Part shown: positions 1 through 64,000 of the stretch, one piece after another
Layout of the letters: the number at the start of each line of letters is the position of its first letter
Numbering within the stretch: position 1 is the stretch's first letter
DNA from: an uncultured virus (IMG/VR IMGVR_UViG_3300021092_000027)
Taxonomy: Duplodnaviria > Heunggongvirae > Uroviricota > Caudoviricetes
Virus record (IMG/VR): IMGVR_UViG_3300021092_000027
Strand: one strand, 5' to 3'
DNA: 64,000 bases
Made by a program: the position numbers and the translations under genes
The notes under the pieces: model-generated
Databases searched by the model: none
What the model was told of the DNA's origin: nothing
Seen by the model: only the letters and a program-made list of their open reading frames with translations

Positions 1-45
1 ACTGCTACTGGTCAAAGAACAATCGAACTCAGTGTATTCAAATGA
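1..45 (+). CDS. 3' end of a gene running in from the left (…TATGQRTIELSVFK*)
   Basis: Open frame from base 1 to TGA at 43-45; Thr/Gly-rich like its neighbours. Confidence 0.5.
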   Translation, partial: TATGQRTIELSVFK

Positions 46-152
46 AGAACTTACTCATCCTAGCAGTCATCTGTCTCTGGTGTATGCCTGTAATGGCATG
101 TCCACTGCACACACAAGCAGAAGAACCCAGTCGTGAATCTGTAAAGAAATGA
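42..152 (+). CDS. Small hypothetical peptide with hydrophobic N-terminus (MKNLLILAVICLWCMPVMACP…)
   Basis: ATGA overlap with the upstream stop; 36 aa; signal-peptide-like. Confidence 0.4.
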   Translation: MKNLLILAVICLWCMPVMACPLHTQAEEPSRESVKK

Positions 153-164
153 GAGGACTTCGTT

Positions 165-566
165 ATGTCTTTCGATGGATTTACCTCAAGTTTCAGAAAC
201 AGGGTGAGCTCTGCCCTGTATGCGGGGGTTGCACTTGTCACCCTCCACTCAACTGCACTTGCGAATACGGTCGTTCCTAACTTTACCAGTGGCACGATGA
301 CTTCTCACACGGAGTCAACAACAACGATAAATGAAACCATTCGCCAAATTGATTATCAAACAGGATGGAGTTACACCGTCACAGGAACAAATGTAAATGT
401 TCCAAGTGTTCCTCAACTGGGAACACCATACACAATCTATCAAAATGGAGCTCCATTCCAGTTCTCGGAAACTTATTCGGGTCCAGGAATGATCAAGGAC
501 ACAACGGTAAATCGCTCGACAACCATAATGTCGGTTACAGATACAACAAGTGTCTTCACACAGTAG
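165..566 (+). CDS. Secreted-type Thr-rich hypothetical protein (cyanophage family VVPNFTSGTMTSHTE…)
   Basis: GAGAGGA SD at 151-157; signal peptide ending ALA; beta-rich composition. Confidence 0.8.
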   Translation: MSFDGFTSSFRNRVSSALYAGVALVTLHSTALANTVVPNFTSGTMTSHTESTTTINETIRQIDYQTGWSYTVTGTNVNVPSVPQLGTPYTIYQNGAPFQFSETYSGPGMIKDTTVNRSTTIMSVTDTTSVFTQ

Positions 567-1273
567 CATCCATCCTTGTTCTAGGTGCCTTTGCGACCCC
601 TGTATATGCAGAAGGGGATACTCCAATTACAGCGGTCGCAAATCCCCAAGCTACATCAACAGGAAGTGTGACAAATCAGGCAGTTCAGGTCTTACAAGGT
701 CCATACGTTACCAACTCATACGGTGGTGGCGTAAGTTGTCAGGGACCTACGTTCAACCTAACACCATTCCTAACAACCACTAACAGCGGTCAAACTCCTT
801 TTGAGGATTTGGCAAATTTAGATAATGATCCTACAACACCACTGGAAAGAACAGGGCAGAAAAATAACTGGGCAAAAAACTTTGGTATCTCTGGCACCAT
901 CTCTATTCCTTTGGATGGTGGTCTTCAGGCACGTTGTAAGGAAGCAGCAGAGACTTGGACTAATCGCCAGAAGGCGGAGACTGATAAGGCACGTCTTGAT
1001 TTCGAACTCGTCCGCCTCCTAAAATGCGGCGAAGCAAAGAAGGCTGGGATACATTTTCATCCCGCATCTCCTTATGCGAAGATATGTGCAGACGTTGTTG
1101 TTGTTCCCACTGGAGGAACTGCTTCTTCTTCTGCAACTTCAGTTCCTTCTGGAACGTCTTCAAAACCTTCTTCTTCAAATCCAACTGGGCAGAGAAGTCA
1201 ACCTGCAACTCATAAGGCGTCAGGTCTCGGTGGAGCCGTTTCTTTGCCTGGACGTACAACTGCTGGACAATAG
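365..1273 (+). CDS. Secreted-type hypothetical protein (ANPQATSTGSVTNQAVQVLQGPY…); true start unresolved
   Basis: Long ORF with signal-peptide-like stretch at about 545-610 and paired Cys; the only upstream in-frame ATG is at 365, inside the previous gene. Confidence 0.7.
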   Translation: MELHRHRNKCKCSKCSSTGNTIHNLSKWSSIPVLGNLFGSRNDQGHNGKSLDNHNVGYRYNKCLHTVASILVLGAFATPVYAEGDTPITAVANPQATSTGSVTNQAVQVLQGPYVTNSYGGGVSCQGPTFNLTPFLTTTNSGQTPFEDLANLDNDPTTPLERTGQKNNWAKNFGISGTISIPLDGGLQARCKEAAETWTNRQKAETDKARLDFELVRLLKCGEAKKAGIHFHPASPYAKICADVVVVPTGGTASSSATSVPSGTSSKPSSSNPTGQRSQPATHKASGLGGAVSLPGRTTAGQ

Positions 1274-1754
1274 GTTTCATTTTACCTACCATCCATTCCA
1301 CAAAAGATTTGCCAACAAGAGCCGCAGCAACAGAGGCAGTAGCAGTAGTCCCAGCAAGAATAACCTGCTCCCGAGGTGGGACTGGGACTTCCCCGATGAT
1401 TGGTACTTCAATTACAGGTACTCCTAGATTTGTTGTTGGTGGTAAAGCTGGAGATTGTTGTGTCTCAGTGGATGGTTTTATTGCATTAAGTATTGGTCTA
1501 ATATCTGGAAGTTGTCTTGGAGCTTCTTGTACTGACTCTTCTTTGTTTTGTTCTTGATTCTGCCCCTCTATCATTAGTTTCCACTGCTCTACGGTGGGAA
1601 CATCAAGAGGATAATAATATGGAAGTTCGGCAGTAGGAACTTCCACAACTGGTTTCTTTAAAGTCTTAGTTACTGGTGGATAAAAAACAGGAGGTTCCAC
1701 CTGACGAACAGTCGGAACCTCTAACTCAGATACCTTTATTTCTGGTATTTCCAT
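960..1754 (-). CDS. Pro-rich single-membrane-anchor hypothetical protein
   Basis: 264 aa ORF; Pro-rich N-half, hydrophobic VILAGTTATASVAAALVG segment, basic tail. Confidence 0.8.
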   Translation of the reverse strand: MEIPEIKVSELEVPTVRQVEPPVFYPPVTKTLKKPVVEVPTAELPYYYPLDVPTVEQWKLMIEGQNQEQNKEESVQEAPRQLPDIRPILNAIKPSTETQQSPALPPTTNLGVPVIEVPIIGEVPVPPREQVILAGTTATASVAAALVGKSFVEWMVGKMKPIVQQLYVQAKKRLHRDLTPYELQVDFSAQLDLKKKVLKTFQKELKLQKKKQFLQWEQQQRLHISSHKEMRDENVSQPSLLRRILGGGRVRNQDVPYQSPPSGD

Positions 1755-1918
1755 TACCCAATATATTCGTCTAACTTATCTAGAATTTTATTAAGATAAC
1801 GATGAGCTAACCACTTAGGATCATAACCAGATTTATTCATCCATTCATTATCAAGGTCTTTTTTTAATTTAAGAATTTCACACTTGATAATATCCTTCGT
1901 CACATATGACCTTGCCAC
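1754..1918 (-). CDS. Small hypothetical protein (54 aa, …WLAHRYLNKILDKLDEY)
   Basis: GTG start at 1918, TAA overlapping the next ATG; not in the ORF track (under 60 aa). Confidence 0.65.
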   Translation of the reverse strand: MARSYVTKDIIKCEILKLKKDLDNEWMNKSGYDPKWLAHRYLNKILDKLDEYIG

Positions 1919-1920
1919 GA

Positions 1921-2112
1921 TCAGAACAATTTAATAGGTAGAGGAAGGGATGGAATAGCCTGCTCAACTTTACCCTTTACAACTTTCTCAACTAACTTCT
2001 CTGGGTTGTTGATTAGATCTTCAACCTTTTGATAAGTAGTCCAAGCTGCATATGCCAAACCCAAACTAACTGCCAAACTTACGGCAGAAAGTGTCAACGA
2101 AACATACTTCAC
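1921..2112 (-). CDS. Small membrane protein
   Basis: 63 aa, N-terminal transmembrane helix, GGAG SD. Confidence 0.7.
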   Translation of the reverse strand: MKYVSLTLSAVSLAVSLGLAYAAWTTYQKVEDLINNPEKLVEKVVKGKVEQAIPSLPLPIKLF

Positions 2113-2570
2113 AAGTCACCTCTCCTTGGTTGAACGTATCCTTCTCCAGTCTCATCACCCTCTGAAGGTTCTACTTTTGATTCCAGATTTGATACTCTTT
2201 CTTCCAGAGATGCTTCTACTGCTGGCTCTTCCCAAAGAGGAGCAACAGCTGGTTCGGTCTTCTCTTCTTCCTCATCTTTTGGTCTGGAATAAACACCAAC
2301 GTTGGAAAAGTCGTTGGCATTACCACCGCTGTTGGCATTATTATTGGCATTACCAGTTGCATTTCTGCTCAGAGCGACACCAAATCCAGCGAGAGATCCA
2401 GAGAAAACTGATGCAATAAAGGTTGGATCGAAGTCCATAATCTTCTGACCGCTTGGGAGCCTTACATATGAGGCTGTGAGAAGACCAGCGGACCAGATCA
2501 GAACAGCTACCTTGATTGAATCAGATAACCATTCTCTTTTCTTTTCGTGTTCGTCGTTGATTTCCTGCAT
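2109..2570 (-). CDS. Two-TM membrane protein with acidic tail
   Basis: 153 aa; motif DPTFIASVFSGSLAGFGV. Confidence 0.75.
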   Translation of the reverse strand: MQEINDEHEKKREWLSDSIKVAVLIWSAGLLTASYVRLPSGQKIMDFDPTFIASVFSGSLAGFGVALSRNATGNANNNANSGGNANDFSNVGVYSRPKDEEEEKTEPAVAPLWEEPAVEASLEERVSNLESKVEPSEGDETGEGYVQPRRGDL

Positions 2571-2572
2571 AA

Positions 2573-2600
2573 AAATAGAGGAGCCTGGGCTCCTCTATTT
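2573..2600 (-). terminator. Hairpin/intrinsic terminator
   Basis: Inverted repeat AAATAGAGGAGC-CTGG-GCTCCTCTATTT with T-run on the minus strand. Confidence 0.6.
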
Positions 2601-2601
2601 A

Positions 2602-2676
2602 GGACTCCATGCACGCCACTTGCTTTTTTACTAGAAGCAAGAAACTAGGCGGGAGAGAGTCCCATCCGCACCACCA
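2602..2676 (-). ncRNA. Structured cis-regulatory RNA resembling the cyanophage wcaG motif
   Basis: Minus strand GGTGCGGATGGGACTCTCTCCCGCC…CTTGCTT…AAGCAAGTGGCGTGCATG with nested stems; family call from memory of the consensus. Confidence 0.55.
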
Positions 2677-2698
2677 ATTCTTTTAGGAAATTGGAAAC

Positions 2699-2905
2699 CT
2701 ACTTAGAACTTACAAAGTTATTAATATTCTCGGCAAGTTGTTGAATATACTCAAAAGTAGGAAATGTTGGAAATTCTTTCAAGTTATTTGAGTTAATTTG
2801 TTTTTCATTCCACATCGTAACAGCAGCATATTCAGATTGATACTGACGATCTGCTAGTGCTTCTGCTTCCTGAAAAATGTTGAATCTAAGTTCGTAAGGT
2901 GTCAT
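2699..2905 (-). CDS. Conserved small T4-like phage protein (MTPYELRF…FPTF…INNFVS)
   Basis: 68 aa; strong AAGGAG SD after an A/C-rich leader. Confidence 0.8.
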   Translation of the reverse strand: MTPYELRFNIFQEAEALADRQYQSEYAAVTMWNEKQINSNNLKEFPTFPTFEYIQQLAENINNFVSSK

Positions 2906-2950
2906 AATTTTACTCCTTGTGTGTTTGTGTTGTGTGTAGAAGGGGGGGTT

Positions 2951-3037
2951 TCCCGACCAGGGTTTTTAACGTGTCTCCATCACGGGCATGTTGGGGATGA
3001 CTCCACCAGGATAAGTTTTAAGTCGTTCCAGGACTAT
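2951..3037 (-). ncRNA. Two-unit structured RNA repeat, abiF-motif-like
   Basis: Two units of 4-bp stem, NTGGANN loop, TAAAA(A)C, CCTGGT; the stems covary. Confidence 0.55.
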
Positions 3038-3040
3038 CAA

Positions 3041-3307
3041 TTACGACCAGTGTCTATAAGCTCCGACCTCAGGATCAGGATCCAACCACTTAGCATATTC
3101 GGGATCTTCCATGGCAATCTCAAACTGCATACCATTATCACAGAAATACATATCTTTGTAACGCTTACTCCACTCATTCCATTTCTGGATACGATAGTCA
3201 GGCATACCATTAAGATCGATAGTGCCTACAGTAACAAAGCGATATGGGAATCGCTCAAGATATACCTGAACTTTAGCAGGCGTCGTCGTGGTCTGTGAGG
3301 AAAGCAT
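3041..3307 (-). CDS. Conserved cyanophage hypothetical protein (ERFPYRFV…PDYRIQK…WLDP)
   Basis: ORF in operon context with GGTG SD. Confidence 0.75.
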   Translation of the reverse strand: MLSSQTTTTPAKVQVYLERFPYRFVTVGTIDLNGMPDYRIQKWNEWSKRYKDMYFCDNGMQFEIAMEDPEYAKWLDPDPEVGAYRHWS

Positions 3308-3458
3308 AATCACCAAGGAGAGAAGGGTCTGCTGGAACCATCATTACTTTACTACCATCTGGTCTGACTATGCAATAGACCTGACCACTTTCTGTACTGT
3401 CCACGAGCTCTTCCAAACGTTGCTCTGCTTCTGCTTCTGTGATTTCGATAATTTCCAT
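3273..3458 (-). CDS. Phd/YefM-like antitoxin-fold protein
   Basis: Pattern ITEAEAEQRLEELVD…GQVYCIVRPDG…VMMVP matches the Phd/YefM N-terminal domain. Confidence 0.6.
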   Translation of the reverse strand: MEIIEITEAEAEQRLEELVDSTESGQVYCIVRPDGSKVMMVPADPSLLGDYAFLTDHDDAC

Positions 3459-3485
3459 ATTTGAGTATTGTGTTTGTTTATAGAG

Positions 3486-3557
3486 TCGGGGCGACAGGGA
3501 TTGAACCTGTGACCTCTGGTTCCCAAAACCAGCATTCTACCGCTGAACTACGCCCCG
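3486..3557 (-). tRNA. tRNA-Pro(UGG)
   Basis: Cloverleaf CGGGGCG…CGCCCCG-A; anticodon loop TT-TGG-GA; TTCAA T-loop. Confidence 0.95.
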
Positions 3558-3645
3558 TGGCGGAAGTGGTAGGATTTGAACCCACGAACGCTTTCACGTT
3601 GCTTGTTTTCAAGACAAGTGCCTTAAACCACTCGGCCACACTTCC
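3558..3645 (-). tRNA. tRNA-Ser(UGA)
   Basis: GGAAGTG…CACTTCC-GCCA; long variable arm; anticodon loop CT-TGA-AA. Confidence 0.95.
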
Positions 3646-3661
3646 ATTTGTTGACCCCTGT

Positions 3662-3691
3662 ATTATATAGGGGGTGATGGGGGTTTGTCAA
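3662..3691 (-). promoter_or_regulatory. Sigma70-type promoter for the tRNA-Ser/Pro operon
   Basis: TTGACA-N18-TATAAT on the minus strand. Confidence 0.8.
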
Positions 3692-4052
3692 CCCCCTCAT
3701 CTCTTTTCTTTACTTGTTTTGCACTCCAGGCAATCAGTGCCATAAGAGCAAAGTAAAATAGATAATCATCTATCATTACAAGAAAAAATATAATCGCACC
3801 ACCATACTTCAAGTAATCAGGAAGTGGTAGTTTACTAGCAGCCCACCTTACTTGTTTCTCGAAGATGAAGTACAGGGGTGCTAGTGCAGTGACTACAAAC
3901 TCACTGTAAGGAACAACGAAGTAAAGAGAAAGAATTACAAAGATTGGAAAGTAATGTCTAGGTGGTATTTTTTTCAAATAAGAGACATATAAATCAATCC
4001 ACCCCTTTCGGGTACGTGGTCTGTTTTTCCAGAACTGTGTAATCTTTCTCAT
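3663..4052 (-). CDS. Multi-pass membrane hypothetical protein
   Basis: 129 aa with several hydrophobic segments. Confidence 0.7.
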   Translation of the reverse strand: MRKITQFWKNRPRTRKGWIDLYVSYLKKIPPRHYFPIFVILSLYFVVPYSEFVVTALAPLYFIFEKQVRWAASKLPLPDYLKYGGAIIFFLVMIDDYLFYFALMALIAWSAKQVKKRDEGVDKPPSPPI

Positions 4053-4114
4053 AACCTATCAGAAACTATAACGAACTTTCACTTTACCACCGAGACCGAA
4101 GACTTCGTTTCCAT

Positions 4115-4846
4115 TTAATTTTTGACAATCCAAGTCTCATGGTAGTTCATGATCCTTGGGACTTTCAACTCAAATTCTACACCATTATAAGAAGTTTGGC
4201 AAGGGCATCGAAGCTGACCGAGATAAAGTTTCGGATCCTCAGCTTCACATTTAAAAAACTGGGAGTCCTTGACGGAAGAACGAAAGTCCGTTCTCATTAA
4301 AGTCTCTGGTCTATAATGCCAAACGTTATACATTAAAGTATAACGATCTATATTACCATCCTGAACACCATGGATATATCTAGAATCAAAAGTAAAAAAC
4401 TTACCTTCTCCAGGAACTGAGTAGGTAACTTCGGTTGGTTTTCTAGGTTCAAATTGCATAATGTCTTCACCAAACTGAGCCATGTCTAAGACTATAGTTG
4501 GTGATCTGTGAAGATTTAAATACGTTACCGTAGATATTAACGGTAGAACATATCTACCATCATTCTTCCGTATGTATTCATCACAATCTACATGAAATGG
4601 TAAGAATTTATCTTCGTCATCATATGAATGGAACCACCATTCAAATCCTATTGCAGTAGGAAACTGATCAGCCAAATACATGTCGAAAGAATCCTGGACA
4701 TACTTCTCAAGGCTATTCACTGGGTCGTCATAGAGACCTACCCAGTGGTTTCCTACCAAATTATATTCTTCTATTTGTTTACACTCATGTTTTAGAAATC
4801 CACAAGTATAAGAATCTATAATTTGATCGTAAGATTTAACATTCAT
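4115..4846 (-). CDS. 2OG-Fe(II) oxygenase-like protein
   Basis: FHVDCDE (HxD), distal HGV, terminal RYTLMYN strand. Confidence 0.7.
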   Translation of the reverse strand: MNVKSYDQIIDSYTCGFLKHECKQIEEYNLVGNHWVGLYDDPVNSLEKYVQDSFDMYLADQFPTAIGFEWWFHSYDDEDKFLPFHVDCDEYIRKNDGRYVLPLISTVTYLNLHRSPTIVLDMAQFGEDIMQFEPRKPTEVTYSVPGEGKFFTFDSRYIHGVQDGNIDRYTLMYNVWHYRPETLMRTDFRSSVKDSQFFKCEAEDPKLYLGQLRCPCQTSYNGVEFELKVPRIMNYHETWIVKN

Positions 4847-5076
4847 TTGATTTGAACATCACTAAGTTTGGTTGTTCGTTTTCTCTGTTCTTCCTTTCCA
4901 ATTCCAAGCTTGTCAGTATCTTTCGGTTGACCAATTTGGATAATCTGTTTCAGGTCTCTCCCACCGATAACATCTCCCTTAACATAAGTTTGATTGTCGC
5001 AGGTGCAAATTTGGAAATCATAAGCATGTCTAGATGTAAGCGTGGTGTTACATCTCTTGCAACGTACTGTTAACAT
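4843..5076 (-). CDS. Zn-ribbon hypothetical protein
   Basis: CxxC…CxC motif. Confidence 0.7.
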   Translation of the reverse strand: MLTVRCKRCNTTLTSRHAYDFQICTCDNQTYVKGDVIGGRDLKQIIQIGQPKDTDKLGIGKEEQRKRTTKLSDVQIK

Positions 5077-5545
5077 CGTTCTTCTCTATATCTATAAACA
5101 TAAAAATCATATCGTCGTCTGAAAAATTGTAACCTTCATGAACGTAATCCATAACGTCATATATTTCTGGTTTACCAGGTTGCCAGTATTTCTTTTCACC
5201 TTGCCAAACCATATAACAATCTGTAGGATGAACTAGTAAAGGAATTTGTATCCTCCTATACTTCTTACCATCATAAACATTAGGATCTCTGTGAGGACCA
5301 AGCTCAGTTCCAGGAAGGAAACATGAAATGGTTGCAAATAAAATCTCATCAGAATCAAGTATGTCCACTATTTCGGGTTCAGTGACTACACTTTCCCGAA
5401 CTCCACTCCAAGCCTTTCCATGCCCTTTCAACCAACAAAAATAGATATCTTGATTTGAATATCCAACTGAGGTTGGGGCTTTACGGAGAGGAAAGTCTTG
5501 TTCTATTGCCCAATTGTATAGTTTATCAATATCAGATCGTTTCAT
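5048..5545 (-). CDS. Aspartyl/asparaginyl beta-hydroxylase-like 2OG-Fe(II) oxygenase
   Basis: PGTELGPHRD, RIQIPL, W-x-x-G, HEGYN. Confidence 0.8.
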   Translation of the reverse strand: MKRSDIDKLYNWAIEQDFPLRKAPTSVGYSNQDIYFCWLKGHGKAWSGVRESVVTEPEIVDILDSDEILFATISCFLPGTELGPHRDPNVYDGKKYRRIQIPLLVHPTDCYMVWQGEKKYWQPGKPEIYDVMDYVHEGYNFSDDDMIFMFIDIEKNDVNSTLQEM

Positions 5546-5558
5546 ATCTAACCTCCGA

Positions 5559-5630
5559 TGGGCGATACTGGATTCGAACCAGTGACCCTCTCCTTGTAAG
5601 GGAGACGCGCTACCGCTGTGCCAATCGCCC
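5559..5630 (-). tRNA. tRNA-Val(UAC)
   Basis: GGGCGAT…ATCGCCC-A; anticodon loop CT-TAC-AA. Confidence 0.95.
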
Positions 5631-5706
5631 TGGCGACTCAGGTTGGGGTCGAACCAACGACCGACTGCTTAGAAGGCAGTTGCTCTATCCACTGAGCTAC
5701 TGAGTC
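5631..5706 (-). tRNA. tRNA-Arg(UCU)
   Basis: GACTCAG…CTGAGTC-GCCA; anticodon loop CT-TCT-AA. Confidence 0.95.
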
Positions 5707-5714
5707 AGGAAGAG

Positions 5715-5864
5715 TCAGTACTCTATGTATACTGGACCCTGTTCAATCTTACCCTTAAAGTTCCTATAAAGCTCAATTGCTTTTTGAACTTCACCTTCTG
5801 AAACAAGGGTGTGGATCAGATCGATGATGTCATCTTCAGTTTTCGTTCTTTCGATGGTTGTCAT
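5715..5864 (-). CDS. Small hypothetical protein (MTTIERTK…)
   Basis: AGGA SD downstream of the promoter at 5888-5917; start chosen downstream of the track start. Confidence 0.65.
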   Translation of the reverse strand: MTTIERTKTEDDIIDLIHTLVSEGEVQKAIELYRNFKGKIEQGPVYIEY

Positions 5865-5887
5865 GGTCCTGTCCTTTGAACTTGTTA

Positions 5888-5917
5888 AGTATACCAGGAC
5901 CAAAGTGCCTATGTCAA
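5888..5917 (-). promoter_or_regulatory. Sigma70-type promoter
   Basis: TTGACA-N18-TATACT on the minus strand. Confidence 0.75.
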
Positions 5918-6111
5918 GCTTGTCCTGGCGGTTGTTGTTCCAGTACGACAACTGGACAAATTTTTGGGCTCTCTATCCATTCCCACCACTCCTCATAGAT
6001 GGCATATAGGTCTTCCGTTCTTCCTACTTGATTTAAATATTCCATTCTGTCACCCGACCACTGCACCAAGTCATCAACCAACTTTTGTATATTAGCTGGA
6101 CGACTTTCCAT
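5914..6111 (-). CDS. Small hypothetical protein
   Basis: 65 aa; AIYEEWWEWIE motif. Confidence 0.65.
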   Translation of the reverse strand: MESRPANIQKLVDDLVQWSGDRMEYLNQVGRTEDLYAIYEEWWEWIESPKICPVVVLEQQPPGQA

Positions 6112-6535
6112 AGTAGTCTTTCCTCATGTATCTACCGAGAATGTTTGAGTTGTAGAATGCAGGAGCACCGTTCAACTCTTCTATCAATACATTATTTAGG
6201 AACAGTTGTTTAGTTTCTTCGTAATTGCAAGAACCTTTTGTTTTATGTAGGCTTATGATCTGTCGTTTGAAGTGTTGCCTTCCGTACTTCTTGACATCAT
6301 CTTTGAGCTCTGGACAGGATCCGTAATATTTTTTCCAATCAGACTCTGACTTAACCTTTCTAGATTTTCCTCTTGGTGTGCGGTAACTCCAGAAATACTT
6401 TCGACCAATATATTTACGATCAGTTTCACTGCAAGTAATAAGATATACAAAACCAAAATAATCTTGAATATCATCTGAACCAAAAACTTTTCCGTTATAG
6501 GTCCAAGGGTTTTCATAGTCAATCAGGATATCCAT
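6092..6535 (-). CDS. GIY-YIG nuclease-family protein
   Basis: GFVYLIT…KYIGRK; WKKYYGS; YNSNI. Confidence 0.8.
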   Translation of the reverse strand: MDILIDYENPWTYNGKVFGSDDIQDYFGFVYLITCSETDRKYIGRKYFWSYRTPRGKSRKVKSESDWKKYYGSCPELKDDVKKYGRQHFKRQIISLHKTKGSCNYEETKQLFLNNVLIEELNGAPAFYNSNILGRYMRKDYYGKSSS

Positions 6536-6665
6536 CATCATCATCTTCACTAAAATAACCAGGATCTGCTTTATAGCTATCTACATCTGCATATACTTCT
6601 ACCTTCAACTCAGCAATTACATCTTCTAGTTCTTCTATCAATTGCTTCAGGCGTCTTTTTTCCAT
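6519..6665 (-). CDS. Small acidic-tail protein (…ELKVEVYADVDSY…DDDDGYPD)
   Basis: 48 aa ORF filling the gap in operon order. Confidence 0.7.
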   Translation of the reverse strand: MEKRRLKQLIEELEDVIAELKVEVYADVDSYKADPGYFSEDDDDGYPD

Positions 6666-6700
6666 AAAAAATTCCCCGACTACTATATGTAGCGGGGAAT
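6666..6700 (-). terminator. Intrinsic terminator ending the peptide operon
   Basis: ATTCCCCG…CGGGGAAT followed by a T-run on the minus strand. Confidence 0.6.
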
Positions 6701-6705
6701 ATATT

Positions 6706-6858
6706 TTAAAAGTTTTTAAAGTGTTTTTTACCTTTTCTCCTTACAACTCTTCGTATCTCTGGAGGTTCTTTCCTTATTGGAAATTTCCTTTGCTCTGTAA
6801 ATATGCCGTCATTAGTAATCATTCTAGTTAAAACTAATAACTGAATCAACAGTTTCAT
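6706..6858 (-). CDS. Small basic peptide (MKLLIQLLVL…)
   Basis: ATGA-coupled to the upstream ORF. Confidence 0.6.
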   Translation of the reverse strand: MKLLIQLLVLTRMITNDGIFTEQRKFPIRKEPPEIRRVVRRKGKKHFKNF

Positions 6859-6941
6859 CCCAAAGTTGCAATATAGAGTTGTGCTTCTTGAAGTTTTCTT
6901 TGCTTGATGATTTGCTTGCGAATTACATCCAACCAATTCAT
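6855..6941 (-). CDS. 28-aa peptide (MNWLDVIRKQIIKQRKLQEAQLYIATLG)
   Basis: GGAGG SD; ATGA overlaps at both ends. Confidence 0.6.
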   Translation of the reverse strand: MNWLDVIRKQIIKQRKLQEAQLYIATLG

Positions 6942-7099
6942 TTTACTTCCTCCCAGTTCCAATTGTTACATGGACGATAGGAAATACCACGATACTTATT
7001 TGGTGGATGAGATGGAGCATGTGTTTCCGAATACCACTTACGGTACTCTAGTTTTGGAGTGTGAGTATTATACTTAACACCACGATAGGTTGCTGTCAT
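6938..7099 (-). CDS. DUF4278-like peptide 2
   Basis: Two YRG motifs (TYRGVKY, KYRGISY); ATGA-coupled. Confidence 0.75.
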   Translation of the reverse strand: MTATYRGVKYNTHTPKLEYRKWYSETHAPSHPPNKYRGISYRPCNNWNWEEVK

Positions 7100-7236
7100 C
7101 CCTTGGTCCCCTCTTTTACAAATTTGACCCCACGGTAGGTCTCATTATATTGTTGAGGTTGTTGTTGCATTTGCTGTTGGTAGGCGATACGCTTTTCGGT
7201 ATCGTATTCAACGCCACGGTATACTACTTTTGACAT
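7096..7236 (-). CDS. DUF4278-like peptide 1
   Basis: VYRGVEY…TYRGVKF; AGGAG SD directly after the riboswitch-like RNA. Confidence 0.8.
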   Translation of the reverse strand: MSKVVYRGVEYDTEKRIAYQQQMQQQPQQYNETYRGVKFVKEGTKG

Positions 7237-7265
7237 TAGGTTTCTCCTTAATTTTGAGGCTAAAG

Positions 7266-7480
7266 AGCGTTCCTTCAGTCGGCTTTTGCGTCTACTTTGC
7301 ACGTTTTTGGAGAGATCTGTCTGATCTCCCAGATTAAATCATTCTTTACTTGAATGGGAATGTCCTGTTTGTGAATTCTCCCAGCAATTAATTGTGCTTG
7401 TAAGCAAGTTAGAATGAGTGCTTCCATAGATGAACGATCCGTTCCGAGTCGGCTTACTTCCGTCCCATAGGGATGAACGT
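7266..7480 (-). ncRNA. Tandem glutamine-riboswitch (glnA-family)-like RNA
   Basis: Two CGTTC…GAACG P1 pairs; GGAAGTAA and TGAAG junction motifs; upstream of DUF4278 genes. Confidence 0.75.
7275..7427 (-). CDS. 50-aa ORF embedded in the second aptamer (MEALILTCLQAQLI…CKVDAKAD)
   Basis: Uninterrupted frame from ATG 7427 to TGA 7275. Confidence 0.55.
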   Translation of the reverse strand: MEALILTCLQAQLIAGRIHKQDIPIQVKNDLIWEIRQISPKTCKVDAKAD

Positions 7481-7482
7481 AG

Positions 7483-7517
7483 AGTATATATTAGCATAGT
7501 TTCGTATAAAACTATAC
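7483..7517 (-). promoter_or_regulatory. NtcA-type box over the -35 region plus a -10 element
   Basis: GTA-N8-TAC at 7504-7517; TATACT at 7488-7483. Confidence 0.6.
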
Positions 7518-7539
7518 AAATTTAATAATGATTTAAGAA

Positions 7540-7983
7540 TCAATCTTTCCATGGGTCTGGAAGTGAAGTTCCCAGTCCCTTCTCATCGCTCCCAGAGCCC
7601 ATGCGTCCGTCAGTTGCTTCGGACCCTCGTTCAACAACTGGATTTGAAATGCTGATAGACCAGCCTTCCTCGCCAAATAGTCCCTCCTCCACGATCTCTG
7701 CTTTGGGTCGATTTCGCTCATCTTCTTCCTCCCACTGCTTTTTAATTTCCTCCGCTTGACGATCAACGTCTTGCATCGTAGCTTCAATCTTAGCATCAAA
7801 GTACCACTTCTCCACATAGGAAAAGAGGTACTCAAGAATTATATTCAGAGGTGGTTTCTGTTTTCGAATCCACCTCTTAATTTTCTGTATGTCAGTTTCT
7901 TTTTCTTTGTCTAAGACAATCTCAAAGTTCAAACCCACTGAAGGAATTTGAGGTGATGTCTTGTTTGATTCCTCCGATGACAT
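7540..7983 (-). CDS. Hypothetical protein (start may be the TTG near 7931)
   Basis: Long ORF directly downstream of nrdB. Confidence 0.6.
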   Translation of the reverse strand: MSSEESNKTSPQIPSVGLNFEIVLDKEKETDIQKIKRWIRKQKPPLNIILEYLFSYVEKWYFDAKIEATMQDVDRQAEEIKKQWEEEDERNRPKAEIVEEGLFGEEGWSISISNPVVERGSEATDGRMGSGSDEKGLGTSLPDPWKD

Positions 7984-9094
7984 AACTTTCGATCTCCGTT
8001 TCTTGTGGTGCGTTTTGCTGACCCTTAGAGTTCAACCAATACTGTGTCCAAGGAAGAGGATTGTTATTAGCAGAGACATGATAGATAGGATCAAATCCAA
8101 TCGCTTTCATTCGACGGTTAGCAACCCACTCAACATACTGAGTAAGAAGCTTGTCATTAAGACCGATCATGGAACCATCTTTGAACAGATATTCTGCCCA
8201 GGATCTTTCTTCATCCACAGCATTTTTGAACATCTGAATCACATTCTCTCTTTCCTCCGCAGCGATTTCCAGCATGTCTGGATCGTCGCCTTGATGCCAG
8301 TTTTTGATGATGTTTTGAGTAAGGACAAGATGCTGGTTTTCGTCTCTTGCGATGAGAGAGATAATTTTAGCGGATCCCTCCATAAGTTTGAGCTCACCAA
8401 ACGCAAACGAGCAAGCAAAGGAGACATAGAACCTAATTCCTTCAAGAATGTTGACGTTGACAACTGCTCTGTAGAGTTTCCTCTTGAGGTCTTTGAGACT
8501 TTCTTTTGCTGTGGGGACATTTTCCTGTGCGAAGATCCAATCGTTGCTTGTACCATAATTTTGGGCAGCGTTGATGAGATCATTATAGGAGGAAGTCACC
8601 GTAGCTGCACGGTTTAAAATCTTTTCATCATCAAGAATTGCATCAAAGACCTCTGCAGGATCTGAGTAGACATTCTTGATGATGTAGGTGTAAGAACGGG
8701 AATGGATTTGCTCCATAAATTCCCACACTCCCATGGCACCCTCCAGTTCAGGAAGAGAACAGTAAGGTGAGAATGCCATGCCAGGTCCACGACCCTGAAC
8801 TGAATCTAACATTACCTGATACTTCAGGTTACTGGTGAAGATATGCTTTTGTTCCTTAGTAAGAGTCTGATAGTCTGCTCTATCTTTTTGAAGGGAGACC
8901 TCTTCAGGTCTCCAGAAATAACCCAGTTGTTGTGTTGTTAGTTTGTCGAAGATTGGATATTTGTAGTTATCGTATCTTTGTAATCCGAGAGGAGCACCAA
9001 AGAACATAGGTTGTTTTTTGATGTTGACTTGCTTGGTATTAAATACCGTCATGCCTTGAATATTTGGTTTTGGTAGAGCAGTTAAAAATTCCAT
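7922..9094 (-). CDS. nrdB: Ribonucleotide reductase class Ia beta subunit
   Basis: FWRPEEV, DSVQGR, EQIHSRSY, EGIRFY, RDENQH, APQETEIESY. Confidence 0.97.
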   Translation of the reverse strand: MEFLTALPKPNIQGMTVFNTKQVNIKKQPMFFGAPLGLQRYDNYKYPIFDKLTTQQLGYFWRPEEVSLQKDRADYQTLTKEQKHIFTSNLKYQVMLDSVQGRGPGMAFSPYCSLPELEGAMGVWEFMEQIHSRSYTYIIKNVYSDPAEVFDAILDDEKILNRAATVTSSYNDLINAAQNYGTSNDWIFAQENVPTAKESLKDLKRKLYRAVVNVNILEGIRFYVSFACSFAFGELKLMEGSAKIISLIARDENQHLVLTQNIIKNWHQGDDPDMLEIAAEERENVIQMFKNAVDEERSWAEYLFKDGSMIGLNDKLLTQYVEWVANRRMKAIGFDPIYHVSANNNPLPWTQYWLNSKGQQNAPQETEIESYVIGGIKQDITSNSFSGFEL

Positions 9095-9101
9095 TTGGTT
9101 C

Positions 9102-11405
9102 TCAGATCTTACAGGACTCACAATCATCATCAGCGGTTTCAATCTCAGCGATAAGTGCTTCTAACTGAGATCTCTTGGAATCTATGTCTTCATCAGCATC
9201 TTTTTTAGCGTCGTAGGTGTTCTGATAGTAGCTGGTCTTCCAGCCGTACTTATATGTATTCAAAAGGTCTTGTGCCATTACCGAAGTAGGAACTTCATTA
9301 TCTGGATAATTCTCTGGATTATAGGACCAGTTTCCAGAAATCGCTTGATCGAAGAACTTCTGCATAATAGCGACAATATTAATATACCCAGTATTGCTAG
9401 GCATATCCCAAAGAAGCGTGTAATTGTTCTTAAGTGTTTGGTACTGAGGAACAATCTGCTTAAGCGGACCCTTCTTCGACTTCTTAATGGACAGGTAGTC
9501 TCTAGGAGGTTCAATTCCGTTTGTTGCATTTGACACCACGGAACTGCTTTCCGATGGCATCTGTGCGGACAGTGTGCTGTGTCGCAGTCCGTGTTCCATG
9601 ATAGATGCCCTAAGAGATTCCCAGTCATAGAAATAAGCAGGTGCTACTAATTCGTCAACGTCCTTCTTGTATGTATCGATAGGAAGAATACCATCGGCAT
9701 ACTTCGTGCGATTAAATGCTTCACATGCACCTTTCTCTTTAGCAATCTGATTAGATGCTTTGAGAAGATTATATTGGAATGCTTCAGTGAGTTTATGTAC
9801 CTCAGTGCGAGCTACAATATCATCATACTTAATTTTGTGCTTGGCTAGGTAATGTGCCAGACCGATGTATCCAACACCCAAGGAGCGCCTTGCAAGGGTG
9901 CTACGGCGTGCTGCTGCAACAGGATACTCCTGATAGTCAATCAACTCTTCCAATCCTCTTACAGTAAGATCACAGAGTTCTTCCATCTCACTGAGGTGAT
10001 TGATCTTTCCAACGTTGATGGCAGACAAGATACAAAGGGCGATCTCACCATCAGCATCATCGATATGATTGATAGGATCTGTAGGAAGAGTAATCTCCTG
10101 ACACAGGTTGGACATGTTCACCTTATCCTTAAAGGAAGAGTGAGAGTTGCAGTGGTCAATATTCATAATGTAGATGCGACCAGTCTCTGCTCTCTCCTTT
10201 AAAAGATCCAGAAAGAGTTCTTGAGCTCTGACAGTCTTTCTTGGAAGAGACTGATCTCGTTCATAAGACTCATATAAGTCGTCAAATCGATCAGTGCCAA
10301 AAGCATCATACAGACCAGGAACGTCGTGTGGAGAGAAGAGGGAAATCTCTCTATCTTGGATGAATCTCGCATAGAAAAGTTTGGAGATTTGAATGCTGTA
10401 ATCTAGCTTACGGACCCTATTATCTTCGGTTCCTTTATTGTTCTTGAGTACAATAATATCTTCTATTTCTTTGTGCCAGATTGGGAAGTGGACTGTTGCG
10501 CTTCCACCTCGGATGCCATTTTGAGTGCAGCATCGGACAGTTGCTTCAAACTTTTTGAGAAACGGTACAACGCCAGTGTGCTGGACTTCACCACCTCTAA
10601 TTTTGCTGTTGATACCACGGATGCGACCTGCGTTGATACCGATGCCCGCCCTTTGTGCAACATATCTGCCAATAGCCATATCGCTACTAAAGATACTATC
10701 GAGGGTGTCATCAACATCAACAAGAACACAGCTAGCGAATTGTCTAAGTGGCGTTCGCACTCCTGCCATGATGGGGGTTGGAATGTTGATTTTGTGCTTG
10801 CTGATTGCGCTGTAGTATCGACGGACATAATCGATCCTGGTTTCCTTAGGATAATTTTGGAACAGGGTAAGAGCGATCATCATGTACATAAACTGAGGAG
10901 TTTCGTAGTGGACTCCCGAGCTTCTATCCTGGACAAGATATTTATCCACTACTTGTCGCAATCCAGCATATGTAAACAGAAAGTCACGATCGTGATCGAT
11001 GAATCTATTCAGAACATCCCATTCTTCAGCAGAATATTTTGCAAGAATAGTCTTGTCATATACTCCTCTTTCAACACAAAGTTGTACCTGATCTACAAGA
11101 CCAGGAAATTCTTCAGGGTGTCCAAAGACAGACTTCCTCAAACCAAAAAGAAGTAGCCTTGAAGCTACGTATTGGTAGTTTGGGTTGTCTAGAGTAATCA
11201 AATCCGAAGCAGATCGAATCAAGATCTCTTGGATTTGACTTGTCTTGATGCCATCAAAAAATTGCAGACCGCTATTGATTTCTACTTGAGATGGGGAGAC
11301 TCCTGCAAGACCTTCACATGCCAGGTCCACCATCTTATGAACCTTGTCAAGATTAATGGGCTCAGTTCTACCATCTCTCTTAACAACTTTGATTCCGTTA
11401 CTCAT
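9102..11405 (-). CDS. nrdA: Ribonucleotide reductase class Ia alpha subunit
   Basis: ATP cone VVKRDG, QFASCVL, SNLCQEI, KTSYY, C-terminal CESCKI. Confidence 0.98.
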   Translation of the reverse strand: MSNGIKVVKRDGRTEPINLDKVHKMVDLACEGLAGVSPSQVEINSGLQFFDGIKTSQIQEILIRSASDLITLDNPNYQYVASRLLLFGLRKSVFGHPEEFPGLVDQVQLCVERGVYDKTILAKYSAEEWDVLNRFIDHDRDFLFTYAGLRQVVDKYLVQDRSSGVHYETPQFMYMMIALTLFQNYPKETRIDYVRRYYSAISKHKINIPTPIMAGVRTPLRQFASCVLVDVDDTLDSIFSSDMAIGRYVAQRAGIGINAGRIRGINSKIRGGEVQHTGVVPFLKKFEATVRCCTQNGIRGGSATVHFPIWHKEIEDIIVLKNNKGTEDNRVRKLDYSIQISKLFYARFIQDREISLFSPHDVPGLYDAFGTDRFDDLYESYERDQSLPRKTVRAQELFLDLLKERAETGRIYIMNIDHCNSHSSFKDKVNMSNLCQEITLPTDPINHIDDADGEIALCILSAINVGKINHLSEMEELCDLTVRGLEELIDYQEYPVAAARRSTLARRSLGVGYIGLAHYLAKHKIKYDDIVARTEVHKLTEAFQYNLLKASNQIAKEKGACEAFNRTKYADGILPIDTYKKDVDELVAPAYFYDWESLRASIMEHGLRHSTLSAQMPSESSSVVSNATNGIEPPRDYLSIKKSKKGPLKQIVPQYQTLKNNYTLLWDMPSNTGYINIVAIMQKFFDQAISGNWSYNPENYPDNEVPTSVMAQDLLNTYKYGWKTSYYQNTYDAKKDADEDIDSKRSQLEALIAEIETADDDCESCKI

Positions 11406-12397
11406 ACTTTCCAATCTGTAAGTTTTAACTTTGCTTCTAGCCCTTGATAGATGTTAGATTCTATCACATCTTTGGCATTAATGCCAGCTTTAACCATGTC
11501 ATTAATATCCTTTTCGTGAATACCCTTTGGCCAAATAACCACTGGATATCCAGAATCTATTGCTTTCTCAATTCGATCTGTAATTTGTTTGTTTCTCGGT
11601 TCATTATCAAAGATGTATACAAGATTATAGTTGAATCCACTGAGATCTACATCAGCACCACACATGGCGATGCTGTTTTCTAAGAATAGAGAATCGAATG
11701 GTCCTTCAACAACGTATACGGTTTCATCATTCTTTACTCGATCAAGACCAAAAACCTTTGGGGCATCTTCATCTAGCATGATGGTGATATAACGCATTCT
11801 TGCGTCTGGTTCTAGAGATCTTCCCTGGTATCCGAATAGATTTCCTTCCTTGTCTTTGAGTGGAATGATGATGCGTTCATCGTCTTTGTTGGTATCCGAG
11901 AATGTTTCCTTTTGTTTATTCGTCCACTCTTTGAATTTTGGACAGAAATAAAACTCCTTTAATTTTTCTTCTGGAATACCTCTACCAAGCAAATATGCCC
12001 GAGCTGGGTGAAAGTTATTTAGCTCAGATATTGGTGTAAGGTCTATTACTTTTTTTGATTTGAAGACAGGCGTATCAAAGGTCGGAAGGGTTGGTTTGGG
12101 AATAGGAGTTCCCTTACCAGTATGACCTTCACTATAGTGTTCCATCAGATACTCATCATAAAGATGAGGCACCTGCTCCTTTATGAAGTTAGAAAAGGAT
12201 CTACCTACGCCACAGTTATGGCACTTGTAAAAATAATCAGCCCTCTTCTTAACAAGATAACCCCTAGCTTTGTTTCGGTGCTTTTGAGAGTCACCGCAGT
12301 AGGGGCATCGGAAGTTATATACTCCAGGTTTTTTCTTGGAGAACTTATCTAAAAAGGAGGACGAAAGACTTATGTACTTTTCGTCAATAAAACTCAT
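11402..12397 (-). CDS. gp61: DNA primase (T4 gp61-like)
   Basis: Zn finger CPYCGDS…CHNC; TOPRIM EGPFDS, DNEPRN, KDIND. Confidence 0.95.
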   Translation of the reverse strand: MSFIDEKYISLSSSFLDKFSKKKPGVYNFRCPYCGDSQKHRNKARGYLVKKRADYFYKCHNCGVGRSFSNFIKEQVPHLYDEYLMEHYSEGHTGKGTPIPKPTLPTFDTPVFKSKKVIDLTPISELNNFHPARAYLLGRGIPEEKLKEFYFCPKFKEWTNKQKETFSDTNKDDERIIIPLKDKEGNLFGYQGRSLEPDARMRYITIMLDEDAPKVFGLDRVKNDETVYVVEGPFDSLFLENSIAMCGADVDLSGFNYNLVYIFDNEPRNKQITDRIEKAIDSGYPVVIWPKGIHEKDINDMVKAGINAKDVIESNIYQGLEAKLKLTDWKV

Positions 12398-12783
12398 CTA
12401 GGCAACTTTGTCTCTGCCTGAATATTAGCACTGTCTGGGGAAGGAGTCAAGATGGGTTTAAGAATTCTAATACCAGCGTCGGAAACCATAAACGTGAGAA
12501 CAGCGAAAGCTCCAGCGATGCTCCACAGTTTCTTTTCCAATTCTCTGATACGTCCATCAACAAGTTTGATGTCACGCTCACATCCTTTTTTGATTTCGTC
12601 AGTCTTTTCGTGAAGATCTTTATGTATATGTTCTATCTTCTCAAATAAGATGTCATCTGCCTTTTCTTGCTTATCAAGTTTCTCTTGATGAACAGCGAGA
12701 AGCTGCCCCATCTTAATAGAGTTATCTTGAAGTGAAGCTACTATTCTTTCTAGTCTGTCAATAATGGCAGAGTTAGCATCCAT
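12394..12783 (-). CDS. Coiled-coil protein with C-terminal hydrophobic segment
   Basis: 129 aa; LLAVHQEKL; ELEKKLW followed by a TM-like stretch. Confidence 0.75.
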   Translation of the reverse strand: MDANSAIIDRLERIVASLQDNSIKMGQLLAVHQEKLDKQEKADDILFEKIEHIHKDLHEKTDEIKKGCERDIKLVDGRIRELEKKLWSIAGAFAVLTFMVSDAGIRILKPILTPSPDSANIQAETKLPR

Positions 12784-12821
12784 CGTACAAAAAAGCTGAT
12801 TGGAATCAAAATATATTTATT

Positions 12822-13571
12822 TCAAAAGTATATTCTATAAATCCCATTACAATTTACACCATGTCCTTGTAGGGTAATTCTTTTATCATTTGCTGACAAA
12901 TTTTTACCAGGAGCAATTTGATGTAGTACATGCCCAGTATGATAAAAAAGTTTTCCAACTTCATACTCTATGATTTTTGGGGTTGGAACTTGATTTTCTT
13001 TATCTCTAGGATCTTGAAAATTGAAAGTAGATATTTGATCAGCAGTAAGATCTATACTATCCCATAGATATAAAGATCCTCCTGTTTTTGGCAACTCCAA
13101 AGAAAGCGTAAAAGAAAATAAATCATTATAATCAATTGGACCAAATTTATTCCAAACATTATAATGCTCCTGATATTGGATATCAACATGCAAAGAAGCT
13201 AATGGTTTTTGCATCGCTTTCAGTGCAGAAGGAAGCATCATTTCTCCTAACTTTGAACCAAAAATATGAAACCCAGGATATGCAACTTCCGAAAGTAACT
13301 CACAAGGTCCAAAGTGATCGGATAATTTTTTCAAGACAATATCATACAACCAAGAAAAATTCTTGAGTAGTATTGGATTTAAAAGTTTCCTATGCTTGTG
13401 GTACTGCTCTTGACTTCTACACGCATCAATATAAGTTACAGCACCTAACGTATAAAAAGGAACAGGATCAGGAGATCTCCTGATCCAAACCTTGTTTAAT
13501 TTGTGAACTACCTCGACAGATTGCTTAGCTTCAGATTCACTCAATACATCAATATATCCAAAGGGCATCAC
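12822..13571 (-). CDS. 2OG-Fe(II) oxygenase-like protein
   Basis: LHVD, HQIAP, RITLQGH; AT-rich. Confidence 0.75.
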   Translation of the reverse strand: MMPFGYIDVLSESEAKQSVEVVHKLNKVWIRRSPDPVPFYTLGAVTYIDACRSQEQYHKHRKLLNPILLKNFSWLYDIVLKKLSDHFGPCELLSEVAYPGFHIFGSKLGEMMLPSALKAMQKPLASLHVDIQYQEHYNVWNKFGPIDYNDLFSFTLSLELPKTGGSLYLWDSIDLTADQISTFNFQDPRDKENQVPTPKIIEYEVGKLFYHTGHVLHQIAPGKNLSANDKRITLQGHGVNCNGIYRIYF

Positions 13572-14296
13572 ATTTGCATGAAGTTGATAACAAAGTCTGC
13601 GCTTGATGGAAGAAGATTAATAAACTTTTCCATATTTTCTTCGCTGAGTTCTTCAAATCTAGCGATGAATTGTCCTGCCATCTCAGCAGTAACTTCCAGT
13701 TCGCTCTCGTCGTTAAAGAAATAGTATACTGGATTTTGATTCTCTTCTTTGAGTTGACTTAAAAACGATTCAAGATAAGTCAAACCATCAAAGTCATATG
13801 AATTATTTTGTGCTTGCCTCTGCAGTTGCTGTGCGAGACTTTGCTGACGTGCTTTTGCTTTCTTCTGATAGTCAGTAGACTTAGCACGAGAAATTAATTG
13901 AATCTCTTGCTTACGATTTGCTGCACGCTTTTCACGCTCTTGCTTCTTCAGAACCTTACGTTTCTGAGCGATGAATTTATAAGCTTGTTTGGTTGTTTCT
14001 CCACCACTCGATGAAGAACTAGATCCTTCAGCTTCAAGAATTGTTTCTTCTGACATTTTTCTTTTGCGTTTAGCGAGACGTTTAATAAGTTTGCGAGCAG
14101 CTTGACTCCTACCATCTATATAGGTAGGATCATTTCTACGACGTTCCCACTGTTTACCAGCGGCTTCCATTTTCTTACGTTTTTTAGTTGCCCTTTTGGA
14201 AAATTTCATGATTGGATCGACGCCAGCGATGGCACCTTGCCCAGTCGTAGGTGTATTAATAGGACCAACGTTTGTAATTCCTGCAGATCCCATCAT
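13568..14296 (-). CDS. Hypothetical basic protein with a gp23-like N-terminal arm
   Basis: 242 aa; residues 8-29 match gp23 of this genome. Confidence 0.8.
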   Translation of the reverse strand: MMGSAGITNVGPINTPTTGQGAIAGVDPIMKFSKRATKKRKKMEAAGKQWERRRNDPTYIDGRSQAARKLIKRLAKRKRKMSEETILEAEGSSSSSSGGETTKQAYKFIAQKRKVLKKQEREKRAANRKQEIQLISRAKSTDYQKKAKARQQSLAQQLQRQAQNNSYDFDGLTYLESFLSQLKEENQNPVYYFFNDESELEVTAEMAGQFIARFEELSEENMEKFINLLPSSADFVINFMQM

Positions 14297-14664
14297 AACT
14301 TTTTCAACTCCTCTATTATTTCATCGTTGATTTTGATTTCCCTTAGGCTTGTAGTATCTGGTTCTGGATATCTACTCAGGAAAATCATGAGCGATTTCAA
14401 AATTGACCAGAACTCCTTTTCCATTTTGAAAAATAGGAGAGGAGTTGCAGCTTCACCAAAAACATTATACAGTATGATGATATGATTTAAAAGAAGATTT
14501 AACTTAATCTCCTCACCCTTTGAATACTTTTTTAAGAGGCGCTTTATGTATTTAAAGCGCCTCAAGTCTTCAAAGAAATCCTCTTTGGTTGCTGCCTGAG
14601 GATTGTCATAATTTCTAATGGCGAAGAGAAGATAATTATCTTCATTCAATTCATCAAATCTCAT
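14293..14664 (-). CDS. Conserved T4-like hypothetical protein (MRFDELNEDNYLLFAI…LNHIIILYNVFG)
   Basis: 123 aa; motif recognised from T4-like phages. Confidence 0.8.
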   Translation of the reverse strand: MRFDELNEDNYLLFAIRNYDNPQAATKEDFFEDLRRFKYIKRLLKKYSKGEEIKLNLLLNHIIILYNVFGEAATPLLFFKMEKEFWSILKSLMIFLSRYPEPDTTSLREIKINDEIIEELKKL

Positions 14665-14673
14665 TACAAGTTA

Positions 14674-15291
14674 TCAGGTTCCAAAGGTCAGAGTTGCAGC
14701 GCCATTAGAAATCACTTCTTCTGTACCGCCAGTAGAAGTGACTTTAACGCGATACTTGTAACCATTAAGGGTAGCACCTGCAAGACCGCTATATGCGAGA
14801 GTTGCTGTTGTGAAACCAGCATAGGTGATACCGCTATCAAGAGAGGCAGTGATATCGGTCCAACGACTGCCAGTTGCGGTTTGACGCTGCCACTGATAAA
14901 CAAGAGTTCCAGGAGTTCCAGTTGTCGTTGTAGTAAGGGTGAATGAACCAGCACCAGAGGAAGAAGTGGAACTTGCAGGTTGAACAGTAATAGTTACTGA
15001 CGATGCTACGTCTGCTGCGTATGCGTCATCAGCGAGAGTCTCATCAGCGTTAGCTTCAGGACCAGCAACTACAACCATCAGTTCTGCTTTGTGACGGGTG
15101 TTACCGTGCATGTCGGTATAGGTATCATACGCCCACCAACCTGGAGAAGTCAAACCGCGAGACTTGTTCTCCTCAAGCTGAGCTTCAGTGTCATCGATGA
15201 AAACAATTATTTTTGTGTTTGAGTCTGAAACAACACCACGACCAGCCTTAGTCTGGTTCTCGGTGCTGTCCGTTCTTCCGTATAAGGACAT
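14674..15291 (-). CDS. Virion structural protein with C-terminal Ig-like domain
   Basis: ITVQP…YQWQ…YKYRVKV…ATLT pattern; TATAAATA late promoter upstream. Confidence 0.75.
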   Translation of the reverse strand: MSLYGRTDSTENQTKAGRGVVSDSNTKIIVFIDDTEAQLEENKSRGLTSPGWWAYDTYTDMHGNTRHKAELMVVVAGPEANADETLADDAYAADVASSVTITVQPASSTSSSGAGSFTLTTTTTGTPGTLVYQWQRQTATGSRWTDITASLDSGITYAGFTTATLAYSGLAGATLNGYKYRVKVTSTGGTEEVISNGAATLTFGT

Positions 15292-15323
15292 GGTTTCTCC
15301 AGGTTTAACGAATATCTATATTT

Positions 15324-15357
15324 TATTTATAAAAAGGGAGACCTTATTTGTCTCTCA
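15324..15357 (-). promoter_or_regulatory. Terminator hairpin followed by a T4 late promoter
   Basis: GAGAGAC…GTCTCCCTTTT then TATAAATA on the minus strand. Confidence 0.65.
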
Positions 15358-15361
15358 AATA

Positions 15362-15541
15362 TCATGCTTCGGCTTGTGGTTTAAACAGAAGTTGCTTAAC
15401 AGTAACAAGAACCATGTCGTCAATACTATTGTCAGTTGTCTTTACATACTTAGTTAAAAGATCAATCACAAGATTCTTAACAGCTGGGTGTGTCGCAAGT
15501 TGCATAATAATTGGTTTTACGACCGATACTACTGCGCCCAT
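15362..15541 (-). CDS. Small hypothetical protein (…KYVKTTDNSIDD…)
   Basis: 59 aa ORF on the minus strand, not in the track. Confidence 0.7.
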   Translation of the reverse strand: MGAVVSVVKPIIMQLATHPAVKNLVIDLLTKYVKTTDNSIDDMVLVTVKQLLFKPQAEA

Positions 15542-15563
15542 GTTTTAATCCAAACTCTACAGT

Positions 15564-16262
15564 TTATATAGCATCTGGATCCTCTTCTAGAAGAGCTATG
15601 CCATGTTTTGTTAACTGTTCAATACTATAATCGAGAATGACAATAATCCTGTCATGACTTCCCTCATGCTTAACCCAGTGCTTGTCATGATCTTTGAATG
15701 CAAAAACCTCACCGACATTCCATACTCTTCTTCTTCCTCTGACTTTAATCCATGCGCCAGGATCTGTAACGACAGGAAAGTGAATACGGAGTGAATCGAT
15801 GTCTCCACAGTGAGGATTAATAATTGTTCCTGGAGAAAGACGAGAAATAGTTGCAGACTTTAAAAGTTTATTATCAATATCTTCCTGTAAGTATTTAAAG
15901 GTAAGAGGACAAGTTTTAATAAAACTTTGTCTTATTAAAGGAAGAATCTCTTGACATCTTTCTGTTGTGGTATTGAATAGCTTTGTGAAAGTAACCATCT
16001 CACTGAGCTCAAAGTCCTCATCAGTTGCAGTGGTTCCCACACAGTTAATTGGGAATGGAATAACTCTCCAGTCACCATCCCACAACTTAACTCTACCAAG
16101 GTTACGATCATCAACCCATTTATCCAAGCGCCATTCATCAAGTATTCGTTGATTGTCTTCAACGAAACTTAAAACTTCTGGGATAATGTCTTGATAATAT
16201 GTTTGAAGATTACGAAAAGAGGATAGCGTTTGAATGCTATCCTCATGCCAAATTTTTCTCAT
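15564..16262 (-). CDS. Aspartyl/asparaginyl beta-hydroxylase-like oxygenase
   Basis: PGTIINPHCG, LRIHFP, HWVKH, RIIVILD. Confidence 0.8.
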   Translation of the reverse strand: MRKIWHEDSIQTLSSFRNLQTYYQDIIPEVLSFVEDNQRILDEWRLDKWVDDRNLGRVKLWDGDWRVIPFPINCVGTTATDEDFELSEMVTFTKLFNTTTERCQEILPLIRQSFIKTCPLTFKYLQEDIDNKLLKSATISRLSPGTIINPHCGDIDSLRIHFPVVTDPGAWIKVRGRRRVWNVGEVFAFKDHDKHWVKHEGSHDRIIVILDYSIEQLTKHGIALLEEDPDAI

Positions 16263-16265
16263 ATA

Positions 16266-16445
16266 TTATCTTTGCTCTGGGCAACCCTTAGTTCCATGTA
16301 CGGGACATTCTACACCTTCTTTGGTGTGATTGCAAGCCGCTTCTACTTTTTGTTTAGGTGCCTTTGGCATCTTTTTGTCGCCTTGCTTCTGTCCCTCTGG
16401 GTCTTCGATCTCAGGCATGATCTCAACGGGACCGACTACTTTTTT
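16266..16445 (-). CDS. Cys/His-containing ORF, possibly a -1 frameshift extension of 16436..17854
   Basis: The -1 frame is open from A AAA AAG to TAA at 16266; CNHT…CPVHG…CP. Confidence 0.55.
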   Translation of the reverse strand, partial: KKVVGPVEIMPEIEDPEGQKQGDKKMPKAPKQKVEAACNHTKEGVECPVHGTKGCPEQR

Positions 16446-17854
16446 TCAGCGATCTCCTTACGCCAGTCAGAGAAGGTATGCTCTTTCTTAACACAGTTAG
16501 GAACTTCCTTACCACCTTTTTTCTTGGTGCCTTTTGCTTCATAACCATCCCAGCAGGTAGAAGCACCGACGTTAGCACGAGCAGCTTTCATGCCCTCTTC
16601 AACCTCTACCTCTTCCTTCTTGGTTTTGTTAGCGTGCTTCCAAGCAGTAGCGTAAGCGATGGACTTTTCCTTCTCAGTCAGGTTTCCATCTTTTGAATAT
16701 GACTTTTTGATGTGCTTCACCGTGCGCTCTGCTTTATCACCAGGAGGAGCAACCTCATCAAGTTCTACTTCTTCTTTCTTAGCAGTCTTTGCTGCTTTCT
16801 TGAAGGCATCCTTTGCAGGATAATCCTCTTCACCTGGTCTAGCTGGACGCTCGCCACGCTCTCTCTTAGCGTGGATATTTGCATAGAGACCTTTCTTCTC
16901 TTCAATCTCTCCAACCTCTTCCTTCATCTTCTTACCCATCGCCTTGGAAACAGCGGCGCGACGGTTCTTCAAGTACGAATCAGATGAATCAGAATCTCCA
17001 TCATTATCTACATCGTCATCTTCTTTACCAACTGGATCAAGCTTCTTTGCTTTCTTTGCTTCGAGGACTTCTTGATTCTTCTCATCGTTGATGACATGCT
17101 CATGCATTTCGCTAACGAGAATATTAAGTGAAGCAACAGAGACATTATGCTCAAGACCATGCTCAAACATAACATCATAGTGAGTGATGTTACCTTGCTC
17201 ATCGAGTGTATGCATCTCCTTGATGCAGTTACCCTCTCCCCACTCAGAGTGCTCAACTTTAGTAGCGCAAGAGTGCTTAGGTTTCTTAACCTTTGGCTTA
17301 CCCTGTGTTCCAGCTGGTTCTGCCATCTTCATGCCAGGGGCATCACCGCCTCCGACTCCAGATGCACCAAGACCTTTAACGTCTTTGTTTGCCATCTTGG
17401 CAGAGTTATCATAACGCCAGGTCTCATCCACACGATCCAGGGGACCTTGATATTTTACTTTGCCAGAAAGTGCGGCGACTCCAGCTAATACGTACTCGTT
17501 GTTTTCCATCTTATCTTTTTTGGGGTCTGGGGGAATGACTTGTTTTACTTTAATTTTAGAGAAGGGTTGCTTCTTTTCTCCAGGAGTCAAAGACTGGAGA
17601 TACTCTCGGTAAGCATCAGTGCCGATTTCAAATGCTTCTTTGATATCGGTAATCCATGTCCTAAAAGTTGTTTCCTCAGTAGTCAAACAGAGAACATAAT
17701 TTGGTCCACGGCGGATGATCTTTCCAACCTTTCCACTTTCCGTAAGAATCCACTCACCTACTTTATAAATTTCATTACGATAAAACTTGTTACGGTTGAT
17801 GTTTGTTTCCGCAACCTGTGCTTTCTTATGGAACTCGCTAAAACTATTCATCAA
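16436..17854 (-). CDS. Lys/Glu-rich modular late protein, putative head-internal protein
   Basis: 472 aa; TATAAATA promoter at 17876-17883; many (I/L/V)xE and EE sites. Confidence 0.75.
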   Translation of the reverse strand: MMNSFSEFHKKAQVAETNINRNKFYRNEIYKVGEWILTESGKVGKIIRRGPNYVLCLTTEETTFRTWITDIKEAFEIGTDAYREYLQSLTPGEKKQPFSKIKVKQVIPPDPKKDKMENNEYVLAGVAALSGKVKYQGPLDRVDETWRYDNSAKMANKDVKGLGASGVGGGDAPGMKMAEPAGTQGKPKVKKPKHSCATKVEHSEWGEGNCIKEMHTLDEQGNITHYDVMFEHGLEHNVSVASLNILVSEMHEHVINDEKNQEVLEAKKAKKLDPVGKEDDDVDNDGDSDSSDSYLKNRRAAVSKAMGKKMKEEVGEIEEKKGLYANIHAKRERGERPARPGEEDYPAKDAFKKAAKTAKKEEVELDEVAPPGDKAERTVKHIKKSYSKDGNLTEKEKSIAYATAWKHANKTKKEEVEVEEGMKAARANVGASTCWDGYEAKGTKKKGGKEVPNCVKKEHTFSDWRKEIAEKK

Positions 17855-17885
17855 TAATGTTTGAGGATCATACTTTATTTATAAC

Positions 17886-18440
17886 TCATGACATATTAGA
17901 CCTAATCTCTTCCATCAATTTCCGCGCATCTGAATCACTCAAAGCCTTTGGAATACCAGATCTAAACGTTGCCAGATCTCCAGCAAGAGCTGCTCTCCGC
18001 ATCTTGGTTCCAGATATTGCAAATGTATCTCCATCAGCATCTCTTTCACCAGAAGAGATCACTTCAAGTTTCCTAAAAAAGAAATCCTTACCATTATACT
18101 TTTTAATCCACTGCATAGCAGGAACTCGATCAGATCCAACTACCATAACAGCATCATCATATCCTTGTGTCTGCAGCTCTTGCAAGATTGATACTGGATC
18201 TTTGGGTCCACTGCGAAGATTGTTTGTAGCCCAAGGAAACATCTTCTTAGCGTAAAATAATTTACGATCTGGAGGTAATGGATTTTGCCCCTTACTATCT
18301 ACACTCTGAGACAAATAAATGTACCAGTCACATCCTCCAGCTTTTGATCTGACTGCTCTAAAGTTTTCTTCGTGTCCTATAGTTGGTGGTTGAAATCTAC
18401 CAAAGGTAAAGTAGACGCATTTATAATCTACTATTTCCAT
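17886..18440 (-). CDS. Cytidyltransferase-like (HxGH) nucleotidyltransferase
   Basis: FGRFQPPTIGH, VVGSDR, ISGTKMR. Confidence 0.85.
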   Translation of the reverse strand: MEIVDYKCVYFTFGRFQPPTIGHEENFRAVRSKAGGCDWYIYLSQSVDSKGQNPLPPDRKLFYAKKMFPWATNNLRSGPKDPVSILQELQTQGYDDAVMVVGSDRVPAMQWIKKYNGKDFFFRKLEVISSGERDADGDTFAISGTKMRRAALAGDLATFRSGIPKALSDSDARKLMEEIRSNMS

Positions 18441-19664
18441 TTACTTCCAGTCCTTCTCTACCGTGAAATTGTTATAAGAAAATTCCAAACGATTCACCAA
18501 CTTAATCATGTCCCCATCAAGGTGAAGTACATATCCTTCAGGATTAGTTACCTGATAACCATTCGGAGTCTTAACAAAATATCTCACTGCCCCTAAACCT
18601 TCTACTCGGTTGAGCTCATCAATAACAATTTGTTTGTTATCTTGTATCTTTTTATATAGCGCAAGCATAGCGCGAAACTCATTCTCATGATCCTCAAGAT
18701 ATTTCAAACCAGCATACATTAAGGTTCTCTTTTCTGTTTTTGCTTTATCGGATTTGAGTCCATCTATAACCTTGATCATTTTAGTATGATAGAACTCACC
18801 CAAAGCCTTTAAAGTTTTTCTTGGATCAGATATAGATCTCTGCTTCTTCACTTCATCATTAAAAAATTGCTTGACGTAGGAAGCAACATGATATTTTTTA
18901 TCACCAGTTGTTCCCATGTTTGCGACAAGAGCATTCAAAAAATCTTTGGTGATGGTACACATTCTATTAATGATCGTCACATTTTGTTCGAATGTTCTCA
19001 ATTGAGATTGAGGAATTGCAGTGTCAACTAAAGGAGTATCATTAAAGAACTGAACAACTTCTGGTAGATCATTAGTCTGCGGAACATTTGCTCCAGCTCT
19101 TGCTTGCAAAGCAGATGGGTCCATGTACTGACCATCATAATGAGTATGAAATACAATACCCACCTTAGCTTGCATGATCTGTCTACCCAAAGGGTGATCA
19201 TAAGGAACAGCATATGTGAGAGTGTTCATCCTAAATGTGACATACCTCTCTTTATCAATTACCTCTACCTTCAATTTGTCTTCTGTGAAAAGAACATCAC
19301 CCTGAACAATCCCTTTGATATTCATTCTGGGAAAATACTTGAAGCATGTCTTTAAGGTTTGCCCAAGACCACCAGATCCATACAACATATCAATTTCTTG
19401 TTCGTTGTATGCAATCTTTGGAGTTCCTACATTAAATGCAGATTTGTTTGCCACAAAAAAATCATTAGATTCTGGATCGTATCCACAGACTATAGATGGA
19501 GATCCATCCCATTTTGTCTGCATATAACCAGATCCTTTTTTCTCTCCCATCATTTTGATGAGTTCGCGCATGAACCTAACTGCGGCATGACATCCTTCTA
19601 CGCCATAGTTAAGCATTTCATCTTCAAGGTGTTCTAGGTGAGTAAGGTGAACTACGTTTGCCAT
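18441..19664 (-). CDS. ATP-dependent ligase-like nucleotidyltransferase of unknown substrate
   Basis: KWDG, QGDVLF, EGYV and IKLV motifs in ligase order. Confidence 0.65.
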   Translation of the reverse strand: MANVVHLTHLEHLEDEMLNYGVEGCHAAVRFMRELIKMMGEKKGSGYMQTKWDGSPSIVCGYDPESNDFFVANKSAFNVGTPKIAYNEQEIDMLYGSGGLGQTLKTCFKYFPRMNIKGIVQGDVLFTEDKLKVEVIDKERYVTFRMNTLTYAVPYDHPLGRQIMQAKVGIVFHTHYDGQYMDPSALQARAGANVPQTNDLPEVVQFFNDTPLVDTAIPQSQLRTFEQNVTIINRMCTITKDFLNALVANMGTTGDKKYHVASYVKQFFNDEVKKQRSISDPRKTLKALGEFYHTKMIKVIDGLKSDKAKTEKRTLMYAGLKYLEDHENEFRAMLALYKKIQDNKQIVIDELNRVEGLGAVRYFVKTPNGYQVTNPEGYVLHLDGDMIKLVNRLEFSYNNFTVEKDWK

Positions 19665-20854
19665 CAGATCATCTCCCACTCCGAACGACCAGCTTTAGGA
19701 TAGATAAAGATTCTAGTCCCAGGAACTCCAAAGTCAGAGCGATCTCCTTTACGTGCCATGAACACTGGTCTTGCCTCACCACTAAGAAGTTCGTTCATTT
19801 CATTTTGACTATCAGTGTGGATACTTCCTTCAACTTTCAAAACCTTTTGATCGTTACCAGAAAGGCTAGTTGGTTGACCCTGAATAATTAACTGAACTGA
19901 GTCGGAATTGTATGACCCTCTTCTATACAAAGGACCATAAACTGCTTCCACCTTCAAAGTATTATCATCTATCTCTCTTCCAATATTTGTTCCAGGAGGA
20001 GCACCATTTGGATATCTAGTCTTTAGATCATTAACAAAGTCTAAAACTTCTTGGTTGTTCCTATATCCAGATAAACCACCCCACTGTTGGAAATCTTTTG
20101 GTTTGCTTCCTTCCTTCAACGAAGTAAATCCAGTGATTCTCAAGTCAGTATTATTCTTGTAGTATAGGAATACAATATCTGCTTTTGGATCAGACGAAGC
20201 TCCAGGTGCTCCCATGGCACCAACACAATTTGGAATTATGAGACTTCCAACCTTAAGATCAAAGAGCATAGACTCCCCGTTCTTTCTTCTCTTTTCTCTC
20301 TCAGCACCAACCAACTCATTAAAGTTATCTAACCAATCAGCTTCAACTGTTTTACCTGGTTTTAATAGAGTGAGGTTTTCTGCTGCAGCAATAGATTCAA
20401 GGTGTCCCCATTTCATATTTCTAGAATTCATGGAGACTTCTCTTCCACCAAAATCTGTTGTCTTCGACAGAATTCCCATAGAATGTAATTGATAGTCTTC
20501 AGAGATAACAAATATTTTTGTACCGAATCCAGGATCAGTTTTCGATCTAAAATAATTATTGAATCGATTTATAAACTTCCGTACATCTTTACCGTAATTT
20601 GCTGGGTAAATGCATTTGTAATCTTTAATGTCACACCCCAACAGTCTTTCTGCTTTTGTACCTTTTGCTAGGGTACGAGGACTTTTATAGGCGAGACCAA
20701 TAAGCTTTACACTATCTCCTGCAGGAATGTTTTTGCCGTAGACCTTGACTTCTTTTTCCAAAACAAATCCAGCTCCATCAACAACGTACTCATGAAATCT
20801 GCGTAGATTCTGGAGTTGCCTCTTTTTAAACTGAGACCAAGAAAGTGCTGCCAT
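19664..20854 (-). CDS. Hypothetical protein with possible PD-(D/E)xK nuclease-like C-terminal domain
   Basis: PKADIVF…SLK…FQQWGG. Confidence 0.5.
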   Translation of the reverse strand: MAALSWSQFKKRQLQNLRRFHEYVVDGAGFVLEKEVKVYGKNIPAGDSVKLIGLAYKSPRTLAKGTKAERLLGCDIKDYKCIYPANYGKDVRKFINRFNNYFRSKTDPGFGTKIFVISEDYQLHSMGILSKTTDFGGREVSMNSRNMKWGHLESIAAAENLTLLKPGKTVEADWLDNFNELVGAEREKRRKNGESMLFDLKVGSLIIPNCVGAMGAPGASSDPKADIVFLYYKNNTDLRITGFTSLKEGSKPKDFQQWGGLSGYRNNQEVLDFVNDLKTRYPNGAPPGTNIGREIDDNTLKVEAVYGPLYRRGSYNSDSVQLIIQGQPTSLSGNDQKVLKVEGSIHTDSQNEMNELLSGEARPVFMARKGDRSDFGVPGTRIFIYPKAGRSEWEMI

Positions 20855-20876
20855 ATAAAAAAATCTCCCCATCTAT

Positions 20877-21515
20877 TTAGAATCGTTTCCAAAAGCGTGG
20901 GGAGAGTAATCCTGCTTCACTTCCAACCTTATGTTTTTTCAAGGTTAGCACGATGTCTCCTGCTAGAGATATCCGAGTGTGCAGTCTGTCAACTGGCACA
21001 GTGTAGTGCTCTAGTGAACCAGGGAATATTAATAGATGTTCCGCTTTGGGTTCAATCACATAGTCTCGTGTGTTCAACCCGTTCTGCTGACCAGTGAAAG
21101 AGAATGCTGCACCAAACCACTGGTTAGGATTTTCTGTGTGAAATACAATTGGATCTCCAGTTGGTTGCACATAATATACAAAGCTAATATGAGCACAAGA
21201 GTGATAGTGCATCGGAAAGGATTGACCAGGTTCACAAATACCAAACCAACTTTTTGTTACATTAACCTCAAAGGAATCAGTATCCATATCAAAGTGATTG
21301 AGATATTCTCTCGTCTTCCTACCAATCGCTTTGAAGAAATCATGCAATCTCTTATCTTGATGAACTAAAACCTTTCCAGTTAGCTCACCAGTTATCTTAC
21401 CGCCATCAGTCTCAAACTTATGATCGTCATACGATTTATAAATGGCAGGCAAAAACCCTGGTAGGTCTGTTTCGTAGACTACCAGGGGAGCAAAGGTATG
21501 GAAATTATACGCCAT
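20877..21515 (-). CDS. 2OG-Fe(II) oxygenase-like protein
   Basis: MHYH, SFVYY, IFPGSLEH, RISLAG. Confidence 0.8.
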   Translation of the reverse strand: MAYNFHTFAPLVVYETDLPGFLPAIYKSYDDHKFETDGGKITGELTGKVLVHQDKRLHDFFKAIGRKTREYLNHFDMDTDSFEVNVTKSWFGICEPGQSFPMHYHSCAHISFVYYVQPTGDPIVFHTENPNQWFGAAFSFTGQQNGLNTRDYVIEPKAEHLLIFPGSLEHYTVPVDRLHTRISLAGDIVLTLKKHKVGSEAGLLSPRFWKRF

Positions 21516-21798
21516 ACTTGTCAAACAACTTGCGGATGTTTTGTGTAATGCCCATGCCGCCAGTGTAAGTTTCTAGAAGTTCTGCATTCTCATCAACAAC
21601 AATCAAAACGGGAGTGGCAGTTACACCATACTTCTTTGCAAGATCCAAATTCTCTTGTGGAATAGGGACATCACTGAAGTCTTCGAGATAAACTTCTTCA
21701 ATAACACTGGTACGATTATCTTTAAGTGCATTAAGATATCGCTTAACTAATCCACAAGGACCACAAGAGTCCTTGGTAAACATAATAAACTTATTCAT
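21505..21798 (-). CDS. Thioredoxin/glutaredoxin
   Basis: CGPC active site; YGVTATP. Confidence 0.9.
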   Translation of the reverse strand: MNKFIMFTKDSCGPCGLVKRYLNALKDNRTSVIEEVYLEDFSDVPIPQENLDLAKKYGVTATPVLIVVDENAELLETYTGGMGITQNIRKLFDKYGV

Positions 21799-22199
21799 CG
21801 ATCATCGGAAGCACGGTTTTCAGAATAGTGAATATCAAACTGCCCGCCAGGATAACGCTTCTCAAGCTTCTTGACATTACGCTCTAAGACTTCATCAAAT
21901 GAAATTCCAAGTGCTTGAGTTGCTTGTGCTACGTACCAAAGAATATCACCCAACTCAATAATGAGATGTTCTCGATTGTCGTCGTTCCAAGGCTTACCTT
22001 GGAAAACCATCTTCTTAACAATCTCAAGAAACTCACCGCCCTCAGCATTAATGCCAACGCCAGCAGTAAGCAGTCGTTCAATATTGGCACCTTTAGCATC
22101 AAGCTCAACAAGGCGATCAGCAAGGTAAACAAAATCTTTAGAAGCGTCACTGGTGACTTCATCTACAAAATGTTCATAACGCTTGAAATCGATGCTCAT
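21795..22199 (-). CDS. mazG: MazG-like nucleotide pyrophosphohydrolase
   Basis: AEGGEFLEIVKK…ELGDILWY…KLEKRYP. Confidence 0.93.
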   Translation of the reverse strand: MSIDFKRYEHFVDEVTSDASKDFVYLADRLVELDAKGANIERLLTAGVGINAEGGEFLEIVKKMVFQGKPWNDDNREHLIIELGDILWYVAQATQALGISFDEVLERNVKKLEKRYPGGQFDIHYSENRASDDR

Positions 22200-23572
22200 A
22201 CTTTAAATCCTGAAAATTTTTGTAAAATATCACTGGGGTTGATCTCTTCATCAAAGTCTTGCCCAGAATCAACAAGGTTTTTTTGTGCTGACTGTTCACA
22301 ATCATACAGCCTCATCTTCGCTCTGTCAATACCTACGACAAACCTTTTGTTAATGGTGGGATCGTTATATCTATTCTTCAATTGTTTGATCATAATCTGT
22401 CCAACCTGTTCCAGGTCTTCCGTACTAATAAGAGCAAACATAAGATCGGCAGTAGCAGGAAGCCCAAAGGATTCAGAAGTATCAGTAAGTTCAACATCAG
22501 AGCTACCATAACCAGAGCGAGTAGTTTGGGTGGCTGATACGATGGGAACGTTGAACTCCACGGCGAGTCCTCTAAGTTCTTCTGCGATAGCTTTGACAAA
22601 TGTGTAGGAGTTGACCAGAGAACCCTTAAAACGCTGGGAAGAGCAAATATTAAGGTAATCAATAAAGATAATATCTGGTCGGAAATCTTTCTTGAGAGCA
22701 AGATCATTAAGAAGAGCACGGAAATGACCAACGTGTGCTGATGCAGTAGGATACTCTTTAACAATTAACTTACCTTGAGTTTTCTTAGCAAGACTATTTA
22801 CCTTGTTTTCAAACATCATCTTAGGCAATTGTGCCAGTTCTTGAATGTTAACGTTTAGAAGGTTGGCATCAATACGTTCTGCAATCTTCTCTTCAGACAT
22901 CTCCAAGGTAACATAAAGAACGTTCTTATTTTGCAGAAGAGTTGCAGCTGCCATGTGACACATGAACAGAGATTTACCTACACCTGTACCAGCAAGAGCG
23001 ATATTAAGAGTCTTGTTTGGAATACCTCCCTTTGTGATCTTGTTTAGCATCTCAATATCAAAGGGGATCTTACTCTCTACCCTGTGGTAGCTTTCATAGC
23101 GTTCACTATAATCTTCGATGTAGTCATGACCAATATGATTATCGAAAGATACTCCCAGCGCGTCACTAAGAATACTAGGAATAGCATCGGGAGTCTTGTT
23201 ATCATCCTTGCCATCTGCAATTCGGATAGACTCCATGAGCGCAAGGTAAATTGCCCTCTCTTTACACCACTTCTCCGTGGTGTCGAGCGCCCATTCAAGT
23301 TCCGATTTCTCATCATCAATACCTTGTATATACTCAACAATCTTTTTGTGCTGATCGTCAGAAATATTATCAAGGTGTCCAGCTTCAATCTCCATAGCTT
23401 CCTTAGATGGAATGGAGTTGTACTTGGAAAAATAATCAAAGATCATCTGGAAGATAGATCTATCCTCCATGCTTGAAAAATATTCTGGCTTGACAAATGG
23501 TAGAGTCTTTCTTAAATACTCCTCATCATTCAGAAGATTCTTTAATACCAGATTCTCTACTGTACTCATCAT
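22196..23572 (-). CDS. gp41: Replicative DNA helicase (T4 gp41-like)
   Basis: AGTGVGKS, IFIDY, SATQTTR, QLKNRY. Confidence 0.96.
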   Translation of the reverse strand: MMSTVENLVLKNLLNDEEYLRKTLPFVKPEYFSSMEDRSIFQMIFDYFSKYNSIPSKEAMEIEAGHLDNISDDQHKKIVEYIQGIDDEKSELEWALDTTEKWCKERAIYLALMESIRIADGKDDNKTPDAIPSILSDALGVSFDNHIGHDYIEDYSERYESYHRVESKIPFDIEMLNKITKGGIPNKTLNIALAGTGVGKSLFMCHMAAATLLQNKNVLYVTLEMSEEKIAERIDANLLNVNIQELAQLPKMMFENKVNSLAKKTQGKLIVKEYPTASAHVGHFRALLNDLALKKDFRPDIIFIDYLNICSSQRFKGSLVNSYTFVKAIAEELRGLAVEFNVPIVSATQTTRSGYGSSDVELTDTSESFGLPATADLMFALISTEDLEQVGQIMIKQLKNRYNDPTINKRFVVGIDRAKMRLYDCEQSAQKNLVDSGQDFDEEINPSDILQKFSGFKV

Positions 23573-24107
23573 GCGTAACCACAAAAGTAAACATCAAAGT
23601 AAATCTCTCCTCCTTAGACGTATTGATTGGAGAAGATGTATCCACGTAGGAAGGATAGATTACAAGATCTCCTTCCTTCACCCACAGTCCCTTTACAGAA
23701 TCAAACTCATTTGTAATGGTTTCTGGTTTCACACAGTTTAGCACATTATAAGCTGGATGGTAGTAGACATCTGCATGATGTTTGGATTCGTCATATTTCA
23801 AATAGTGTACAGCACTGTAGTGCCCTGGAAGGTAGGTGTCCCTAGGAAGAGACTCTCCTGATTTTAGCACAACCAGGGCGGCAGATGTGATGGTGATAGA
23901 TCCGATTGGATAGACCTCATCTCGGAATTCATCCAGAGTCTCCACATAGATTCCAAGAAGTTCTTGGATGTAATCATCGTAGTAAATGAATGGAGAGGGA
24001 ACTTGAAATTTATTGGACTGATAGAACCCTAAAATGTTTTGCTTTACTTCTTCAGTTAGATCTATGTGATACTTTCTAAATGGTGCAGAAAACAAATCAG
24101 ACTTCAT
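23526..24107 (-). CDS. Degenerate 2OG-Fe(II) oxygenase-fold protein
   Basis: [16 protein letters not shown] and RFTLMF retained; metal-binding His residues apparently absent. Confidence 0.55.
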
Positions 24108-25120
24108 GATTCAGTTCCATATTTAAACTCTTGCCCTGCTGCCCAATCAAGCTTCTCCATCACTTCTTCGGTGAAGTATTTTTCGGGATCAGCAAGAATA
24201 GCAGAAGGATAAACGGAAGATTCCCCAACAACGACCCTATTGCCTTTGCGTTCGAATACTCCGTACTTCTCACCCAATTCCAGTAGTCCGTAATAGCGAT
24301 CCAGTCCCCTTGCATCATAGTACAACCTTGTTTCTACCTTTGCATTCTCTTTCGTCAGACGAGACTTTGCAGTAGTTGCCTTAATGATATTACCGATGAC
24401 TTCTTTACCATCTTTCTCCTTTGACTTGCTGAGATAGATGATAGTGCTAGCTGCATACTTCAGACCACTTCCACCACCCATTTCTTTGGTGGGAACATAA
24501 GCACCAACAACATCATAGGTGTGGTTAGTTACCAGCATAGGAACTCCCGCTTTACCAAGCTTGAGAGTAAGGATCCTAAAGATTGCTTTTACCACTTGAG
24601 CACGGGTCATATCTCTGGTATCTTTTCCAGCAGCAGAGTCTTCCATCTCTTTACTAGTGGAAAGCATACCAAGACTATCAAGTACAAACATCATGGGTTT
24701 GCGATCTTCTTTCTTTTGCTCAAGATACTTATCTAGGATCTTGATAGCTTGTGTACGAAACTCCTGCACTGTAGTAACAGGAACCAGAATCATTCGATCT
24801 CCATCAATACCACGCGAGAGAATCATCTCTTTGCTGATGGCAGATTCAGATTCAAAATAAACTACTCCAGCGTCAGGGTTCGCCGCCAGGTAGTGCTGTA
24901 CCACCCCGAGGCAGAAAAAGGTTTTACCAGTAGACGACTCACCCGCGATGGCTGTGATCTTGTTTGATGGTACACCACCGAAGATAGAGCCGCTAACCAG
25001 AGCGTTAAAAATATAAGAACCGCTATCAATAAACGATTCGATGTCACCGATACCTCCTTCGCTAATGAGTCCCGCATATTCATTACCGATATCTTTGACT
25101 ACTTCTTGCAAAAAATTCAT
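24104..25120 (-). CDS. uvsX: RecA-like recombinase
   Basis: [24 protein letters not shown]. Confidence 0.96.
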
Positions 25121-27618
25121 GAGAATAAAAATTCAAGGTTAGTTACTTTTTCCGTCTTCCATCCTATCACGTCTAGGATGATTTGTAAAGGATCGACAAA
25201 TGCTTTTTGGAATTGAGCATCACGATCTATGCTATTCTCCAGCTCAAGTTCTGTGGGGAACGTATTGAGAAAAGAGATAACATTTTCATTAATTTTATTT
25301 GGGCGGCGAAGATAAAGAAACTTAATCTTTTCACCTTCCTGAATTAATGGATACTTATACTCTAGGTTTTTTTGAGCAACATAAAAATTGTATAGCAGCG
25401 TGCCACGAACATGTATAGGGGTTCCCTTTGTATACACTGTTCCGTGCGATTTGAACTTACTGAGCCCATTTACAGACCTCGGAAATGCGATATCTTCGGG
25501 TGGTAATGAGTTGAATTCATCCCTAAAGTTATCTATGAATTCAATCAAGTCATCTTCAGTTTTCGACATAATAATTGTCAGGGCTTCCTTAATTGCCTGA
25601 CGGCAAGGAGCAGGTGTTGAAGACTTTACTGCTTCGATTCCCATCATCTTGAGCTTGGGTTCTTTATAGCGAACACCCTCACTATCCCAGACGTTTAGGA
25701 TATAACGTTTTTTGGCAGTCCAGATTCCACTAGAAGCGATGTTCTCTCGCTTCATCATCATCTTCTGCTCATATGCATTTACATATCTCGCAAGGGTCGA
25801 ATAAGAATCTTCAATATATTTTTCAAGTTCCATTTGACACACCTTGTCAAGGAACCCCACGATGCTCTCATCATCTTTCTCTCTTCCTTCGTATACAGTC
25901 TCAACCAGAGGACCCAGATTAAGGTAGATTGAATCAGTATCAGAAGCAATAACATAGTCAACTCCATCAGTTTTGAGAATCTTGTTTAGGTAGGCATTCA
26001 TCTTGTTCTCAATCCAGCGGATAGATACCTGACCAGAAAGAGTGATTGCCTCAGCATTTGCTAGATTGTAATAACGGAAGTATTGATTTCCGATGGCACC
26101 ATAGGCAGAGTTAAGCTGGATCTTCCTTGCCATCTGAATGTTGTTGTATTTACTAATTGCTTTGGTCAATTCCTGAGATGGATTCTTTTCATACTCTTGC
26201 TTTGCCATAAGCATTAGCTTTTTAGACTGGACACGTTCATCGTAGATCTTCTGCATCATCTCTGGCAGAAAACCATGAATGTCTTTGCGATACTGAGATC
26301 CATTTGCACAGAGACAATATTTTGGATCGGGTTGAATCTCTTGGTTTAGGATCCTTTCAACAGTCGCAGTGGGATGTCGCCTTTCGGTAAGTGTCTCTGG
26401 CGAGATGTTGTACTGCATAATAAGATGGGGATACAGGCTATTAAGGTCAAAACTAACCACCCAATCATAACGCCCAGGAATCGGTTCTTTGACATATGCT
26501 CCAGCGTACTTTTCGCTTTTATCGCTACGTTTAGAGGGAGGAACAACAATATTCTTATCGCGAAGAAAGTTGTAGATTAAGGTATCCCACATGCGTACCT
26601 GGAAGTACACATCTTTCATGTTTACCTTAGCGTCATATGCAAGAGCAATAGCAAGTTCAACGAGTTTCATTTTTTCTTCAAGGCGAAGAACAAGCTCCAC
26701 GTCCTTGATGTTGTAGTCGATGAACTTTTGCCAGTTACGAGTATAGAACTCCTTGAAGTTCTCAAACTCACTGTGGTCCAATTTGTTCTGTCCCAATTCT
26801 ACATAGGCTATATGATCCAATCTATACGATTCTTGGTTCGTATATGTGAACTTTTTATACAAATCAAGGTAATCCAAAACATTAACACCATAGATGTTGT
26901 AAATGATTTGCTTCCTTCCTTTGATTTCCATCTCCTCTCGGTGAACAATTCCCCAAGGGGAGATCTGCTTCATTTCCTTTTCCCCAAACAGACGTTCCAA
27001 ACGTCCACAAATGTACGGGATATCATACAGCTCCACATTCCATCCCGTGAGCACATCTGGAAATGCAGTTGACCAATAAGATAAGAAAGAACGGAGCAGA
27101 TGTTCTTCACCGTCACACAGAATATATTCAACATCCTTGCGATCTGTCTGATAGGGTTTCGTACCCCATACCTTAATCTTCTTGGAGGTATAGTCCTGGA
27201 CTGTAATCGATAGAAGCGGTTCAGCGCACTCTTGCACGTTAGGAAAACCATTTTCACATGCAACTTCAATATCAAGCGACGTAATCTTAAGAGCCTTAAG
27301 ATTATAATCAACTTCTCCTGGGTACTCCTCTGAGACAAATTGATATAAGAAACGGTCATATCCATGGACTTCAAAACCCTGTACTTCCCGATACCTATCT
27401 ATGAACTGACGAGCTTCACGAACGGATTCGAACTTGATAGGCTTGGCGTAGCGACCATCCAAGGTCTTGTGCTTGGTCTGCTTATCAGTAACAACAAAAA
27501 GAGTCGGAGAGAACTTCATCTTCCTTTGGATACGCTCAAGCAACCCGCCAGGTCCCTCTTCATATCCAAGGTAGAGAAGGTCATCTCCGACCAATTGAAC
27601 GTTTGTGTAAAAACTCAT
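25117..27618 (-). CDS. gp43: Family B DNA polymerase (T4 gp43-like)
   Basis: Exo [27 protein letters not shown]. Confidence 0.98.
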
Positions 27619-27854
27619 TTAGTCACTTGCTCATACTTCAAGCGGATCTCCTCCGCTGGTTCTACTATTGTAGCAAGTGTTTCGGAATAAAGCAAGATCT
27701 CGTCATCATTTGACCAGATTGGCCAAGGAGCTAGAGTGCCGTCATCTCGAACCATATATGGTTGGGAGAGATGGCAAGCTGGTTCCTCATCCAGTTGCTC
27801 CACCTTGGAGATCAGGGTCATTCCCGTTCTCAGAATCACTAACATCGTTTTCAT
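27615..27854 (-). CDS. Sm/LSm-like small protein (paralogue C)
   Basis: LVILRTGMTLISKV…QPY…APW…TIVEP pattern. Confidence 0.65.
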   Translation of the reverse strand: MKTMLVILRTGMTLISKVEQLDEEPACHLSQPYMVRDDGTLAPWPIWSNDDEILLYSETLATIVEPAEEIRLKYEQVTK

Positions 27855-28278
27855 TTTCTTCATCCTCTCGTAAGATTTTTTCAGCTTCTTCAAAAATAGA
27901 TTCCATATCCAATTCATTAAGACCCTTACCTGCAAGCATAGCTTCATGCTTCTTGAAGTTTTCTTCGTAGGTATCCTCTTTGATTGCAGAAATATATTGC
28001 TCTGCAATTGTATCCAAAGGATCATATGCAGTTAGCACATGATGACCAGGAAGGAAAAAGTCTCTCTCTTTACTCAGAGGAGCCCAGGGGAACCAGTGCA
28101 ATTGATATCCCTTTTCTCTATTAAAGATAATACCACCGTCTACATCAGAAACAATATCTAGACGAAATGGTTTGTGTAAATGAAAACCGATCGGATCATT
28201 ACTTTCAGGAGAACAGATCTCCTTTACTTCACTAATGATTTCTTCACCAGATTTCAACAACAAAAGCTTTACGCTCAT
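27787..28278 (-). CDS. Sm/LSm-like protein with acidic tail (paralogue B)
   Basis: KLLLLKSGEEIISEV…KPF…FPWAPLS…TAYDP. Confidence 0.7.
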   Translation of the reverse strand: MSVKLLLLKSGEEIISEVKEICSPESNDPIGFHLHKPFRLDIVSDVDGGIIFNREKGYQLHWFPWAPLSKERDFFLPGHHVLTAYDPLDTIAEQYISAIKEDTYEENFKKHEAMLAGKGLNELDMESIFEEAEKILREDEENENDVSDSENGNDPDLQGGATG

Positions 28279-28610
28279 TCTACTTCACCGCCCATTTTAC
28301 GAACATTCTCGATGTATGTATCTCGAAGGCTAGGAACTGGTTCAAGAATAGTTGCAACAAAAGAAGTATTAATTGCCATCTGAACATCTGCACTCAGAGG
28401 ACACCAAGGTTCATAATGAACTTTAACTTCTGGATCAAGCACAATACCTGTACCATCAAGTTGTGGTTGATCGTAAGTAACTTTGTATGGAAAATTAAAT
28501 ACCCAAGCTTGACGTTCTCCAGTATCTTTATGCACTGCTTCCTGAACATCGGCAATCACACGTTCACCATTTACAAGAACTACAACTTTAACTCTATCTG
28601 CGTTGATCAT
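28275..28610 (-). CDS. Sm/LSm-like protein (paralogue A)
   Basis: KVVVLVNGERVIADV…FPY…EPWCPLS…TILEP. Confidence 0.7.
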   Translation of the reverse strand: MINADRVKVVVLVNGERVIADVQEAVHKDTGERQAWVFNFPYKVTYDQPQLDGTGIVLDPEVKVHYEPWCPLSADVQMAINTSFVATILEPVPSLRDTYIENVRKMGGEVE

Positions 28611-28633
28611 ATTTTCAAGTAGTTTTACTATAG

Positions 28634-28662
28634 ATTATAGAGGGGTTCTTGGTCTTTGTCAA
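28634..28662 (-). promoter_or_regulatory. Consensus sigma70 promoter for the Sm-like/gp43 operon
   Basis: TTGACA-N17-TATAAT, overlapped by a 12-bp inverted repeat. Confidence 0.85.
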
Positions 28663-28698
28663 GAACCCCTCAGCGCCGACGATATTTGGCGCAACTAT

Positions 28699-29133
28699 TT
28701 AGAGGTAATCTTTACGAGCATGATGTTCTGGAATAACCTTACCAAGAACAATTGTCAGTAATCCATTATCAAAGGTGACATCTCGTACTTCTGTATCATC
28801 TGAGAGTGTCCATACTCTTTTGAAAGATCGTTGAGCCAATCCCTTATGGACGTAACGTGTGTCAGATTCTTTATCTTCCTTTTGTCCTTCAACAAAAAGT
28901 TTTCCATACTCCGTGTACACATTCACTTCTTCATTTTTAAATCCAGCTAGTGCAATTTCCAGACGTGATTCTACGTTACTTACCTGAACAAGATTGTATG
29001 GAGGATAATTTGAAGTGGTTTCATGAAGATTGAATAGACGGTCAAAGTACTCGTCCATTCCAATACTGTTGCGAGTGATCTTTTCCATCAGGGTAGGAAG
29101 ATCCGCAGCCGTATAACGGGTAACATTAGTCAT
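28699..29133 (-). CDS. hsp20: Small heat-shock protein
   Basis: YPPYN, ALAGF, HKGLAQRSF, NGLLTI. Confidence 0.95.
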   Translation of the reverse strand: MTNVTRYTAADLPTLMEKITRNSIGMDEYFDRLFNLHETTSNYPPYNLVQVSNVESRLEIALAGFKNEEVNVYTEYGKLFVEGQKEDKESDTRYVHKGLAQRSFKRVWTLSDDTEVRDVTFDNGLLTIVLGKVIPEHHARKDYL

Positions 29134-29186
29134 TATGGTAGCTCCTTTAAAAGCGAGTTTGTGTTTTGTGGACCCTTTCGGCATCC
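29131..29186 (-). promoter_or_regulatory. ROSE-like RNA thermometer leader
   Basis: CTCGCTT-TTA-AAGGAG hairpin over the SD plus an upstream GAAA-loop hairpin. Confidence 0.6.
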
Positions 29187-29206
29187 AATACTATTTAACC
29201 ACAAAA

Positions 29207-29288
29207 CGAAAAAGAGAGGAACGGTAAAAACCGAACCTCTCTTTAGGGTGTTCCGACTTTTGTAGAGACCGCACGAAAGATCTCACAA
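29207..29288 (-). ncRNA. Candidate late small RNA
   Basis: TATAAATA at 29289-29296, 5' hairpin, single-stranded linker, terminator hairpin with T-run. Confidence 0.45.
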
Positions 29289-29292
29289 ATAT

Positions 29293-29718
29293 TTATACTG
29301 CCTTTTTCTTTCCGATGTTGTACTTACTCTCCAGTGTCCAATCATTCTTTTCCTTGTAAGAAAGAACTTTGATCTGACTCAGAGGAGCTACATCAACTAC
29401 ATCATCCTTCTTAGCAACAGTGATCAGACCCCAATCACTAAGCAATTGAATAATACGATTCCTTCTCTGTACATCGTTAATGCTAAGATTTGCTTTCTTA
29501 CCATCAAGAGCAAACAACTCTTTAAAGTGTACGATGTAATACCTACCTTGCTTATGAAGGATGTGGCAAGACTGATAGAGTTTCTTTTCTTTGCGAGAAG
29601 CAACACCAATCCTGGTTAAGGTCTCACGAACTTTTAAGAAATCATCTGGTTCATTCAAGCTAACTTCAACCATGCAATCGGAAGTCCAATACACTTCCTG
29701 CTCAGCGACCGCTGTCAT
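29293..29718 (-). CDS. regA: Translational repressor RegA
   Basis: DDFLKVRETLTRIG, LYQSCHILHKQG, YYIVHFKE. Confidence 0.97.
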   Translation of the reverse strand: MTAVAEQEVYWTSDCMVEVSLNEPDDFLKVRETLTRIGVASRKEKKLYQSCHILHKQGRYYIVHFKELFALDGKKANLSINDVQRRNRIIQLLSDWGLITVAKKDDVVDVAPLSQIKVLSYKEKNDWTLESKYNIGKKKAV

Positions 29719-30098
29719 CTTTTTCCTCCCATGTCATGTTTTGTTCTAATAAAATCAAGTTGTTGTTCAGTTAGAAGAGTGAGAGCGATCTTTGCTTTTT
29801 CGTTGCTATAACCATAGTAACTTTTTACATGCTCTAGATCGTCAATCTTAGCTTTCTTCAACCAAGGTGAAAACCGTTTTCGTTTCCTAACGATATTTAT
29901 ATAAAAATCATATTGCATCCTCTTATCTAGATGATGCGCTTTGTTCATTTCGTTTGCAAACAGAACAGTATCAACGTGTCCAGCAAGACACTTGTTGATA
30001 ATGTAAGGAGGATATGCTTTTTCTAAAGTAGGATCTTCTTCTAGAATATTTTGTTTGTTATCATTAATACTGTTTAACCAGTCCTTCAATTCTGCCAT
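29715..30098 (-). CDS. gp62: Clamp loader small subunit
   Basis: ANEMN, QYDF, RKRFSPW, YYGYSNEKA. Confidence 0.93.
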   Translation of the reverse strand: MAELKDWLNSINDNKQNILEEDPTLEKAYPPYIINKCLAGHVDTVLFANEMNKAHHLDKRMQYDFYINIVRKRKRFSPWLKKAKIDDLEHVKSYYGYSNEKAKIALTLLTEQQLDFIRTKHDMGGKR

Positions 30099-30100
30099 AA

Positions 30101-30313
30101 TTAAGTGATAATCTTAGTTGGACCAACGACTCCAGTTCCACCACTATTGACCTTGTAAATAGCAACAGAACCACTCTTGAGGGTCACATGAACCTCATCA
30201 CCATTAATCAACGCAAACTGTGCATTTGGACAGAACGTTGATAGAGCTCCTCTTGTAGTGTGATACAGTTGGCAGTAACCACTACGGAGAACACGCACCC
30301 CTAAACTTCCCAT
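30101..30313 (-). CDS. Small hypothetical protein
   Basis: 70 aa ORF in operon context. Confidence 0.65.
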   Translation of the reverse strand: MGSLGVRVLRSGYCQLYHTTRGALSTFCPNAQFALINGDEVHVTLKSGSVAIYKVNSGGTGVVGPTKIIT

Positions 30314-31166
30314 AATTAGTAAGAATCAATTCACGACGGTCTTGTTGGTCTGCCATGTAATCTCCAGTAGATCGCATGGTATAAGTGTGGGCATAATCAT
30401 ACTGACACCATTCAGTAAACCTTTGACAAATGTCTGGATGATTGTTGTATGAGATCATGATGTTGCATAACCAGCAATCCATCTCATCAGCAAAACGAGA
30501 GTGATCAAATCCCTTGTGCATACTTCCTTTATTGCCATAGAGATTATCTTTAATGTCATAGGGAGGATCCGCATACACAAAGACATTCTTATCATCAGAC
30601 TTAAGATGATCGTATGACAAGTTTGTAATCCTCCACTTCTCAATTACTTTTGAGTAGTCTGGGAACTTTTCAATTCCTCGCAAGGTGAAGTTGGCGACGC
30701 TTGCTTGTTTTGAGAAGGAGGAAGATTCAGTAAGACCAGAAAAAGAGCACTTATTGACAATCCAAAAATCAATAGCTCTCTGGTAGTTATTTGCTGTTCC
30801 GTCATTTAGTTCACTTTTAGCTTTAAGAAATACCTGTTCGGCTCTTGCGTAATATGAGTTGAGTTCTACAGAGTCTGATTTGTCGGGAACAACTCCAAGA
30901 TCATTTTTAATTTGAGTTAGATCTTTACACATCTCAGGTCCAAACGCCTGAAGTTGTTGCCAAAAGTTAACCAGTGGCTCATAAAGATCATTTACCCAAA
31001 CCACTCTACCTGGAAAAGATTTGGCAACTTCTATTGCCATACTACCACCACCTAAGAAAGGTTCTCTATATTCAGAGAACGGTTCATCAGGCAAATATTC
31101 AAATAGCTTAGTTAAAGCTCTGGACTTACCGCCAGGATAACGAAGAGGTGTTTTCAGAGATTTCAT
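30282..31166 (-). CDS. dam: DNA adenine methyltransferase (Dam-like)
   Basis: YPGGKS, EPFLGGGS, DPPY. Confidence 0.9.
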   Translation of the reverse strand: MKSLKTPLRYPGGKSRALTKLFEYLPDEPFSEYREPFLGGGSMAIEVAKSFPGRVVWVNDLYEPLVNFWQQLQAFGPEMCKDLTQIKNDLGVVPDKSDSVELNSYYARAEQVFLKAKSELNDGTANNYQRAIDFWIVNKCSFSGLTESSSFSKQASVANFTLRGIEKFPDYSKVIEKWRITNLSYDHLKSDDKNVFVYADPPYDIKDNLYGNKGSMHKGFDHSRFADEMDCWLCNIMISYNNHPDICQRFTEWCQYDYAHTYTMRSTGDYMADQQDRRELILTNYGKFRGACSP

Positions 31167-31168
31167 AA

Positions 31169-31708
31169 TTACATAAAGGTACAGATAAGAACCACTCGTC
31201 TTGATTTTGAAGGAAGGTAATGATAGTGTTCTCCCTCAAAAACTATTATAGCATCTTCTTTTGGGGAAAAGGATTCTCCTCCACAAACAGTATCACCATC
31301 TCCACCATTTAAATAAATAAGTAAATTTTTATGAGGGAAATCATGATCTACATGTGGTAATGTTTTTTCAGATCCTATAACTGGTATAGTTAAATTTACT
31401 CCAATCCTAAAAACACATTCAACATTTATTTTATTATAAAGAAATATTTGCTGAAGTATGGAATTAGCTATGTTGACGTATGCAGAAGTTTGCTTTGGGT
31501 ATAAATTATAATCAGGTGGATCCAAAGGTCGTTTTACTATGGTGTGAGTAAATACTGGAATTGGATTTTTATGTGGATTATCATCTTCATCCTGAACACT
31601 ATCCGCAGTCCAACACCAAGGAAAGTAACAATCAAGAACTTCTTTTTTAAATTTTAAATATTCTTGAGTTTTTGGATTACTAAACTCCGAAATCATTTGA
31701 ATTGACAC
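31169..31708 (-). CDS. 2OG-Fe(II) oxygenase-like protein
   Basis: PHVDH, LLIYLN, HYH, RVVL; AT-rich. Confidence 0.75.
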   Translation of the reverse strand: MSIQMISEFSNPKTQEYLKFKKEVLDCYFPWCWTADSVQDEDDNPHKNPIPVFTHTIVKRPLDPPDYNLYPKQTSAYVNIANSILQQIFLYNKINVECVFRIGVNLTIPVIGSEKTLPHVDHDFPHKNLLIYLNGGDGDTVCGGESFSPKEDAIIVFEGEHYHYLPSKSRRVVLICTFM

Positions 31709-32637
31709 TCACACATAATTTCAGTAAGAGCAGCAAGAAGATTAATTTCTTGATCAGCAACAAAAGCAGATTGATACTGATACTTGGCAATCACCAAGAC
31801 TGCATGAGGAATGCTCTGAGGTTGAAGACTATCATACAGAGTTTCATAGATCGTCCTAAGAATAATGTTAGGGTCATTATCCAAATTAGTATTGACCCAC
31901 TTACGAGCTAAGGTAAACTCTTTATTCTTCAAAGCTTCCATAAGTTCGCCCATGCGAACTTCCGCCATGTTGGCAAGAATACCTGTATCAATTATACCAC
32001 CAACGCTATAACGTTGCAACTCATTTAGGGTACGTCGAAAATCGGGAAAGTACTTTTGGACAACCTCTGCGAGAACCTTCGGATCATACTTGATACTTTC
32101 GCTCTCAAGTATAGTCCTGACACGGTTGAAGAAATTTCCAGCAATCTGAACTTTTTGCTTTCCTTTGATTCCAAAGTCAACAACGGCACACCTTGAGTGG
32201 AGTGGTTCGATAATTTTGTTCTTGTAGTTGCAGGTAAAGATGAAACGGCAATTGCCAGCAAATTCCTCAATAGACGCCCGTAGGAGGAGCTGTACATCGT
32301 GGGTTGTGTTGTCTGCCTCATCAATAATAATAACCTTGTGCTTAGCAGACGAGGTAAGTGAGACGGTCGAAGCGAAAGACTTCGCATGGTTTCTGACAGT
32401 ATCAAGGAATCTACCTTCGTCGGATCCATTAATGACATAGGAATCTACATTAAGTTCATTACACAGTGCTTTAGCTACCGTGGTCTTTCCAATACCAGCG
32501 GTGCCACAAAGAAGAAGGTTGGGGATCTCCCCAGCATCAACAAAAGATTGGAATGTATCCTTCGTTTCTTTAGGAAGAATACAGTCCTCAATAGTTTGTG
32601 GGCGATACTTTTCAACCCACAGAAAATCATCCTTCAT
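31693..32637 (-). CDS. gp44: Clamp loader large subunit
   Basis: LWVEKYRP, GTAGIGKT, IIDEAD, SRC. Confidence 0.96.
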   Translation of the reverse strand: MKDDFLWVEKYRPQTIEDCILPKETKDTFQSFVDAGEIPNLLLCGTAGIGKTTVAKALCNELNVDSYVINGSDEGRFLDTVRNHAKSFASTVSLTSSAKHKVIIIDEADNTTHDVQLLLRASIEEFAGNCRFIFTCNYKNKIIEPLHSRCAVVDFGIKGKQKVQIAGNFFNRVRTILESESIKYDPKVLAEVVQKYFPDFRRTLNELQRYSVGGIIDTGILANMAEVRMGELMEALKNKEFTLARKWVNTNLDNDPNIILRTIYETLYDSLQPQSIPHAVLVIAKYQYQSAFVADQEINLLAALTEIMCECQFK

Positions 32638-33281
32638 ACTTAGAGTCGGGTTCAAGGGCAATCAAATATTCCAAATCCAGTGTAGCATGTCTGAAGAGAG
32701 ATGCGTTGTGCTTACTGACAACGACAGAATAATCACCAGGAAGAAGCTTCAGGGTCTCAACCTTAAAATTGAAACAGAAGTTCGAATCTGTTTCTCCAAC
32801 GCTAACAGCATAGCTGTTAGAGGTGTCATTCTTTTTATCTCTAACGACCAGATCAATAGTAGATCCATTTCCAACGACAGACAGATCTTCTACACCATAG
32901 ATGCCAGCAGCTTTAATAATGTTTGAAAGGTCGGTTGACGATACAAGGAAGCAAACATCTTGAGTTGGCAACTCAACTTTTTTATCTGGTGGAGTTGTAA
33001 TTACAGAAGGATCTGCAAAGAAATACCGAGTCTTGTTACGACTATCTTTAATTGTAAGATAACTATCGTTTGTAAAATCAAACTCAGCATCGTTGAATAG
33101 AGTCAGACCAGAGAGAAACTCACTCAGATCATAGATTGCAAAGTCTCTTGGAAACTTTTCTTCTACAACGCAACGACCAAGAATGTTTTTTTGAATCGAA
33201 AGAGTTGAAACTTGACTACCTTTCTTAAAGCAAATCGACTGATTGATAGTGGAGAAATTCTTCAGAATGTCGAGGGTACTT

Positions 33282-33295
<14 letters not shown>
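32627..33295 (-). CDS. gp45: Sliding clamp
   Basis: MKLS…ILKNFSTIN, IYDLSEFL, YLIALE. Confidence 0.95.
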
Positions 33296-35407
<2,112 letters not shown>

Positions 35408-35477
35408 AGTTGGTTTCCTTGATTGGTATGGACATATCATAAAGCAAAAACCCGCCTCAGGGGCGGGCAGTGGACAC

Positions 35478-35813
35478 TTAAGAAAGTGGTCTGAAGAACT
35501 CCTGACTAACCATGTTGTCAGCATAAAGCATTTTCCTCATGTATTCGACTCCATCCTGAGGGGTTGTGTGATCTCCACATGTAAAAATATCACAGACCGC
35601 CATCCCTAACTCTGGCCAAGTGTGAATGCTGATATGACTTTCAGCAAGCATAGCTACACACGTCACTCCTTGTGGATCAAACTTGTGAGAATTAATCGCC
35701 AACAGAGTCGAGTTGCATTTGATAGCGGCATATAACACGACATCTTTGACGTATTGCTCATCATCAAGAAGTACAGCAGAACAGTTTTTCAAAGTAAAAA
35801 GGACGTGTCTCAT
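35478..35813 (-). CDS. speD: S-adenosylmethionine decarboxylase proenzyme family
   Basis: LAESHISIHTWPE, DIFTCG. Confidence 0.9.
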   Translation of the reverse strand: MRHVLFTLKNCSAVLLDDEQYVKDVVLYAAIKCNSTLLAINSHKFDPQGVTCVAMLAESHISIHTWPELGMAVCDIFTCGDHTTPQDGVEYMRKMLYADNMVSQEFFRPLS

Positions 35814-36337
35814 ATCCAGTAAGGTTTTCTCTCAGGTTTACGAAGGTAATTTGAAGCAGCCCAAGGTTTAGATGCAACATACATTTTGTATGCGTCGAAT
35901 GTATCTATACTTGTGTCAAGCTTAAATTCATCTGGCATGGCACGGGCAAAGTTCTCTGCCATGCAATAACAAGTTATGGTCTTACTGGTTTGCTGATGAA
36001 AAATTAACTTAGCTTCAAACAAAGACTTGGCGCACGAATGCACTTTATTATATCTATAAGAGTATTCAGATGACAAAGCACAACCGTGCTGAATCAACCA
36101 AGCTAGATTGTAAATGTTTTGTGCTGCCCATTTTGTACAAGGATGATTACGAAAAGCACCCTTTGCTGTTGAATAAGCTTGTCCATCTGCTCTATGAATT
36201 TCACCCCAGTTAAGATACCACTTAGAGTAGATGATGGAGATCATCTGACAACATTCTAGTGGCATCTTAACGATGTGCTTATCTGGCAAAGAGATAGCAG
36301 ATCTACGGGGAGATGGATCGGTCGCGAAAATGTTCAT
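35810..36337 (-). CDS. Pyrimidine-dimer DNA glycosylase-like protein
   Basis: MNIF…DKHIVKMPLECCQM…NHPCTKW. Confidence 0.7.
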   Translation of the reverse strand: MNIFATDPSPRRSAISLPDKHIVKMPLECCQMISIIYSKWYLNWGEIHRADGQAYSTAKGAFRNHPCTKWAAQNIYNLAWLIQHGCALSSEYSYRYNKVHSCAKSLFEAKLIFHQQTSKTITCYCMAENFARAMPDEFKLDTSIDTFDAYKMYVASKPWAASNYLRKPERKPYWI

Positions 36338-38439
36338 GCAATCTGCTCGATAAAGGATGAGAGAATCTTCTTGTTGGACTTCTTGCCGCTCAGGGCTTTT
36401 CTAAATGCACTCTTGATCTGTGCTTTAGACGCATCCTCTCCTACTACAAACTCGGTGTCTGTGTCAAGGCTTTCGTTACGAAGTGCGTAGGAAATGCTGT
36501 ATGCAGTATGTGGATTGATGTAGCAGCGATTCTTCTTCCACTCTTCATCAGCTTGGATTGAGTAGGTACGCCCATAAGGAAGATCGGACATCTTGTAACG
36601 ATTCCATTCACGACCAGAGAGGATTCGAATCGAAATGATCTCACAGTCAGAGAAACGATCTCGGAAGTTTTGCACAAAAGTGCTGGTCTGAGCCCACTGA
36701 TTATGACCAAACTGATAGGTCTTTCCAGTCTTTCTATCGCGAAGCAGACAGTTACCGTAAATAGGATTGCGAATAATCATAGAAGATCCATCACGATAAT
36801 TGCGGACTGACTTACTACGGCACATGGGATGACCCTCACCATCAGTCAGATTAATGATGTGAACCTTCTCGCACTTGTTTTCCTTCTTGAACTTAGGTGC
36901 GATATGGAACATAGATAGCACAGCTTCATTCAACGGAGTGCCAGAAAGATGAAGCTTCCTAGCAACAGGATAGTATGTCGGAAAGTTTGCACGACCTAAA
37001 GTAGCTGCAAGTCTAAAAAGATTGCGGCACTGACGCTCATGCTCGGAGTTGTTGGACTTGCTAGTAAGAAGAGTCAGCATGGAAAAATCTGGATGAATCC
37101 AAATCTTATTTGCCTCTTCATGAGCAAAGTCTCGAAAAGTTTCTGGAGTCCAACCATCACTAAAAGCATACACGGTGTATGCAATACCAACTTTACGGCA
37201 GAATAAAACCAGAGCAATCAACTGCTTGAAGGTAGCAAAGATTGTATCCCGCATAGAACCAGACCAATCAAGGTTAAAGATCAGACCATGGTTCTTGCCC
37301 TGCTGAAGGTTGGTAACCTTCTTGAAGAGATCTTCGTTGTACTTATAGGTATGAAGCTTAGTGCAATCCAGAACACCAGTGCGAGAGGTAGTAGCGCGAG
37401 CATATGAGCTTGCAGACTTCTTACACTCAAACTCTTTCACGAGATAGTTGACTTCCTGGGCACAGTTTTTCTTGAACTGACGATACTCAGAATCTACACG
37501 GTAGAAAGATTCACTACTATCATCATAATCATTTGCTTCCCAGGCACCTTGAATGTGCTCATGGACACGGGAATTGCTAACGATGACTTGGTTCCAATCG
37601 AAGTTCGGAACTTCGAGATAATCAAACAATCCGCCGTTGTTGTCAATCAGATCCTTAACAAAGTCGTTAAAGTTAGAATCAGTCTGAACCTCAACATCAT
37701 CTGCACCATGATCTTCAAAGTCCTGGGATTCCTGCTTGATCTCAGGAGAACGAGAACCAGAAAGATCGGAAGGAGATTCATTAGTACTATCATCTTCATT
37801 CTCCCCATCCTGAGAATCAGAGAAGTCAGATTGAGTAGACTGACCCTGAGATGGTGAAGTGCTCTGAGGAGCATCAGCATCAAGATCTTCTACTTTCTCT
37901 TTGATGGATTCCTTACAGAACTTATAGATAAGCTTTGCAAGCTCAACAGCATCAGCAAAAGTCTCCAGAGAGTTTGCAATACTCACAAACTCTTTTTCCT
38001 CTTCGGAGAAAGGAACGGTAACAAAATTACCAATCTTGAAATGAATGTTCAGACGATCGGCAGTGTTATAGGAACTGAGATCGGAATCACCGATAGAGAA
38101 GAAGTCTTGGTCGCTGAGATCTTTATATCCACGGAAGAAAGTCTTTGCAAGACCAGGATAGCGACGCTTCATCAACTTCTCAACACGAATGTCCTCAGTG
38201 ACATTCACAAATTGAGTAGGAACCTCGCTCTCAAAAGACCAGTCATTAGGAGTGTAGAGAGCATGTCCAACCTCATGCGAGATCAACAAATCAAGAACAT
38301 CATTACTAGCTTTCTTCCACATAGGAAGAGTGAGCACACGAGTCTCTACGTTGAACTGTGCAGTCTCAACCTGTCTGTGCTCAACAATCAGATCCTCTTG
38401 AGCGAGAAGGCGAGCGAGATGGTCTTTGACGTTGTTCAT
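36334..38439 (-). CDS. CobT-like protein with HExxH motif and VWA domain
   Basis: HEVGH; acidic linker; DWSGSM MIDAS, GTPL, LTDGE. Confidence 0.85.
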   Translation of the reverse strand: MNNVKDHLARLLAQEDLIVEHRQVETAQFNVETRVLTLPMWKKASNDVLDLLISHEVGHALYTPNDWSFESEVPTQFVNVTEDIRVEKLMKRRYPGLAKTFFRGYKDLSDQDFFSIGDSDLSSYNTADRLNIHFKIGNFVTVPFSEEEKEFVSIANSLETFADAVELAKLIYKFCKESIKEKVEDLDADAPQSTSPSQGQSTQSDFSDSQDGENEDDSTNESPSDLSGSRSPEIKQESQDFEDHGADDVEVQTDSNFNDFVKDLIDNNGGLFDYLEVPNFDWNQVIVSNSRVHEHIQGAWEANDYDDSSESFYRVDSEYRQFKKNCAQEVNYLVKEFECKKSASSYARATTSRTGVLDCTKLHTYKYNEDLFKKVTNLQQGKNHGLIFNLDWSGSMRDTIFATFKQLIALVLFCRKVGIAYTVYAFSDGWTPETFRDFAHEEANKIWIHPDFSMLTLLTSKSNNSEHERQCRNLFRLAATLGRANFPTYYPVARKLHLSGTPLNEAVLSMFHIAPKFKKENKCEKVHIINLTDGEGHPMCRSKSVRNYRDGSSMIIRNPIYGNCLLRDRKTGKTYQFGHNQWAQTSTFVQNFRDRFSDCEIISIRILSGREWNRYKMSDLPYGRTYSIQADEEWKKNRCYINPHTAYSISYALRNESLDTDTEFVVGEDASKAQIKSAFRKALSGKKSNKKILSSFIEQIA

Positions 38440-38612
38440 ACTGAGGTCTCTTGGATGTACCTACAATACGAAGAAACCCCGCGCTTGGCGGGGTTCATGT
38501 GACACTTCTTGAAGTGGCTCAGGCGAGCTTTCGCTTGTCTTAGTGCCTGTGGCTTAAGGTGGCGCTTCTTCTCCTTCTTGGAGTGGTGCTGCCAGTTTGG
38601 TACGTTAGTCAC
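38436..38612 (-). CDS. Small basic protein (PNWQHHSKKEKKRHLKPQALRQ)
   Basis: Frame in the track ORF; GTG start near 38612 inferred. Confidence 0.55.
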   Translation of the reverse strand: MTNVPNWQHHSKKEKKRHLKPQALRQAKARLSHFKKCHMNPAKRGVSSYCRYIQETSV

Positions 38613-38925
38613 GTTGCCTCCAGTCGTCGGGTTTGTCTTCGGTGAACCAGTCCACCATGTCATCCACACTATTAAAACCCCTTCTCCCGAATCTGTCAAG
38701 CCCCGTCCCACCAATATCAAGTTGGTTTAAAAAATCATCCATATCTCCCTCCTGCATATCTGGGTTCTCAGCAGTCCTACGTGCTTGACGGAGGATGGTA
38801 GCAGCAGAGCGATTTGCCTTAGCAAGTTTCTCTGCCCAGATCATATCTTCGAGACTTACTTCTTGATGTTTTGCAATCTTATCACAGATTCCTTCAAGGC
38901 GAAGACGATATTGTGCTGACAGCAT
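38605..38925 (-). CDS. Conserved cyanophage hypothetical protein
   Basis: MLSAQYRLRLE…DWRQRD. Confidence 0.8.
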   Translation of the reverse strand: MLSAQYRLRLEGICDKIAKHQEVSLEDMIWAEKLAKANRSAATILRQARRTAENPDMQEGDMDDFLNQLDIGGTGLDRFGRRGFNSVDDMVDWFTEDKPDDWRQRD

Positions 38926-38958
38926 ATGAAATTTCTAGATGGGGTTGGTTAGCATTAA

Positions 38959-39153
38959 TTACTTGATCCTTGATTCCAAATCGTTAATCCTATTGAATTC
39001 TTGATATGCTCGTTCAGATCTCTCTGAGAGGATATCAGATATATCATTTAGGATAATTTCATTTTCAATTTGCTCATCCAGATAATTATCGATCGCTTCT
39101 TTCAGATACCTTTTACGATGCCATTCTGGAGTATATGGTTTGTAGTGTGTCAT
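38959..39153 (-). CDS. Small hypothetical protein
   Basis: YKPYTPEWHRKRYLKEA. Confidence 0.7.
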   Translation of the reverse strand: MTHYKPYTPEWHRKRYLKEAIDNYLDEQIENEIILNDISDILSERSERAYQEFNRINDLESRIK

Positions 39154-39175
39154 GACAAAATGTATGATTTATTAT

Positions 39176-40894
39176 TTATTCTTCTGTTATAACAGAGAAG
39201 TTCTGCTTTTTTTCTATACGAAGAATACTAGCAAACTTATCCTGCAATACATCTGGTTTATGAGAAATAACAAAAACATTTGTATTGTCAGAGAATGTCC
39301 TAAGGATTTTCATGAAGTCCTCTGTTCCAGAAGTATCCAGACTACTATCAAAAATTTCGTCCAGAATAAGGAGGTTGGTATTAGCACTGTTCTTCATCTT
39401 AGCAATAGTTCTCCAAGTAAACAACAGAGCTAAGTCTATTCGCATCTTTTCACCTTCGCTAAAAGAAGCATAAGAGAAGTCATCACGATAACGTGACTTG
39501 ATGGTTTCCTCAAAGTTTTCACTAAGACTAAACGAAACATAAAAGTCCAACTCTTTGAGATAACGGTTGATGAGTTGGTTCATCACGGGCAGATACCTTT
39601 TAATGATCTGGGATTTGATACCAGTATCTTTGAGCATGGAAAGGACAACCTCGTGGTTATCCCTTTTATGTTTTGTGGAAGAAAGTTCTTTTTCAATCGA
39701 AATTCCTTCCTTAGCCAACTCCTTTAATTTTTCTTGTTCCCGTATTAGGTTCGCCCCGCCACCATTTTGCTTTTCAATTTCTTCTTCAATTTTTCGTATA
39801 GAGTCTTGCTTCCACTGGATCTCCCTATTATTGGTAGAGATTTGCTGCTGGAGGTCTTGGTAATTTTTAAGAAACTCTTTTTTCTTATTGAGGGATTCAG
39901 TGATATCATGGATCTTAACCTTAAGATCTTTTGTAGCGGACTCTAGCTCCTCAATAGAGGATTCAATATTTGATTTCTTTTCTACTCTAAGTTCTTCAGT
40001 TATACTTTGCTTGCAAGTAGGGCACGTATCATTCTCTTCAAAGAATTTATAGTCGCTCTTCAGTTTTTTAGATTTGTCTTGGAACTTAGATTCGAAGATT
40101 TTGAGTTTATCAAACTCATCTTCTACTGTACCACATTCATCGATTTGGTTTTGTATTCCCTCACACAATTCAAGGTTCTCAATATTGATACCTTGAATCA
40201 ATTCAATCTCAGATCGAATGGAGTTAATACTCGATTGTCTTTGAACGTTGTTAGCTGCAGACTGCTCCTTCAGATCAGCAATAAATCTTTGTTGCAGTTG
40301 CACCTTTTCTTTAGCGATCTCCATCTTGTAATCAAGATCTCTAATATCATCCCGAATGATTTTAATTCGATCTTTAAGAAGAAGATTCATCGTAGAGAAG
40401 ATCTTGATATCAAGCAAGTCTTCAATAACTTCTCTACGATGCGCTGGAGGAAGCTGCATGAATGGAACAAAAGTAGATGAACCAAGAATGACAACCTGAG
40501 TGAATGACTTGAAATTCAACTTCAGAATGTTTTGCTCTAGGGACCTCTGCTGATCAACAGCTGAAGCTTCTTGATTCAACATTTGTCCATTCAGATGTAC
40601 CTCAAAAATAGAGGGTTTGATTCCACGACGAACAAGATATTCTTTAGAACCAACACTGAACTCTACTTCAACAAGGCAATCTTTTTCATTAATCGAGTTG
40701 ATTAACTGGGGTTTGTTGATTTTCCGAAAGGGTTTGTTAAACAGGGCGAAGCAAATCGCATCCAAAAGAGTGGACTTGCCAGCACCATTACTACCCACGA
40801 TCAGAGTAGAAGGACTGTTATCAAGACGCAGTTCAGTAAAAACATTTCCCGTAGAGAGAAAGTTTTTCCAACGTATAGACTTGAATATAATCAT
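39176..40894 (-). CDS. gp46: Recombination exonuclease ATPase subunit (Rad50/SbcC-like)
   Basis: GSNGAGKS, CPTC hook, FSEGEK, LILDE, ISH. Confidence 0.97.
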   Translation of the reverse strand: MIIFKSIRWKNFLSTGNVFTELRLDNSPSTLIVGSNGAGKSTLLDAICFALFNKPFRKINKPQLINSINEKDCLVEVEFSVGSKEYLVRRGIKPSIFEVHLNGQMLNQEASAVDQQRSLEQNILKLNFKSFTQVVILGSSTFVPFMQLPPAHRREVIEDLLDIKIFSTMNLLLKDRIKIIRDDIRDLDYKMEIAKEKVQLQQRFIADLKEQSAANNVQRQSSINSIRSEIELIQGINIENLELCEGIQNQIDECGTVEDEFDKLKIFESKFQDKSKKLKSDYKFFEENDTCPTCKQSITEELRVEKKSNIESSIEELESATKDLKVKIHDITESLNKKKEFLKNYQDLQQQISTNNREIQWKQDSIRKIEEEIEKQNGGGANLIREQEKLKELAKEGISIEKELSSTKHKRDNHEVVLSMLKDTGIKSQIIKRYLPVMNQLINRYLKELDFYVSFSLSENFEETIKSRYRDDFSYASFSEGEKMRIDLALLFTWRTIAKMKNSANTNLLILDEIFDSSLDTSGTEDFMKILRTFSDNTNVFVISHKPDVLQDKFASILRIEKKQNFSVITEE

Positions 40895-40910
40895 AATGAA
40901 AGGACAAAAA

Positions 40911-41174
40911 TTAATCTTCTCTAGGAGGTATCACTATATCGTCGGGAGTTACGATATAGTATGGATGACCATGCTGCTCGCAAGCTCGCATAGCATTACG
41001 GTCTTCCACTTCTACTACTGACATTTCTGGAAAATCATCTGCTTCCAGAAGACCAGCATAGCGCACTGCGTCGTCTTTGTCAAGAAAAAGGTACACAATC
41101 TGCTCACCCTCATCTGAAGTGACAGCATATGCACCTTCTTCTTCATAACCTTTCAGTGCGAGTATGTACATCAA
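40911..41174 (-). CDS. Conserved hypothetical protein
   Basis: EGAYAV…DDAVRY…DIVIPP. Confidence 0.75.
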   Translation of the reverse strand: MMYILALKGYEEEGAYAVTSDEGEQIVYLFLDKDDAVRYAGLLEADDFPEMSVVEVEDRNAMRACEQHGHPYYIVTPDDIVIPPRED

Positions 41175-42217
41175 ACAAGCTCCAGTGCTTCGACGTACAA
41201 AGATTTCAAAAGATTCTTGAGACCAGATTTATCTTGATGCTCAAGGTCATCAACATACTTCTCAAGAATAGTGAGAGTGTCTTCAGTTTCAATATCAATT
41301 TCTTCTCGGAGATCTGATTCGAAAGAAGGGTCCTCGATGATCTTTACTTCATGTACTCCTGCTGCAAAAAGTTGAGTTACAAAAAAATCAAACTTGTGAG
41401 AGTCATTTTTCTTTTCAACTACAACCTTAACAAATTTCTCTGAGTAATCTTTGTACTTAAACTTAGAACTATTTACCTTGCTTTCATCATAGTAAATCTT
41501 TTCATAGATTTCATATGGATTTTGAATGTACTCAAGTTCAAGAGTGTCTGTGTCAAAGATATGAAATCCTCTTTGATCTTTGTAATCATTCCAATAAATT
41601 TGGTAAGGATTGCCAAGGTACTTTACATTAGCTCTGGATGACTTGTGATGGTAGTGTCCCGAGAATACTTGCTTGAACTTTTTATAGCGACCGCTCTCAT
41701 CACCGTGGTCCATGATGAGTCCTCTACGGACTTCAAATCCGTTGAGCTCAAGGTGCCCCATCGCACACTCGCAAGTTGTCTTTTCAATAAGTTGGAAAGT
41801 TTCTTCAGCATTTTCTTGATTGATCCATGGAACAAACAAAATACCCAAACCACCAATATTCACTTCAGTTGGTTTTGAGTATATCTTAATATTATCATAC
41901 TGCCCAAGAACGTTATCCAGGGTGTTGATGTTATTGGTATCTTTAAAGTATGCCGTGTGATTACCAACAACAGAATAAACATTCACGCCCATTTTATCTA
42001 GGCGGTCGTAATAATTTTTTCTAGCCCAGTGAATAGACCACAAGTCAATATTGCGGCGGTTGTCAAATGTATCACCTAAGTCAATTACTACTTTGATGTC
42101 ACGTTCTTCCAGTGTTGGAAAAAAGATGTTGTTATAAAATTTTAGGAAGAAGTCATGAAAGATTCTGTTTGACTTTCTTGCTCCAAAATGCTGGTCTGTA
42201 ATGATCGCTACTTTCAT
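41171..42217 (-). CDS. gp47: Recombination endonuclease subunit (Mre11/SbcD-like)
   Basis: DQHFG, GDTFD, GNH, GHYH. Confidence 0.97.
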   Translation of the reverse strand: MKVAIITDQHFGARKSNRIFHDFFLKFYNNIFFPTLEERDIKVVIDLGDTFDNRRNIDLWSIHWARKNYYDRLDKMGVNVYSVVGNHTAYFKDTNNINTLDNVLGQYDNIKIYSKPTEVNIGGLGILFVPWINQENAEETFQLIEKTTCECAMGHLELNGFEVRRGLIMDHGDESGRYKKFKQVFSGHYHHKSSRANVKYLGNPYQIYWNDYKDQRGFHIFDTDTLELEYIQNPYEIYEKIYYDESKVNSSKFKYKDYSEKFVKVVVEKKNDSHKFDFFVTQLFAAGVHEVKIIEDPSFESDLREEIDIETEDTLTILEKYVDDLEHQDKSGLKNLLKSLYVEALELV

Positions 42218-42282
42218 AATTTAAATACTCGTTACAACTTGCCACCTACGTAACCTTCGTGGGTTGAAATTGGATCTGGAAA

Positions 42283-42504
42283 TCATTTCTTCTTTTTATT
42301 CTTAGGTTCTTTGTGATCTAGAACTTCAACGTGACTTAAAAAATTACCACCACGCTCAAACCACCTACGCTGCACATCTTCATAATTATCAAAGATAACA
42401 GATTCGCCAGTGCTTGTTACTAATTTATAATCGTGACGGAGATATGGTTCGTCAGATGTTTGTCGGAAATAGCGTGGATCAGAGGGGTCAATAAGCTGAG
42501 TCAT
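42283..42504 (-). CDS. Small hypothetical protein
   Basis: 73 aa; FRQTSDEPYLRHDYK. Confidence 0.7.
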   Translation of the reverse strand: MTQLIDPSDPRYFRQTSDEPYLRHDYKLVTSTGESVIFDNYEDVQRRWFERGGNFLSHVEVLDHKEPKNKKKK

Positions 42505-42686
42505 TCGAGTGTAATTGCAGTGCGTGGGGTGTGGGGTGTACGGCGAATAGATGATGCTTTGAATATTTTAGCAAAGGAAGAGTCCCATACAAGTTCTTCA
42601 TCTGCTTCTGTTAGCGGACCCCAACGGGAGGTAGCAAGTGCTGATTTAAGTAGTGTTTTAATAAGATCAATCATAATCATTTGCAA
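42501..42686 (-). CDS. Small hypothetical protein
   Basis: About 58-61 aa; ATGA-coupled to the next gene. Confidence 0.55.
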   Translation of the reverse strand: MQMIMIDLIKTLLKSALATSRWGPLTEADEELVWDSSFAKIFKASSIRRTPHTPRTAITLE

Positions 42687-42710
42687 TACGTTCTAATTCT
42701 TCTTCGTTAC

Positions 42711-43181
42711 TCATTTGATTCTAATCTCTACGTTTTCTTTGATGGTGTTATAGTCCGAAGAAAAATCGTTGTCATCAGAATGAAACACTTGTTCATATCC
42801 AGATCTAGTAAGAATTTTATTCTTGATTTCTAGCTGACGTTTTTCTTTTTGGATTCTACGCAAGAAAGCATAGTAGATGATCTGAGTAAAGTAAGCAAAG
42901 GGATTGCTTGATTTATCAGGATTAAAGTTCTCGATGTATTGAACGCAGTTCTCAATTCCATCACAGATCATATCCTCTCTGAACATGTAGTTCACGAAGT
43001 TTGGTTTGTATGATAAGTGAGTTGCGATCTTCAGAAAACACTCGCCAATATAATTATTAATTTGAGGACGTGGTTCACCCTTCTCAGCAGCAACTTTGCA
43101 CTTGCGTTTGAATTCGATGAGTTCCTCTAAGAATTCTTTGTTATTAACGTAGTGTTCTGATTTTCCAGTTTTCTTTGTCAT
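42711..43181 (-). CDS. gp55: Late-transcription sigma factor
   Basis: HYVNNKEF, NPFAYFTQI, AFLRRIQKEK. Confidence 0.96.
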   Translation of the reverse strand: MTKKTGKSEHYVNNKEFLEELIEFKRKCKVAAEKGEPRPQINNYIGECFLKIATHLSYKPNFVNYMFREDMICDGIENCVQYIENFNPDKSSNPFAYFTQIIYYAFLRRIQKEKRQLEIKNKILTRSGYEQVFHSDDNDFSSDYNTIKENVEIRIK

Positions 43182-43208
43182 TCATACAACATGTATTGAT
43201 TTTCTATA

Positions 43209-43237
43209 AGTGTAGCAAATTGAACTGCGTAAGTCAA
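43209..43237 (-). promoter_or_regulatory. Sigma70 promoter for gp55
   Basis: TTGACT-N17-TACACT. Confidence 0.7.
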
Positions 43238-43242
43238 GGGGC

Positions 43243-43271
43243 TTGACAGACCCCCCAAAAAACGATACAAT
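43243..43271 (+). promoter_or_regulatory. Divergent sigma70 promoter firing antisense to the uvsW operon
   Basis: TTGACA-N17-TACAAT on the plus strand with no sense ORF downstream. Confidence 0.65.
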
Positions 43272-43307
43272 AACCCTGTGGAGGGTTCAAAAAATAGTTA
43301 ATAGCTT

Positions 43308-43691
43308 TTATCTTTTAAATAGATTCTCTAATCTTTTTCTAGCTTCTTCTACAGATCCAAGTCTTCCTATCCCGTTTGTCTTGTCTACATTCAATTGATT
43401 TGAATCACGATTTAATTTTCTCAAAGAGAGCTTGTAGAATACTTCGACTTCTGAACTGACTTCTACAAGTGTGACAATTTTTTCTTTTGGAATAATGAAT
43501 ACAGTTTCATTTGAGAACTTCATCCAGGGTCCAACTTTGGCTCCTGCTTTCCTACCGAGTTGAACTTCTTCTACTTCGATTGGATTCTCAACAATTACAT
43601 ATTCTCCAGCTTCATCATTAACAGGACAAACGACAGCAAGAATCTCTTCACCAGTAATTAGTTTTAGTGCGGCAAGAAATTCCTCATCCAT
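43308..43691 (-). CDS. Sm/LSm-like protein (paralogue D)
   Basis: LKLITGEEILAVV…NPI…GPWMKFS…IVTLVE. Confidence 0.7.
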   Translation of the reverse strand: MDEEFLAALKLITGEEILAVVCPVNDEAGEYVIVENPIEVEEVQLGRKAGAKVGPWMKFSNETVFIIPKEKIVTLVEVSSEVEVFYKLSLRKLNRDSNQLNVDKTNGIGRLGSVEEARKRLENLFKR

Positions 43692-43692
43692 T

Positions 43693-45165
43693 TTAGTTAT
43701 CTCGAATGCGAACATCGATGAATTCATAATTAAAGTTTTCTTCGTTGTATATTTTTACTCTTTCTACTAAGTGATTGAGTGTATAGTTTTTTTTTGATCC
43801 TTTTGATATATCGTCAGCAATATCATAAAGTACTGCTTTTCTTTTGTTCTCACCTTTTCTGAGAACGCGCCCGATACTTTGTAAGTTTCTTACTCTTGAT
43901 TTTGACGGGGAGGCAAATACAACATTATGAAGATTACGAATGTTGATGCCTGTACTAAATGTTCCGTATGATGCAACGATGATAGAGTTCGATGTAGTCT
44001 CTGCGATTTGTCTAACTTTCTCGCGGTCTTCGACTTCTACTCCCCCGTGTACCAAGAAGACCAATCGATCTTCTCCAACTTTATTATTTATGAGATCAAA
44101 TAAAGGCATACCATGACGCTCAACGTAGTTAAACAGCACGAGAGTATTACCCTCAAGATCACACACCAGATTGCGAATGAATTTGTTTCTACCAGAATGC
44201 TCTACAAGGTAATCAATCTCTTGCTGGTAGCTATCAAATGCTTTTGAGTCATGCTTTAGAATAAGAACCTTAATTTCAAATTCAGAGAGATGCCCCTGTT
44301 GAATAAGACTCTCAGTCTTAATGACTTTATTGACAGCACCAAACACACCTTCAAGAACAAGGCGATTGGTTGCAGTTCCGTCTAATGTACCTGTGAACCC
44401 AACGCGGTATTTACAATCATGCAACTTATTCATGATCCCAGTGAGTGACTTAGCTTTAAAGAGATGTGCCTCGTCTCCAATCACTGCTCCAAAATCATTA
44501 AAGTAATTCTTAGGGAGCTTGTAGATAGACTGCCAAGTTGTAATCACCACATCCTTTTTGGAAATCGGAGATTGTCCACCATATACTTTATGGCAGTGGT
44601 GCTTAGCGTTCCAACCATAATCCTCAAAGTCCTTATACATCTGTTCGACCAGCGATGTAGTTGGGACAACGATGAGTGTCTTTAAATTCTTTTTCTCGAA
44701 GTATCTGATAATCGCATAGATCATCAGCGATTTTCCAGATCCAGTCGGAGACAACAGAAGCTTCCTTTTGTTTCTCAGAGCTTCGTAGATGCCTTTGTAT
44801 TGATAGTCTCTTACTTTATGTGGTATGTTTAGAGTCTTTACGAATTCTCCGATTCCTTCAGGGGTGACAAACTCATCCACTTCTGATGGAAGTCCGTAAA
44901 ACTTGTTTTCTCTATAGACATATTCATACCCCCTTTCCTTGCAAAAACTTGTAACGTAAGGGAGAAGACCAACATAAATCTCGCCCGTACCAGGGGAGAA
45001 TAATTTGATTTTGCCATCCCAGAACCTCTTCTTATAAGCTGACATGAATTTCGCTTGAGGTACATCAAACGTGAACTCGTCAGCTAACTCATATTGTACG
45101 TGCGGTTCACAATCAATCTTTAAATAAACCTCGTTCTTCTTTTCGATGATGACACTAGACTTCAT
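43693..45165 (-). CDS. uvsW: SF2 helicase
   Basis: SPTGSGKS, DEAH, QSIGRVLR. Confidence 0.96.
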   Translation of the reverse strand: MKSSVIIEKKNEVYLKIDCEPHVQYELADEFTFDVPQAKFMSAYKKRFWDGKIKLFSPGTGEIYVGLLPYVTSFCKERGYEYVYRENKFYGLPSEVDEFVTPEGIGEFVKTLNIPHKVRDYQYKGIYEALRNKRKLLLSPTGSGKSLMIYAIIRYFEKKNLKTLIVVPTTSLVEQMYKDFEDYGWNAKHHCHKVYGGQSPISKKDVVITTWQSIYKLPKNYFNDFGAVIGDEAHLFKAKSLTGIMNKLHDCKYRVGFTGTLDGTATNRLVLEGVFGAVNKVIKTESLIQQGHLSEFEIKVLILKHDSKAFDSYQQEIDYLVEHSGRNKFIRNLVCDLEGNTLVLFNYVERHGMPLFDLINNKVGEDRLVFLVHGGVEVEDREKVRQIAETTSNSIIVASYGTFSTGINIRNLHNVVFASPSKSRVRNLQSIGRVLRKGENKRKAVLYDIADDISKGSKKNYTLNHLVERVKIYNEENFNYEFIDVRIRDN

Positions 45166-45568
45166 AACCTTTCAAAAATTTGGCAAACTCAATCGCGTTC
45201 TTAATATGGAATGAACGATTGTTAATTGCCGTGATGATGGTCTTTAGTGATTCGACCATCTGGTTATAATACTTAAGTTTCAGAACCGCTCTTTGATATT
45301 CTTCGTCAGAGTCTATGTAGATGCCTACATCTTGTTTGAGAAGTTTAATGTGAAAAGGTTTTTCTGATTTGCCAGTATAAAATTCCCAACGATCACGGTA
45401 TACCGATTTTACGGTTAGCTCTTGCTGATCCCGAAGAACCGCAAAACTATTGTATAGTCTTAAATATTTAGCATGTAATCTGGGGATCGATAATGAGTCA
45501 TGATCTAATTTTTCATCATCTAAGTGGGAATCCTTTTCCCACATTTCGTCAAGGGTTTCAAGATTCAT
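45155..45568 (-). CDS. uvsY: Recombination mediator
   Basis: LHAKYL, YIDSD, RSFHIKNAI; position next to uvsW. Confidence 0.9.
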   Translation of the reverse strand: MNLETLDEMWEKDSHLDDEKLDHDSLSIPRLHAKYLRLYNSFAVLRDQQELTVKSVYRDRWEFYTGKSEKPFHIKLLKQDVGIYIDSDEEYQRAVLKLKYYNQMVESLKTIITAINNRSFHIKNAIEFAKFLKGYEV

Positions 45569-46122
45569 ACAATCTGTCCGTCAGAGTCAGTGATTTCATA
45601 TAAAGTATACTTGAAATTTACCTCTGCTGTAAAGTAATTAATATCTGTAGCAGTGGAATCAAATTCCAAGGTTGTTAAACTAGTTGGCCAAATATTGTAA
45701 AAATTGACACTCGATACTGTATTGTAGTTGCTATTAAGAATCAGTAGACGTGCGTCACTCATTTGTTTAGTGAAGCTTGTAGATCTACCTGATTCATCTA
45801 CAGTTTGAATATACTCATAGAACTCTTCCCATTCCTGTGGGTTTGTGAGTCCTTTGAGCCATCTGTAAATCTCATAATAATTATCAAGTGTTTCGTTCAC
45901 CAGGAATCTGAGATTCAGATCTCCGTATGTGATCTTGTCTCCTGGTACACTGAAATCTTTGATTGGTGTTTGGATTTCTCGAATACCAATATTCACATCT
46001 GGAATCGAAGCTGATTGGCAGAAGTAGTCCACGTTTGGAGTTCTACCAATAACAAATTTGAATCCTACTGGAGATAAGAAGTTTTGATTTCTTGGAGAAA
46101 ATAAATTTGTTTCAGACGCCAT
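45565..46122 (-). CDS. gp3: Tail completion/tube terminator protein (gp3-like)
   Basis: NFLSPVGFKF, PGDKITYGDL, WPTSL. Confidence 0.85.
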   Translation of the reverse strand: MASETNLFSPRNQNFLSPVGFKFVIGRTPNVDYFCQSASIPDVNIGIREIQTPIKDFSVPGDKITYGDLNLRFLVNETLDNYYEIYRWLKGLTNPQEWEEFYEYIQTVDESGRSTSFTKQMSDARLLILNSNYNTVSSVNFYNIWPTSLTTLEFDSTATDINYFTAEVNFKYTLYEITDSDGQIV

Positions 46123-46273
46123 CTTTCTTATCACCACTAATCATATTTAGTTTCATACTGTCACAGGGTAAAGTAACTGATTCCACATCCACATAGCGCA
46201 TGTAATCAACCTTACAAACGTTAGGTCCGATTTCTGCCATACCAATAATCGCAAATGCGATTAGGTCAATCAT
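46112..46273 (-). CDS. Small hypothetical protein (53 aa)
   Basis: ATGA-coupled ORF with GGAGG SD. Confidence 0.55.
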   Translation of the reverse strand: MIDLIAFAIIGMAEIGPNVCKVDYMRYVDVESVTLPCDSMKLNMISGDKKDGV

Positions 46274-46377
46274 TTTTTCTTTCCTCCGTTCTTAGCTTTA
46301 TTAGCGGTAGCGTTACCTTGGTTTTGCTTTTTATTATTGGCAGATCCTTTCTTGCCTTTGTTAGCTGACTTCGCCAT
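46270..46377 (-). CDS. 35-aa Lys/Asn/Gly-rich basic peptide
   Basis: MAKSANKGKKG…NGGKKK downstream of an ATAAATA late-promoter-like site. Confidence 0.6.
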   Translation of the reverse strand: MAKSANKGKKGSANNKKQNQGNATANKAKNGGKKK

Positions 46378-46412
46378 GGTACATGTGCGTGGAATAATAT
46401 ATTTATCCCAAT

Positions 46413-46437
46413 AAAAAAGGACCTCCGAAGAGGTCCC
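46413..46437 (-). terminator. Intrinsic terminator after gp23
   Basis: GGACCTC-TTCG-GAGGTCC followed by TTTTTT. Confidence 0.9.
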
Positions 46438-46457
46438 AGTAAATGTGAGGGAAAGAC

Positions 46458-47819
46458 TCACATGAGGTTCTTAACGCGAACGCGACGATAGTAAGCGTTA
46501 GCAGACAGGTTGCTGCTGTGCTGAGGATCGCTATTGCTCAGTGCAGTCAGACCCTTAGCAAATGGGTTCAGGACCATGCCGTAGCGGGTCTTGAATCCGA
46601 TGCGTGGCTGGAAGGTATCCTGACCGATCGCTCTGTACATTTGCAGAGGAACGTATGGGCAATAGAAGAGACCAGCGTCATAAGCGTTGGAACCCTTGTA
46701 GCCAACAACGTAGTATTGGTCAGAAGCAACGTTTGCCGAATAAGGATCAATATAGACCTTGAAGCGACCGTTGAGAGTGCCGACAAAGGTGTTACCAGTG
46801 TCATCGATCTCGCCCAGACCACCAACAGCTTGATTGATGCCGCTGGAGTAGTCCAGAACGCCTGCCATAGCGAGTGCAGAAGCAACGTCAGCAGAAGTGA
46901 CGATGACGTTACCCTTCCCTCTACGAGTCTCTTGTGCGATTGCGTTGGCATCGCGCTCGATTTGGAAGAGCAGACCTTTGAACTTCTCAACCGACCAACG
47001 ACCGTTGGAGTCAACGTCGAGGTCAAATACGCCAGCGTTAGCAACGTTAGCTTGAGCACCAGGCTTAGCACCGCGATATACGGTACGAACAACCTCACGG
47101 TTGATCTCAGCAAGGATCTCGGTTGACAGAATGTTTGCCAGCTCCGACTCGGCATCAAGACCGTGGATCGCCTTGAGGTCTTGTGCCAGTTCAACGGAGT
47201 AATCGGCTCTCAGCGCACGACCTTTTGCTTCAACAGCAATACGATCGATGGTGAATGCCATCTCGTTGAACTCACTACCGCTGTCACCAGCAGCTTCCAG
47301 GTTTGAAGTGGAGAGCTTGGAGGAAGCGAGGTCGTAGTTGGTTGCGGTTGTACCACCACCAGTTGCGTCGTTGATCAGACCTGGGTTCAGTTCTGTGGTT
47401 GGGGTTGTGGTTGCGCCCAGAGTACCAGAGAACTGTGCGTCTGCCTCGTCGAAGAAGGCTTCAGAACCAGTCTGGTTGGTGTAACGTGAACGCATCGCGA
47501 AGATGAGTCCAGTAGGACCTGTCATAGGTTGAACACCTGCGATGTCATAAGCAATCAGCTTAGGCATCGAACGGCGGATCAGGCTAATGAGGATAGGGTC
47601 GAAACCGAAAACATTACCTGATGCGGTTGTTGGGGTGTTGATAGGACCAACGTTGGTTGGTGCTTCGGTAAGGATGGCACGCTCCTCACGCATAGCTTTC
47701 TCTTGGTTTTCCAGGAGGATAGCGGTAACAGCCTTACGATAGTTATCCTTGATTTCAGGAAGACCATCATGGTTAAGGACTGGTGACCACTTCTCTTGGA
47801 GGTTCTCAGATTGATACAT
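46458..47819 (-). CDS. gp23: Major capsid protein
   Basis: LLENQE, GVQPMTGPTGLIFAMR, ELAQDLKAIHGLDAE, FKTRYG. Confidence 0.98.
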   Translation of the reverse strand: MYQSENLQEKWSPVLNHDGLPEIKDNYRKAVTAILLENQEKAMREERAILTEAPTNVGPINTPTTASGNVFGFDPILISLIRRSMPKLIAYDIAGVQPMTGPTGLIFAMRSRYTNQTGSEAFFDEADAQFSGTLGATTTPTTELNPGLINDATGGGTTATNYDLASSKLSTSNLEAAGDSGSEFNEMAFTIDRIAVEAKGRALRADYSVELAQDLKAIHGLDAESELANILSTEILAEINREVVRTVYRGAKPGAQANVANAGVFDLDVDSNGRWSVEKFKGLLFQIERDANAIAQETRRGKGNVIVTSADVASALAMAGVLDYSSGINQAVGGLGEIDDTGNTFVGTLNGRFKVYIDPYSANVASDQYYVVGYKGSNAYDAGLFYCPYVPLQMYRAIGQDTFQPRIGFKTRYGMVLNPFAKGLTALSNSDPQHSSNLSANAYYRRVRVKNLM

Positions 47820-47855
47820 TTGAGTTCTCCTTTTAGGGGTTTAAGTGGGTTACAA

Positions 47856-48911
47856 TCAGATGCGCTTAGCGAGAGCAGCAACGTATGCTGACATAGACTC
47901 GCTAACGACTTCAATTTTGGCTGGTTCATCTGAAGAAATTTCTCCAGGAACCTCTACTTTGGGAGCACCAAAGTATGATTCTTTGATTTGAATCAGCTTC
48001 TCACGATACGACTCTTCAGTTTTGAATTCAACTGCTTCAGCGAGAGAGGTGAACTTATCCTTTTGGGTCTCTGCGAGACCACGGGTCAGTTCATTCAAAA
48101 TCTCATTTTTACGATAACCAGATACCTTCTCATGCAGTTGGATATTCTTCTCAACTTGTTCGTTGAGTCGGGTCTCCATTTCATCAAGCTTTTCGCTCAT
48201 CTCTGAAACAAGATCAAGTTGCTCGTTAGGAACGTTGATGTTGCTTTCGATGAACAGATTTCTAAGACCTTCCATGAAGCTCTCTACAATTTCAGCGCGG
48301 AGACCTTGCTCAATAGAGAGCTCGTTCTCGGTCATCCACTCTTCACATGCATAATTCAGGAAGTTCTCTACACGTCCAGCAAACTCTTCTTTGATCGATT
48401 CGATCTCTTCAGTGAGTTTTGCTTCGACGGATTCCTTAATAGCAAAAACCTTTTCTTCTACTTTTGCAGATACTGCTGCTTCGAAAACGGTTTTTGCTTT
48501 TTCTTGGAATTCTTCGGACAGATCAGCACCAGACAGAATCGCTACGATGTCTTCGGTGTTGTCCTCTTCGGTAACTACCTCGCCCTCTGCCTCTACTTCG
48601 TCAAAGATCTTTGCAGACAGAGCACCAGGCATAGCGGAGGAAGCACCACTAGGCTTGGTCTTGAGGGTAGAATCTTTAGTCGCAGTCACAGGAGCAGCAG
48701 CCTTGGCACCAGGATTATCTGTGCCTTCTGGTTTCTCCTTGCTGTTGCTTGCAACCTCCGAACCATCATTCTTGAGGTCGGACTTTTGAGGAGGAACAGC
48801 GCCTTTCTTGATGGCAGCATCGCCAGTGGCAGCTTCTTCCTCAATAACTTCTTCTTCAACCGCAGTCTTTTCTGCGATCAATTTCTGAAATTTTTCATCA
48901 ATAGTAGACAT
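47856..48911 (-). CDS. gp22: Prohead core scaffold protein
   Basis: LSEEFQEKAKTVFEAAV, EEWMTEN, acidic coiled coil; synteny. Confidence 0.92.
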   Translation of the reverse strand: MSTIDEKFQKLIAEKTAVEEEVIEEEAATGDAAIKKGAVPPQKSDLKNDGSEVASNSKEKPEGTDNPGAKAAAPVTATKDSTLKTKPSGASSAMPGALSAKIFDEVEAEGEVVTEEDNTEDIVAILSGADLSEEFQEKAKTVFEAAVSAKVEEKVFAIKESVEAKLTEEIESIKEEFAGRVENFLNYACEEWMTENELSIEQGLRAEIVESFMEGLRNLFIESNINVPNEQLDLVSEMSEKLDEMETRLNEQVEKNIQLHEKVSGYRKNEILNELTRGLAETQKDKFTSLAEAVEFKTEESYREKLIQIKESYFGAPKVEVPGEISSDEPAKIEVVSESMSAYVAALAKRI

Positions 48912-48954
48912 AATTGCTCCTACGGGTAATAAGACTGCGGGGTAATTTCTATAT

Positions 48955-48963
48955 TTATTTATA
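48955..48963 (-). promoter_or_regulatory. T4-type late promoter
   Basis: TATAAATA upstream of gp22. Confidence 0.75.
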
Positions 48964-48965
48964 AA

Positions 48966-49613
48966 TCACAAATTTCTGAGGAAAAGTTCAAATGCGCGTA
49001 ACTTTCTCTCTTGAAGCTCTTGACTACTGGGTGCAGTGTCAAGCATTTGCTTGATCTGTTCGATGTGTACTTCCTTAATGCGGTTACCTTCCATGACCCA
49101 CTCTTTACCTTCATAGATTCCCTCAACAAATGCATCGGGGGCAGAAGGATCTGCTACGATATCCGCAGCAGTAGCAAGCATAAAGTCATCAGCAACTACA
49201 TTAGTGTTTCCCTCTTTTCTAATGGAACCAAGTCCTCTAGAAGAGACACCGAGCTGAACCCCCTCGTCAAGTAAGCTCTTTGCGATCTTACCCATAGGGG
49301 TTTCTAAAAGTTTTGCCTTACCAATAAAGTTTGTACCTTCTGGATAAAGCTCAACAATTTTATGTGACACACGATCGAGGTTAATCGTTGGACCGTCAGG
49401 ATGTCCAAGTTCTCCGAGAGCACGTCCGCGCTGAACGAACTCTTCGTTGTACTTATTGACCTCACGTTCCATGGTTGCATATTTGTACATGCGCCCATTT
49501 CTGTTATTGATCTCAGTTTGAAGGAAGATACCCTTAATAAAAGTATCTTTCTTACCGTCGTTTTCTTCGGTAAGAATTTCAATATCTTCAATCTGTTCCG
49601 TGATCAGTTTCAT
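48966..49613 (-). CDS. gp21: Prohead protease
   Basis: NRNGRMY, GELGHP, GVSSRGLGS, DPSAPDA. Confidence 0.97.
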   Translation of the reverse strand: MKLITEQIEDIEILTEENDGKKDTFIKGIFLQTEINNRNGRMYKYATMEREVNKYNEEFVQRGRALGELGHPDGPTINLDRVSHKIVELYPEGTNFIGKAKLLETPMGKIAKSLLDEGVQLGVSSRGLGSIRKEGNTNVVADDFMLATAADIVADPSAPDAFVEGIYEGKEWVMEGNRIKEVHIEQIKQMLDTAPSSQELQERKLRAFELFLRNL

Positions 49614-49836
49614 CGGTTTCCTCTTCTGTGGTTTCGTCTTCAGTTTCTTCCTCTTCTTCGCTTTCGGGTTCTCCGTCTACGGGAACATGAGGAAACATTT
49701 TTGCTGCAATATCTTGTTTAGAAGCATCCACTGCCATAGCAGCTTTTACCTGCAGCATGTCTTTGAGTTTTGCAAGCGCATCCGCTTGATCATTATCCCA
49801 AAGCAAATCAACGATTTCTCGCTCTTGTGTATCCAT
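49588..49836 (-). CDS. Small acidic prohead core protein (gp67-like position)
   Basis: Acidic 82 aa ORF between portal and protease. Confidence 0.65.
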   Translation of the reverse strand: MDTQEREIVDLLWDNDQADALAKLKDMLQVKAAMAVDASKQDIAAKMFPHVPVDGEPESEEEEETEDETTEEETDETDHGTD

Positions 49837-49856
49837 AATATTAACTTGACTGTAAA

Positions 49857-51485
49857 TTATTTATTACTGTTGCTCTTTTGAGATGCGGGTTTGGGCGGAT
49901 TTTTAGCTTGCTGGATCTGAACCTTCTTCATATCCATGTCCAAGTCTGCGCTTTGCTGCTCCCTATCCATGGAATCTTTCTCTTGAGATACCGTGTCGAG
50001 CGGATCAATTACTTTGCCAGACTTGATATCATTTGCCATTTCAACATCCAACTCTTCCATTTGTTTCTCAGTCTGACCAAGAATTTGTTTGCGAATGTAA
50101 TCCGTAGAGAAATACTTACCGACAAATGGATCCATCTGCGCGAGAATCTGAAGTTTCTCGTTCATCATCTCAAGGTTCTTTAATTCCGTGAAATGATTGT
50201 CATACAGATAGTCATACTGAATGTGCTCCTTCATCTGCTCCCAATCTTCAGGAGTAATAACTCCTTTGAGAATCAATTGAGTTTTCAGAGTATCTTGGAA
50301 CAGTTCACTGAACTTTTTACGAAGCTTACCAACAAACTTTGTGAACTTTAGTTCATCTCTGGTGATCTCAGAAGATCTACCAAGGTTAAATGAGGTAGCG
50401 GAATCGAGTCTACCAGAAGGGACATTTAACGCTTTGTAAAGTTTTGTTTGGAAATATTGCACATCTGTAAGCTCTCCGAGGTTCTGCCCTCCTGGGAGAG
50501 TTGTGATCTCCGTGCCACGACCACCTTCCCTACGTGGAAGCCAAAAGTCTTCCAGCATAGACATATATTTGCGATCGTCACGGATCTCCCCAGTATTGGC
50601 GTCGTAAACTAACTTGTTACGATAACGACCCATTACCTCTCTGAGGTATTGTTCTGCTTTTACCTTGGGAAGATTACCAACGTCGATGTAGAAAATTCTA
50701 CGTTCTGGTGCGCGAGAGATTCTGTAAATAACAAGACTGTCCTCAATCATTCTCAGTTGATTGAGAACTTTAATTGCCTTGTGTAAATATGAAAGAACAA
50801 TATTTCTATTCGTATCTAAGATGCCAGATGTCACATAGGTGATAGCATCTTTTGCAATTTTAATACCACTATTTGCAGCAGTATTGTTTAATCCTTTTGA
50901 GTTGTAAATGAAATATTCCTCGGTCCTACCGAAATCATAATTCATAAACTCGTCAACGTTCTTCGGATTCTTATTAATCTGACGAACTTTTTTAATCTTG
51001 TTTGGATCGATATAACGCAGCTCAAGAATGCCATCTTGAGGTTTGTTTAAGTCGATTACTTTATGATAATATAAACGCCCATCGATGTACCAACGACGGA
51101 ACATCTCATGGGCTTTGTTATCAAATCCAAAAAGATTTTTGATATAATCAAACTCTTTGCGAATCATTCCCTTGACGCTATCGCTAACTTCAAGGTTGTC
51201 AAGATTAATTTCTACTGGGGAATCATTCTGATCAGCAACGATTGCTTCATGAACAATATCCTCAATAGCGGAATCAACTTCTGGATGCATCGCCATTTCG
51301 CGATACTTTACCACCATGTCAAACTCGGTCTTAAAGTTACCATCTAAGTCAATATACTGACCGTAGTAACCTCCAGCAATAAAGCTAGTAGCGCCGTCTT
51401 CGTTTGTAGGGGGAACAGGGGAAGGTGCGTTTACCTTTTTCCCCTGTTCTTTTTCCCTAAACGAAAATCCAAATAACTCTGCCAT
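49857..51485 (-). CDS. gp20: Portal protein
   Basis: IYRISRAPERRIFYIDVGNLP, EDFWLPRREGGRGTEI. Confidence 0.98.
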   Translation of the reverse strand: MAELFGFSFREKEQGKKVNAPSPVPPTNEDGATSFIAGGYYGQYIDLDGNFKTEFDMVVKYREMAMHPEVDSAIEDIVHEAIVADQNDSPVEINLDNLEVSDSVKGMIRKEFDYIKNLFGFDNKAHEMFRRWYIDGRLYYHKVIDLNKPQDGILELRYIDPNKIKKVRQINKNPKNVDEFMNYDFGRTEEYFIYNSKGLNNTAANSGIKIAKDAITYVTSGILDTNRNIVLSYLHKAIKVLNQLRMIEDSLVIYRISRAPERRIFYIDVGNLPKVKAEQYLREVMGRYRNKLVYDANTGEIRDDRKYMSMLEDFWLPRREGGRGTEITTLPGGQNLGELTDVQYFQTKLYKALNVPSGRLDSATSFNLGRSSEITRDELKFTKFVGKLRKKFSELFQDTLKTQLILKGVITPEDWEQMKEHIQYDYLYDNHFTELKNLEMMNEKLQILAQMDPFVGKYFSTDYIRKQILGQTEKQMEELDVEMANDIKSGKVIDPLDTVSQEKDSMDREQQSADLDMDMKKVQIQQAKNPPKPASQKSNSNK

Positions 51486-51526
51486 TATAAATCTTTTGAT
51501 TCCGTTCTACTATTTAGTTTACTAAT

Positions 51527-52129
51527 TTAGACGTTAGCTGCTTCCATAGTATTACCACCACCGCCTTGTTGGGCAGATGTGGTAAAGAACTGGTATGCAA
51601 ACTCTACGTCAAATTCCTCATAGGAATCGTTGTTGTCATATGCAACAGTTACCTGAGAAACTGAAACTGGGAAAGCTTGAACCAGAGTGTAGCTTCTAAT
51701 AGCTCTTAAACCATTAGCGCCACCACCAAACTTATCAAGTTGTGCAATTTCAATATCCTTAAGGATATCGCTATAAGCAGTTACTTCAGAAATGTTGGCG
51801 TTAACTCTGTTTGTCAGATCAACCCATCTTTCGTAGGCACCTCTGAGTTGGAAGCTATCATCCATGTAGAATGTTGCTGTCCAGTTCTCAAAGGTTCTGT
51901 CTCCAGGAACTTTAATCACACGACCACGGAAAGGAAGTTCTACCGTTCCGACGCTAGTTGCTGGCAGAGCAGCGGACTTACACATGATTGAAACTGTCTC
52001 TCCATCTGGTCCATTCAAACCACCAGCATCAGGAAATGAATGCTGGACTTGGAACAGATTGGGGCGAACTGCCCCTTTGATTTTATTTTGAAATTTGCTC
52101 AACCCAAGAGCACTTGCTTCTAATGCCAT
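51527..52129 (-). CDS. gp19: Tail tube protein
   Basis: RPNLF, PFRGR…PGDRTFENW, EEFDVEF. Confidence 0.95.
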   Translation of the reverse strand: MALEASALGLSKFQNKIKGAVRPNLFQVQHSFPDAGGLNGPDGETVSIMCKSAALPATSVGTVELPFRGRVIKVPGDRTFENWTATFYMDDSFQLRGAYERWVDLTNRVNANISEVTAYSDILKDIEIAQLDKFGGGANGLRAIRSYTLVQAFPVSVSQVTVAYDNNDSYEEFDVEFAYQFFTTSAQQGGGGNTMEAANV

Positions 52130-52151
52130 TTTAGATACTTCTCCTGATTAA

Positions 52152-54113
52152 TTATCTACGGGGAACGACTTCTTCAAAGCTAACTCCAGTGCGAGTTGCG
52201 ATGAAGGTCAGGGTGATGAAGTTAATAGAGCGTGCTGGTTTGATGTAAATCTCAGCAACGAATTCGTTGGAATCAATTACTGCAGCAGTGTTATTAGTGT
52301 CATCGCAGACTACAAGAAAATCTGTGATGCCTCTAGCAGCTTGAATGTCTCTGAGGAATGGCTCAACAACATTCTTAAAGTTTGCTCTAGTGAACTCATC
52401 GTTAATTTCAAAGAGTACCCCCTTCGCAGCGTTACCGATTGTCTTCTCTGCAATCAGGAAGAGACGGCGAACGTTAATGCGATCAAATGCGGATGGCGAA
52501 GCGAGAGCTGTTTTGTCACCAAAGAGAACAATTCCTTGACCAGGCAGAGAAGTAACTGGGTTGATTCTCTTCTGATAGAGGCGATCTCTTTCAGCTTTGG
52601 TTGGTGAATATGCTAACTTAATAGCATTTTTGATTGAACCACGATTCAGACCAGCTGGTGAGAACCATGGAGTTCCGTTTGCTGTAACGGAAGCGCACAG
52701 ACCAGCAACATCTGGGTTGCAAGGAATGTAGCGATACTTATCGTTGAATCTGTCATAGATGTACTTATATCCGTTATCGAAAACGGCATATGAAGTGCTT
52801 TCTAACGAATCGAAGAAAGAGACAACGTTGTTAGTTTGATCAGTCGATGACTGTACACCGATAACGTTTGATCTTGCTGGTGAAAGGAAAGCGATGCAAT
52901 CTTTTCTGGAAGATGCAATACTGATCAGAGAAGCTGCTTTTGACTTAGCATCAGAAACGCTACCAGCAGAAGGACCCATCAGGAGATAGTCAACCTGAAC
53001 GGTTTCTGGATCAGCAAGTTCTTGATATGCTTGTTGTACTTCACCAAGAGTAACTGCAAAATCATCTGCACCCTTTGCAAGAGTGTATACGTATTTTCCA
53101 AGAATATCAAATGCAGTTGAAGAAGTGCCACCAGTATTGGTGTTAGATGAAGTAACTGCATTTGCGCTTACTTCATAAGAATCTTCTTCATGCTTACCCC
53201 AGTGAACCCAAGATGAAGCTTCAAGAATAACATCTGGATAGTAATTAACTCCACCTTCTGCAGTTCTTGCGTCAGATGCCTTCGAGAGATAGGTCAACTT
53301 TTCAAGAACAGTATTTGGAGTTCCAGTGATCTTACCATCAGCATCATATACAACCATGTGAAGTTCATCTCTTGAACCACCACGATCTGATACAAACTTT
53401 GAGGTGCCAGGACGAGGAGCGATATTGTTCCACTTGAGACCAGTGAAAACTACTTGCTCATCGTACCATTCAGCAACTGCTGAGATTGACAGGTCAGTAG
53501 CACCATTTTCTACAGAGTCGCTTCCAGTAAACTCACCACCAGTTTTGTTAATAATGGCAAGCTTGTTAGATACAGAATCCCAGGAATAAATCCATGCCTC
53601 TTTAGTTGCACCAACGTTAGTGATTACTGTACCAACAGTAGTAGTCGAAGGTGCGCCACTCAGGGTCAGGATTTGATCAGCGCCAGAATCAATAAAAGCA
53701 ACACGTAAAGAGTTTCCAATTGCCCCAGGTGTTCTGGCAGCAAAGTGCCAACCGTTATTACCAGTGTAATAGTTTGATTCGAAATCTTCCTTATTCTTGA
53801 TCTTTAAGGTATATGGGAGTGTTGCGTCATCCGATGCGTTGAGGTGACTTGCATCACATCTTACAACATCAAGAACACCACCATAAGCTAAGAAGCTCGA
53901 TGCACACCACCAGTATTCGTAGTTCTCTTCTACTGGTTTACCAAAGATTTCCAGGAGCTGCGCTTCACTGGTAACTCTGGTTGGTGTAAGAACTGGACCC
54001 TTTTGGAAAGGACCAGCAATAGCTCCTACATTAGTTTCTACTGTCTCAATCGATCCAAGAGTGAGGTCTCTTTCTTGGATCGCTACTCCTGGCGAGAGAA
54101 GCGTGCTAGCCAT
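52152..54113 (-). CDS. gp18: Tail sheath protein
   Basis: LSPGV, WFSPAG, FDRINVRRLF, IKPARSINFI. Confidence 0.97.
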   Translation of the reverse strand: MASTLLSPGVAIQERDLTLGSIETVETNVGAIAGPFQKGPVLTPTRVTSEAQLLEIFGKPVEENYEYWWCASSFLAYGGVLDVVRCDASHLNASDDATLPYTLKIKNKEDFESNYYTGNNGWHFAARTPGAIGNSLRVAFIDSGADQILTLSGAPSTTTVGTVITNVGATKEAWIYSWDSVSNKLAIINKTGGEFTGSDSVENGATDLSISAVAEWYDEQVVFTGLKWNNIAPRPGTSKFVSDRGGSRDELHMVVYDADGKITGTPNTVLEKLTYLSKASDARTAEGGVNYYPDVILEASSWVHWGKHEEDSYEVSANAVTSSNTNTGGTSSTAFDILGKYVYTLAKGADDFAVTLGEVQQAYQELADPETVQVDYLLMGPSAGSVSDAKSKAASLISIASSRKDCIAFLSPARSNVIGVQSSTDQTNNVVSFFDSLESTSYAVFDNGYKYIYDRFNDKYRYIPCNPDVAGLCASVTANGTPWFSPAGLNRGSIKNAIKLAYSPTKAERDRLYQKRINPVTSLPGQGIVLFGDKTALASPSAFDRINVRRLFLIAEKTIGNAAKGVLFEINDEFTRANFKNVVEPFLRDIQAARGITDFLVVCDDTNNTAAVIDSNEFVAEIYIKPARSINFITLTFIATRTGVSFEEVVPRR

Positions 54114-54153
54114 GCGTTAACTCCTGAATAAAGATTTCATTTTTGTCTAGAAT

Positions 54154-54161
54154 TATTTATA
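54154..54161 (-). promoter_or_regulatory. T4-type late promoter
   Basis: TATAAATA upstream of gp18. Confidence 0.75.
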
Positions 54162-54173
54162 AATTGCCTTGTT

Positions 54174-55850
54174 TCAGCGATACTCCCACATGAAGGAACG
54201 ATCACCATATTCGTCAAGATTCCATCCAGCATTCCGATCATTAATATCTGCAGTCCAAATATTTCCTTGACTGTCAACTTCAACCATATCATCTAGACCA
54301 TCAAGAATAAAACCAAACGGTGCCATGTCCTGCTCAATTTGATTTTTCTGCTCTTCATATATCCTCTTTCGGATATCTTGATCTGTCATCTCCTTAAAAT
54401 AAGGTTGTTGAACCAACCAAGAAAAAATAACCAAACACATTACCAAGTCATCGTTGTATCCTTCATCGGCTTCAAACGATTGTTTTCTTTGAATGAACGT
54501 TGTTAGTTCCGAAACAATATTGTAATCATTTACAACTAACTTATCGTCTTCTATTAATGTCTTTAAGTTTGAACATCCTTGAGCTTTAACTGTCTTGGAC
54601 ATCTTGACTCCCATTTGAGTTTTACCTCCAGAGAATCCATGTCCAACTATTTGACCTGCACGACCTCTCATCGCACACATCAAAACATTTTCATATTCAA
54701 TATCATAGTGAAGCATGGAGGCAACAGCTTCTCCAATATCATTTACTTCAACTAAAACATATGCATTATTATAACTTGATGCCACCCGTTGAATAACATT
54801 AGGAAGCAACATGGGTTTGATATCATGGTCCCTATATTTTGCCACTAGCTTCCACGGAGCTTGAGTAATATCAATAACAACGAAAGCAGAGTAGTCCTGA
54901 GACAAACCTCTACTAACATCAACACATATAATATAATCGTGGTTATCGAGTGCTGGTTCATATACATCCAAACCTGCGTTACTTGTGATGGGATCTTCGT
55001 ATATTAATGATCTAATTTTTGATGCTGAAATTAAAGTATCAACAGATCCGAGAAACTCACATTCAAATTCTTGTGTGAACTGTCGTTCAGATGTATTAGC
55101 TATTGTAGTTCGTTTCCAATCATCATCCCTACCAGGAACTTCTGACCAGTGAACTTCGGTCCAAATATATCCATTCCTATTCTTCTGAGCATCAACCCAA
55201 AGTTTATAGAAATGGTTCATTCCATTTGGCGTTGAAATAATTATGACCTTCGTGCTTTTACCTGAAGTAATAGTAGGATAAACAGAGGCAAAGAATTGCT
55301 CTGCAATATGGTTTGGAATGAAAGCGAATTCGTCGAGGAAGATGATATTAAACGACATGCCTCGGACAGCAGACGCAGATGTAGAAGCTGCCAATATCTT
55401 ACTGCCATTTTCCAACTCCATCGAACCTTTGTTGTAGACCACTATACCCTGTTGCATCCAGAGTGGCAACTGTTCATAAGCTAACTGTAACCTACCCAGA
55501 AGGTCCCTGGCTGTGGACAATTTGTTTGCCAGGATGCCTATGTTGACGTTATCGTTAAACAGGGCATAATGGAGGAGATACGATACACACGTTGTTGATT
55601 TGCCAGTCTGTCTTGGCAACTTTGCAATATTGAATCTATGCTCGTGGAAATTTTGAATGAGCTGCTTTTGAAAATCCCACATCTTAAAGGGAACAACACC
55701 TTCATCAAGAGAGATAATTTTCACATAGTTCATAGCAAAGTAGACTGGATCTTCTTTGCACTTGATGTATTCTTGAATCTGTTCTTCCGTAAACTCAATT
55801 GGCGTTCCAACTTTCTTGAGGTTGGGGTTACCAAGATAAAATTCAGACAT
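54174..55850 (-). CDS. gp17: Terminase large subunit
   Basis: YLGNPNLK, PRQTGKST, LDEFAF, STPNG, DDLVM. Confidence 0.98.
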   Translation of the reverse strand: MSEFYLGNPNLKKVGTPIEFTEEQIQEYIKCKEDPVYFAMNYVKIISLDEGVVPFKMWDFQKQLIQNFHEHRFNIAKLPRQTGKSTTCVSYLLHYALFNDNVNIGILANKLSTARDLLGRLQLAYEQLPLWMQQGIVVYNKGSMELENGSKILAASTSASAVRGMSFNIIFLDEFAFIPNHIAEQFFASVYPTITSGKSTKVIIISTPNGMNHFYKLWVDAQKNRNGYIWTEVHWSEVPGRDDDWKRTTIANTSERQFTQEFECEFLGSVDTLISASKIRSLIYEDPITSNAGLDVYEPALDNHDYIICVDVSRGLSQDYSAFVVIDITQAPWKLVAKYRDHDIKPMLLPNVIQRVASSYNNAYVLVEVNDIGEAVASMLHYDIEYENVLMCAMRGRAGQIVGHGFSGGKTQMGVKMSKTVKAQGCSNLKTLIEDDKLVVNDYNIVSELTTFIQRKQSFEADEGYNDDLVMCLVIFSWLVQQPYFKEMTDQDIRKRIYEEQKNQIEQDMAPFGFILDGLDDMVEVDSQGNIWTADINDRNAGWNLDEYGDRSFMWEYR

Positions 55851-55879
55851 GTCTAATAGTTCTTCACAGAACTATTTAA

Positions 55880-55903
55880 CAAAAAAAGGAGGTCAAGCCT
55901 CCC
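55880..55903 (-). terminator. Terminator hairpin before the gp17 late-promoter-like site
   Basis: GGAGG-CTTGA-CCTCC followed by a T-run, then TTAAATA. Confidence 0.6.
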
Positions 55904-56078
55904 TAAAGTTATTTAAATAATACCAATCTTCTGCAGTTTCGTAACTCTCAAAGTAGTGGATTCTACCTTTCCAAACTAAAGTAAATCTTCCAATTAAGCT
56001 ATCGAAACCGATGTTAGGCTTACCATCCTCTTCAATTTCGTCTTCGACATAGAGACGATCTTCTGGAACTTCACTCAT
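55893..56078 (-). CDS. Small hypothetical protein
   Basis: 61 aa ORF in a chain of small genes. Confidence 0.6.
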   Translation of the reverse strand: MSEVPEDRLYVEDEIEEDGKPNIGFDSLIGRFTLVWKGRIHYFESYETAEDWYYLNNFREA

Positions 56079-56220
56079 CTAAAACCTTCTCCCTTTCTAC
56101 TCTTGCGAGTTCACGTTCAATTATAGCACGAACTTGTCTTGCTCGTCCAGTCTCTCTAAATTGCTCTAGTATAAAAAGTTCTCTTTGTAGGTCTTCGATC
56201 GAGGGAAATCTTTCTTCCAT
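56071..56220 (-). CDS. Small hypothetical protein (49 aa)
   Basis: MEERFPSIEDLQRELF…; fills the gap in the chain. Confidence 0.55.
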   Translation of the reverse strand: MEERFPSIEDLQRELFILEQFRETGRARQVRAIIERELARVEREKVLDE

Positions 56221-56224
56221 AACA

Positions 56225-56329
56225 CTACTCTGTGAATGCAATCCAGAGTATATATCCTACGCAGAAAAGTGTCAATAATAATCCTACACAAAGGATTGCT
56301 ACAACACCATATGGAAAATCTTGTGGCAT
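56225..56329 (-). CDS. Small single-TM peptide (34 aa)
   Basis: MPQDFPYGVVAILCVGLL…; TAATG coupling. Confidence 0.55.
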   Translation of the reverse strand: MPQDFPYGVVAILCVGLLLTLFCVGYILWIAFTE

Positions 56330-56541
56330 TATGGGTGATCTTCTTCTAATTCTTTAAGTCTTTTTCCCCAGGTTGTTCCCTTTTCGGAACCCCTCTTAGG
56401 ATTTATACAACTATCATCTCCAAATTGATTACAAACAAGACCTGCTAGATCATCTTCATTTCCAAGCTTGTTTGTACCAGTCCAATAATGTTGGTTGCCA
56501 ATCCAGGTAGCCCCGCATTTAGGGCATATCTTTGTGTTCAT
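56329..56541 (-). CDS. Cys-rich small protein
   Basis: CPKCGATW…LAGLVCN…CINP. Confidence 0.75.
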   Translation of the reverse strand: MNTKICPKCGATWIGNQHYWTGTNKLGNEDDLAGLVCNQFGDDSCINPKRGSEKGTTWGKRLKELEEDHP

Positions 56542-56749
56542 CTTTATACTCCTTGAGGAACTTTTGGAAGTCGGTTGTGTCTCTCACTAGTTTCCTCTTG
56601 AGTTTCCAACCCATCCATTTCATTTGAACTCTTACGAATGCATAACGCACTTGCAAATCCGCATAAGCAAAAAGCTTCATGGTCTCTTCCAATCCAGCGT
56701 AAGCTACCAAGATTGCAAAGAAGACTATGATGAAATAAAAACCGTACAT
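56519..56749 (-). CDS. Small membrane protein
   Basis: N-terminal TM; AYAGLEETMKLFAY. Confidence 0.7.
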   Translation of the reverse strand: MYGFYFIIVFFAILVAYAGLEETMKLFAYADLQVRYAFVRVQMKWMGWKLKRKLVRDTTDFQKFLKEYKDEHKDMP

Positions 56750-56845
56750 TTTGGTAACTTTCTGCTACACAGATTATACCACTATTTACCAAAATGAAAC
56801 ATTCTTAAAATTAATGTGATATATCAAAAGAAATTATTAATGATT

Positions 56846-57454
56846 TCATCGGCAGTTCCATCTCCTCAGTGCTTTATTGATTCTGCTATCTGGATCTCTA
56901 GCAGTTTTAGATGAAGTTAGCTTTGTCTTCATTCCTTTCATACGGCGACAGAATGATGCTCTACGCTTAGCTCTTTTTCCTTTGGGTTTCTTTTCAGTAA
57001 CTGCGGTCTGTAGTTTAGAACCTGGGTTCTCTTTACGATATGCATTAACTGCTTTCTGACTCAACCCATCCGTTTTATCCTTACGATTGACTGACTGCCA
57101 ATCCTCCTTTTGCATCTTCTTAACATTCTTCTGTGCTTCAGGGTGCTCTCTAGAGTATACTTTCTTATCGTTTGTAGATTTTTCTACCGCACATCCACAG
57201 TGCTCTCTAAATTCTTTGAATGTTTTCATTTTCCTTTCTTCTTTAGTTAGGAATACTGAAGAATCTGTAGGATCAGATTCCCAAAACGTAACAACTCTAC
57301 TTCCTGGATAAATCCTATCTACAATTCTTTGAGCTTGAGATCTTTGCATTAATGCAGTTTTAGATCTAAAAACATTTACAGAAAAAGGTGACCCTCTCCA
57401 CATCAAGGAGATGGTATAGTATCTACCATAAGAAGTGGGAAGTCTTTCCGCCAT
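56846..57454 (-). CDS. Basic late protein, putative head-internal protein
   Basis: Internal MKTFKEF; C-terminal RRASFCRRM…DPDSRINKALRRWNC. Confidence 0.75.
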   Translation of the reverse strand: MAERLPTSYGRYYTISLMWRGSPFSVNVFRSKTALMQRSQAQRIVDRIYPGSRVVTFWESDPTDSSVFLTKEERKMKTFKEFREHCGCAVEKSTNDKKVYSREHPEAQKNVKKMQKEDWQSVNRKDKTDGLSQKAVNAYRKENPGSKLQTAVTEKKPKGKRAKRRASFCRRMKGMKTKLTSSKTARDPDSRINKALRRWNCR

Positions 57455-57753
57455 CAGTTTCTATATGCAATAGAGGTTGCATACACAATTCCATCAGCGT
57501 AGATAAAATGTGCTGGATTCTTTTCAATAACTAAAGTTTCTTGAAGTGCAACTCTGATGGATGCAATTGGAGCTTGACCTTGGGTGGATACAATATTGAT
57601 TGTTATACCATCTTGATCTTGAGTTGTTCCACCACCAAGAACCAAACCCGCTGGATAAACGTGAATTAATTTGGCATTACTTAAAGTCGTTGCAGTGCCA
57701 CTACTGGTTGGTAATAACGCCGTAGTGTTCAGTGGCTTAATGATACCTGTCAT
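57454..57753 (-). CDS. Small beta-rich hypothetical protein
   Basis: 99 aa ORF in the late cluster. Confidence 0.7.
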   Translation of the reverse strand: MTGIIKPLNTTALLPTSSGTATTLSNAKLIHVYPAGLVLGGGTTQDQDGITINIVSTQGQAPIASIRVALQETLVIEKNPAHFIYADGIVYATSIAYRN

Positions 57754-57775
57754 TTTATTTTAAGTGACCTTCTTT

Positions 57776-58195
57776 TTATTTATCTTTTTTCTTCGATGCG
57801 TCTTTCAACATCTTTTGTAGATCAGCCGTGCTTCCAACAAAAAGAGCATTAGTTACATTAGTAGGACCTTTTGCTTTCTCATCCTTAACATCTTTCTTGA
57901 GTTTTTGGAGTGCCATTAATTTATCGGCAACATCCCCTACGTGCTTGATTAACTGTCCAGCAACTTCGTATGCTCTAGGGTGATCAGAAGACATAGCCAA
58001 ATCAAGAGCGCCGTTGATAGCTTCTTGTCCTTTGTCCACCAGCAGGTATAAATTGGATCTTGCATATTCATAGTCGCTTTGAACATCATCTCCATCAGGT
58101 TTTTCTTTCTTTACCTGAGGTTTTTCTTCTTGTTCAACTGGAACTATCTCGGCAAGAGTCTCAAATGCTTGATCTAAACCTTCAAAATTATCCAT
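57776..58195 (-). CDS. gp16: Terminase small subunit
   Basis: DYEYAR, HPRAYEV, FVGSTADL. Confidence 0.93.
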   Translation of the reverse strand: MDNFEGLDQAFETLAEIVPVEQEEKPQVKKEKPDGDDVQSDYEYARSNLYLLVDKGQEAINGALDLAMSSDHPRAYEVAGQLIKHVGDVADKLMALQKLKKDVKDEKAKGPTNVTNALFVGSTADLQKMLKDASKKKDK

Positions 58196-59189
58196 AGAAA
58201 GAAGTCAATTCATTAAATCCAAAGTCATCTCCAGCTTCAACCAGAGCATCATCTGCCGTAGTAATTACATCGACAGGTGTTCCAGCAGCATGTGCGTCTG
58301 CTATAGTACCGTTCTGAGCTCGAACGACGGCAATCTTATTCGTACCTGGTTTTGATTTAACCTTCATTACTTCATTACCAATTTCTACAAATGCTCCAAT
58401 TGGAATATTTGTAAAGTCCGCAACCTCAATAGTGAGAGTCTTAGTTGTAATTGCACTAACAATAGTTGTTGTGTTATCCTTGTCTCTATCAACCAGTGCC
58501 TTTGGAGTAACTTGATAGGATACTTGTCTAGTTGCAGCTAAATCAACCTTGGTATGATAATCGACAGTTGCTTTTTTGATTGGCGACGTTGTTCCAACGG
58601 GACCAAAGACGTATGCTTTAGCTGTAAAATTTAAAGTGAAAAGTGTGAGTTTGCGATCATCAAATGATCCTTCATAATCATCTGAATATGAGATACTATT
58701 CAGAGTGATTGGAACGTCTCTAAACTCTTCCATCTCTTCTACAAGTTTGATGGTAAGGTTATAAGATGGTTGGAAGAATGGTAAAATCTGCTCGACAATT
58801 TCTAACGCATCATCATTTGTCTTTGAGATAATATTTAACTCAAAGTCAATATTGTATGGGACAGGAGTAAATTGCTTCTTGACTACGTTATTATCTACAG
58901 ACTTAAATGTAGTTGTGATTGGAGCTAACTTTCTAGATGCATCATAAGAAATACCAGTCATCTCAAATGAAAGACGTGGTAAAGTAATAGCAACCTTTTG
59001 ATTTAAGTCTGCTTGTTCTGTAATTCTTGCGAGAAACTTTTGGCGAGGTCCATATGCAAGAGGAACTTTCATCCTACTATAAGTAGTTCCATCTGGATTT
59101 TCTTTTCTTACTTCAATAGTATTGAAGACAGTTCCGAATGCAATAACACACTTTCGGATTATCTTATTATAAGTATAGGTTCCCAACAT
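58188..59189 (-). CDS. gp15: Tail sheath stabiliser/neck protein
   Basis: FGTVFN, VPLAYGP, EQILPFFQP. Confidence 0.93.
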   Translation of the reverse strand: MLGTYTYNKIIRKCVIAFGTVFNTIEVRKENPDGTTYSRMKVPLAYGPRQKFLARITEQADLNQKVAITLPRLSFEMTGISYDASRKLAPITTTFKSVDNNVVKKQFTPVPYNIDFELNIISKTNDDALEIVEQILPFFQPSYNLTIKLVEEMEEFRDVPITLNSISYSDDYEGSFDDRKLTLFTLNFTAKAYVFGPVGTTSPIKKATVDYHTKVDLAATRQVSYQVTPKALVDRDKDNTTTIVSAITTKTLTIEVADFTNIPIGAFVEIGNEVMKVKSKPGTNKIAVVRAQNGTIADAHAAGTPVDVITTADDALVEAGDDFGFNELTSFYG

Positions 59190-59190
59190 A

Positions 59191-60519
59191 TCAAGTAGCT
59201 ACTCCAAATGGATTCGATTCAGTGAAATCTATAATGTCATCACCACTGACTTCATAGAATTCATTTTCATAATATTTAGTATCTGTACTATCTATGTTAT
59301 TATAAGAGTTGAGTGAAATGATCGCTCCAGAATTATCTCCAATAATCGCTTCACCGAGACTAAATGATTTTGTTGGATTCTTGAGTTTAATCCAACCCTC
59401 AGATGAATCCCACTCAACGAGTTGTGCTTGAGAACCAGTTGTTCCACCAGTTACAGTTTCTGGCACAACAAAAGATCCAGTGATTCCTGATGGTGGAGCA
59501 GAGAATGAGACAGTGGCAGTGGTATATCCTGAACCTGCATTTGTTACATCAATAAGACGAACTGACTTGTAGTTTGATCCACCATCAAGTAACTTGATAG
59601 ATGTTAAAACTCCATTCGTAAATACTGGAAGCATAGAAGCAGTTTGTCCACCAGTATCGGGATCTGAGACAACGAGAATTGTTCTATCCTCGTCATAACT
59701 TAAACCACCATCAACGATAGTAACTGCTCTTATTTCTCCATCCTTTACAGTAGCTCTAATTTTTGCTGCTCGAATAGGAGTTCCACCAGTCAGAGATACT
59801 GTTGCGAGATATGCTTTTGCAGTAGCTCCATTTCCATCTCCAGCAATTGTTACTGTTGGTGCTTCCATATATGAAGATCCACCATTAGTAATCAGAACTT
59901 GCTCAATCGATCCATTATTACGAGTAAGATTAGCAGTTGCAGTTGTTCCAGTATCTTTAAGGTAGTAGTACTTAACAGTATATCCAGTATCAATAAGTTC
60001 TTCGTCTCCCTCAAAGATATCTCCTTTCTCATCTTGATATTCAAAGAGCTCACACTTGAGTTTAAATATGTAGTTCTTTCCAATCTGATAGAATGGTTCT
60101 TCGTGTTCTACAAATTTGATTTCAAAATAATTATTAGTTAGTGGGAAGTAAACCAGATCACCTTCCTGTGGTCTTGTTCCTAAAAGAACTTCTGGATCTG
60201 CTAGTAAAAACTGTGAGATAAGATCCTCAAATCTTTGCTGGGAAATGACAAGAGTAATCTCATCGGATTGTCTAATTCCAAATTTAGTAAGTAAGTCTCC
60301 ACCACCTTGGAATCCCTCGGCATTTTCTAAGTAAGCTTCGATGATATATGAGTCATCAAATTGAGAAATGATCTCTTCGTTAAAAACACTATCCTTACTA
60401 ACAAGTTGTCTTGGAATATAAAGAATATCCATCCCAAACATCTTGAGATATTCCTCCACAAGATTTTGTTGAAGGAATTGTTCGTTGCGAGTTCCGTGAG
60501 TGAAGTATACGTTTCTCAT
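59191..60519 (-). CDS. gp14: Neck protein with inserted GGSxY-repeat domain
   Basis: RPQEGDLVYFP, FEIKFVEHEEPFYQ, DFTESNPFG. Confidence 0.92.
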   Translation of the reverse strand: MRNVYFTHGTRNEQFLQQNLVEEYLKMFGMDILYIPRQLVSKDSVFNEEIISQFDDSYIIEAYLENAEGFQGGGDLLTKFGIRQSDEITLVISQQRFEDLISQFLLADPEVLLGTRPQEGDLVYFPLTNNYFEIKFVEHEEPFYQIGKNYIFKLKCELFEYQDEKGDIFEGDEELIDTGYTVKYYYLKDTGTTATANLTRNNGSIEQVLITNGGSSYMEAPTVTIAGDGNGATAKAYLATVSLTGGTPIRAAKIRATVKDGEIRAVTIVDGGLSYDEDRTILVVSDPDTGGQTASMLPVFTNGVLTSIKLLDGGSNYKSVRLIDVTNAGSGYTTATVSFSAPPSGITGSFVVPETVTGGTTGSQAQLVEWDSSEGWIKLKNPTKSFSLGEAIIGDNSGAIISLNSYNNIDSTDTKYYENEFYEVSGDDIIDFTESNPFGVAT

Positions 60520-61325
60520 CCGATCATATCCAGCGGTGGCATTTCGTACATCGTGAGCATTTCTGACTCAAGTTTTTCTACTGCTTCTTTTCCTTCGTTG
60601 TAAATAAATTCACCGTTCATGGTGATTCCACCAGGAAGTTGAGCGCCCTGGAACTTAATCAGGTTTGCTCCCCACTGACGACGAATCAAAGCAGTTAGAT
60701 ATCTCTTAACCCAGATATCGTTATATACATTATTGTAATCTGCTGGATCAATAGCTCGATAACATTCGAATACCAAGTAGTCTCCAGCCGCAAGATCTTC
60801 TTGAACGTCGATATCTAAGAAGAGGCGATTTCCTCTCATATTAAATCTTACTTGCTTCTGCCCTTCGAGTAAAAAATAGATATCTTCAAGTCTTCTGTTT
60901 ACCATTTCATAAGTCAGAATCTCAGTTTGAGTAAGATCCCAAAGATCATTAAGTCTCCACTGATATCTAACATCAAAAAGATTAGTTGTATTTTTTGAAG
61001 TAAAATCAAAGATCTTGATCACACTTGTAATGTGAGATGGAAGTGTGATAAAATTATTTTGCTCTTTAAATGATGTAGATCTTGCACCAACCTGAGTCGT
61101 TGTAGTAGTCGTATCAGTTTTCATCAGGTCAATTGTTGCTTGATCAAATTGATACTTCAAATAAGTTTTGATGTATCCATCCATGTGACGCTCATTATAA
61201 AATTGGATAGCGTCATCTACGAGATCATCGATCTGATCATCATCGACGTTAATTTCTAATACTGGAGCTCCCAACTGACGCAGAGCGTAGTCGATAAGAT
61301 TTTGTCTGGAAGATGGCTTTGACAT
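60516..61325 (-). CDS. gp13: Neck protein
   Basis: LRQLGAPVLEINV, QWGANLIKF, LPGGITMNG. Confidence 0.95.
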   Translation of the reverse strand: MSKPSSRQNLIDYALRQLGAPVLEINVDDDQIDDLVDDAIQFYNERHMDGYIKTYLKYQFDQATIDLMKTDTTTTTTQVGARSTSFKEQNNFITLPSHITSVIKIFDFTSKNTTNLFDVRYQWRLNDLWDLTQTEILTYEMVNRRLEDIYFLLEGQKQVRFNMRGNRLFLDIDVQEDLAAGDYLVFECYRAIDPADYNNVYNDIWVKRYLTALIRRQWGANLIKFQGAQLPGGITMNGEFIYNEGKEAVEKLESEMLTMYEMPPLDMIG

Positions 61326-61327
61326 GA

Positions 61328-64000
61328 TTAAACTTGATTTACGTTGAACCTAATACGTACATAATAAGTTGTGTTTGGATCTAAAGATACATCCTGTGGT
61401 AGAATGTATTGGGTCTTGTTAGCGGTGTTACCAAGTGATTGGTGAATGATTGTTTGGAATTGGTTTGTTGGTGAAAACTGCCAATCACTAGATGTGTGTG
61501 CATATCCAGCTTTAACTTGTGCTGGGTCTACATTAATTGTTGGATTAAACGCGGGAACAATTGTTTGGATAACTGGTTGATCTACGAATGGAGTTGTGAA
61601 GTTTTGAGCAGAAGTGTAAGAACTTTCAAGACCATTTTGGTCTCTGAATTTTACTTGAACACTATAAACAGTATCAAATGACAGAATTCCAGGTGGGACT
61701 GTAAATGTTGTTAGATTTCCAGTGTCACCTGCTGCAAAAATGCTTGCTGTATCATAGATGATTGTGTTATCTCCAACTCTTTTGATTCTCCAGAAAGTTG
61801 AATAGTGAGTCGATCCAGTATATTGAGAAACAAATGCTGATGTAGTAATTGTAGGAGTTCTGGAGAATGTTTTCAGCGTATCTGGATCTGTTGTTACAGT
61901 CACAGTAGCTGGAGCACTTACAAACTCAGATTCATTTACAGTCAACGTTGCAACGCTAGAAGTTACAGTAGTTGCAGCAAGGTTTGTTAGCACACATCTA
62001 TATTGTACGTTTGGAGTTGTTGGATATACAGTTGGGGCAGTTGTATAACTGGAAGAGTTCGCACCATTAATATTACTCCAGTTAGCTCCAGAGTTACTTG
62101 AGATTTGCCACTGATATGAAATTACATCACTAGTAATCGTTGCAATTACAGTAAAGGTTGCAGTAAATCCTTCAATAACAGCAACGCTTTGTGGTTGTGT
62201 TGTTATTGTAATTACTCTGAGAACTGTAAGTAATGCAAATGTTGATGTTTGTGATCCAGCAGAACCAGTGAGAGTTACAACGCAACGATAACGATCATTA
62301 TTATCTTGAGTGTATACTAACTGAGGAGTCGTATATGATGAGTTGGTCGCACCAGAAATATTAGAGTAGTTAACACCACCATCATCAGATCTTTGCCACT
62401 GATAAGATGGAGCTCCACTACTTGCGCTAACAGTTACTGAGAATGTAACAGTACTATTTTCATTTGCTGTTTGATTATTTGGATTTGCAGTAATTGTGAA
62501 AGTTCTTAGTACAGTTAATGTGACACTATTTGTGTATGCTGGCGCAGCTGCACCAGTAGCATCAATTTTACATCTGTAGCGATCTCCATTATCACTGGCA
62601 TATGTAAGAGTTCCTGTTGTATATGATGCTGAAGTAGCTCCAGAGATATCTCCCCAGTTGCTTCCGCCATCATCTGATTTCTGCCACTGATATGTTACTG
62701 GTGGTTCGTGCTGGGACTGCAGAGATACTGAGTATGGATCTATGGAGTTACCACTACCTGCAGAAGGAGTTGTGAAATCTTCAACGTCAAAGGAGGATGA
62801 AGCTGCATTAGCTCCAATCTGACCCATCGTTACATCACCAAGACATGTAAATGTTGCCGTGGCATTTTCATTTGCAGTTTTATTTGTTGGTTGTTGAATA
62901 ACTACTGGAGTTACTGTTTCTACTTGTAATGTTGCACTTCCCGAGTTGACTGGAGTAGCTCCAGTACATGAAAGAACGCAACGATATCTTTGCTCATCAT
63001 TTGATGCAGTTAATGTTGGAGTTGTATAAGTTGCTGTTGTTGCACCACTTCCTCCAACTACGTTAGACCACGATGCTCCACCATTAATTGAGAACTGCCA
63101 CTGGTAGGTAATATCTCCAGGATCACTGTCGGAGGTTGTAGCTACAACGCTAAACTGTACTGTACCACCAACTGCTCCAGTTACATTTTGAGGTTGAGTT
63201 GTAACTGTAATTGTTCGAGTCAATAGCAGTTGAGCTGCACTTGACGTTACTGGAGATGCTCCAGTTGCTGAGCAAATGCATCTATAGTAATGTCCAAAAT
63301 CAGCATCGTATGTTGTTGCTCCTGTTGTATAAGACGCAGACGTTGCTCCAGATACTGATGTGTATGAGATACCATCGTTAGATTTTTCCCACTGATAAGA
63401 TATTGATGCAGCATCAAGTGTAGATGCGGTTACGAAGAATGTGGCTGCAGCAGGAGCCACTGGAGTTTGGTTAGTTGGTTGAGTGCCAATAGTAACTACT
63501 CTGAATACTGTTAGTGTTGCTGAGTTTGTCGTTGTTGTTGCAACTGCAGTCGCACTGTTAAGAACACAACGATATTGATTGCCATTAAAAGCAAAATCAT
63601 CATCTACGGTAAGAGTTCCAGTTGTTTCTCCACTATGTCCAGCAAGAGAAGAAATATTTGCCCAAGTAGAACCACCGTTTGTTGAACGCTGCCACTGAAA
63701 AGTAACGGTTGATCCATCATCTGCAGTACCAGCAGCAGTAAATGTTGCGTTAATACCAGCTCCCGCTTCTACTGAAGTATTTGATGGTTGAGTTGTGACA
63801 GTAATTGCTACCCCAGTGCCAGTAATTGTGAAGTTATAATTTCTAGACTGACCAGTTGTAGTTTCAGTAACTGTAATATTATATGTAAGATTTTGATATG
63901 ATGCAGTTACTGTACCAGAAAGAACACCAGTGGTTCCATTAAAGGTAAGACCAGTTCCAGAAATACTAGTGCCACTTAAAGTGTAACCTTGAATTGTAAT
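61328..64000 (-). CDS. Large Ig-repeat virion protein (5' part lies beyond the window)
   Basis: Frame appears to stay open to base 64000; about six repeats of ITxQP…YQWQ…YRC plus FN3-like C-terminal domains. Confidence 0.85.
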   Translation of the reverse strand: MTIQGYTLSGTSISGTGLTFNGTTGVLSGTVTASYQNLTYNITVTETTTGQSRNYNFTITGTGVAITVTTQPSNTSVEAGAGINATFTAAGTADDGSTVTFQWQRSTNGGSTWANISSLAGHSGETTGTLTVDDDFAFNGNQYRCVLNSATAVATTTTNSATLTVFRVVTIGTQPTNQTPVAPAAATFFVTASTLDAASISYQWEKSNDGISYTSVSGATSASYTTGATTYDADFGHYYRCICSATGASPVTSSAAQLLLTRTITVTTQPQNVTGAVGGTVQFSVVATTSDSDPGDITYQWQFSINGGASWSNVVGGSGATTATYTTPTLTASNDEQRYRCVLSCTGATPVNSGSATLQVETVTPVVIQQPTNKTANENATATFTCLGDVTMGQIGANAASSSFDVEDFTTPSAGSGNSIDPYSVSLQSQHEPPVTYQWQKSDDGGSNWGDISGATSASYTTGTLTYASDNGDRYRCKIDATGAAAPAYTNSVTLTVLRTFTITANPNNQTANENSTVTFSVTVSASSGAPSYQWQRSDDGGVNYSNISGATNSSYTTPQLVYTQDNNDRYRCVVTLTGSAGSQTSTFALLTVLRVITITTQPQSVAVIEGFTATFTVIATITSDVISYQWQISSNSGANWSNINGANSSSYTTAPTVYPTTPNVQYRCVLTNLAATTVTSSVATLTVNESEFVSAPATVTVTTDPDTLKTFSRTPTITTSAFVSQYTGSTHYSTFWRIKRVGDNTIIYDTASIFAAGDTGNLTTFTVPPGILSFDTVYSVQVKFRDQNGLESSYTSAQNFTTPFVDQPVIQTIVPAFNPTINVDPAQVKAGYAHTSSDWQFSPTNQFQTIIHQSLGNTANKTQYILPQDVSLDPNTTYYVRIRFNVNQV

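Follow-up and report, generated by a model that had tools for sequence, protein, structure and literature searches.

A predicted glutamine-type sensor with two interlocked cores and a nested gene in the leader of a cyanophage cassette

The leader RNA of the cassette described here is predicted to form one composite glutamine-type sensor made of two interlocked cores, one of which is folded around a 50-codon gene. From promoter to terminator the cassette occupies approximately 7517-6666, with every feature on the minus strand of the window (the whole stretch of 64,000 nt analyzed). Judged from its sequence it is a self-contained unit of a T4-like cyanophage, and its closest relatives at the DNA level are Kyanoviridae phages. 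The features (Table 1) are best explained, as a whole, by the combination of an interlocked sensor, a nested gene, NtcA-off/glutamine-ON logic and reciprocal outputs, a reading that we consider probable, if only just. As separate elements, glutamine riboswitches, NtcA sites and DUF4278 peptides have all been described before. For the interlocked, gene-bearing build no description was found in the literature searched: neither the nested ORF nor the interlocked fold occurs in the passages covered of PMC9481103, PMC2864571, PMC6212724, PMC9964418, PMC9004378, PMC9602691 and PMC12379486, and the supplements of PMC6212724 and PMC9964418 may list phage elements. A 17-nt junction search of genome contigs gave mostly chance matches, with a riboswitch context in 5 of at least 120 and no cyanobacterium among the matches listed.

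Table 1. Positions of the observed and predicted features of the cassette, in the order of transcription
Feature	Position	Strand	Remark
GTA-N8-TAC box, NtcA-type	7517-7504	minus	exact match
-10 candidate TAATAT	7493-7488	minus	without -35 hexamer; box takes the -35 place
-10 candidate TATACT	7488-7483	minus	without -35 hexamer; box takes the -35 place
Interlocked double aptamer (predicted), whole	7479-7268	minus	
Outer P1, 5' strand CGUUC	7479-7475	minus	partner 7272-7268; invariant in 35/35 sequences
Outer P2 hairpin UCCC-UAU-GGGA	7473-7463	minus	all 4 pairs change on both sides in relatives
Outer J2/3, CGGAAGUA of ACGGAAGUA	7462-7455	minus	agrees with RF01739 consensus
P3, 5' strand AGCCGACU	7454-7447	minus	partner 7284-7277
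Inner P1' hairpin GAACG-GAU-CGUUC	7444-7432	minus	MFE fold and RNAalifold
Inner P2' arm	7430-7291	minus	base closed by 7430-7426 with 7295-7291
Nested 50-aa two-Cys ORF	7427-7275	minus	stop UGA 7277-7275 is last P3 base plus J3/1
Inner junction ACGCAAA	7291-7285	minus	ACGCA invariant (two alignments); also codons of the C-terminal DAKAD of the ORF
P3, 3' strand AGCCGACU	7284-7277	minus	covaries with 7454-7447
Outer J3/1 GAAG	7276-7273	minus	
Outer P1, 3' strand GAACG	7272-7268	minus	
Expression platform, anti-SD CUCUUUAG with UUAAGGAG	7267-7260 with 7251-7244	minus	
46-aa DUF4278-like peptide	7236-7096	minus	two YRG motifs
53-aa DUF4278 peptide	7099-6938	minus	two YRG motifs; ATGA-coupled
28-aa ORF	6941-6855	minus	ATGA-coupled
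50-aa fourth ORF	6858-6706	minus	ATGA-coupled; unsupported
Intrinsic terminator	6700-6666	minus	hairpin 6700-6671, U-run to 6666

An earlier note on this DNA, made from the letters alone, had described the leader as two CGTTC…GAACG units with GGAAGTAA and TGAAG junctions, arranged in tandem as a glutamine riboswitch. All of these motifs are present (CGTTC at 7479-7475 and 7436-7432, GAACG at 7444-7440 and 7272-7268), but their arrangement appears to be a different one. The outer element has every sequence feature of a type-1 glutamine aptamer in the right order: P1, P2, ACGGAAGUA, P3 and GAAG. By the long-range helix P3 a second, circularly permuted core is apparently nested inside this full aptamer; the inner core, consisting of the P1' hairpin, the P2' arm and the ACGCAAA junction, would share P3 with the outer element. 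P2 and P3 of the outer reading covary in relatives. In all 115 loci with strands of equal length, Watson-Crick or G-U pairing is retained at the innermost P3 position (TA 70, GC 39, AT 5, TG 1). When the nested model was applied to 35 compact relatives, 94.5% of the cells paired, a value reached by none of 500 shuffles, and the P3 pair 41-86 was GC in 12, UA in 8, AU in 3 and unpaired in none of these sequences. The same P3 pattern holds in 31 ORF-bearing sequences, the window among them, in which a base pair across the P2' arm is UA 16, CG 10 and UG 5 times and never unpaired; the base helix of this arm has a mean of 5.4 contiguous pairs vs 3.15 with shuffled partners. RNAalifold, unprompted, picked the outer P1 pairing plus the inner hairpin. 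P3 contains two conserved A.C mismatches, and the inner junction deviates from the consensus. Since all four P1-type strands are invariant, covariation cannot assign which CGUUC pairs with which GAACG, and the P1 strands may alternatively be paired side by side, with P3 as a kissing helix.

Directly after outer P1 follow the bases that pair with the Shine-Dalgarno (SD) sequence of the first DUF4278 peptide, forming an anti-SD/SD hairpin of 8 pairs in the MFE and centroid folds alike. The predicted folds support a leader in which a glutamine-type aptamer precedes an anti-SD/SD hairpin, as in the postulated glutamine-ON switch of gifB (PMC6212724). In a nitrogen-replete host, the box, standing in place of the -35 element, would be free of NtcA, and the cassette would be transcribed. 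Glutamine would fold the sensor, C7267 and its neighbors would be released from the anti-SD helix in the way postulated for gifB, and from the freed SD the coupled DUF4278 peptides would be made, while the ligand-bound fold would bury the start of the nested gene. At low glutamine the sensor would be open and the nested gene translated, and the ribosomes on it, having to unwind P2', P3 and J3/1, would hold the sensor open. The outputs, the nested protein on one side and the DUF4278 peptides on the other, would in that case be reciprocal, an idea whose sole basis is the overlap of codons and base pairs. Put in its strongest form, the same ~210 nt would sense glutamine and encode a two-Cys protein, so that ligand binding and ribosome passage would be mutually exclusive and the leader would act as a two-output translational toggle, yielding the nested protein at low and the DUF4278 peptides at high host glutamine; this part of the reading is offered tentatively, as a possibility that we doubt somewhat more than we believe it.

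Alternatively, termination of a ribosome at 7277-7275 could make the SD accessible, and the peptides would be expressed along with the nested gene. In that case the sensor would mainly gate initiation at the nested gene, the ribosome stopping at the UGA would melt P3, outer P1 and the anti-SD helix, and the two outputs would be parallel, not reciprocal. The geometry is suitable for this: the nested stop codon is inside the core, the anti-SD begins 8 nt later and the SD to be freed is 26 nt downstream of the stop. Moreover, the ORF occupies the whole arm with the core supplying its stop in 57 loci, in phage S-SRM01, which has lost the core stop, the ORF continues into the anti-SD region, and the downstream genes are themselves ATGA-coupled. 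The same platform, however, is found without a nested gene in 64 of 121 relatives, which indicates that it works without a ribosome, and we regard such coupling as unlikely, although it is the most serious of the competitors of the reciprocal reading.

NtcA sites centered at about -41.5 from the transcription start are activating, and those over the -35/-10 region are repressing. In the window, the exact GTA-N8-TAC and the TATACT hexamer 15 nt downstream of it were found as described in the earlier note, with the box over the -35 position and no -35 hexamer; a promoter scan at the box gave TTTATA-16-TATACT with 9 of 12 matches. With TATACT the RNA start would fall within P1, and with TAATAT it is expected at ~7481-7480. 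The box center would be at approximately -30.5 if the RNA starts at ~7480, the same position as that of the repressing site of gifA (PMC6316151, which gives the positions of the repressing NtcA sites of gifA and gifB), and at -41.5 if it starts at ~7469. The window contains 17 GTA-N8-TAC boxes, vs 8.9 ± 2.9 expected, and this number was reached by 1 of 100 shuffles.

Comparison with related phages confirmed the conservation of the box, but not that of its place. Of 107 related loci, 85 carry a box in the 80 nt preceding the aptamer (background 0.024 per 80 nt), and 46 have the form TGTA-N8-TACA, but the spacing seen in the window (38-39 nt before CGTTC, with the box replacing the -35) was found in only 9. 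Most relatives have the box 20 nt further upstream than in the window, ahead of a full sigma-70 promoter; in 59 of the 107 loci its upstream distance from the aptamer is 57-62 nt, and a complete -35/-10 promoter stands next to it. In this distal layout the box is centered at approximately -50.5, and repression is not evident. The two-input logic of NtcA and glutamine that had been proposed for the cassette agrees with the frequency of the box, the gifB-like leader and the DUF4278 products downstream, but less well with the distal position of the box in most relatives.

If the box activates instead of repressing, RNA synthesis under nitrogen stress would start at ~7470, inside the outer aptamer, and the leader would be unable to sense glutamine. 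The -10 elements of NtcA-activated promoters have the geometry TA-N3-T, and TACGTT (7481-7476), located 22 nt after GTA-N8-TAC, fits it. As in activator-dependent promoters, a -35 hexamer is absent from all nine loci that have the box position of the window, and it has been proposed that cyanomyovirus genomes drive genes under nitrogen stress via NtcA promoters (PMC3037559). Against this, TA-N3-T is retained at that place in only 5 of the 9 loci, and the fit may be due to chance, TACGTT being the conserved 5' end of the aptamer. In addition, in 57 of the 59 loci with a distal box the aptamer is preceded, at a distance of 5-10 nt, by the end of a full -35/-10 promoter, and in 8 of the 107 loci a second box lies over the -10, which suggests repression. 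Activation is regarded as quite improbable.

In one metatranscriptome, contigs of relatives covered 7076-7483, with no coverage upstream of 7484, and a second dataset of unspecified kind continued upstream. The metatranscriptome is a single study, its contigs cannot show starts and its library may contain DNA, and it was not counted as evidence. RNA contigs yielded no usable transcript ends.

Standard covariance models recognized the leader incompletely. No glutamine family matched at the gathering score: RF01739 (glnA, Glutamine-I) gave 34.0 bits at 7481-7436 against a cut-off of 35, and RF01704 (Downstream-peptide, Glutamine-II) gave 15.9 bits against 33. The aptamer features and the gifB-like layout support a glutamine riboswitch; in Rfam the leader remained just under the threshold. 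The RF01739 model cannot span the 138-nt insert, and the interlocked build explains the sub-threshold scores of such elements in standard scans. A purpose-built nested covariance model (R1) matched the window only at 7481-7371, with the 3' half misaligned. Weak rows for Yfr10, NsiR1 and PyrR in an E-value scan of Rfam corresponded to the terminator hairpin, and further GAAGGAACG sites at 38009 and 54192 were rejected as aptamers.

The Rfam alignments also speak for two independent aptamers standing side by side, which would give a steeper dose response and in which the ORF would merely sit in a tolerated variable loop. Rfam aligns 7481-7436 as a single unit, and the second unit of phage S-CREM1 is aligned at 33.5 bits; in the original seed alignment, units of this type are entered one by one, as glnA RNAs of ~47 nt (PMC2864571, supplementary file 5), and 157 doublets were counted as pseudo-cooperative in a review from the Breaker laboratory (PMC9481103). 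Taken separately, however, unit 1 lacks GAAG, unit 2 lacks GGAAGUA and both stay under the gathering threshold. The local mini-hairpins that would have to serve as P3 are unpaired in 17 of 26 sequences in one case and in 15 of 23 in the other, whereas the helix between the units covaries. Furthermore, among 120 loci found via a different anchor, 119 have a loop of only 3-6 nt linking the two inner strands. The tandem arrangement claimed before is therefore very improbable, and the covariation argues for two aptamers interlocked through a shared long-range P3.

The second unit spans ~165 nt because it contains the nested ORF, which fills the 138-nt arm of the inner core and is absent from the earlier note. 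Its AUG is within the base of the P2' arm, and its last five codons and stop form part of the aptamer core. Among 124 sequences, all 57 complete inserts had a frame open from an AUG 2-5 nt after CGUUCAU, and of the 64 inserts in a further sample 61 were open. Selection is frame-specific: dN/dS is 0.19 in frame, shifting the frame gives 0.77 and 2.24, and the other frames carry stops in 14 of 14 sequences. The length varies only by whole codons (49-69 aa), the two Cys residues are invariant across 51 sequences, and the family comprises 344 representatives at E<=1e-3. An AF2 model of the protein (mean pLDDT 83.7, helices 8-20 and 25-37) predicts a helical hairpin. By profile comparison the ORF matches the ORF family of the other arm (96.6% probability, E 5e-10). 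Members of this one protein superfamily seem to be carried, in relatives, by one or the other arm of the sensor or by both. That the ORF is untranslated and its conservation reflects RNA structure alone is hardly conceivable in view of the frame-specific substitutions and stops, the whole-codon length changes, the invariant Cys, the profile match and the confident predicted fold, even though AUG 7427 has no canonical SD upstream and the ends of the ORF are set by RNA pairs. The P2' arm thus has the properties of a protein-coding gene.

This gene is already in GenBank as a hypothetical protein of phages DSL-LC02, S-SRM01 and P-RSM6. The protein matched no Pfam, PHROG or NCBIfam family and had neither a sequence relative (best E 0.15) nor a fold match (best E 4.8) in the PDB; all its BFVD matches were uncharacterized cyanophage proteins, and the Atlas had no named cluster for it.

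Downstream of the sensor, the four ATGA-coupled small ORFs of 46, 53, 28 and 50 aa that had been reported are present (7236-6706), with overlaps at 7099-7096, 6941-6938 and 6858-6855. Paired YRG motifs, ascribed to DUF4278, were found in both ORFs for which they had been claimed, but only the 53-aa ORF passes the Pfam cut-off (PF14105, 25.3; 29.8 bits for the 53-aa and 20.5 bits for the 46-aa ORF). Both match phrog_5049 (46-aa ORF E 1.3e-12, 53-aa ORF E 1.3e-8). Among 125 related loci, homologs were found for the 46-aa ORF in 101, for the 53-aa ORF in 18 and for the 28-aa ORF in 14; the latter matches positions 1-24 of phrog_545 (E 1.3e-4). The fourth, 50-aa ORF had homologs in none of the 125 loci, none in 50,697 phage records and no Pfam, PHROG or NCBIfam match. 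The DUF4278 matches span only profile positions 1-38 of 57, and in the comparison with factors that inactivate glutamine synthetase (IF7, C-terminal part of IF17) the peptides had no NCBIfam match and no PDB relative at E<=1. DUF4278 is the N-terminal part of IF17 and, according to a review, dispensable for IF17 function (PMC6316151); the suggested action of the peptides on glutamine synthetase is therefore unsupported here. The terminator that had been noted at the end of the operon is a bulged hairpin followed by a U-run (-18.7 kcal/mol, z -4.03, equaled by 1 of 200 shuffles), and a simple terminator scan missed it because of the bulge in the stem.

According to the prevailing view, riboswitch aptamers are non-coding and doublets are independent; hundreds of cyanophage contigs appear to differ. 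A known riboswitch class would here have two cores built around one shared helix, with a gene written through the predicted ligand-binding core, and would be a natural system in which to study the competition of ligand sensing with translation on a single RNA. The element also points to an uncharacterized family of two-Cys proteins, with the 344 representatives mentioned above, whose expression may follow the nitrogen status of the host in infections of globally important cyanobacteria. With its two promoter layouts, the NtcA-type box lends itself to testing whether a virus has re-wired a nitrogen regulator of its host. If the toggle reading is true, aptamer arms would be a regular home of regulated phage genes.

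Among known systems, the most similar is gifB (IF17) of Synechocystis sp. PCC 6803, which combines an NtcA-repressed promoter with a type-1 glutamine riboswitch (Klahn et al. 2018, PMC6212724). Common to both are a core-promoter GTA-N8-TAC, a type-1 glutamine aptamer, predicted in the case of the phage, with an anti-SD beside P1, a DUF4278-containing product downstream and the proposed logic of expression only when nitrogen is plentiful (PMC6212724). Hosts, too, carry DUF4278 peptides after such leaders. The gifB leader has a single aptamer, whereas the phage-borne element appears to have two cores on one P3 and a gene in an arm; the phage products are only 46-53 aa and correspond to the DUF4278 part of IF17, and in most phage relatives the box is ahead of a full promoter.

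The catalogued tandem glutamine-I doublets (Weinberg 2010, PMC2864571; Sherlock et al. 2022, PMC9481103) have identical sequence motifs. The passages covered of these catalogues describe independent, side-by-side, pseudo-cooperative aptamers and no nested ORF, whereas covariation argues for one interlocked fold here; judged from the supplementary alignment of PMC2864571, many catalogued glnA units are evidently halves of the interlocked element. A compact form is present in Synechococcus phage S-CREM1 (OP535465, PMC9964418), where it is annotated as a glnA riboswitch. It has the same cores, platform, first peptide and 38-nt box spacing, but its inner arm is a 20-nt hairpin without a gene, and its single downstream product fuses the YRG part with a part similar to the 28-aa ORF of the window.

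Glutamine-II RNAs (Downstream-peptide, RF01704) of marine picocyanobacteria share with the element the predicted ligand class and the DUF4278 peptide family downstream, and their CGCAG junction resembles the inner junction ACGCAA, but the score of the window for this family is below the cut-off (see above) and the pseudoknot layout was not found in the window. The tandem glycine riboswitch differs in fold and ligand, and its cores are side by side, not nested, and enclose no coding sequence; it would resemble the phage element in its working, not by membership, in that two ligand cores with inter-domain contacts serve one expression platform.

The leader holds two CGTTC and two GAACG elements together with GGAAGTAA and TGAAG, as the earlier note had stated. 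That note took them for two RNA units in tandem; covariation favours instead two interlocked cores, an outer and an inner one, with a common long-range helix, P3. The base directly 5' of CGGAACGG covaries with the base directly 3' of ACGCAAA (U/A, G/C, A/U), and in short forms of the leader UCG is paired with CGA, or UCA with UGA. Among 35 compact relatives the innermost pair of the long-range helix has no unpaired cells (GC 12, UA 8, AU 3), and 94.5% of the cells of the complete nested structure pair, a value as high being reached in none of 500 shuffles. The innermost P3 pair is standard in all 115 loci with strands of equal length among the matches listed and also in 31 gene-bearing sequences, the window included, and the base of the gene-bearing arm covaries across ~140-165 nt (UA 16, CG 10, UG 5; 31 sequences). 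RNAalifold, run without a supplied structure, joined the first CGUUC to the last GAACG, and the middle two formed a hairpin. When a second scan was anchored on the outer junction instead of the linker (120 loci), the inner unit was present in 119, with a linker of just 3-6 nt; 61 forms were gene-bearing and 46 compact. Under the interlocked reading, the type-1 consensus is complete in the outer element. The side-by-side tandem is disfavoured: either unit would be short of one junction strand, and of the local two-pair hairpins on which it depends, one is unpaired in 17 of 26 sequences and the other in 15 of 23. The four P1-type strands show no variation at all, so the assignment of P1 partners is a prediction and not proof; two A.C mismatches are retained in P3. 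We conclude from the covariation that the cores of the leader are interlocked, not tandem, with predicted P1 partners. In Rfam nothing reached the gathering score for the leader: a glnA-family piece (7481-7436) scored 34.0 bits against a cut-off of 35, and the glutamine-II model 15.9 against 33.

Features of the cassette and its surroundings
Feature	Positions	Strand	Remark
GTA-N8-TAC box	7517-7504	-	
TAATAT	7493-7488	-	-10 candidate
TACGTT	7481-7476	-	-10 candidate if the box activates
Outer P1	7479-7475 with 7272-7268	-	predicted pairing
P2	7473-7470 with 7466-7463	-	
P3	7454-7447 with 7284-7277	-	
Inner hairpin	7444-7440 with 7436-7432	-	
Arm base	7430-7426 with 7295-7291	-	
Nested ORF	7427-7275	-	50 codons
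Anti-SD and SD region	7267-7260 with 7251-7244	-	predicted pairing
48-aa ORF			phrog_878; downstream of cassette
segE-type GIY-YIG homing endonuclease	6092-6550	-	Pfam PF19835, 179.5 bits; just downstream of cassette
wcaG RNA (95.9 bits) and four tRNA genes	2605-2702, 3486-3645, 5559-5706	-	downstream of cassette

In an alignment with five phage records, a stretch that measures ~140-190 nt in the window and four others is a 20-nt hairpin in S-CREM1; in the window this longer stretch is the nested ORF. The 17-nt junction, used to scan viral contigs, matched at least 120 loci. In the set of 124 sequences made up of the 120 loci listed, three GenBank phages and the window, the short hairpin occurs in 64, a complete ORF of 49-69 codons in 57, and 3 are cut by the contig end. 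Among the matches listed, the ORF always starts 2-5 nt past the second CGUUCAU, and in nearly all of them its UGA or UAA stop is formed by the final P3 base and the first two bases of GAAG or AAAG; the core ACGCAAAAGCCGAC, read as codons, gives its last residues, DAKAD. Fourteen unique ORFs share the exact geometry of the window; their dN/dS is 0.19 in frame but 0.77 and 2.24 once the frame is shifted, and each of the 14 is interrupted by stops when read in another frame. Across 28 close relatives the median dN/dS is 0.31. Two cysteines are unvarying in 51 nested-ORF sequences. How the leader is built, that the nested gene is coding, and that its codons overlap sensor pairs all count as shown.

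The nested-protein family comprises 130 clusters by word-index search and, by profile search, 344 representatives at E<=1e-3, all of 43-110 aa. An AlphaFold model built from the family alignment is a helical hairpin (helices 8-20 and 25-37; mean pLDDT 83.7); it found no match in the PDB, and its BFVD matches are uncharacterised cyanophage proteins only. No relative was found in Pfam, PHROG, NCBIfam or the PDB sequences, and the GenBank entries for the gene in DSL-LC02, S-SRM01 and P-RSM6 read hypothetical protein. In S-SRM01 (L004:1575-1742) the core is GACGGAAGG in place of GACUGAAGG, so that the built-in stop is gone and the nested ORF runs five codons longer, into the anti-SD region. Environmental contigs of relatives from a metatranscriptome run (X1) and a second run (X2) carry a ~20-nt hairpin in place of the gene-bearing arm (window 7291-7440); gene-bearing and compact forms are therefore present together in these samples.

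An ORF of 59-69 aa was also seen in the outer P2 arm of 33 unique relatives (L022:672-875, L033:665-868, L065:928-1128 and 30 others). These ORFs have two invariant cysteines and often a signal-peptide-like N-terminus, some stop at the UAA within the conserved AAGUAAG junction, and in some loci both arms bear an ORF. The two arm families were joined by hhalign (probability 96.6%, E 5e-10) with Cys aligned to Cys, and on this alignment they are homologous.

Downstream, the four small ORFs (46, 53, 28 and 50 aa) coupled by ATGA overlaps, the two YRG motifs apiece in the 46-aa and 53-aa ORFs, and the terminator, a hairpin with a U-run, were all found as described earlier. The assignment to DUF4278 stood in Pfam for the 53-aa ORF (29.8 against 25.3) but not for the 46-aa ORF (20.5); both match phrog_5049. 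Among the 125 loci of the matches listed, homologues of the 46-aa peptide occur in 101, of the 53-aa peptide in 18 and of the 28-aa ORF in 14; the fourth, 50-aa ORF has none in these loci or in the phage collection. The 28-aa ORF matches the first half of phrog_545, and in DSL-LC03 the terminator directly follows its homologue. In the window this ORF (6855-6941) is homologous to the C-terminal part of the single 48-aa product of S-CREM1 (L001:1636-1782); the second half of phrog_545 matches the YRG peptides, and these small genes vary among phages between fused and split forms. In respect of glutamine synthetase, the peptides showed no match other than that to DUF4278. DUF4278 is the N-terminal part of IF17 and, according to the available text of PMC6316151, dispensable for IF17 function; the proposal that the peptides act on glutamine synthetase thus finds no support here.

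Upstream, GTA-N8-TAC occurs in 85 of the 107 loci with 80 nt upstream among the matches listed (background in the same loci, 0.024 per 80 nt), and several of the box-less loci carry an N7 variant in its position. Conservation of the box holds for its presence, but the window's spacing is found in 9 loci. In the distal layout (59 loci among the matches listed) the box starts 57-62 nt ahead of CGTTC, and in 57 of the 59 it is followed by TTGnnn and, after a spacer of 16-18 nt, by TAnnnT, which ends 5-10 nt short of the aptamer; these motifs make up a complete sigma-70-type promoter, and the box sits immediately upstream of its -35. In the proximal layout, to which the window, S-CREM1 and DSL-LC02 belong, CGTTC follows 38-39 nt after the start of the box, and a -35 hexamer is absent from all 9 loci. 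In 8 of the 107 loci (L006, L010, L041 and L092, for example) a second exact GTA-N8-TAC, additional to the distal box among the matches listed, lies over the -10, its start 19 nt before CGTTC. In most distal-box promoters, those of L013, L012 and L009 among them, a short inverted repeat ~10-30 nt ahead of the aptamer has the -10 in its loop. This candidate operator or hairpin has arms that vary by locus yet stay complementary (for example GGTC..GACC, GAGTC..GACTC, GTGTTA..TAACAC); the window is without it. GTA-N8-TAC sites number 17 over the whole window, where 8.9 +/- 2.9 would be expected, and predicted NtcA sites, 1-16 per genome, were published before for cyanomyoviruses (PMC3037559).

TATACT, which had been proposed as the -10, is indeed found 15 nt past the box, but its use would put the RNA start inside P1. 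Simple repression is challenged by the possibility that the box activates, in which case the RNA would start inside the aptamer, with TACGTT as the candidate hexamer. The 22 nt between box and TACGTT presumably fit the activating geometry of NtcA, but a TACGTT-type hexamer is kept in only 5 of the 9 proximal-box loci. For repression, TAATAT as the -10 predicts an RNA start at ~7481-7480, which would place the centre of the box at ~ -30.5. NtcA represses gifA from a site at -30.5 in Synechocystis and from one at -28.5 in Anabaena, and the gifB site is at -7.5 (PMC6316151, in the text available).

In the mechanism that we envisage, the cassette would be transcribed while NtcA is off the box, and glutamine would switch on translation of the DUF4278 peptides. 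The nested AUG would be buried once the sensor folds, and ribosomes on the nested gene would hold the sensor open. In the principal alternative the SD would be opened by a ribosome that terminates within the core, and all products would then rise together.

The closest DNA relatives are T4-like cyanophages of the Kyanoviridae (DSL-LC03, DSL-LC02, S-SRM01, S-CREM1 and P-RSM6), none of which covers more than 51% of the 1-kb query. A ribonucleotide reductase small-subunit gene precedes the cassette in the Kyanoviridae records checked; the corresponding place in the window is taken by a long ORF (9142-7922). The segE-type endonuclease may have a bearing on the differing cassette tails among close relatives.

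Glutamine riboswitches in T4-like cyanophages have been published (PMC9964418, PMC9602691 and PMC9004378, as available), and so have their tandem occurrence, the DUF4278 link and host NtcA control. In the literature covered by the searches, no shared-P3 fold or arm gene is described. As far as the available text of each source goes, the published seed alignment treats such units as separate ~47-nt RNAs (PMC2864571), and a review of tandem riboswitches calls doublets pseudo-cooperative (PMC9481103). In the gifB model glutamine binding melts a short helix blocking the ribosome site (PMC6212724, in the part available); likewise, in the window's leader the segment directly after outer P1 is predicted, in both the MFE and the centroid fold, to pair with the SD region.

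What the first reader, a model, noticed from the sequence alone, without database searches (positions are those of the whole stretch)
7266..7437. A 50-codon ORF nested inside a riboswitch aptamer
Seen: in the second unit the P2 stem (TCTAT/GTAGA) encloses about 135 nt instead of a short loop. An uninterrupted ORF (7427-7275, MEALILTCLQAQLI…CKVDAKAD) starts with its ATG in the 5' strand of P2 and stops at the TGA of the conserved TGAAG junction. The first unit has GGAAGTAA but no TGAAG, and the second the reverse, so an alternative nested fold pairing the outer P1 strands is also possible. Inference: translation of the inner ORF and aptamer folding would be mutually exclusive, a ribosome-coupled switch not explained by the standard riboswitch model.
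Basis: partly seen in the sequence, partly recalled or inferred. Interest (0 to 1): 0.8.

Follow-up and report, generated by a model that had tools for sequence, protein, structure and literature searches.

The report
Gene nested inside phage glutamine riboswitch
In this cyanobacterial virus a small, conserved protein gene sits inside a hairpin of a two-part glutamine-sensing RNA switch, so the same letters serve as sensor and as codons, and reading the gene and folding the sensor must compete.

Summary
On the minus strand a glutamine-I aptamer (7481-7436; 34.0 bits, Rfam cut-off 35) is followed by a second core. Its hairpin stem (7430-7426 / 7295-7291) encloses 130 nt, filled by an ORF (7427-7275) that starts in the stem and stops at the UGA of CUGAAGG.

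It is conserved. All 89 insert-bearing loci among 121 related cyanophage loci carry such an ORF. Median dN/dS is 0.14, against 0.80 and 2.3 in shifted frames. The stem pairs in 87 of 89, against 29% for shuffled partners. A search from the window's protein recovered the layout in 79 of 80 loci. The protein is a two-cysteine helical hairpin (PHROG 504, function unknown).

The two "units" are also interlocked. In other phages unit 1's hairpin hosts a related gene too.

The regulatory effect is untested. I infer that folding buries the ORF's start codon, which has no Shine-Dalgarno sequence, and that translation unfolds the sensor upstream of DUF4278 (IF17-like) genes. I found no paper describing this. 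Earlier agents of this scan reported the same layout on other phage DNA.

The parts
7504..7517 (-). NtcA-like box GTA-N8-TAC (GTATAGTTTTATAC) upstream of or overlapping the promoter
   Evidence: Sequence. GTAN8TAC lies within 90 nt upstream of the first CGTTCA in 111 of 140 related loci, against 3 in a control stretch. NtcA binding itself is inferred.
7483..7510 (-). Sigma-70-like promoter match (TTTATA-16-TATACT). The transcript would start at or just before the first aptamer strand.
   Evidence: Consensus scan: 9 of 12 matches; 7 sites found in the region against 2.9 expected. The start site is inferred.
7436..7481 (-). Unit 1: the 5' half of the composite glutamine sensor. It holds CGUUC 7479-7475, P2 hairpin 7473-7463, CGGAAGUA 7462-7455, strand x AGCCGACU 7454-7447 and GAACG 7444-7440.
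   Evidence: RF01739 34.0 bits, cut-off 35, E = 1.1e-5. P2 covaries in 20 doublets.
7447..7454 (-). Strand x of the inter-unit helix. It pairs with 7284-7277.
   Evidence: Pair x8-y1 is U-A 77, A-U 15, G-C 2 in 143 loci. In alignment A3 this pair forms in 20 of 20 rows, with three pair types.
7431..7436 (-). CGUUCA of unit 2. It can pair either with 7272-7268 (side-by-side fold) or with 7444-7440 (inner hairpin of the nested fold).
   Evidence: Sequence. All four P1 strands are invariant, so covariation cannot choose.
7426..7430 (-). 5' strand of the stem that encloses the gene (UCUAU). It holds the A and U of the start codon.
   Evidence: All five basal pairs are present in 87 of 89 loci. Compensatory changes occur at pairs 3, 4 and 5.
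7275..7427 (-). Nested gene: 50 codons plus UGA. It encodes a two-cysteine helical-hairpin protein of the PHROG 504 family.
   Evidence: ORF; dN/dS 0.06-0.40 against 20 relatives; phrog_504 E = 0.013 for the window protein, 3.5e-12 and 3.1e-17 for relatives; AlphaFold2 pLDDT 91.4; C8 and C43 invariant.
7291..7295 (-). 3' strand of the enclosing stem (GUAGA). It lies inside codons 44-46 of the nested gene.
7285..7290 (-). Junction CGCAAA of unit 2, read as part of codons D-A-K.
   Evidence: Sequence. Conserved in every locus, although the search pattern required it there.
7277..7284 (-). Strand y of the inter-unit helix (AGCCGACU). Its last U is the first base of the stop codon.
   Evidence: In phage S-SRM01 the pair x1-y8 is C-G instead of A-U, which removes the UGA, and the ORF runs 5 codons further.
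7268..7276 (-). GAAGGAACG: the 3' half of the E-loop plus the P1 3' strand.
   Evidence: Sequence. Matches the RF01739 consensus GAAGGAACG shown.
7244..7267 (-). Expression platform. CUCUUUAG (7267-7260) pairs with UUAAGGAG (7251-7244), which holds the Shine-Dalgarno sequence of the downstream gene.
   Evidence: Fold: 8 pairs, -8.6 kcal/mol, z = -1.66, and 17 of 200 shuffles fold as well, so the support is modest. Its role is inferred by analogy with gifB (PMC6212724, passages).
7096..7236 (-). DUF4278 (IF17-like) gene 1, MSKVVYRGVEYDT...
   Evidence: Pfam PF14105 E = 6.2e-4, below the cut-off; phrog_5049 E = 1.3e-12. A M..YRG gene follows the sensor in 116 of 121 loci.
6938..7099 (-). DUF4278 gene 2
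   Evidence: PF14105 29.8 bits, above the cut-off of 25.3.
6855..6941 (-). Third small gene (MNWLDVIRKQI...). Its start overlaps the stop of gene 2 (ATGA).
   Evidence: phrog_545 E = 1.3e-4. A relative (MNTLNLIR.QI...) directly follows the sensor in the second subfamily.

Best explanation
The leader of a small cyanophage operon encoding DUF4278 (IF17-like) proteins is one composite glutamine sensor built from two interlocked glutamine-I cores. One of its peripheral hairpins closes around a complete, functional small-protein gene.

Shown here:
- The gene is real and under purifying selection.
- The stem around it and the helix shared by the two cores are kept by compensatory changes.
- The gene fills the loop exactly. 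Its start codon lies in the 5' stem strand with no Shine-Dalgarno sequence in front. Its last six codons and its stop codon are sensor core.

Inferred:
- When the sensor is folded, most stably with glutamine bound, the start codon and the bases a 30S subunit needs upstream of it are base-paired. The nested gene is then off.
- By analogy with gifB, the folded sensor at the same time releases the Shine-Dalgarno sequence of the DUF4278 gene from the CUCUUUAG pairing.
- When the sensor is open, ribosomes read the nested gene. In doing so they melt the stem, the junction, the shared helix and, at the stop codon, the P1 3' strand. The sensor therefore has to refold after every ribosome passes.
- The result would be a ribosome-coupled switch that gives opposite outputs for the nested gene and the downstream genes.
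- The nested protein's own function is unknown. It is a helical hairpin with two invariant cysteines.
For: Layout:
- sequence; unit 1 is RF01739 at 34.0 bits; ORF.

Conservation:
- A pattern scan of viral contigs gave 121 analysable loci. Of these, 89 carry an insert of 103-183 nt and 32 have a short hairpin.
- All 89 inserts hold an ORF of 49-66 aa that starts 3-5 nt into the stem.
- The stop is the UGA of CUGAAGG in 85 loci, a UAA or UAG directly before the core in 3, and lies 5 codons later in 1.

Coding:
- Median dN/dS is 0.14 over 253 pairs, and every pair is below 1. Shifted frames give 0.80 and 2.34.
- The profile search found 319 clusters at E <= 1e-3.

From the protein side:
- 79 of 80 loci found from the window's protein have the nested layout. 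The 80th has an in-frame TAG 8 codons early.
- 39 of 44 loci of a second subfamily have it by the strict rule.

Stem:
- 87 of 89 loci keep all 5 basal pairs, against 29% (sd 8) for shuffled partners.
- Pair 4 is A-U 46, C-G 15, U-A 15.
- Some lineages extend the stem to 11-20 pairs between the start and the end of the ORF.

Interlock:
-.

No Shine-Dalgarno sequence:
- 1 of 89 nested ORFs has one, against 83 of 84 downstream genes.

Same platform:
- The same downstream platform and DUF4278 gene follow the sensor with or without the nested gene.

Glutamine-ON logic of the family:
- PMC6212724 (passages).

RNA-library contigs:
- Contigs of relatives bridge unit 1, the ORF, the 3' core and the start of the next gene: X2 record 9 covers 7241-7465, X3 record 12 covers 7230-7420, X4 record 18 covers 7270-7492.
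- The tool warns that DNA can be present in such libraries.
Against: - No ligand binding, translation or reporter data exist for any member. The direction of control is inferred only.
- The stem is short (5 pairs, one of them U-G) around a 130-nt loop. Nearest-neighbour folding does not favour the proposed folds: nested -48.1, side-by-side -52.3, unconstrained -54.2 kcal/mol.
- The whole region's fold is not unusual (z = -1.9).
- The downstream platform is the same in loci without the nested gene, so the sensor works without it. The gene could therefore be a passenger.
- A ribosome terminating at the UGA would cover the P1 3' strand and part of CUCUUUAG. That could switch the downstream gene on rather than give opposite outputs.
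- U before GAAGG is also kept in loci with a short hairpin. The stop codon there is thus a by-product of the RNA, and S-SRM01 shows that RNA pairing wins over the stop position.
- Most loci were gathered with a pattern that required the sensor core, which inflates core conservation. The protein-first searches reduce this bias but do not remove it.
Confidence: 0.6

Rival explanations
1. Passive hosting. The hairpin loop is a spot where the sensor tolerates any insert. A small phage gene has been packed there for economy and co-transcription, and the overlap with the sensor has no regulatory use.
For: - Loci with and without the gene share the same downstream platform and gene.
- 32 of 121 second units and many first units have plain short hairpins.
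- One locus carries a premature stop in the ORF while the sensor is intact.
- Phage genomes are compact; genes 2 and 3 of this operon overlap by ATGA.
- ORFs in peripheral loops of group I introns are tolerated in the same way (recalled).
Against: - In 89 of 89 cases the gene fills the loop exactly. There is no spacer and no Shine-Dalgarno sequence of its own (1 of 89 against 83 of 84 for the neighbour). Its initiation signal therefore lies inside sensor helices.
- The arrangement has persisted while the protein diverged to about 15-20% identity.
- It recurs in the other hairpin with a different stop position.
- Some lineages bury the start codon in 11-20 pairs.
Confidence: 0.3
2. Translational coupling. 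The nested gene acts as an upstream ORF. Ribosomes that finish at the UGA sit on the P1 3' strand and the anti-Shine-Dalgarno stretch, and so open or re-initiate on the DUF4278 gene. Both genes would then go up together, and unit 1 alone would sense glutamine.
For: - The stop lies 8 nt before CUCUUUAG.
- In the window the next AUG starts 38 nt after the stop. In 74 of the 84 scored insert-bearing loci the gap is 38-43 nt, and it is 36-44 nt in 78 of the 84.
- The downstream gene has a strong AAGGAG sequence.
- The stop is kept as UAA where UGAAGG has become UAAAGG (10 of the 39 loci resolved).
Against: - The same spacing and platform occur in the 32 loci without an ORF.
- In S-SRM01 the stop has moved 5 codons downstream without any other change.
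- In 3 loci the ORF stops before the core.
- No data on re-initiation exist.
Confidence: 0.25
3. The second unit is a decayed aptamer remnant flanking an ordinary gene. Only unit 1 is a working riboswitch.
For: - Rfam does not report unit 2.
- Unit 2 lacks AAGUA and unit 1 lacks GAAG.
Against: - The stem across the gene covaries.
- Strand y of unit 2 covaries with strand x of unit 1.
- The missing halves complement each other exactly in the composite fold.
- In the short-hairpin relative S-CREM1, Rfam scores unit 2 higher than unit 1: 33.5 against 20.4 bits.
Confidence: 0.05
4. The insert is a structured non-coding extension of the hairpin and the ORF is accidental.
For: The insert is predicted to form internal helices. 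Some lineages pair its two ends over 11-20 bp.
Against: - dN/dS is 0.14 in frame, against 0.80 and 2.34 out of frame.
- The frame is open in 89 of 89 loci.
- The two cysteines are invariant while the nucleotides diverge.
- The AlphaFold2 model is confident.
Confidence: 0.03

Closest known systems
Glutamine-I riboswitch (glnA RNA, Rfam RF01739), e.g. the Synechocystis gifB / IF17 leader (Klahn 2018, PMC6212724, passages read)
   Same: - The same conserved core: CGUUCA, CG(G/C)AAGUA, GAAGGAACG.
- The same downstream gene family (DUF4278).
- A sequence directly after P1 can pair with the ribosome-binding site.
- A likely NtcA box sits at the promoter.
   Different: - Here the core is split over two interlocked units.
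- One hairpin holds a 50-codon gene instead of a 3-7 nt loop.
- The host is a virus.
- Unit 1 scores 34.0 bits, just under the cut-off of 35, and unit 2 is invisible to the Rfam model.
Tandem (doublet) glutamine riboswitches, described as pseudo-cooperative independent units (Sherlock 2022, PMC9481103, passages: 157 doublets and 4 triplets; Weinberg 2010, PMC2864571, passages)
   Same: Two glutamine cores sit head to tail, 2-5 nt apart, before one gene.
   Different: - Covariation here supports a helix shared between the two cores, and speaks against a local third hairpin in each.
- Unit 1 has no expression platform of its own.
- Neither paper mentions a gene inside an aptamer in the passages I read.
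Salmonella mgtA Mg2+ leader with the short ORF mgtL (recalled, no paper read here); also riboswitch-linked translated uORFs in Mycobacterium tuberculosis (10.1101/2022.06.01.494293, search listing and start of abstract only)
   Same: An ORF inside a metabolite-sensing leader, where translation and RNA folding compete.
   Different: - Those ORFs lie in the expression platform or leader, not inside an aptamer hairpin.
- They act through the act of translation, and their peptides are not conserved proteins.
- Here the product is a conserved folded protein family (dN/dS 0.14; 319 clusters).
Protein genes in peripheral loops of group I introns, e.g. phage T4 td with I-TevI (recalled)
   Same: A complete gene is looped out of a peripheral stem of a structured RNA. 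The stem closes around it, and folding and translation exclude each other.
   Different: - The host RNA is a ribozyme, not a ligand sensor.
- The genes are large mobile endonucleases with their own ribosome-binding sites.
- Here the gene shares its start and its last codons with the functional core.
Tandem glycine riboswitch (PMC5066625 and PMC5666159, search listing and start of abstract only)
   Same: Two homologous ligand-binding domains act as one unit with a single expression platform.
   Different: The glycine domains touch by tertiary contacts. Here a Watson-Crick helix is shared and the P1 strands may be swapped. The glycine riboswitch holds no nested gene.

Membership tests
Glutamine-I riboswitch (RF01739) | Score at or above Rfam's gathering cut-off (35 bits) | tested here: not met
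   Unit 1 scores 34.0 bits, E = 1.1e-5. Unit 2 gets no hit because of the 130-nt insert. In the insert-free relative S-CREM1 the units score 20.4 and 33.5 bits. The shortfall follows from each unit lacking one half of the E-loop and third helix, not from a lack of relatedness.
Glutamine-I riboswitch (RF01739) | Conserved core nucleotides CGUUCA / CGGAAGUA / GAAGGAACG | tested here: met
   All are present, but divided: CGUUCA twice, CGGAAGUA only in unit 1, UGAAGGAACG only in unit 2. The composite holds one full set plus a second partial set.
Glutamine-I riboswitch (RF01739) | Three helices (P1, P2, P3) supported by covariation | tested here: met
   - Both P2 hairpins covary.
- The third helix exists only between the units, and it covaries.
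- P1 never varies, so it is uninformative.
Glutamine-I riboswitch (RF01739) | Selective binding of L-glutamine | not testable with these tools
   Needs in-line probing, calorimetry or a crystal structure of the composite RNA.
Glutamine-I riboswitch (RF01739) | Sits in the 5' leader of a DUF4278 / nitrogen-related gene | tested here: met
   PF14105 on the two following genes. A M..YRG gene follows in 116 of 121 loci.
Independent tandem riboswitches | Each aptamer is structurally complete on its own | tested here: not met
   The local pairs 34-42 and 89-96 form in 7 of 20 rows each, while the inter-unit pair 42-89 forms in 20 of 20 rows with three pair types. In 43 loci of the second subfamily no local hairpin is possible, yet AGUCG/CGACU pair perfectly between the units.
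Regulatory leader peptide (attenuation or mgtL type) | A short ORF whose translation, not its product, matters; the peptide is poorly conserved apart from the sensing codons | tested here: not met
   - Strong purifying selection acts on the whole protein.
- The two cysteines are invariant.
- The predicted fold is confident.
- No run of regulatory codons was seen.
PHROG 504 (phage protein family of unknown function) | Significant match to the family profile | tested here: inconclusive
   The window protein matches at E = 0.013, 16.2 bits. Relatives in the same position match at 3.5e-12, 3.1e-17 and 5e-21. My own profile links them all.

The most novel reading that the evidence does not exclude
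One glutamine-binding RNA scaffold works as a two-way translational switch, with ribosomes as its reset.
- With glutamine bound, the interlocked double sensor locks shut. It buries the start codons of the genes nested in its hairpins, which have no Shine-Dalgarno sequence, and frees the ribosome-binding site of the IF17-like genes.
- Without glutamine, ribosomes enter the nested genes and keep the sensor unfolded.
- The virus would thereby make two opposed sets of tiny proteins according to the host's nitrogen state.
- The nested two-cysteine proteins would be new modulators of host nitrogen metabolism, for example antagonists or partners of the IF17-like glutamine-synthetase inhibitors.
Probability: 0.3. 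Interest if true: 0.9.

Novelty: new variant of a known kind. Interest (0 to 1): 0.8.

Why it matters
Riboswitch aptamers are treated as non-coding, and tandem glutamine aptamers as independent units. Here three things differ:
- A conserved protein gene lies inside an aptamer hairpin and shares its start codon, six codons and its stop codon with the sensor.
- The two aptamers share a helix.
- Standard Rfam scans miss the arrangement, although it is present in hundreds of cyanophage contigs.

A 2017 survey found only two glutamine aptamers in cyanophage genomes (PMC5473149, passage).

The arrangement offers a natural system in which ligand sensing and translation compete on the same bases. It adds a family of unknown small proteins to the viral toolkit for host nitrogen metabolism, next to IF17-like genes and an NtcA-type box. 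It also shows that models of RNA families should allow gene-sized inserts in peripheral loops.

Tried and rejected
- **Rfam, default thresholds.** The scan did not report the element. Only the permissive scan found unit 1.
- **Protein function.** Nothing informative came from Pfam, from the PDB fold search (best E = 2.2) or from the ESM Atlas (only unnamed clusters at 0.82-0.88).
- **Thermodynamic folding.** It cannot choose between the nested and the side-by-side fold. The P1 strands never vary, so covariation cannot choose either.
- **Public RNA runs.**
  - Only small shares of the sampled words were found (0.05-0.06).
  - What was laid are assembled contigs of relatives, 80-99% alike. They cannot show a transcript start, strand or translation.
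  - The bins 7498-7524 had no cover in all four runs, and 7471-7497 had none or next to none. This fits a start near 7481 but proves nothing.
  - Summed depth over 7093-7470 was far above the flanks, but the tool warns against ranking by depth.
- **The window's own genome.** Its assembly is not held. The nearest record, G001, is a 42%-complete fragment with no copy.
- **Cellular genomes.** The scan gave 6 hits.
  - Four of the five with the aptamer context lie on contigs of at most 17 kb from metagenome or single-cell assemblies. The fifth lies on a 189,106-base contig of the same length as an IMG/VR viral record.
  - All five look like phage DNA.
  - The sixth (L131) lacks the aptamer context and is probably chance.
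- **Literature.**
  - Five searches and passages of PMC2864571, PMC6212724, PMC9481103, PMC9964418, PMC9602691, PMC12379486, PMC5473149 and PMC8250186 gave no mention of a gene inside the aptamer or of a shared helix.
  - Ames & Breaker 2011 (PMC3127080) is not held, and Ren 2015 was not read. Either could bear on the tandem fold.
  - Weinberg's glnA alignment (supplement 5) has about 160 gap columns in the P2 loop, so some row has a long insert. The rows I saw had short loops, and my motif searches for the phage forms found none.
- **A search that failed.** A locus search with alignment A2 failed because it had no conserved stretch, so I used a single protein instead.
- **Readings considered and dropped.** These were an accidental ORF, a leader peptide, and a decayed second aptamer (see the rival explanations).
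- **A frame error.** In some searches I scanned gene 3 one base out of frame (window 6855-6942). correct this.
Full report
**Context.** The window is from a T4-like cyanophage. Ribonucleotide reductase genes lie just upstream (ORFs 9102-11414 and 7922-9142). There are four tRNA genes and a wcaG RNA. The nearest annotated relatives are Kyanoviridae phages of Synechococcus and Prochlorococcus. Everything below is on the minus strand.

- Unit 1 (7481-7436) matches the glutamine-I riboswitch model RF01739 at 34.0 bits, one bit under Rfam's cut-off. The default scan therefore did not list it.
- Three bases later comes a second CGUUCA (7436-7431), then UCUAU (7430-7426).
- 130 nt further on come the complementary GUAGA (7295-7291) and the core CGCAAAAGCCGACUGAAGGAACG (7290-7268).
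- The ORF 7427-7275 (50 aa) begins with its AU in the 5' stem strand. It ends with the UGA of CUGAAGG.
- Unit 1 has AAGUA but no GAAG.

**The ORF is a real gene.**
With five annotated phages and the window this gave 126 matches. Five were cut by a contig end.
- Of the 121 left, 32 have a plain short hairpin. The other 89 have an insert of 103-183 nt. One locus, L102, was first mis-sorted and belongs to the short class.
- All 89 inserts are filled by an ORF of 49-66 aa that starts 3-5 nt into the stem.
- The ORF ends at the UGA of the core in 85 loci. It ends at a UAA or UAG directly before the core in 3. It ends five codons later in 1.
- With the first 4 and last 8 codons trimmed, Nei-Gojobori dN/dS over the 253 usable pairs (of 300 with at least 60% identity and equal length) has a median of 0.14. 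Every pair is below 1.
- The same stretches read one or two bases out of frame give 0.80 and 2.34. The window's ORF against 20 relatives gives 0.06-0.40.
- GenBank annotators had already called these ORFs hypothetical proteins, for example PHM1_180.
- The protein belongs to PHROG 504, of unknown function: E = 0.013 for the window and down to 5e-21 for relatives. It has no Pfam family.
- An alignment of 45 diverse members, cut before the sensor-encoded tail, has only two invariant columns, both cysteines: C8 and C43.
- AlphaFold2 gives a confident two-helix hairpin (pLDDT 91.4). It has no significant PDB match.
- A profile search of 1.84 billion representatives found 319 clusters at E <= 1e-3.

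**The layout is not an artefact of searching with the RNA motif.**
- Starting from the window's protein, 138 viral loci encode a relative. Of the 80 kept, 79 show CGTTCA just before the ATG and the stop inside ...UGAAGGAACG.
- The 80th (L232) has the same flanks but an in-frame TAG eight codons early.
- I then started from a distant member ending in WDAND (P0148). Of its 44 loci, 39 are nested by the same strict rule, in a variant core GACGCAAACGACUGAAGGAACG.
- Of the five not resolved, L172 and L173 do lie between the two core halves with the start deeper in the loop (read by eye). L176 is cut. L174 and L175 were not read.
- In 10 of the 39 the core reads UAAAGG, so a stop is kept.

**The hairpin really closes around the gene.**
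- In 87 of the 89 loci all five basal pairs can form. Among 27 distinct strand combinations 93% pair, against 29% (sd 8, maximum 63%) when partners are shuffled.
- Changes are compensatory:
  - pair 3 is U-A 47, C-G 38;
  - pair 4 is A-U 46, C-G 15, U-A 15, U-G 12;
  - pair 5 is U-A 53, A-U 23.
- In some lineages the stem runs on for 11-20 pairs, so the first codons pair with the last ones.

**The two units are interlocked.**
- The eight bases after AAGUA in unit 1 form strand x (7454-7447). The eight bases before GAAGG in unit 2 form strand y (7284-7277). They can pair antiparallel.
- In 143 loci where both cores could be extracted:
  - pair x8-y1 is U-A 77, A-U 15, G-C 2;
  - pair x5-y4 is G-C 125, A-U 11, G-U 7;
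  - pair x1-y8 is A-U 139, C-G 1, G-U 1.
- In the 43 loci of the WDAND subfamily, x and y are AGUCG and CGACU. These are perfectly complementary and unable to form hairpins of their own.
- On a MAFFT alignment of 20 insert-free doublets, the inter-unit pair (columns 42-89) forms in 20 of 20 rows with three pair types. The local pairs that independent aptamers would need (34-42 and 89-96) form in only 7 of 20 rows each.
- The single C-G case at x1-y8 is phage S-SRM01. That change turns UGA into GGA and lets the ORF run on five codons. RNA pairing therefore takes precedence over where the gene stops.
  - an outer P1 between 7479-7475 and 7272-7268;
  - the E-loop made from AAGUA of unit 1 and GAA of unit 2;
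  - the shared helix;
  - an inner hairpin, GAACG 7444-7440 with CGUUC 7436-7432;
  - the gene-bearing stem.
- A kissing arrangement of two side-by-side units is the alternative. The four P1 strands never vary, and energy models differ by only a few kcal/mol. I cannot tell the two folds apart.

**The phenomenon is wider than this finding.**
- In 28 loci the hairpin of unit 1 also holds an ORF of 60-73 aa. It starts just after CGUUCAUCC. It stops at the UAA of AAGUAAG or just before the 3' stem strand. P-HM1 has genes in both hairpins.
- These proteins (PHROG 6471 and others) align with the unit-2 proteins. They share the hydrophobic N-terminus and both cysteines.
- The exact unit-2 core is almost confined to phage DNA. 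The collection of cellular genomes gave 6 hits:
  - four on contigs of at most 17 kb from metagenome or single-cell assemblies;
  - one on a 189,106-base contig of the same length as an IMG/VR viral record;
  - one probable chance match.

**What surrounds it.**
- The nested gene has no Shine-Dalgarno sequence in the usual place (1 of 89). The gene that follows the sensor has one in 83 of 84.
- That following gene is a DUF4278 (IF17-like) gene in 116 of 121 loci. It sits 36-44 nt after the stop in 110 of the 116 scored loci, whether or not the nested gene is present.
- In the window, CUCUUUAG directly after P1 (7267-7260) pairs with UUAAGGAG (7251-7244): -8.6 kcal/mol, a modest z of -1.7. This resembles the arrangement proposed for gifB, where glutamine binding switches translation on (PMC6212724, passages).
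- A GTA-N8-TAC box lies upstream (7517-7504). Such a box is present in 111 of 140 loci against 3 controls.
- Contigs from RNA libraries of two or more studies, from relatives 80-99% alike, bridge unit 1, the ORF, the 3' core and the start of the next gene. DNA carry-over cannot be excluded.

**How it most likely works.**
- Shown:
  - a conserved gene occupies a sensor hairpin;
  - the hairpin and a shared helix are maintained;
  - the gene's start signal and its last six codons plus stop are sensor bases.
- It follows physically that a ribosome on the gene and the folded sensor exclude each other.
- Inferred (confidence about 0.6 for the whole statement):
  - the glutamine-locked fold hides the nested start codon while exposing the ribosome-binding site of the IF17-like gene;
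  - the open state lets ribosomes in, and they keep the sensor unfolded.
- Rivals are passive hosting (0.3), coupling through the terminating ribosome (0.25), a decayed second unit (0.05) and a non-coding insert (0.03). The first two are not excluded by anything I could compute.

**Novelty.**
- Tandem glutamine aptamers and their link to DUF4278 genes are known (PMC2864571, PMC9481103, PMC6212724, passages).
- I found no description of a gene inside the aptamer or of the shared helix. This rests on five full-text searches and the passages read.
- Ames & Breaker 2011 is not held, and the crystal-structure paper was not read.
- After I had reached these conclusions, I looked up this scan's earlier notes. 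Other agents had reported the same layout and the interlock on other phage genomes. That is agreement among the scan's own agents, not independent evidence.

Noticed in passing
window 7504-7517 (-): A perfect GTA-N8-TAC (NtcA-type) box sits at the promoter of the riboswitch operon. The same motif lies within 90 nt upstream in 111 of 140 related loci, against 3 in control stretches.
   Followed up: partly
L006 212-415 (P-HM1, PHM1_179); also L128, L130, L132 and 28 loci: The first aptamer's hairpin can also hold a gene (60-73 aa; PHROG 6471 and others). It stops at the UAA of the conserved AAGUAAG or just before the stem. P-HM1 has genes in both hairpins.
   Followed up: partly
L002 (S-SRM01) 475-642: The pair between the first base of strand x and the U of the stop codon has switched from A-U to C-G. 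This destroys the UGA, so the nested ORF is 5 codons longer (GRNAL tail).
   Followed up: yes
L232 about 270-450: One close relative has an in-frame TAG eight codons before the normal stop of the nested gene, while the sensor flanks are intact. It could be a truncated or dying copy, or a sequencing error.
   Followed up: no
window 7294 / 7422, run X1 (table 5): Two RNA-library contigs join 7294 to 7422 and skip 127 nt. This may be a relative without the nested gene. The shorter side is only 27 letters and likeness was set to 80, so it may come from another phage.
   Followed up: no
proteins P0139, P0145, P0064, P0091: Some family members end in ...ETQKPTEGTG, which is the sensor core read in another frame that has no stop there. 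In these the gene appears to run through the 3' core and beyond. Their DNA was not fetched.
   Followed up: no
window 6855-6941 (-): A third small gene (MNWLDVIRKQI..., phrog_545) overlaps the stop of DUF4278 gene 2 by ATGA. In the WDAND subfamily a relative of it, not a YRG gene, directly follows the sensor.
   Followed up: partly
window 2605-2702 (-): wcaG RNA, 95.9 bits, a cis-regulatory RNA known from cyanophages.
   Followed up: no
window 3486-3645 and 5559-5706 (-): Two pairs of adjacent tRNA genes.
   Followed up: no
window 6092-6550 (-): A 152-aa ORF holds ...FGFVYLITC...RKYIGRKYF..., which looks like a GIY-YIG homing-endonuclease motif. That reading is recalled and was not scanned.
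   Followed up: no
window 7540-7983 (-): A 147-aa gene sits between nrdB and the riboswitch operon: phrog_6464, unknown function, E = 1.1e-36.
   Followed up: no

Follow-up and report, generated by a model that had tools for sequence, protein, structure and literature searches.

The 64-kb stretch of DNA analysed here (the window) belongs to a T4-like phage of marine cyanobacteria and encodes, besides the major capsid protein gp23, a second and otherwise dissimilar protein that carries near its N-terminus a copy of the gp23 arm lying just behind the predicted maturation cut. This copy is under selection, it adjoins a conserved (I/L)xE site and a strongly basic region, and the protein found at the corresponding place in related genomes, which we call the slot (between the DUF7207 gene and the primase gene), tracks gp23 in several lineages. 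Next to the primase gene of further T4-like phages, among them T4, a protein built on this plan is seen again, which suggests a head component that has escaped notice. Our leading interpretation, held tentatively and just short of what we would call probable, is that the slot gene encodes a late-made, protease-processed head protein that uses gp23 mimicry and belongs to a class including T4 61.1.

The product of the slot gene is the orthologue of P-HM1 PHM1_169 and P-HM2 PHM2_171 (T4-GC 538; 57-61% identity), and 2076 relatives from metagenomes were found at E<=0.001; the ATG that starts the gene shares bases with the stop codon of the gene just upstream (Table 1). A PHROG scan assigned it to phrog_4187 (E 9.8e-51, residues 2-236) and to no other PHROG; the label of this family is 'unknown function', and S-RSM4 SRSM4_056 is also a member (E 1.3e-123). 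The initial annotation had called the protein unrelated to gp23, and this description is sound: a Pfam scan returned no family, PF07068 (Gp23/gp24) included, and the AlphaFold2 model, of moderate confidence only (pLDDT 65, pTM 0.23), shows not a capsid fold but mainly helices, ending in a small alpha/beta domain. A Foldseek search of this model against the PDB returned nothing at E<=0.001. The protein begins MMGSAGI-TNVGPINTPTTGQGAIAGVDPI-MKF... and has neither an N-terminal leader nor a Glu ahead of the arm, the first Glu being residue 44, so that targeting by a removable sequence of the T4 type cannot hold for it in that form, a point against the processed-head-protein reading. Lys and Arg make up 22 of the 58 residues from 31 to 88 (pI 11.3; 11.1 for residues 1-88), a composition that suggests possible DNA binding by the basic part, and the C-terminal domain is the most variable part of the protein.

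Table 1. Coordinates of the features discussed (positions in the window)
Feature	Position	Strand	Details
gp61-type DNA primase, conserved downstream landmark	11402..12397	-	two genes between it and the slot gene
Slot gene	13568..14296	-	242-aa protein; phrog_4187; no Pfam family
Small acidic alpha/beta C-terminal domain, residues 166-242	13571..13801	-	pI 4.1
Long Lys/Gln/Arg-rich helix, residues 105-165	13802..13984	-	composition and AF2 model
I86-L87-E88, candidate prohead-protease site	14033..14041	-	end of helix 2; disordered Ser/Gly linker next
Strongly basic region, residues 31-85	14042..14206	-	two predicted helices
Arm copy, residues 8-29	14210..14275	-	16/22 identical to gp23, ungapped; disordered in AF2 model
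DUF7207 (PF23837), upstream gene	14293..14664	-	Pfam
Head protein, 205 aa, upstream gene	14674..15291	-	phrog_613 'head protein'
TATAAATA, T4-type late-promoter-like motif	15324..15331	-	33-40 nt upstream of the head-protein gene, the first of the gene run
gp23 major capsid protein	46458..47819	-	453 aa; Pfam Gp23, E 2.1e-143
gp23 arm that is copied, residues 55-76	47592..47657	-	aligned to slot protein
gp23 L50-T51-E52, predicted maturation cut	47664..47672	-	by analogy with T4
gp21-type prohead protease, presumed processing enzyme	48966..49613	-	Peptidase_S77 match

The arm match on which the initial annotation was built was reproduced at both loci, with 43 of 66 bases identical at the DNA level. 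In the window the gp23 arm lies within ...AILTE-AP-TNVGPINTPTTASGNVFGFDPI-LISLIRR, and T4 gp23 reads FLTE|AEIGG at the equivalent place. Maturation takes 65 residues off T4 gp23 (PMC9958956), and the copied segment is the positional equivalent of the T4 'N-fist', gp23 residues 66-91 (PMC7136217). BLASTP of the window protein against gp23 gave a single stretch with 21/43 identities (E 1e-09) and nothing else notable, and the observed score was never reached when the gp23 segment was shuffled 5000 times. Within the window, the regular expression G.[IV][AFY]G[FLVY][DP]P, which describes the C-terminal core of the arm, matched in two places only, gp23 and the slot gene. Searches with a 36-aa gp23 segment likewise found exactly these two places in each of P-HM1 and P-HM2, which are complete genomes, and in the nearest of the records compared, a 78-kb fragment rated 42% complete.

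The arm is also the best-conserved part of the protein, with 18 of its 22 positions invariant among 21 homologues as against 109 of 242 for the whole protein. Seven of the 11 consecutive identical residues use different synonymous codons, as had been claimed, as do 10 of all 16 identical arm residues. Across nine genomes the same codon was used at 69 of 145 identical positions, compared with 66.9 expected by chance, and recent gene conversion is rejected because same-codon use is at chance level; the corresponding values for Straboviridae were 44 observed and 62.5 expected. These codon differences and the invariance of the arm uphold the earlier proposal of selection on the peptide rather than a recent DNA copy. 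The copy is thus real and kept at the protein level, which argues for the processed-head-protein reading.

The initial annotation also proposed that the N-terminus should co-vary with the gp23 arm of each genome, and this held for part of the set. Slot proteins from 19 records were compared with the gp23 arm of the same record, and under a shuffle control a match to the own arm was found in 10, with 0/5000 shuffles reaching the score in nine records and 2/5000 in the tenth, S-SKS1. Counting cyanophages alone, 9 of 17 pass at <=5/5000 (the 10/19 includes phiM12), and one more is borderline; an earlier view, in which every one of the 17 was a copy of the gp23 arm of its genome, failed this control. 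Summed over own-genome pairs the score was 741, compared with 486 +/- 46.5 when pairings were shuffled, and 0/100,000 permutations reached the own-genome value; with one genome per clade the permutation fraction was <=0.0012 in each of the 54 combinations. In P-HM2 both the slot gene and gp23 have INTQTT where P-HM1 and the window have INTPTT, a shared Pro-to-Gln change; the Thr codon just upstream of it, and another Thr codon two positions after it, are not the same in the two genes. Arm length is matched within the genome, being short in S-SKS1 and long in AG-345-L05 in both genes, and P-SSM4, P-TIM68, S-PRM1 and phiM12 each have clade-specific strings common to the slot protein and their own gp23. 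This tracking argues for the processed-head-protein reading.

Against it stand the eight of 19 slot proteins that are not above chance when compared with their own gp23 arm, and the S-SM1 arm, which ranks only 8th of 17 for its own gp23. The eight include S-RSM4, S-CAM1 and S-RIM44, all given as the PHROG of the window protein (phrog_4187), to which S-RSM4, the one of the three that was scanned, does belong. The remaining slot proteins share a pattern only, consisting of E, then xPTN, then G.IAG, then PP and then a Lys run. Searches with the own arm in Melnitz and phiM12 found gp23 only; for phiM12 this search was too insensitive, since direct alignment later found a short C-terminal arm (12/17 identical, 0/5000 shuffles), and Melnitz stays negative. 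Few pairs came from IMG/VR, where most contigs are too short to hold two genes 33 kb apart; among five long contigs, three carry full-length gp23, a fourth its C-terminal end only and the fifth none.

DUF7207 marks the slot in 486 phage records, and the slot gene is near the primase gene in all 17 cyanophage records examined; in the window the two share strand and neighbourhood, and two genes (12822-13571 and 12394-12783) lie between them. Relatives of the 205-aa head protein (T4-GC 537 and 425) appear on the virion protein list. The motif TATAAATA, which we take to be the T4 late-promoter consensus, is also found upstream of gp22 and gp18. Expression of PHM2_171 is classed as 'Late (D)' in light and dark, like g20, and the next gene as 'Mid (C)'; P-HM2 g61 and the gene between g61 and PHM2_171 are Mid (PMC5082946 S2 Table). 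The S-SM1 slot protein, T4-GC 426, is recorded as 'Structural protein, Y, 17 counts', and in Syn9 the T4-GC 426 gene is present with no peptides detected (PMC3037559 Table S8). The S-SM1 entry, the sole proteomics record bearing on the slot, concerns a protein non-homologous to the phrog_4187 family and is clouded by off-by-one cluster labels in the FASTA file and by the same count of 17 for the neighbouring cluster 425 (PMC3037559). Late expression and the S-SM1 listing argue for the processed-head-protein reading; the undetected Syn9 peptides and the clouded entry argue against it. The structural role that had been suggested is accordingly retained in part: a role in the head fits these data, but placement at a vertex or as an outer minor capsid protein fits poorly with a T4 counterpart that starts like the internal proteins.

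An internal ILE had been suggested as a cut for gp21, and comparison of homologues favours this candidate. An (I/L)xE triplet stands at the position of residues 86-88 in 120 of 120 close homologues, its middle residue and the residue that follows being variable, and is also present in a distant subfamily; L/I-X-E is the T4 gp21 cleavage rule (PMC9026906), and the window encodes a Peptidase_S77 gene. Other slot proteins have a leader ending in xE(E/D) ahead of the arm, as in gp23. The conserved triplet, these leaders and the protease gene together argue for processing of a head protein.

From these observations we infer prohead entry, a cut, DNA binding and a partner for the arm in the following way. 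The disordered N-terminus would copy the gp23 stretch that the maturation cut turns into the new N-terminus, and by this means the slot protein would be handled like gp23 during prohead assembly and taken up by whatever binds the gp23 N-terminal region. The gp21-type protease would then cut after I86-L87-E88, leaving an 88-residue product, the arm plus two very basic helices, that may remain inside the head, together with the DNA and/or along the shell wall, and the C-terminal half would be released.

A similar design is found in T4 itself, in gene 61.1, which lies directly upstream of primase gene 61 and is annotated as hypothetical. Its 54 residues comprise the N-terminal motif of IPI-III, then an IxE site, a gp23-like arm and KKKK, and it aligns with T4 gp23 without gaps over 37 residues across the maturation cut (0/2000 shuffles reach the score). 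The start motif occurs in T4 otherwise only in ipI, ipII and ipIII (four matches; none in a reversed control), and in IPIII the first 10 residues are described as a capsid-targeting sequence (PMC9026906). A gp61.1-type gene adjoins the primase gene in 7/7 Straboviridae examined, with 14-19 identities to the own gp23 arm; in these seven, T4 included, a segment resembles the own gp23 just behind the maturation cut and a Lys/Arg run follows, as in the window protein. Relatives of gp61.1 form phrog_1823 (short form) and phrog_2086 (long form), with matches in 1432 phage records. The T4 alignment and start motif and the recurrence in 7/7 Straboviridae argue for the processed-head-protein reading, and the internal-protein start points to the head interior rather than at the vertex or among outer minor capsid proteins.

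Other features of the Straboviridae genes argue against it. Genome-specific tracking was not found among them (831/5040 permutations reach the own-genome sum), gp61.1 is missing from the T4 head composition table given in PMC9026906, and TATAAATA is absent from the T4 61.1 region. Neither gp61.1 profile was matched in the PHROG scan of the window protein, and its scores against four gp61.1 proteins were reached by 13 to 1130 of 2000 shuffles (T4, 132/2000). Homology between cyanophage slot proteins and gp61.1 was not demonstrable by sequence, most pairs being not above shuffles, so that common descent is argued from design and position. Our literature search for a function of T4 gp61.1 found nothing.

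Several known systems offer partial parallels. T4 IPI, IPII and IPIII are small basic proteins of the prohead core that are cut by gp21 after L/I-X-E and kept with the DNA, as described in PMC9026906 and PMC9958956. The window protein resembles them through its design-mate T4 61.1, which shares their start motif, but it has no sequence homology to IPI-III in Pfam and PHROG scans, its conserved element is a copy of the post-cleavage gp23 arm that would stay on the product, and its candidate cut is internal (residues 86-88) rather than at the end of a removable leader of about 10 residues closing in L/I-X-E; judged by sequence, such a leader is present in T4 61.1 and also in the distant subfamily and in other slot proteins. 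With gp61.1 it shares a gp23-like arm, a Lys/Arg run behind this arm and a gene on the primase side of the replication cluster, and differs in that the T4 protein has an internal-protein leader and 54 residues, whereas in the window two genes intervene before the primase. T4-GC 426 (phrog_696; S-SM1 SSM1_197, P-SSM4 PSSM4_163 and Syn9 gp190) occupies the same slot after DUF7207 and likewise copies the gp23 arm of its genome at the N-terminus, with a basic run next, but the rest of the protein is different and belongs to another PHROG, labelled 'major head protein'. The vertex protein gp24 also shares sequence with gp23, but as a full HK97-fold paralogue (PF07068), whereas the window protein shares only ~22-43 residues; PF07068 genes number one in each of 18 non-Straboviridae records with a match (cyanophages, Melnitz and phiM12), two in T4 (gp23 and gp24) and two or three in six other Straboviridae. 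Encapsulin cargo-loading peptides, which are likened here by description only, are short and Gly/Ala/Ile-rich and direct cargo to an HK97-fold shell; to our knowledge they do not copy a terminus of the shell protein itself. Soc and Hoc are likewise accessory and recognise features of the expanded gp23 lattice, the T4 N-fist forming part of the Soc site (PMC9546572), but they show no homology to the window protein, attach to the outer side of the expanded head, and are not basic and not substrates of the protease.

An alternative that follows the docking idea of the initial annotation, and that we regard as unlikely, yet worth serious consideration, is that after expansion the arm takes a gp23 N-fist site in the lattice, making the protein a minor capsid, cement or vertex component and not an internal one, perhaps around the portal, where N-fists are without a partner capsomer. 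The copied piece is the post-cleavage segment, and the T4 N-fist contacts four subunits (PMC9958956); disorder of the N-fists in the five portal-distal subunits is put down to their facing the portal (PMC7136217). A shared lattice site would predict co-variation with gp23, the arm of the window protein is 'born mature' without a leader, and the S-SM1 slot protein is on the virion list. However, the T4 N-fist ends on the outer surface (PMC9958956) whereas a polybasic remainder and protease-type sites fit the interior, and the regular N-fist sites are all filled by gp23. A complex prediction with two copies of gp23 residues 77-453 and slot protein residues 1-60 returned a score of 0.00 and is read as 'no answer', the T4 N-fist site being built from four subunits of two capsomers. 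A literature search for a head structure of marine T4-like cyanophages found none.

Rather unlikely, in our judgement, is a non-structural regulator that is not kept in the virion and whose arm acts as a decoy for a partner of unassembled gp23 (protease, scaffold, chaperone or gp23 itself), thereby timing assembly or maturation. The mimicry does span the maturation cut in T4 61.1 and several cyanophage slot proteins, in the manner of a pseudo-substrate, and both the undetected Syn9 peptides and the absence of gp61.1 from the T4 head table of PMC9026906 would be expected; however, tryptic proteomics may easily miss small Lys/Arg-rich products, and late co-expression with head genes, the internal-protein start of T4 61.1 and the S-SM1 listing are at odds with this role. 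We consider it very improbable that the protein binds DNA in replication, with primase or helicase, and resembles gp23 incidentally: its place adjoining or near the primase gene in both groups, its basic helices and the T4 region without the late-promoter consensus would suit such a role, but the P-HM2 gene is late where g61 and the intervening gene are not, and selection on the copy, tracking of gp23 and the T4 start motif would go unexplained. Chance likeness between low-complexity segments rich in Gly, Thr and Pro, or a relic without function left by old gene conversion, is scarcely credible, since although the arms are Gly/Ala/Thr-rich and eight of 19 slot proteins show likeness at the level of pattern only, shuffles reached the score 0/5000 times in nine records and 2/5000 in S-SKS1, conservation of the protein is highest in the arm, synonymous sites are randomised and the design recurs in a different virus family.

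A bolder proposal, which we advance as speculation and think improbable, is that an unrecognised head component of two T4-like families (T4 gp61.1; cyanophage phrog_4187, 696 and 3286) has as its mature N-terminus a working N-fist copy, inserted at places in the gp23 lattice where a capsomer lacks its own N-fist or has one that is unpaired, for example at the portal vertex, with the polybasic helices holding DNA; it would be a rivet between genome and shell that co-evolves with gp23.

If the slot gene does encode a processed head protein with gp23 mimicry, a conserved participant in head assembly of the T4 superfamily has been missed even in T4, and a protein can be addressed to the capsid in a new way, by copying the maturation site and arm of the capsid protein, which would force the two genes to co-evolve. 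Database labels would then be corrected, since the names 'major capsid protein' and 'major head protein' given to various relatives probably stem from the arm in common. The reading would also offer a way into the N-terminal stretch, hypervariable in cyanophages, of gp23, a widely used environmental marker gene, and the idea is directly testable in T4 with existing genetics, mass spectrometry and cryo-EM.

The window is a portion of a T4-like cyanomyophage genome whose nearest isolates are the Prochlorococcus phages P-HM1, P-HM2 and MED4-213, and it carries a T4-type head module of portal gp20 (Portal_T4), prohead protease (Peptidase_S77), scaffold (T4_CASP) and gp23. A second protein, encoded in the gene position between DUF7207 and primase gp61 (the slot), copies the gp23 stretch just after the predicted maturation cut (the arm, equivalent in position to the T4 N-fist), which in the window's gp23 lies within ...AILTE-AP-TNVGPINTPTTASGNVFGFDPI-LISLIRR. 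The coordinates in the initial annotation, its 16 of 22 ungapped identities and its seven synonymous differences within an 11-residue identical run were all reproduced. BLASTP between the two proteins gave an E value of 1e-09 over the arm stretch and no other match, and none of 5000 shuffles of the gp23 segment reached the arm score. In the complete genomes of P-HM1 and P-HM2 and in G001, a 78-kb fragment (42% complete) that is the closest record available, the arm segment matches exactly two places per record, gp23 and the slot gene. The window's slot protein has no Pfam family and belongs to phrog_4187, of unknown function in PHROG.

Features of the window, of its slot protein (residues, AlphaFold2) and of T4
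Feature	Position	Strand	Remarks
gp23	46458..47819	-	Pfam Gp23, E 2.1e-143
Slot gene	13568..14296	-	242 residues; start MMGSAGI-TNVGPINTPTTGQGAIAGVDPI-MKF
DUF7207 (PF23837)	14293-14664	-	upstream neighbour, translationally coupled to slot gene
249-aa protein, phrog_24927, T4-GC 539	12822-13571	-	between slot gene and DUF7201
DUF7201 protein	12394-12783	-	coiled coil and hydrophobic C-terminal segment; kept between slot and primase
TATAAATA	15324-15331	-	33-40 nt upstream of the head-protein gene opening the run
TATAAATA copies	15324, 17876, 29290, 29894, 48956, 54154	all -	coding strand 6/6
Arm	residues 1-27		disordered
Two helices	residues 28-55 and 65-90		within basic region
Ser/Gly linker	after helix 2		disordered
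Long Lys/Gln-rich helix	residues 101-163		
Small acidic alpha/beta domain	residues 171-241		
T4 gene 61.1	NC_000866 18966-19130 (locus L200 2467-2631)	-	54 aa, annotated as hypothetical; immediately before primase gene 61

The proposal that the peptide is under selection and is no recent DNA copy was upheld by the invariance of the arm and by chance-level codon sharing. Across 21 homologues, down to 67% identity, 18/22 arm positions are invariant, as are 109/242 in the whole protein and 22/77 in the C-terminal domain; metagenomic proteins matching the window's protein at E<=0.001 number 2076. In nine genomes with clear arm pairs, 145 identical residues are of the degenerate kind; arm and gp23 share the codon at 69 of them, where codon usage predicts 66.9. 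Synonymous sites are therefore randomised, and recent gene conversion does not account for the likeness. Same-codon use is likewise not raised in Straboviridae arm pairs (44 observed, 62.5 expected).

To follow the arm across phages, the slot protein and gp23 of 19 records were paired. Besides the window, these comprised 12 isolated cyanophages, a single-cell virus record, three contigs from IMG/VR and two phages that are not cyanophages, Melnitz and phiM12. The slot proteins represent several unrelated families (phrog_4187, 696, 3286 and others). The idea that each arm tracks its own genome's gp23 stood in part: ten slot proteins match their own gp23 arm at <=5/5000 shuffles (window, P-HM1, P-HM2, AG-345-L05, S-SKS1, S-SM1, P-SSM4, P-TIM68, S-PRM1 and phiM12), one is borderline and eight show no match. 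Over the 17 cyanophage records the own-genome score sum was 741 against 486 +/- 46.5 when permuted, a value reached by 0/100,000 permutations, and when each of the 10 clades was reduced to a single genome the permutation fraction was <=0.0012 in 54/54 choices. Both P-HM2 genes encode INTQTT where P-HM1 and the window have INTPTT, and within the P-HM2 pair the Thr codons differ immediately upstream and two positions downstream of the change. P-SSM4 has LQTTGYTTGDTATGPVAGFDPV in gp23 and MQTTGYTGADAATGPTAGYDPV in the slot protein, the two P-TIM68 proteins have GAQGGFGG...GP.AGFD in common, and the arm is short in both S-SKS1 genes and long in both genes of its relative AG-345-L05. For the S-SM1 arm, its own gp23 ranked only 8th of 17. 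Tracking was absent from the N-termini of S-RSM4, S-CAM1 and S-RIM44 and from a second type of arm (E-xPTN...G.IAG.PP...KKKRK) that the distant subfamily, Bellamy and ACG-2014f carry. In an alignment of 25 cyanophage gp23 sequences, a stretch of at least 12 residues following APTN is hypervariable, in length as well as in sequence; mean column identity outside this stretch is 68%.

In most slot proteins the arm comes after a short amphipathic leader with xE(E/D) at its end, which resembles the end of the gp23 propeptide, and a Lys/Arg run follows the arm within about 15 residues; some hold little else (Bellamy gp176, 70 aa; ACG-2014f, 61 aa; S-PRM1, 77 aa). The proteins of AG-345-L05 (locus L086 2662-3165) and S-SKS1 (L087 2501-2959) have two arm modules, each preceded by (L/I)xE(E), the N-terminal one copying the phage's own gp23 arm and the C-terminal one being of the PTN...GAIAGLPP...KKKRK type. 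The window's subfamily has no leader, and its frame opens just 8 codons upstream with no start codon among them, so that the arm would be synthesised already mature. The AlphaFold2 model (pLDDT 65) is good for domain layout only. The basic region containing the first two helices has 22 Lys+Arg per 58 residues (pI 11.3), and I86-L87-E88 lies where helix meets linker. T4 gp21 cleaves after L/I-X-E (accessible text of PMC9026906). The internal ILE singled out by the initial annotation is a candidate site of this type, its position being kept as (I/L)xE in 120/120 close homologues with varying middle and following residues (LLE-Y 56, ILE-A 34, IRE-E 28, ILE-Q 2); (I/L)xE also occurs in the distant subfamily.

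The post-cleavage segment of T4 gp23 matches the T4 genome at gp23 and one other place, gene 61.1 (E 2.4e-5). The ungapped likeness covers 37 residues spanning the maturation cut (gp61.1 KTFKEFIKE-DMVAGDSGGNPENISIGTTSGAVVNKGP, gp23 QAFGSFLTE-AEIGGDHGYNATNIAAGQTSGAVTQIGP), with a score reached by 0/2000 shuffles; KKKK follows the gp23-like stretch and an acidic tail ends the protein. The first eight codons of 61.1 fit a degenerate pattern that in T4 matches only the starts of ipI, ipII, ipIII and 61.1 (four matches, none with the reversed control). The capsid-targeting sequence is given as the first 10 residues of IPIII in the accessible text of PMC9026906. With its shared start and its gp23-like stretch, gp61.1 is a candidate for a fourth head protein that T4 targets in this way. 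The IPII and IPIII targeting sequences themselves align with the gp23 propeptide end (T4 gp23 residues 57-66; F..F/I..E-A), without significance (132 and 539 of 2000 shuffles), a hint that the targeting sequence may imitate the gp23 cut site. Matches to gp61.1 occur in 1432 phage records; some annotators label its relatives 'major capsid protein' or 'major capsid domain-containing protein', and phrog_696 is 'major head protein', labels that probably arose as an artefact from the arm they share. The gene adjoins primase in 7/7 Straboviridae compared, T4 and six diverse others, and has 14-19 identities to the gp23 arm of its own genome. The arm hardly varies within this family, and for that reason genome-specific tracking is absent (the own-genome sum is reached by 831/5040 permutations). 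In the long forms (Ac42, V07, Cronuts, PSTCR6, phiM12) the arm lies near the C-terminus, and the N-terminal domain ahead of it also occurs in the Melnitz protein. No homology of the T4-type proteins to those of cyanophages can be demonstrated from sequence; the proposed link between them is one of design and position. PF07068 genes number one in each of 18 non-Straboviridae records with a match (cyanophages, Melnitz and phiM12), two in T4 and two or three in the six other Straboviridae.

Gene order around the slot is fixed: head protein, DUF7207, slot gene, (other genes), DUF7201, primase gp61. The marker of the slot, DUF7207, occurs in 486 phage records, among them phages of Sinorhizobium, Methylophilales and Pelagibacter, and directly precedes the slot gene in every record where checked. 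The T4-GC 539 gene overlaps the slot gene's stop with its start, and its P-HM2 orthologue is 'Mid (C)', not late. The DUF7201 family differs from T4 gp40 (PF11113), a membrane-associated head-vertex assembly chaperone in the corresponding T4 neighbourhood.

Three of the six copies of TATAAATA, the T4 late-promoter consensus, lie shortly before the head-protein, gp22 and gp18 genes; six in the window is no significant excess (7/100 shuffles reach it). In P-HM2 transcriptomics (PMC5082946 S2 Table), the orthologue of the window's protein, PHM2_171, falls in the class 'Late (D)' both in the light and in the dark, like g20; PHM2_169 and PHM2_170 are also Late, and PHM2_172, which comes next, is 'Mid (C)'. 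The S-SM1 slot protein, T4-GC 426, is listed as 'Structural protein, Y, 17' and, in Syn9, as present but undetected (Sullivan et al. 2010, PMC3037559 Table S8). The FASTA of that study (file 3) labels S-SM1 genes 194-197 one cluster too low relative to GenBank, with SSM1_197 as T4-GC_425, and cluster 425 is likewise 'Y 17'; one S-SM1 detection may therefore be entered twice. The window's family, T4-GC 538, occurs there only in P-HM1 and P-HM2, both outside the proteomics (PMC3037559).

Most likely, the window's protein is a protease-processed head protein. In the T4 prohead the N-terminal region of gp23 is on the inside; cleavage follows residue 65, and expansion brings the region to the outer surface, where residues 66-91 form the N-fist binding four subunits (accessible parts of PMC9958956, PMC9546572 and PMC7136217). 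A copy of this region, often with the cut site and, in T4 gp61.1, with a start like those of the internal proteins, most simply suggests prohead uptake. The slot protein would enter the prohead and undergo maturation together with gp23, and cleavage after E88 in the window's protein would yield an 88-residue basic product bearing the arm. The arm could serve targeting, by binding the scaffold or the protease, or anchoring, by binding a site on the lattice; co-variation with gp23 fits either. Less likely rival readings are docking on the outer lattice; a non-virion decoy, against which the S-SM1 structural listing speaks; and a role in replication, which the primase neighbour favours and the late class of PHM2_171 disfavours. 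Within the open-access and bioRxiv literature, we found neither a gp23-arm copy in another protein nor a function for gp61.1. The nearest known kind to a prohead-targeted slot protein is the T4 internal proteins with their capsid-targeting sequence, from which it differs in that its address would be the capsid protein's own arm, copied and kept on the product.
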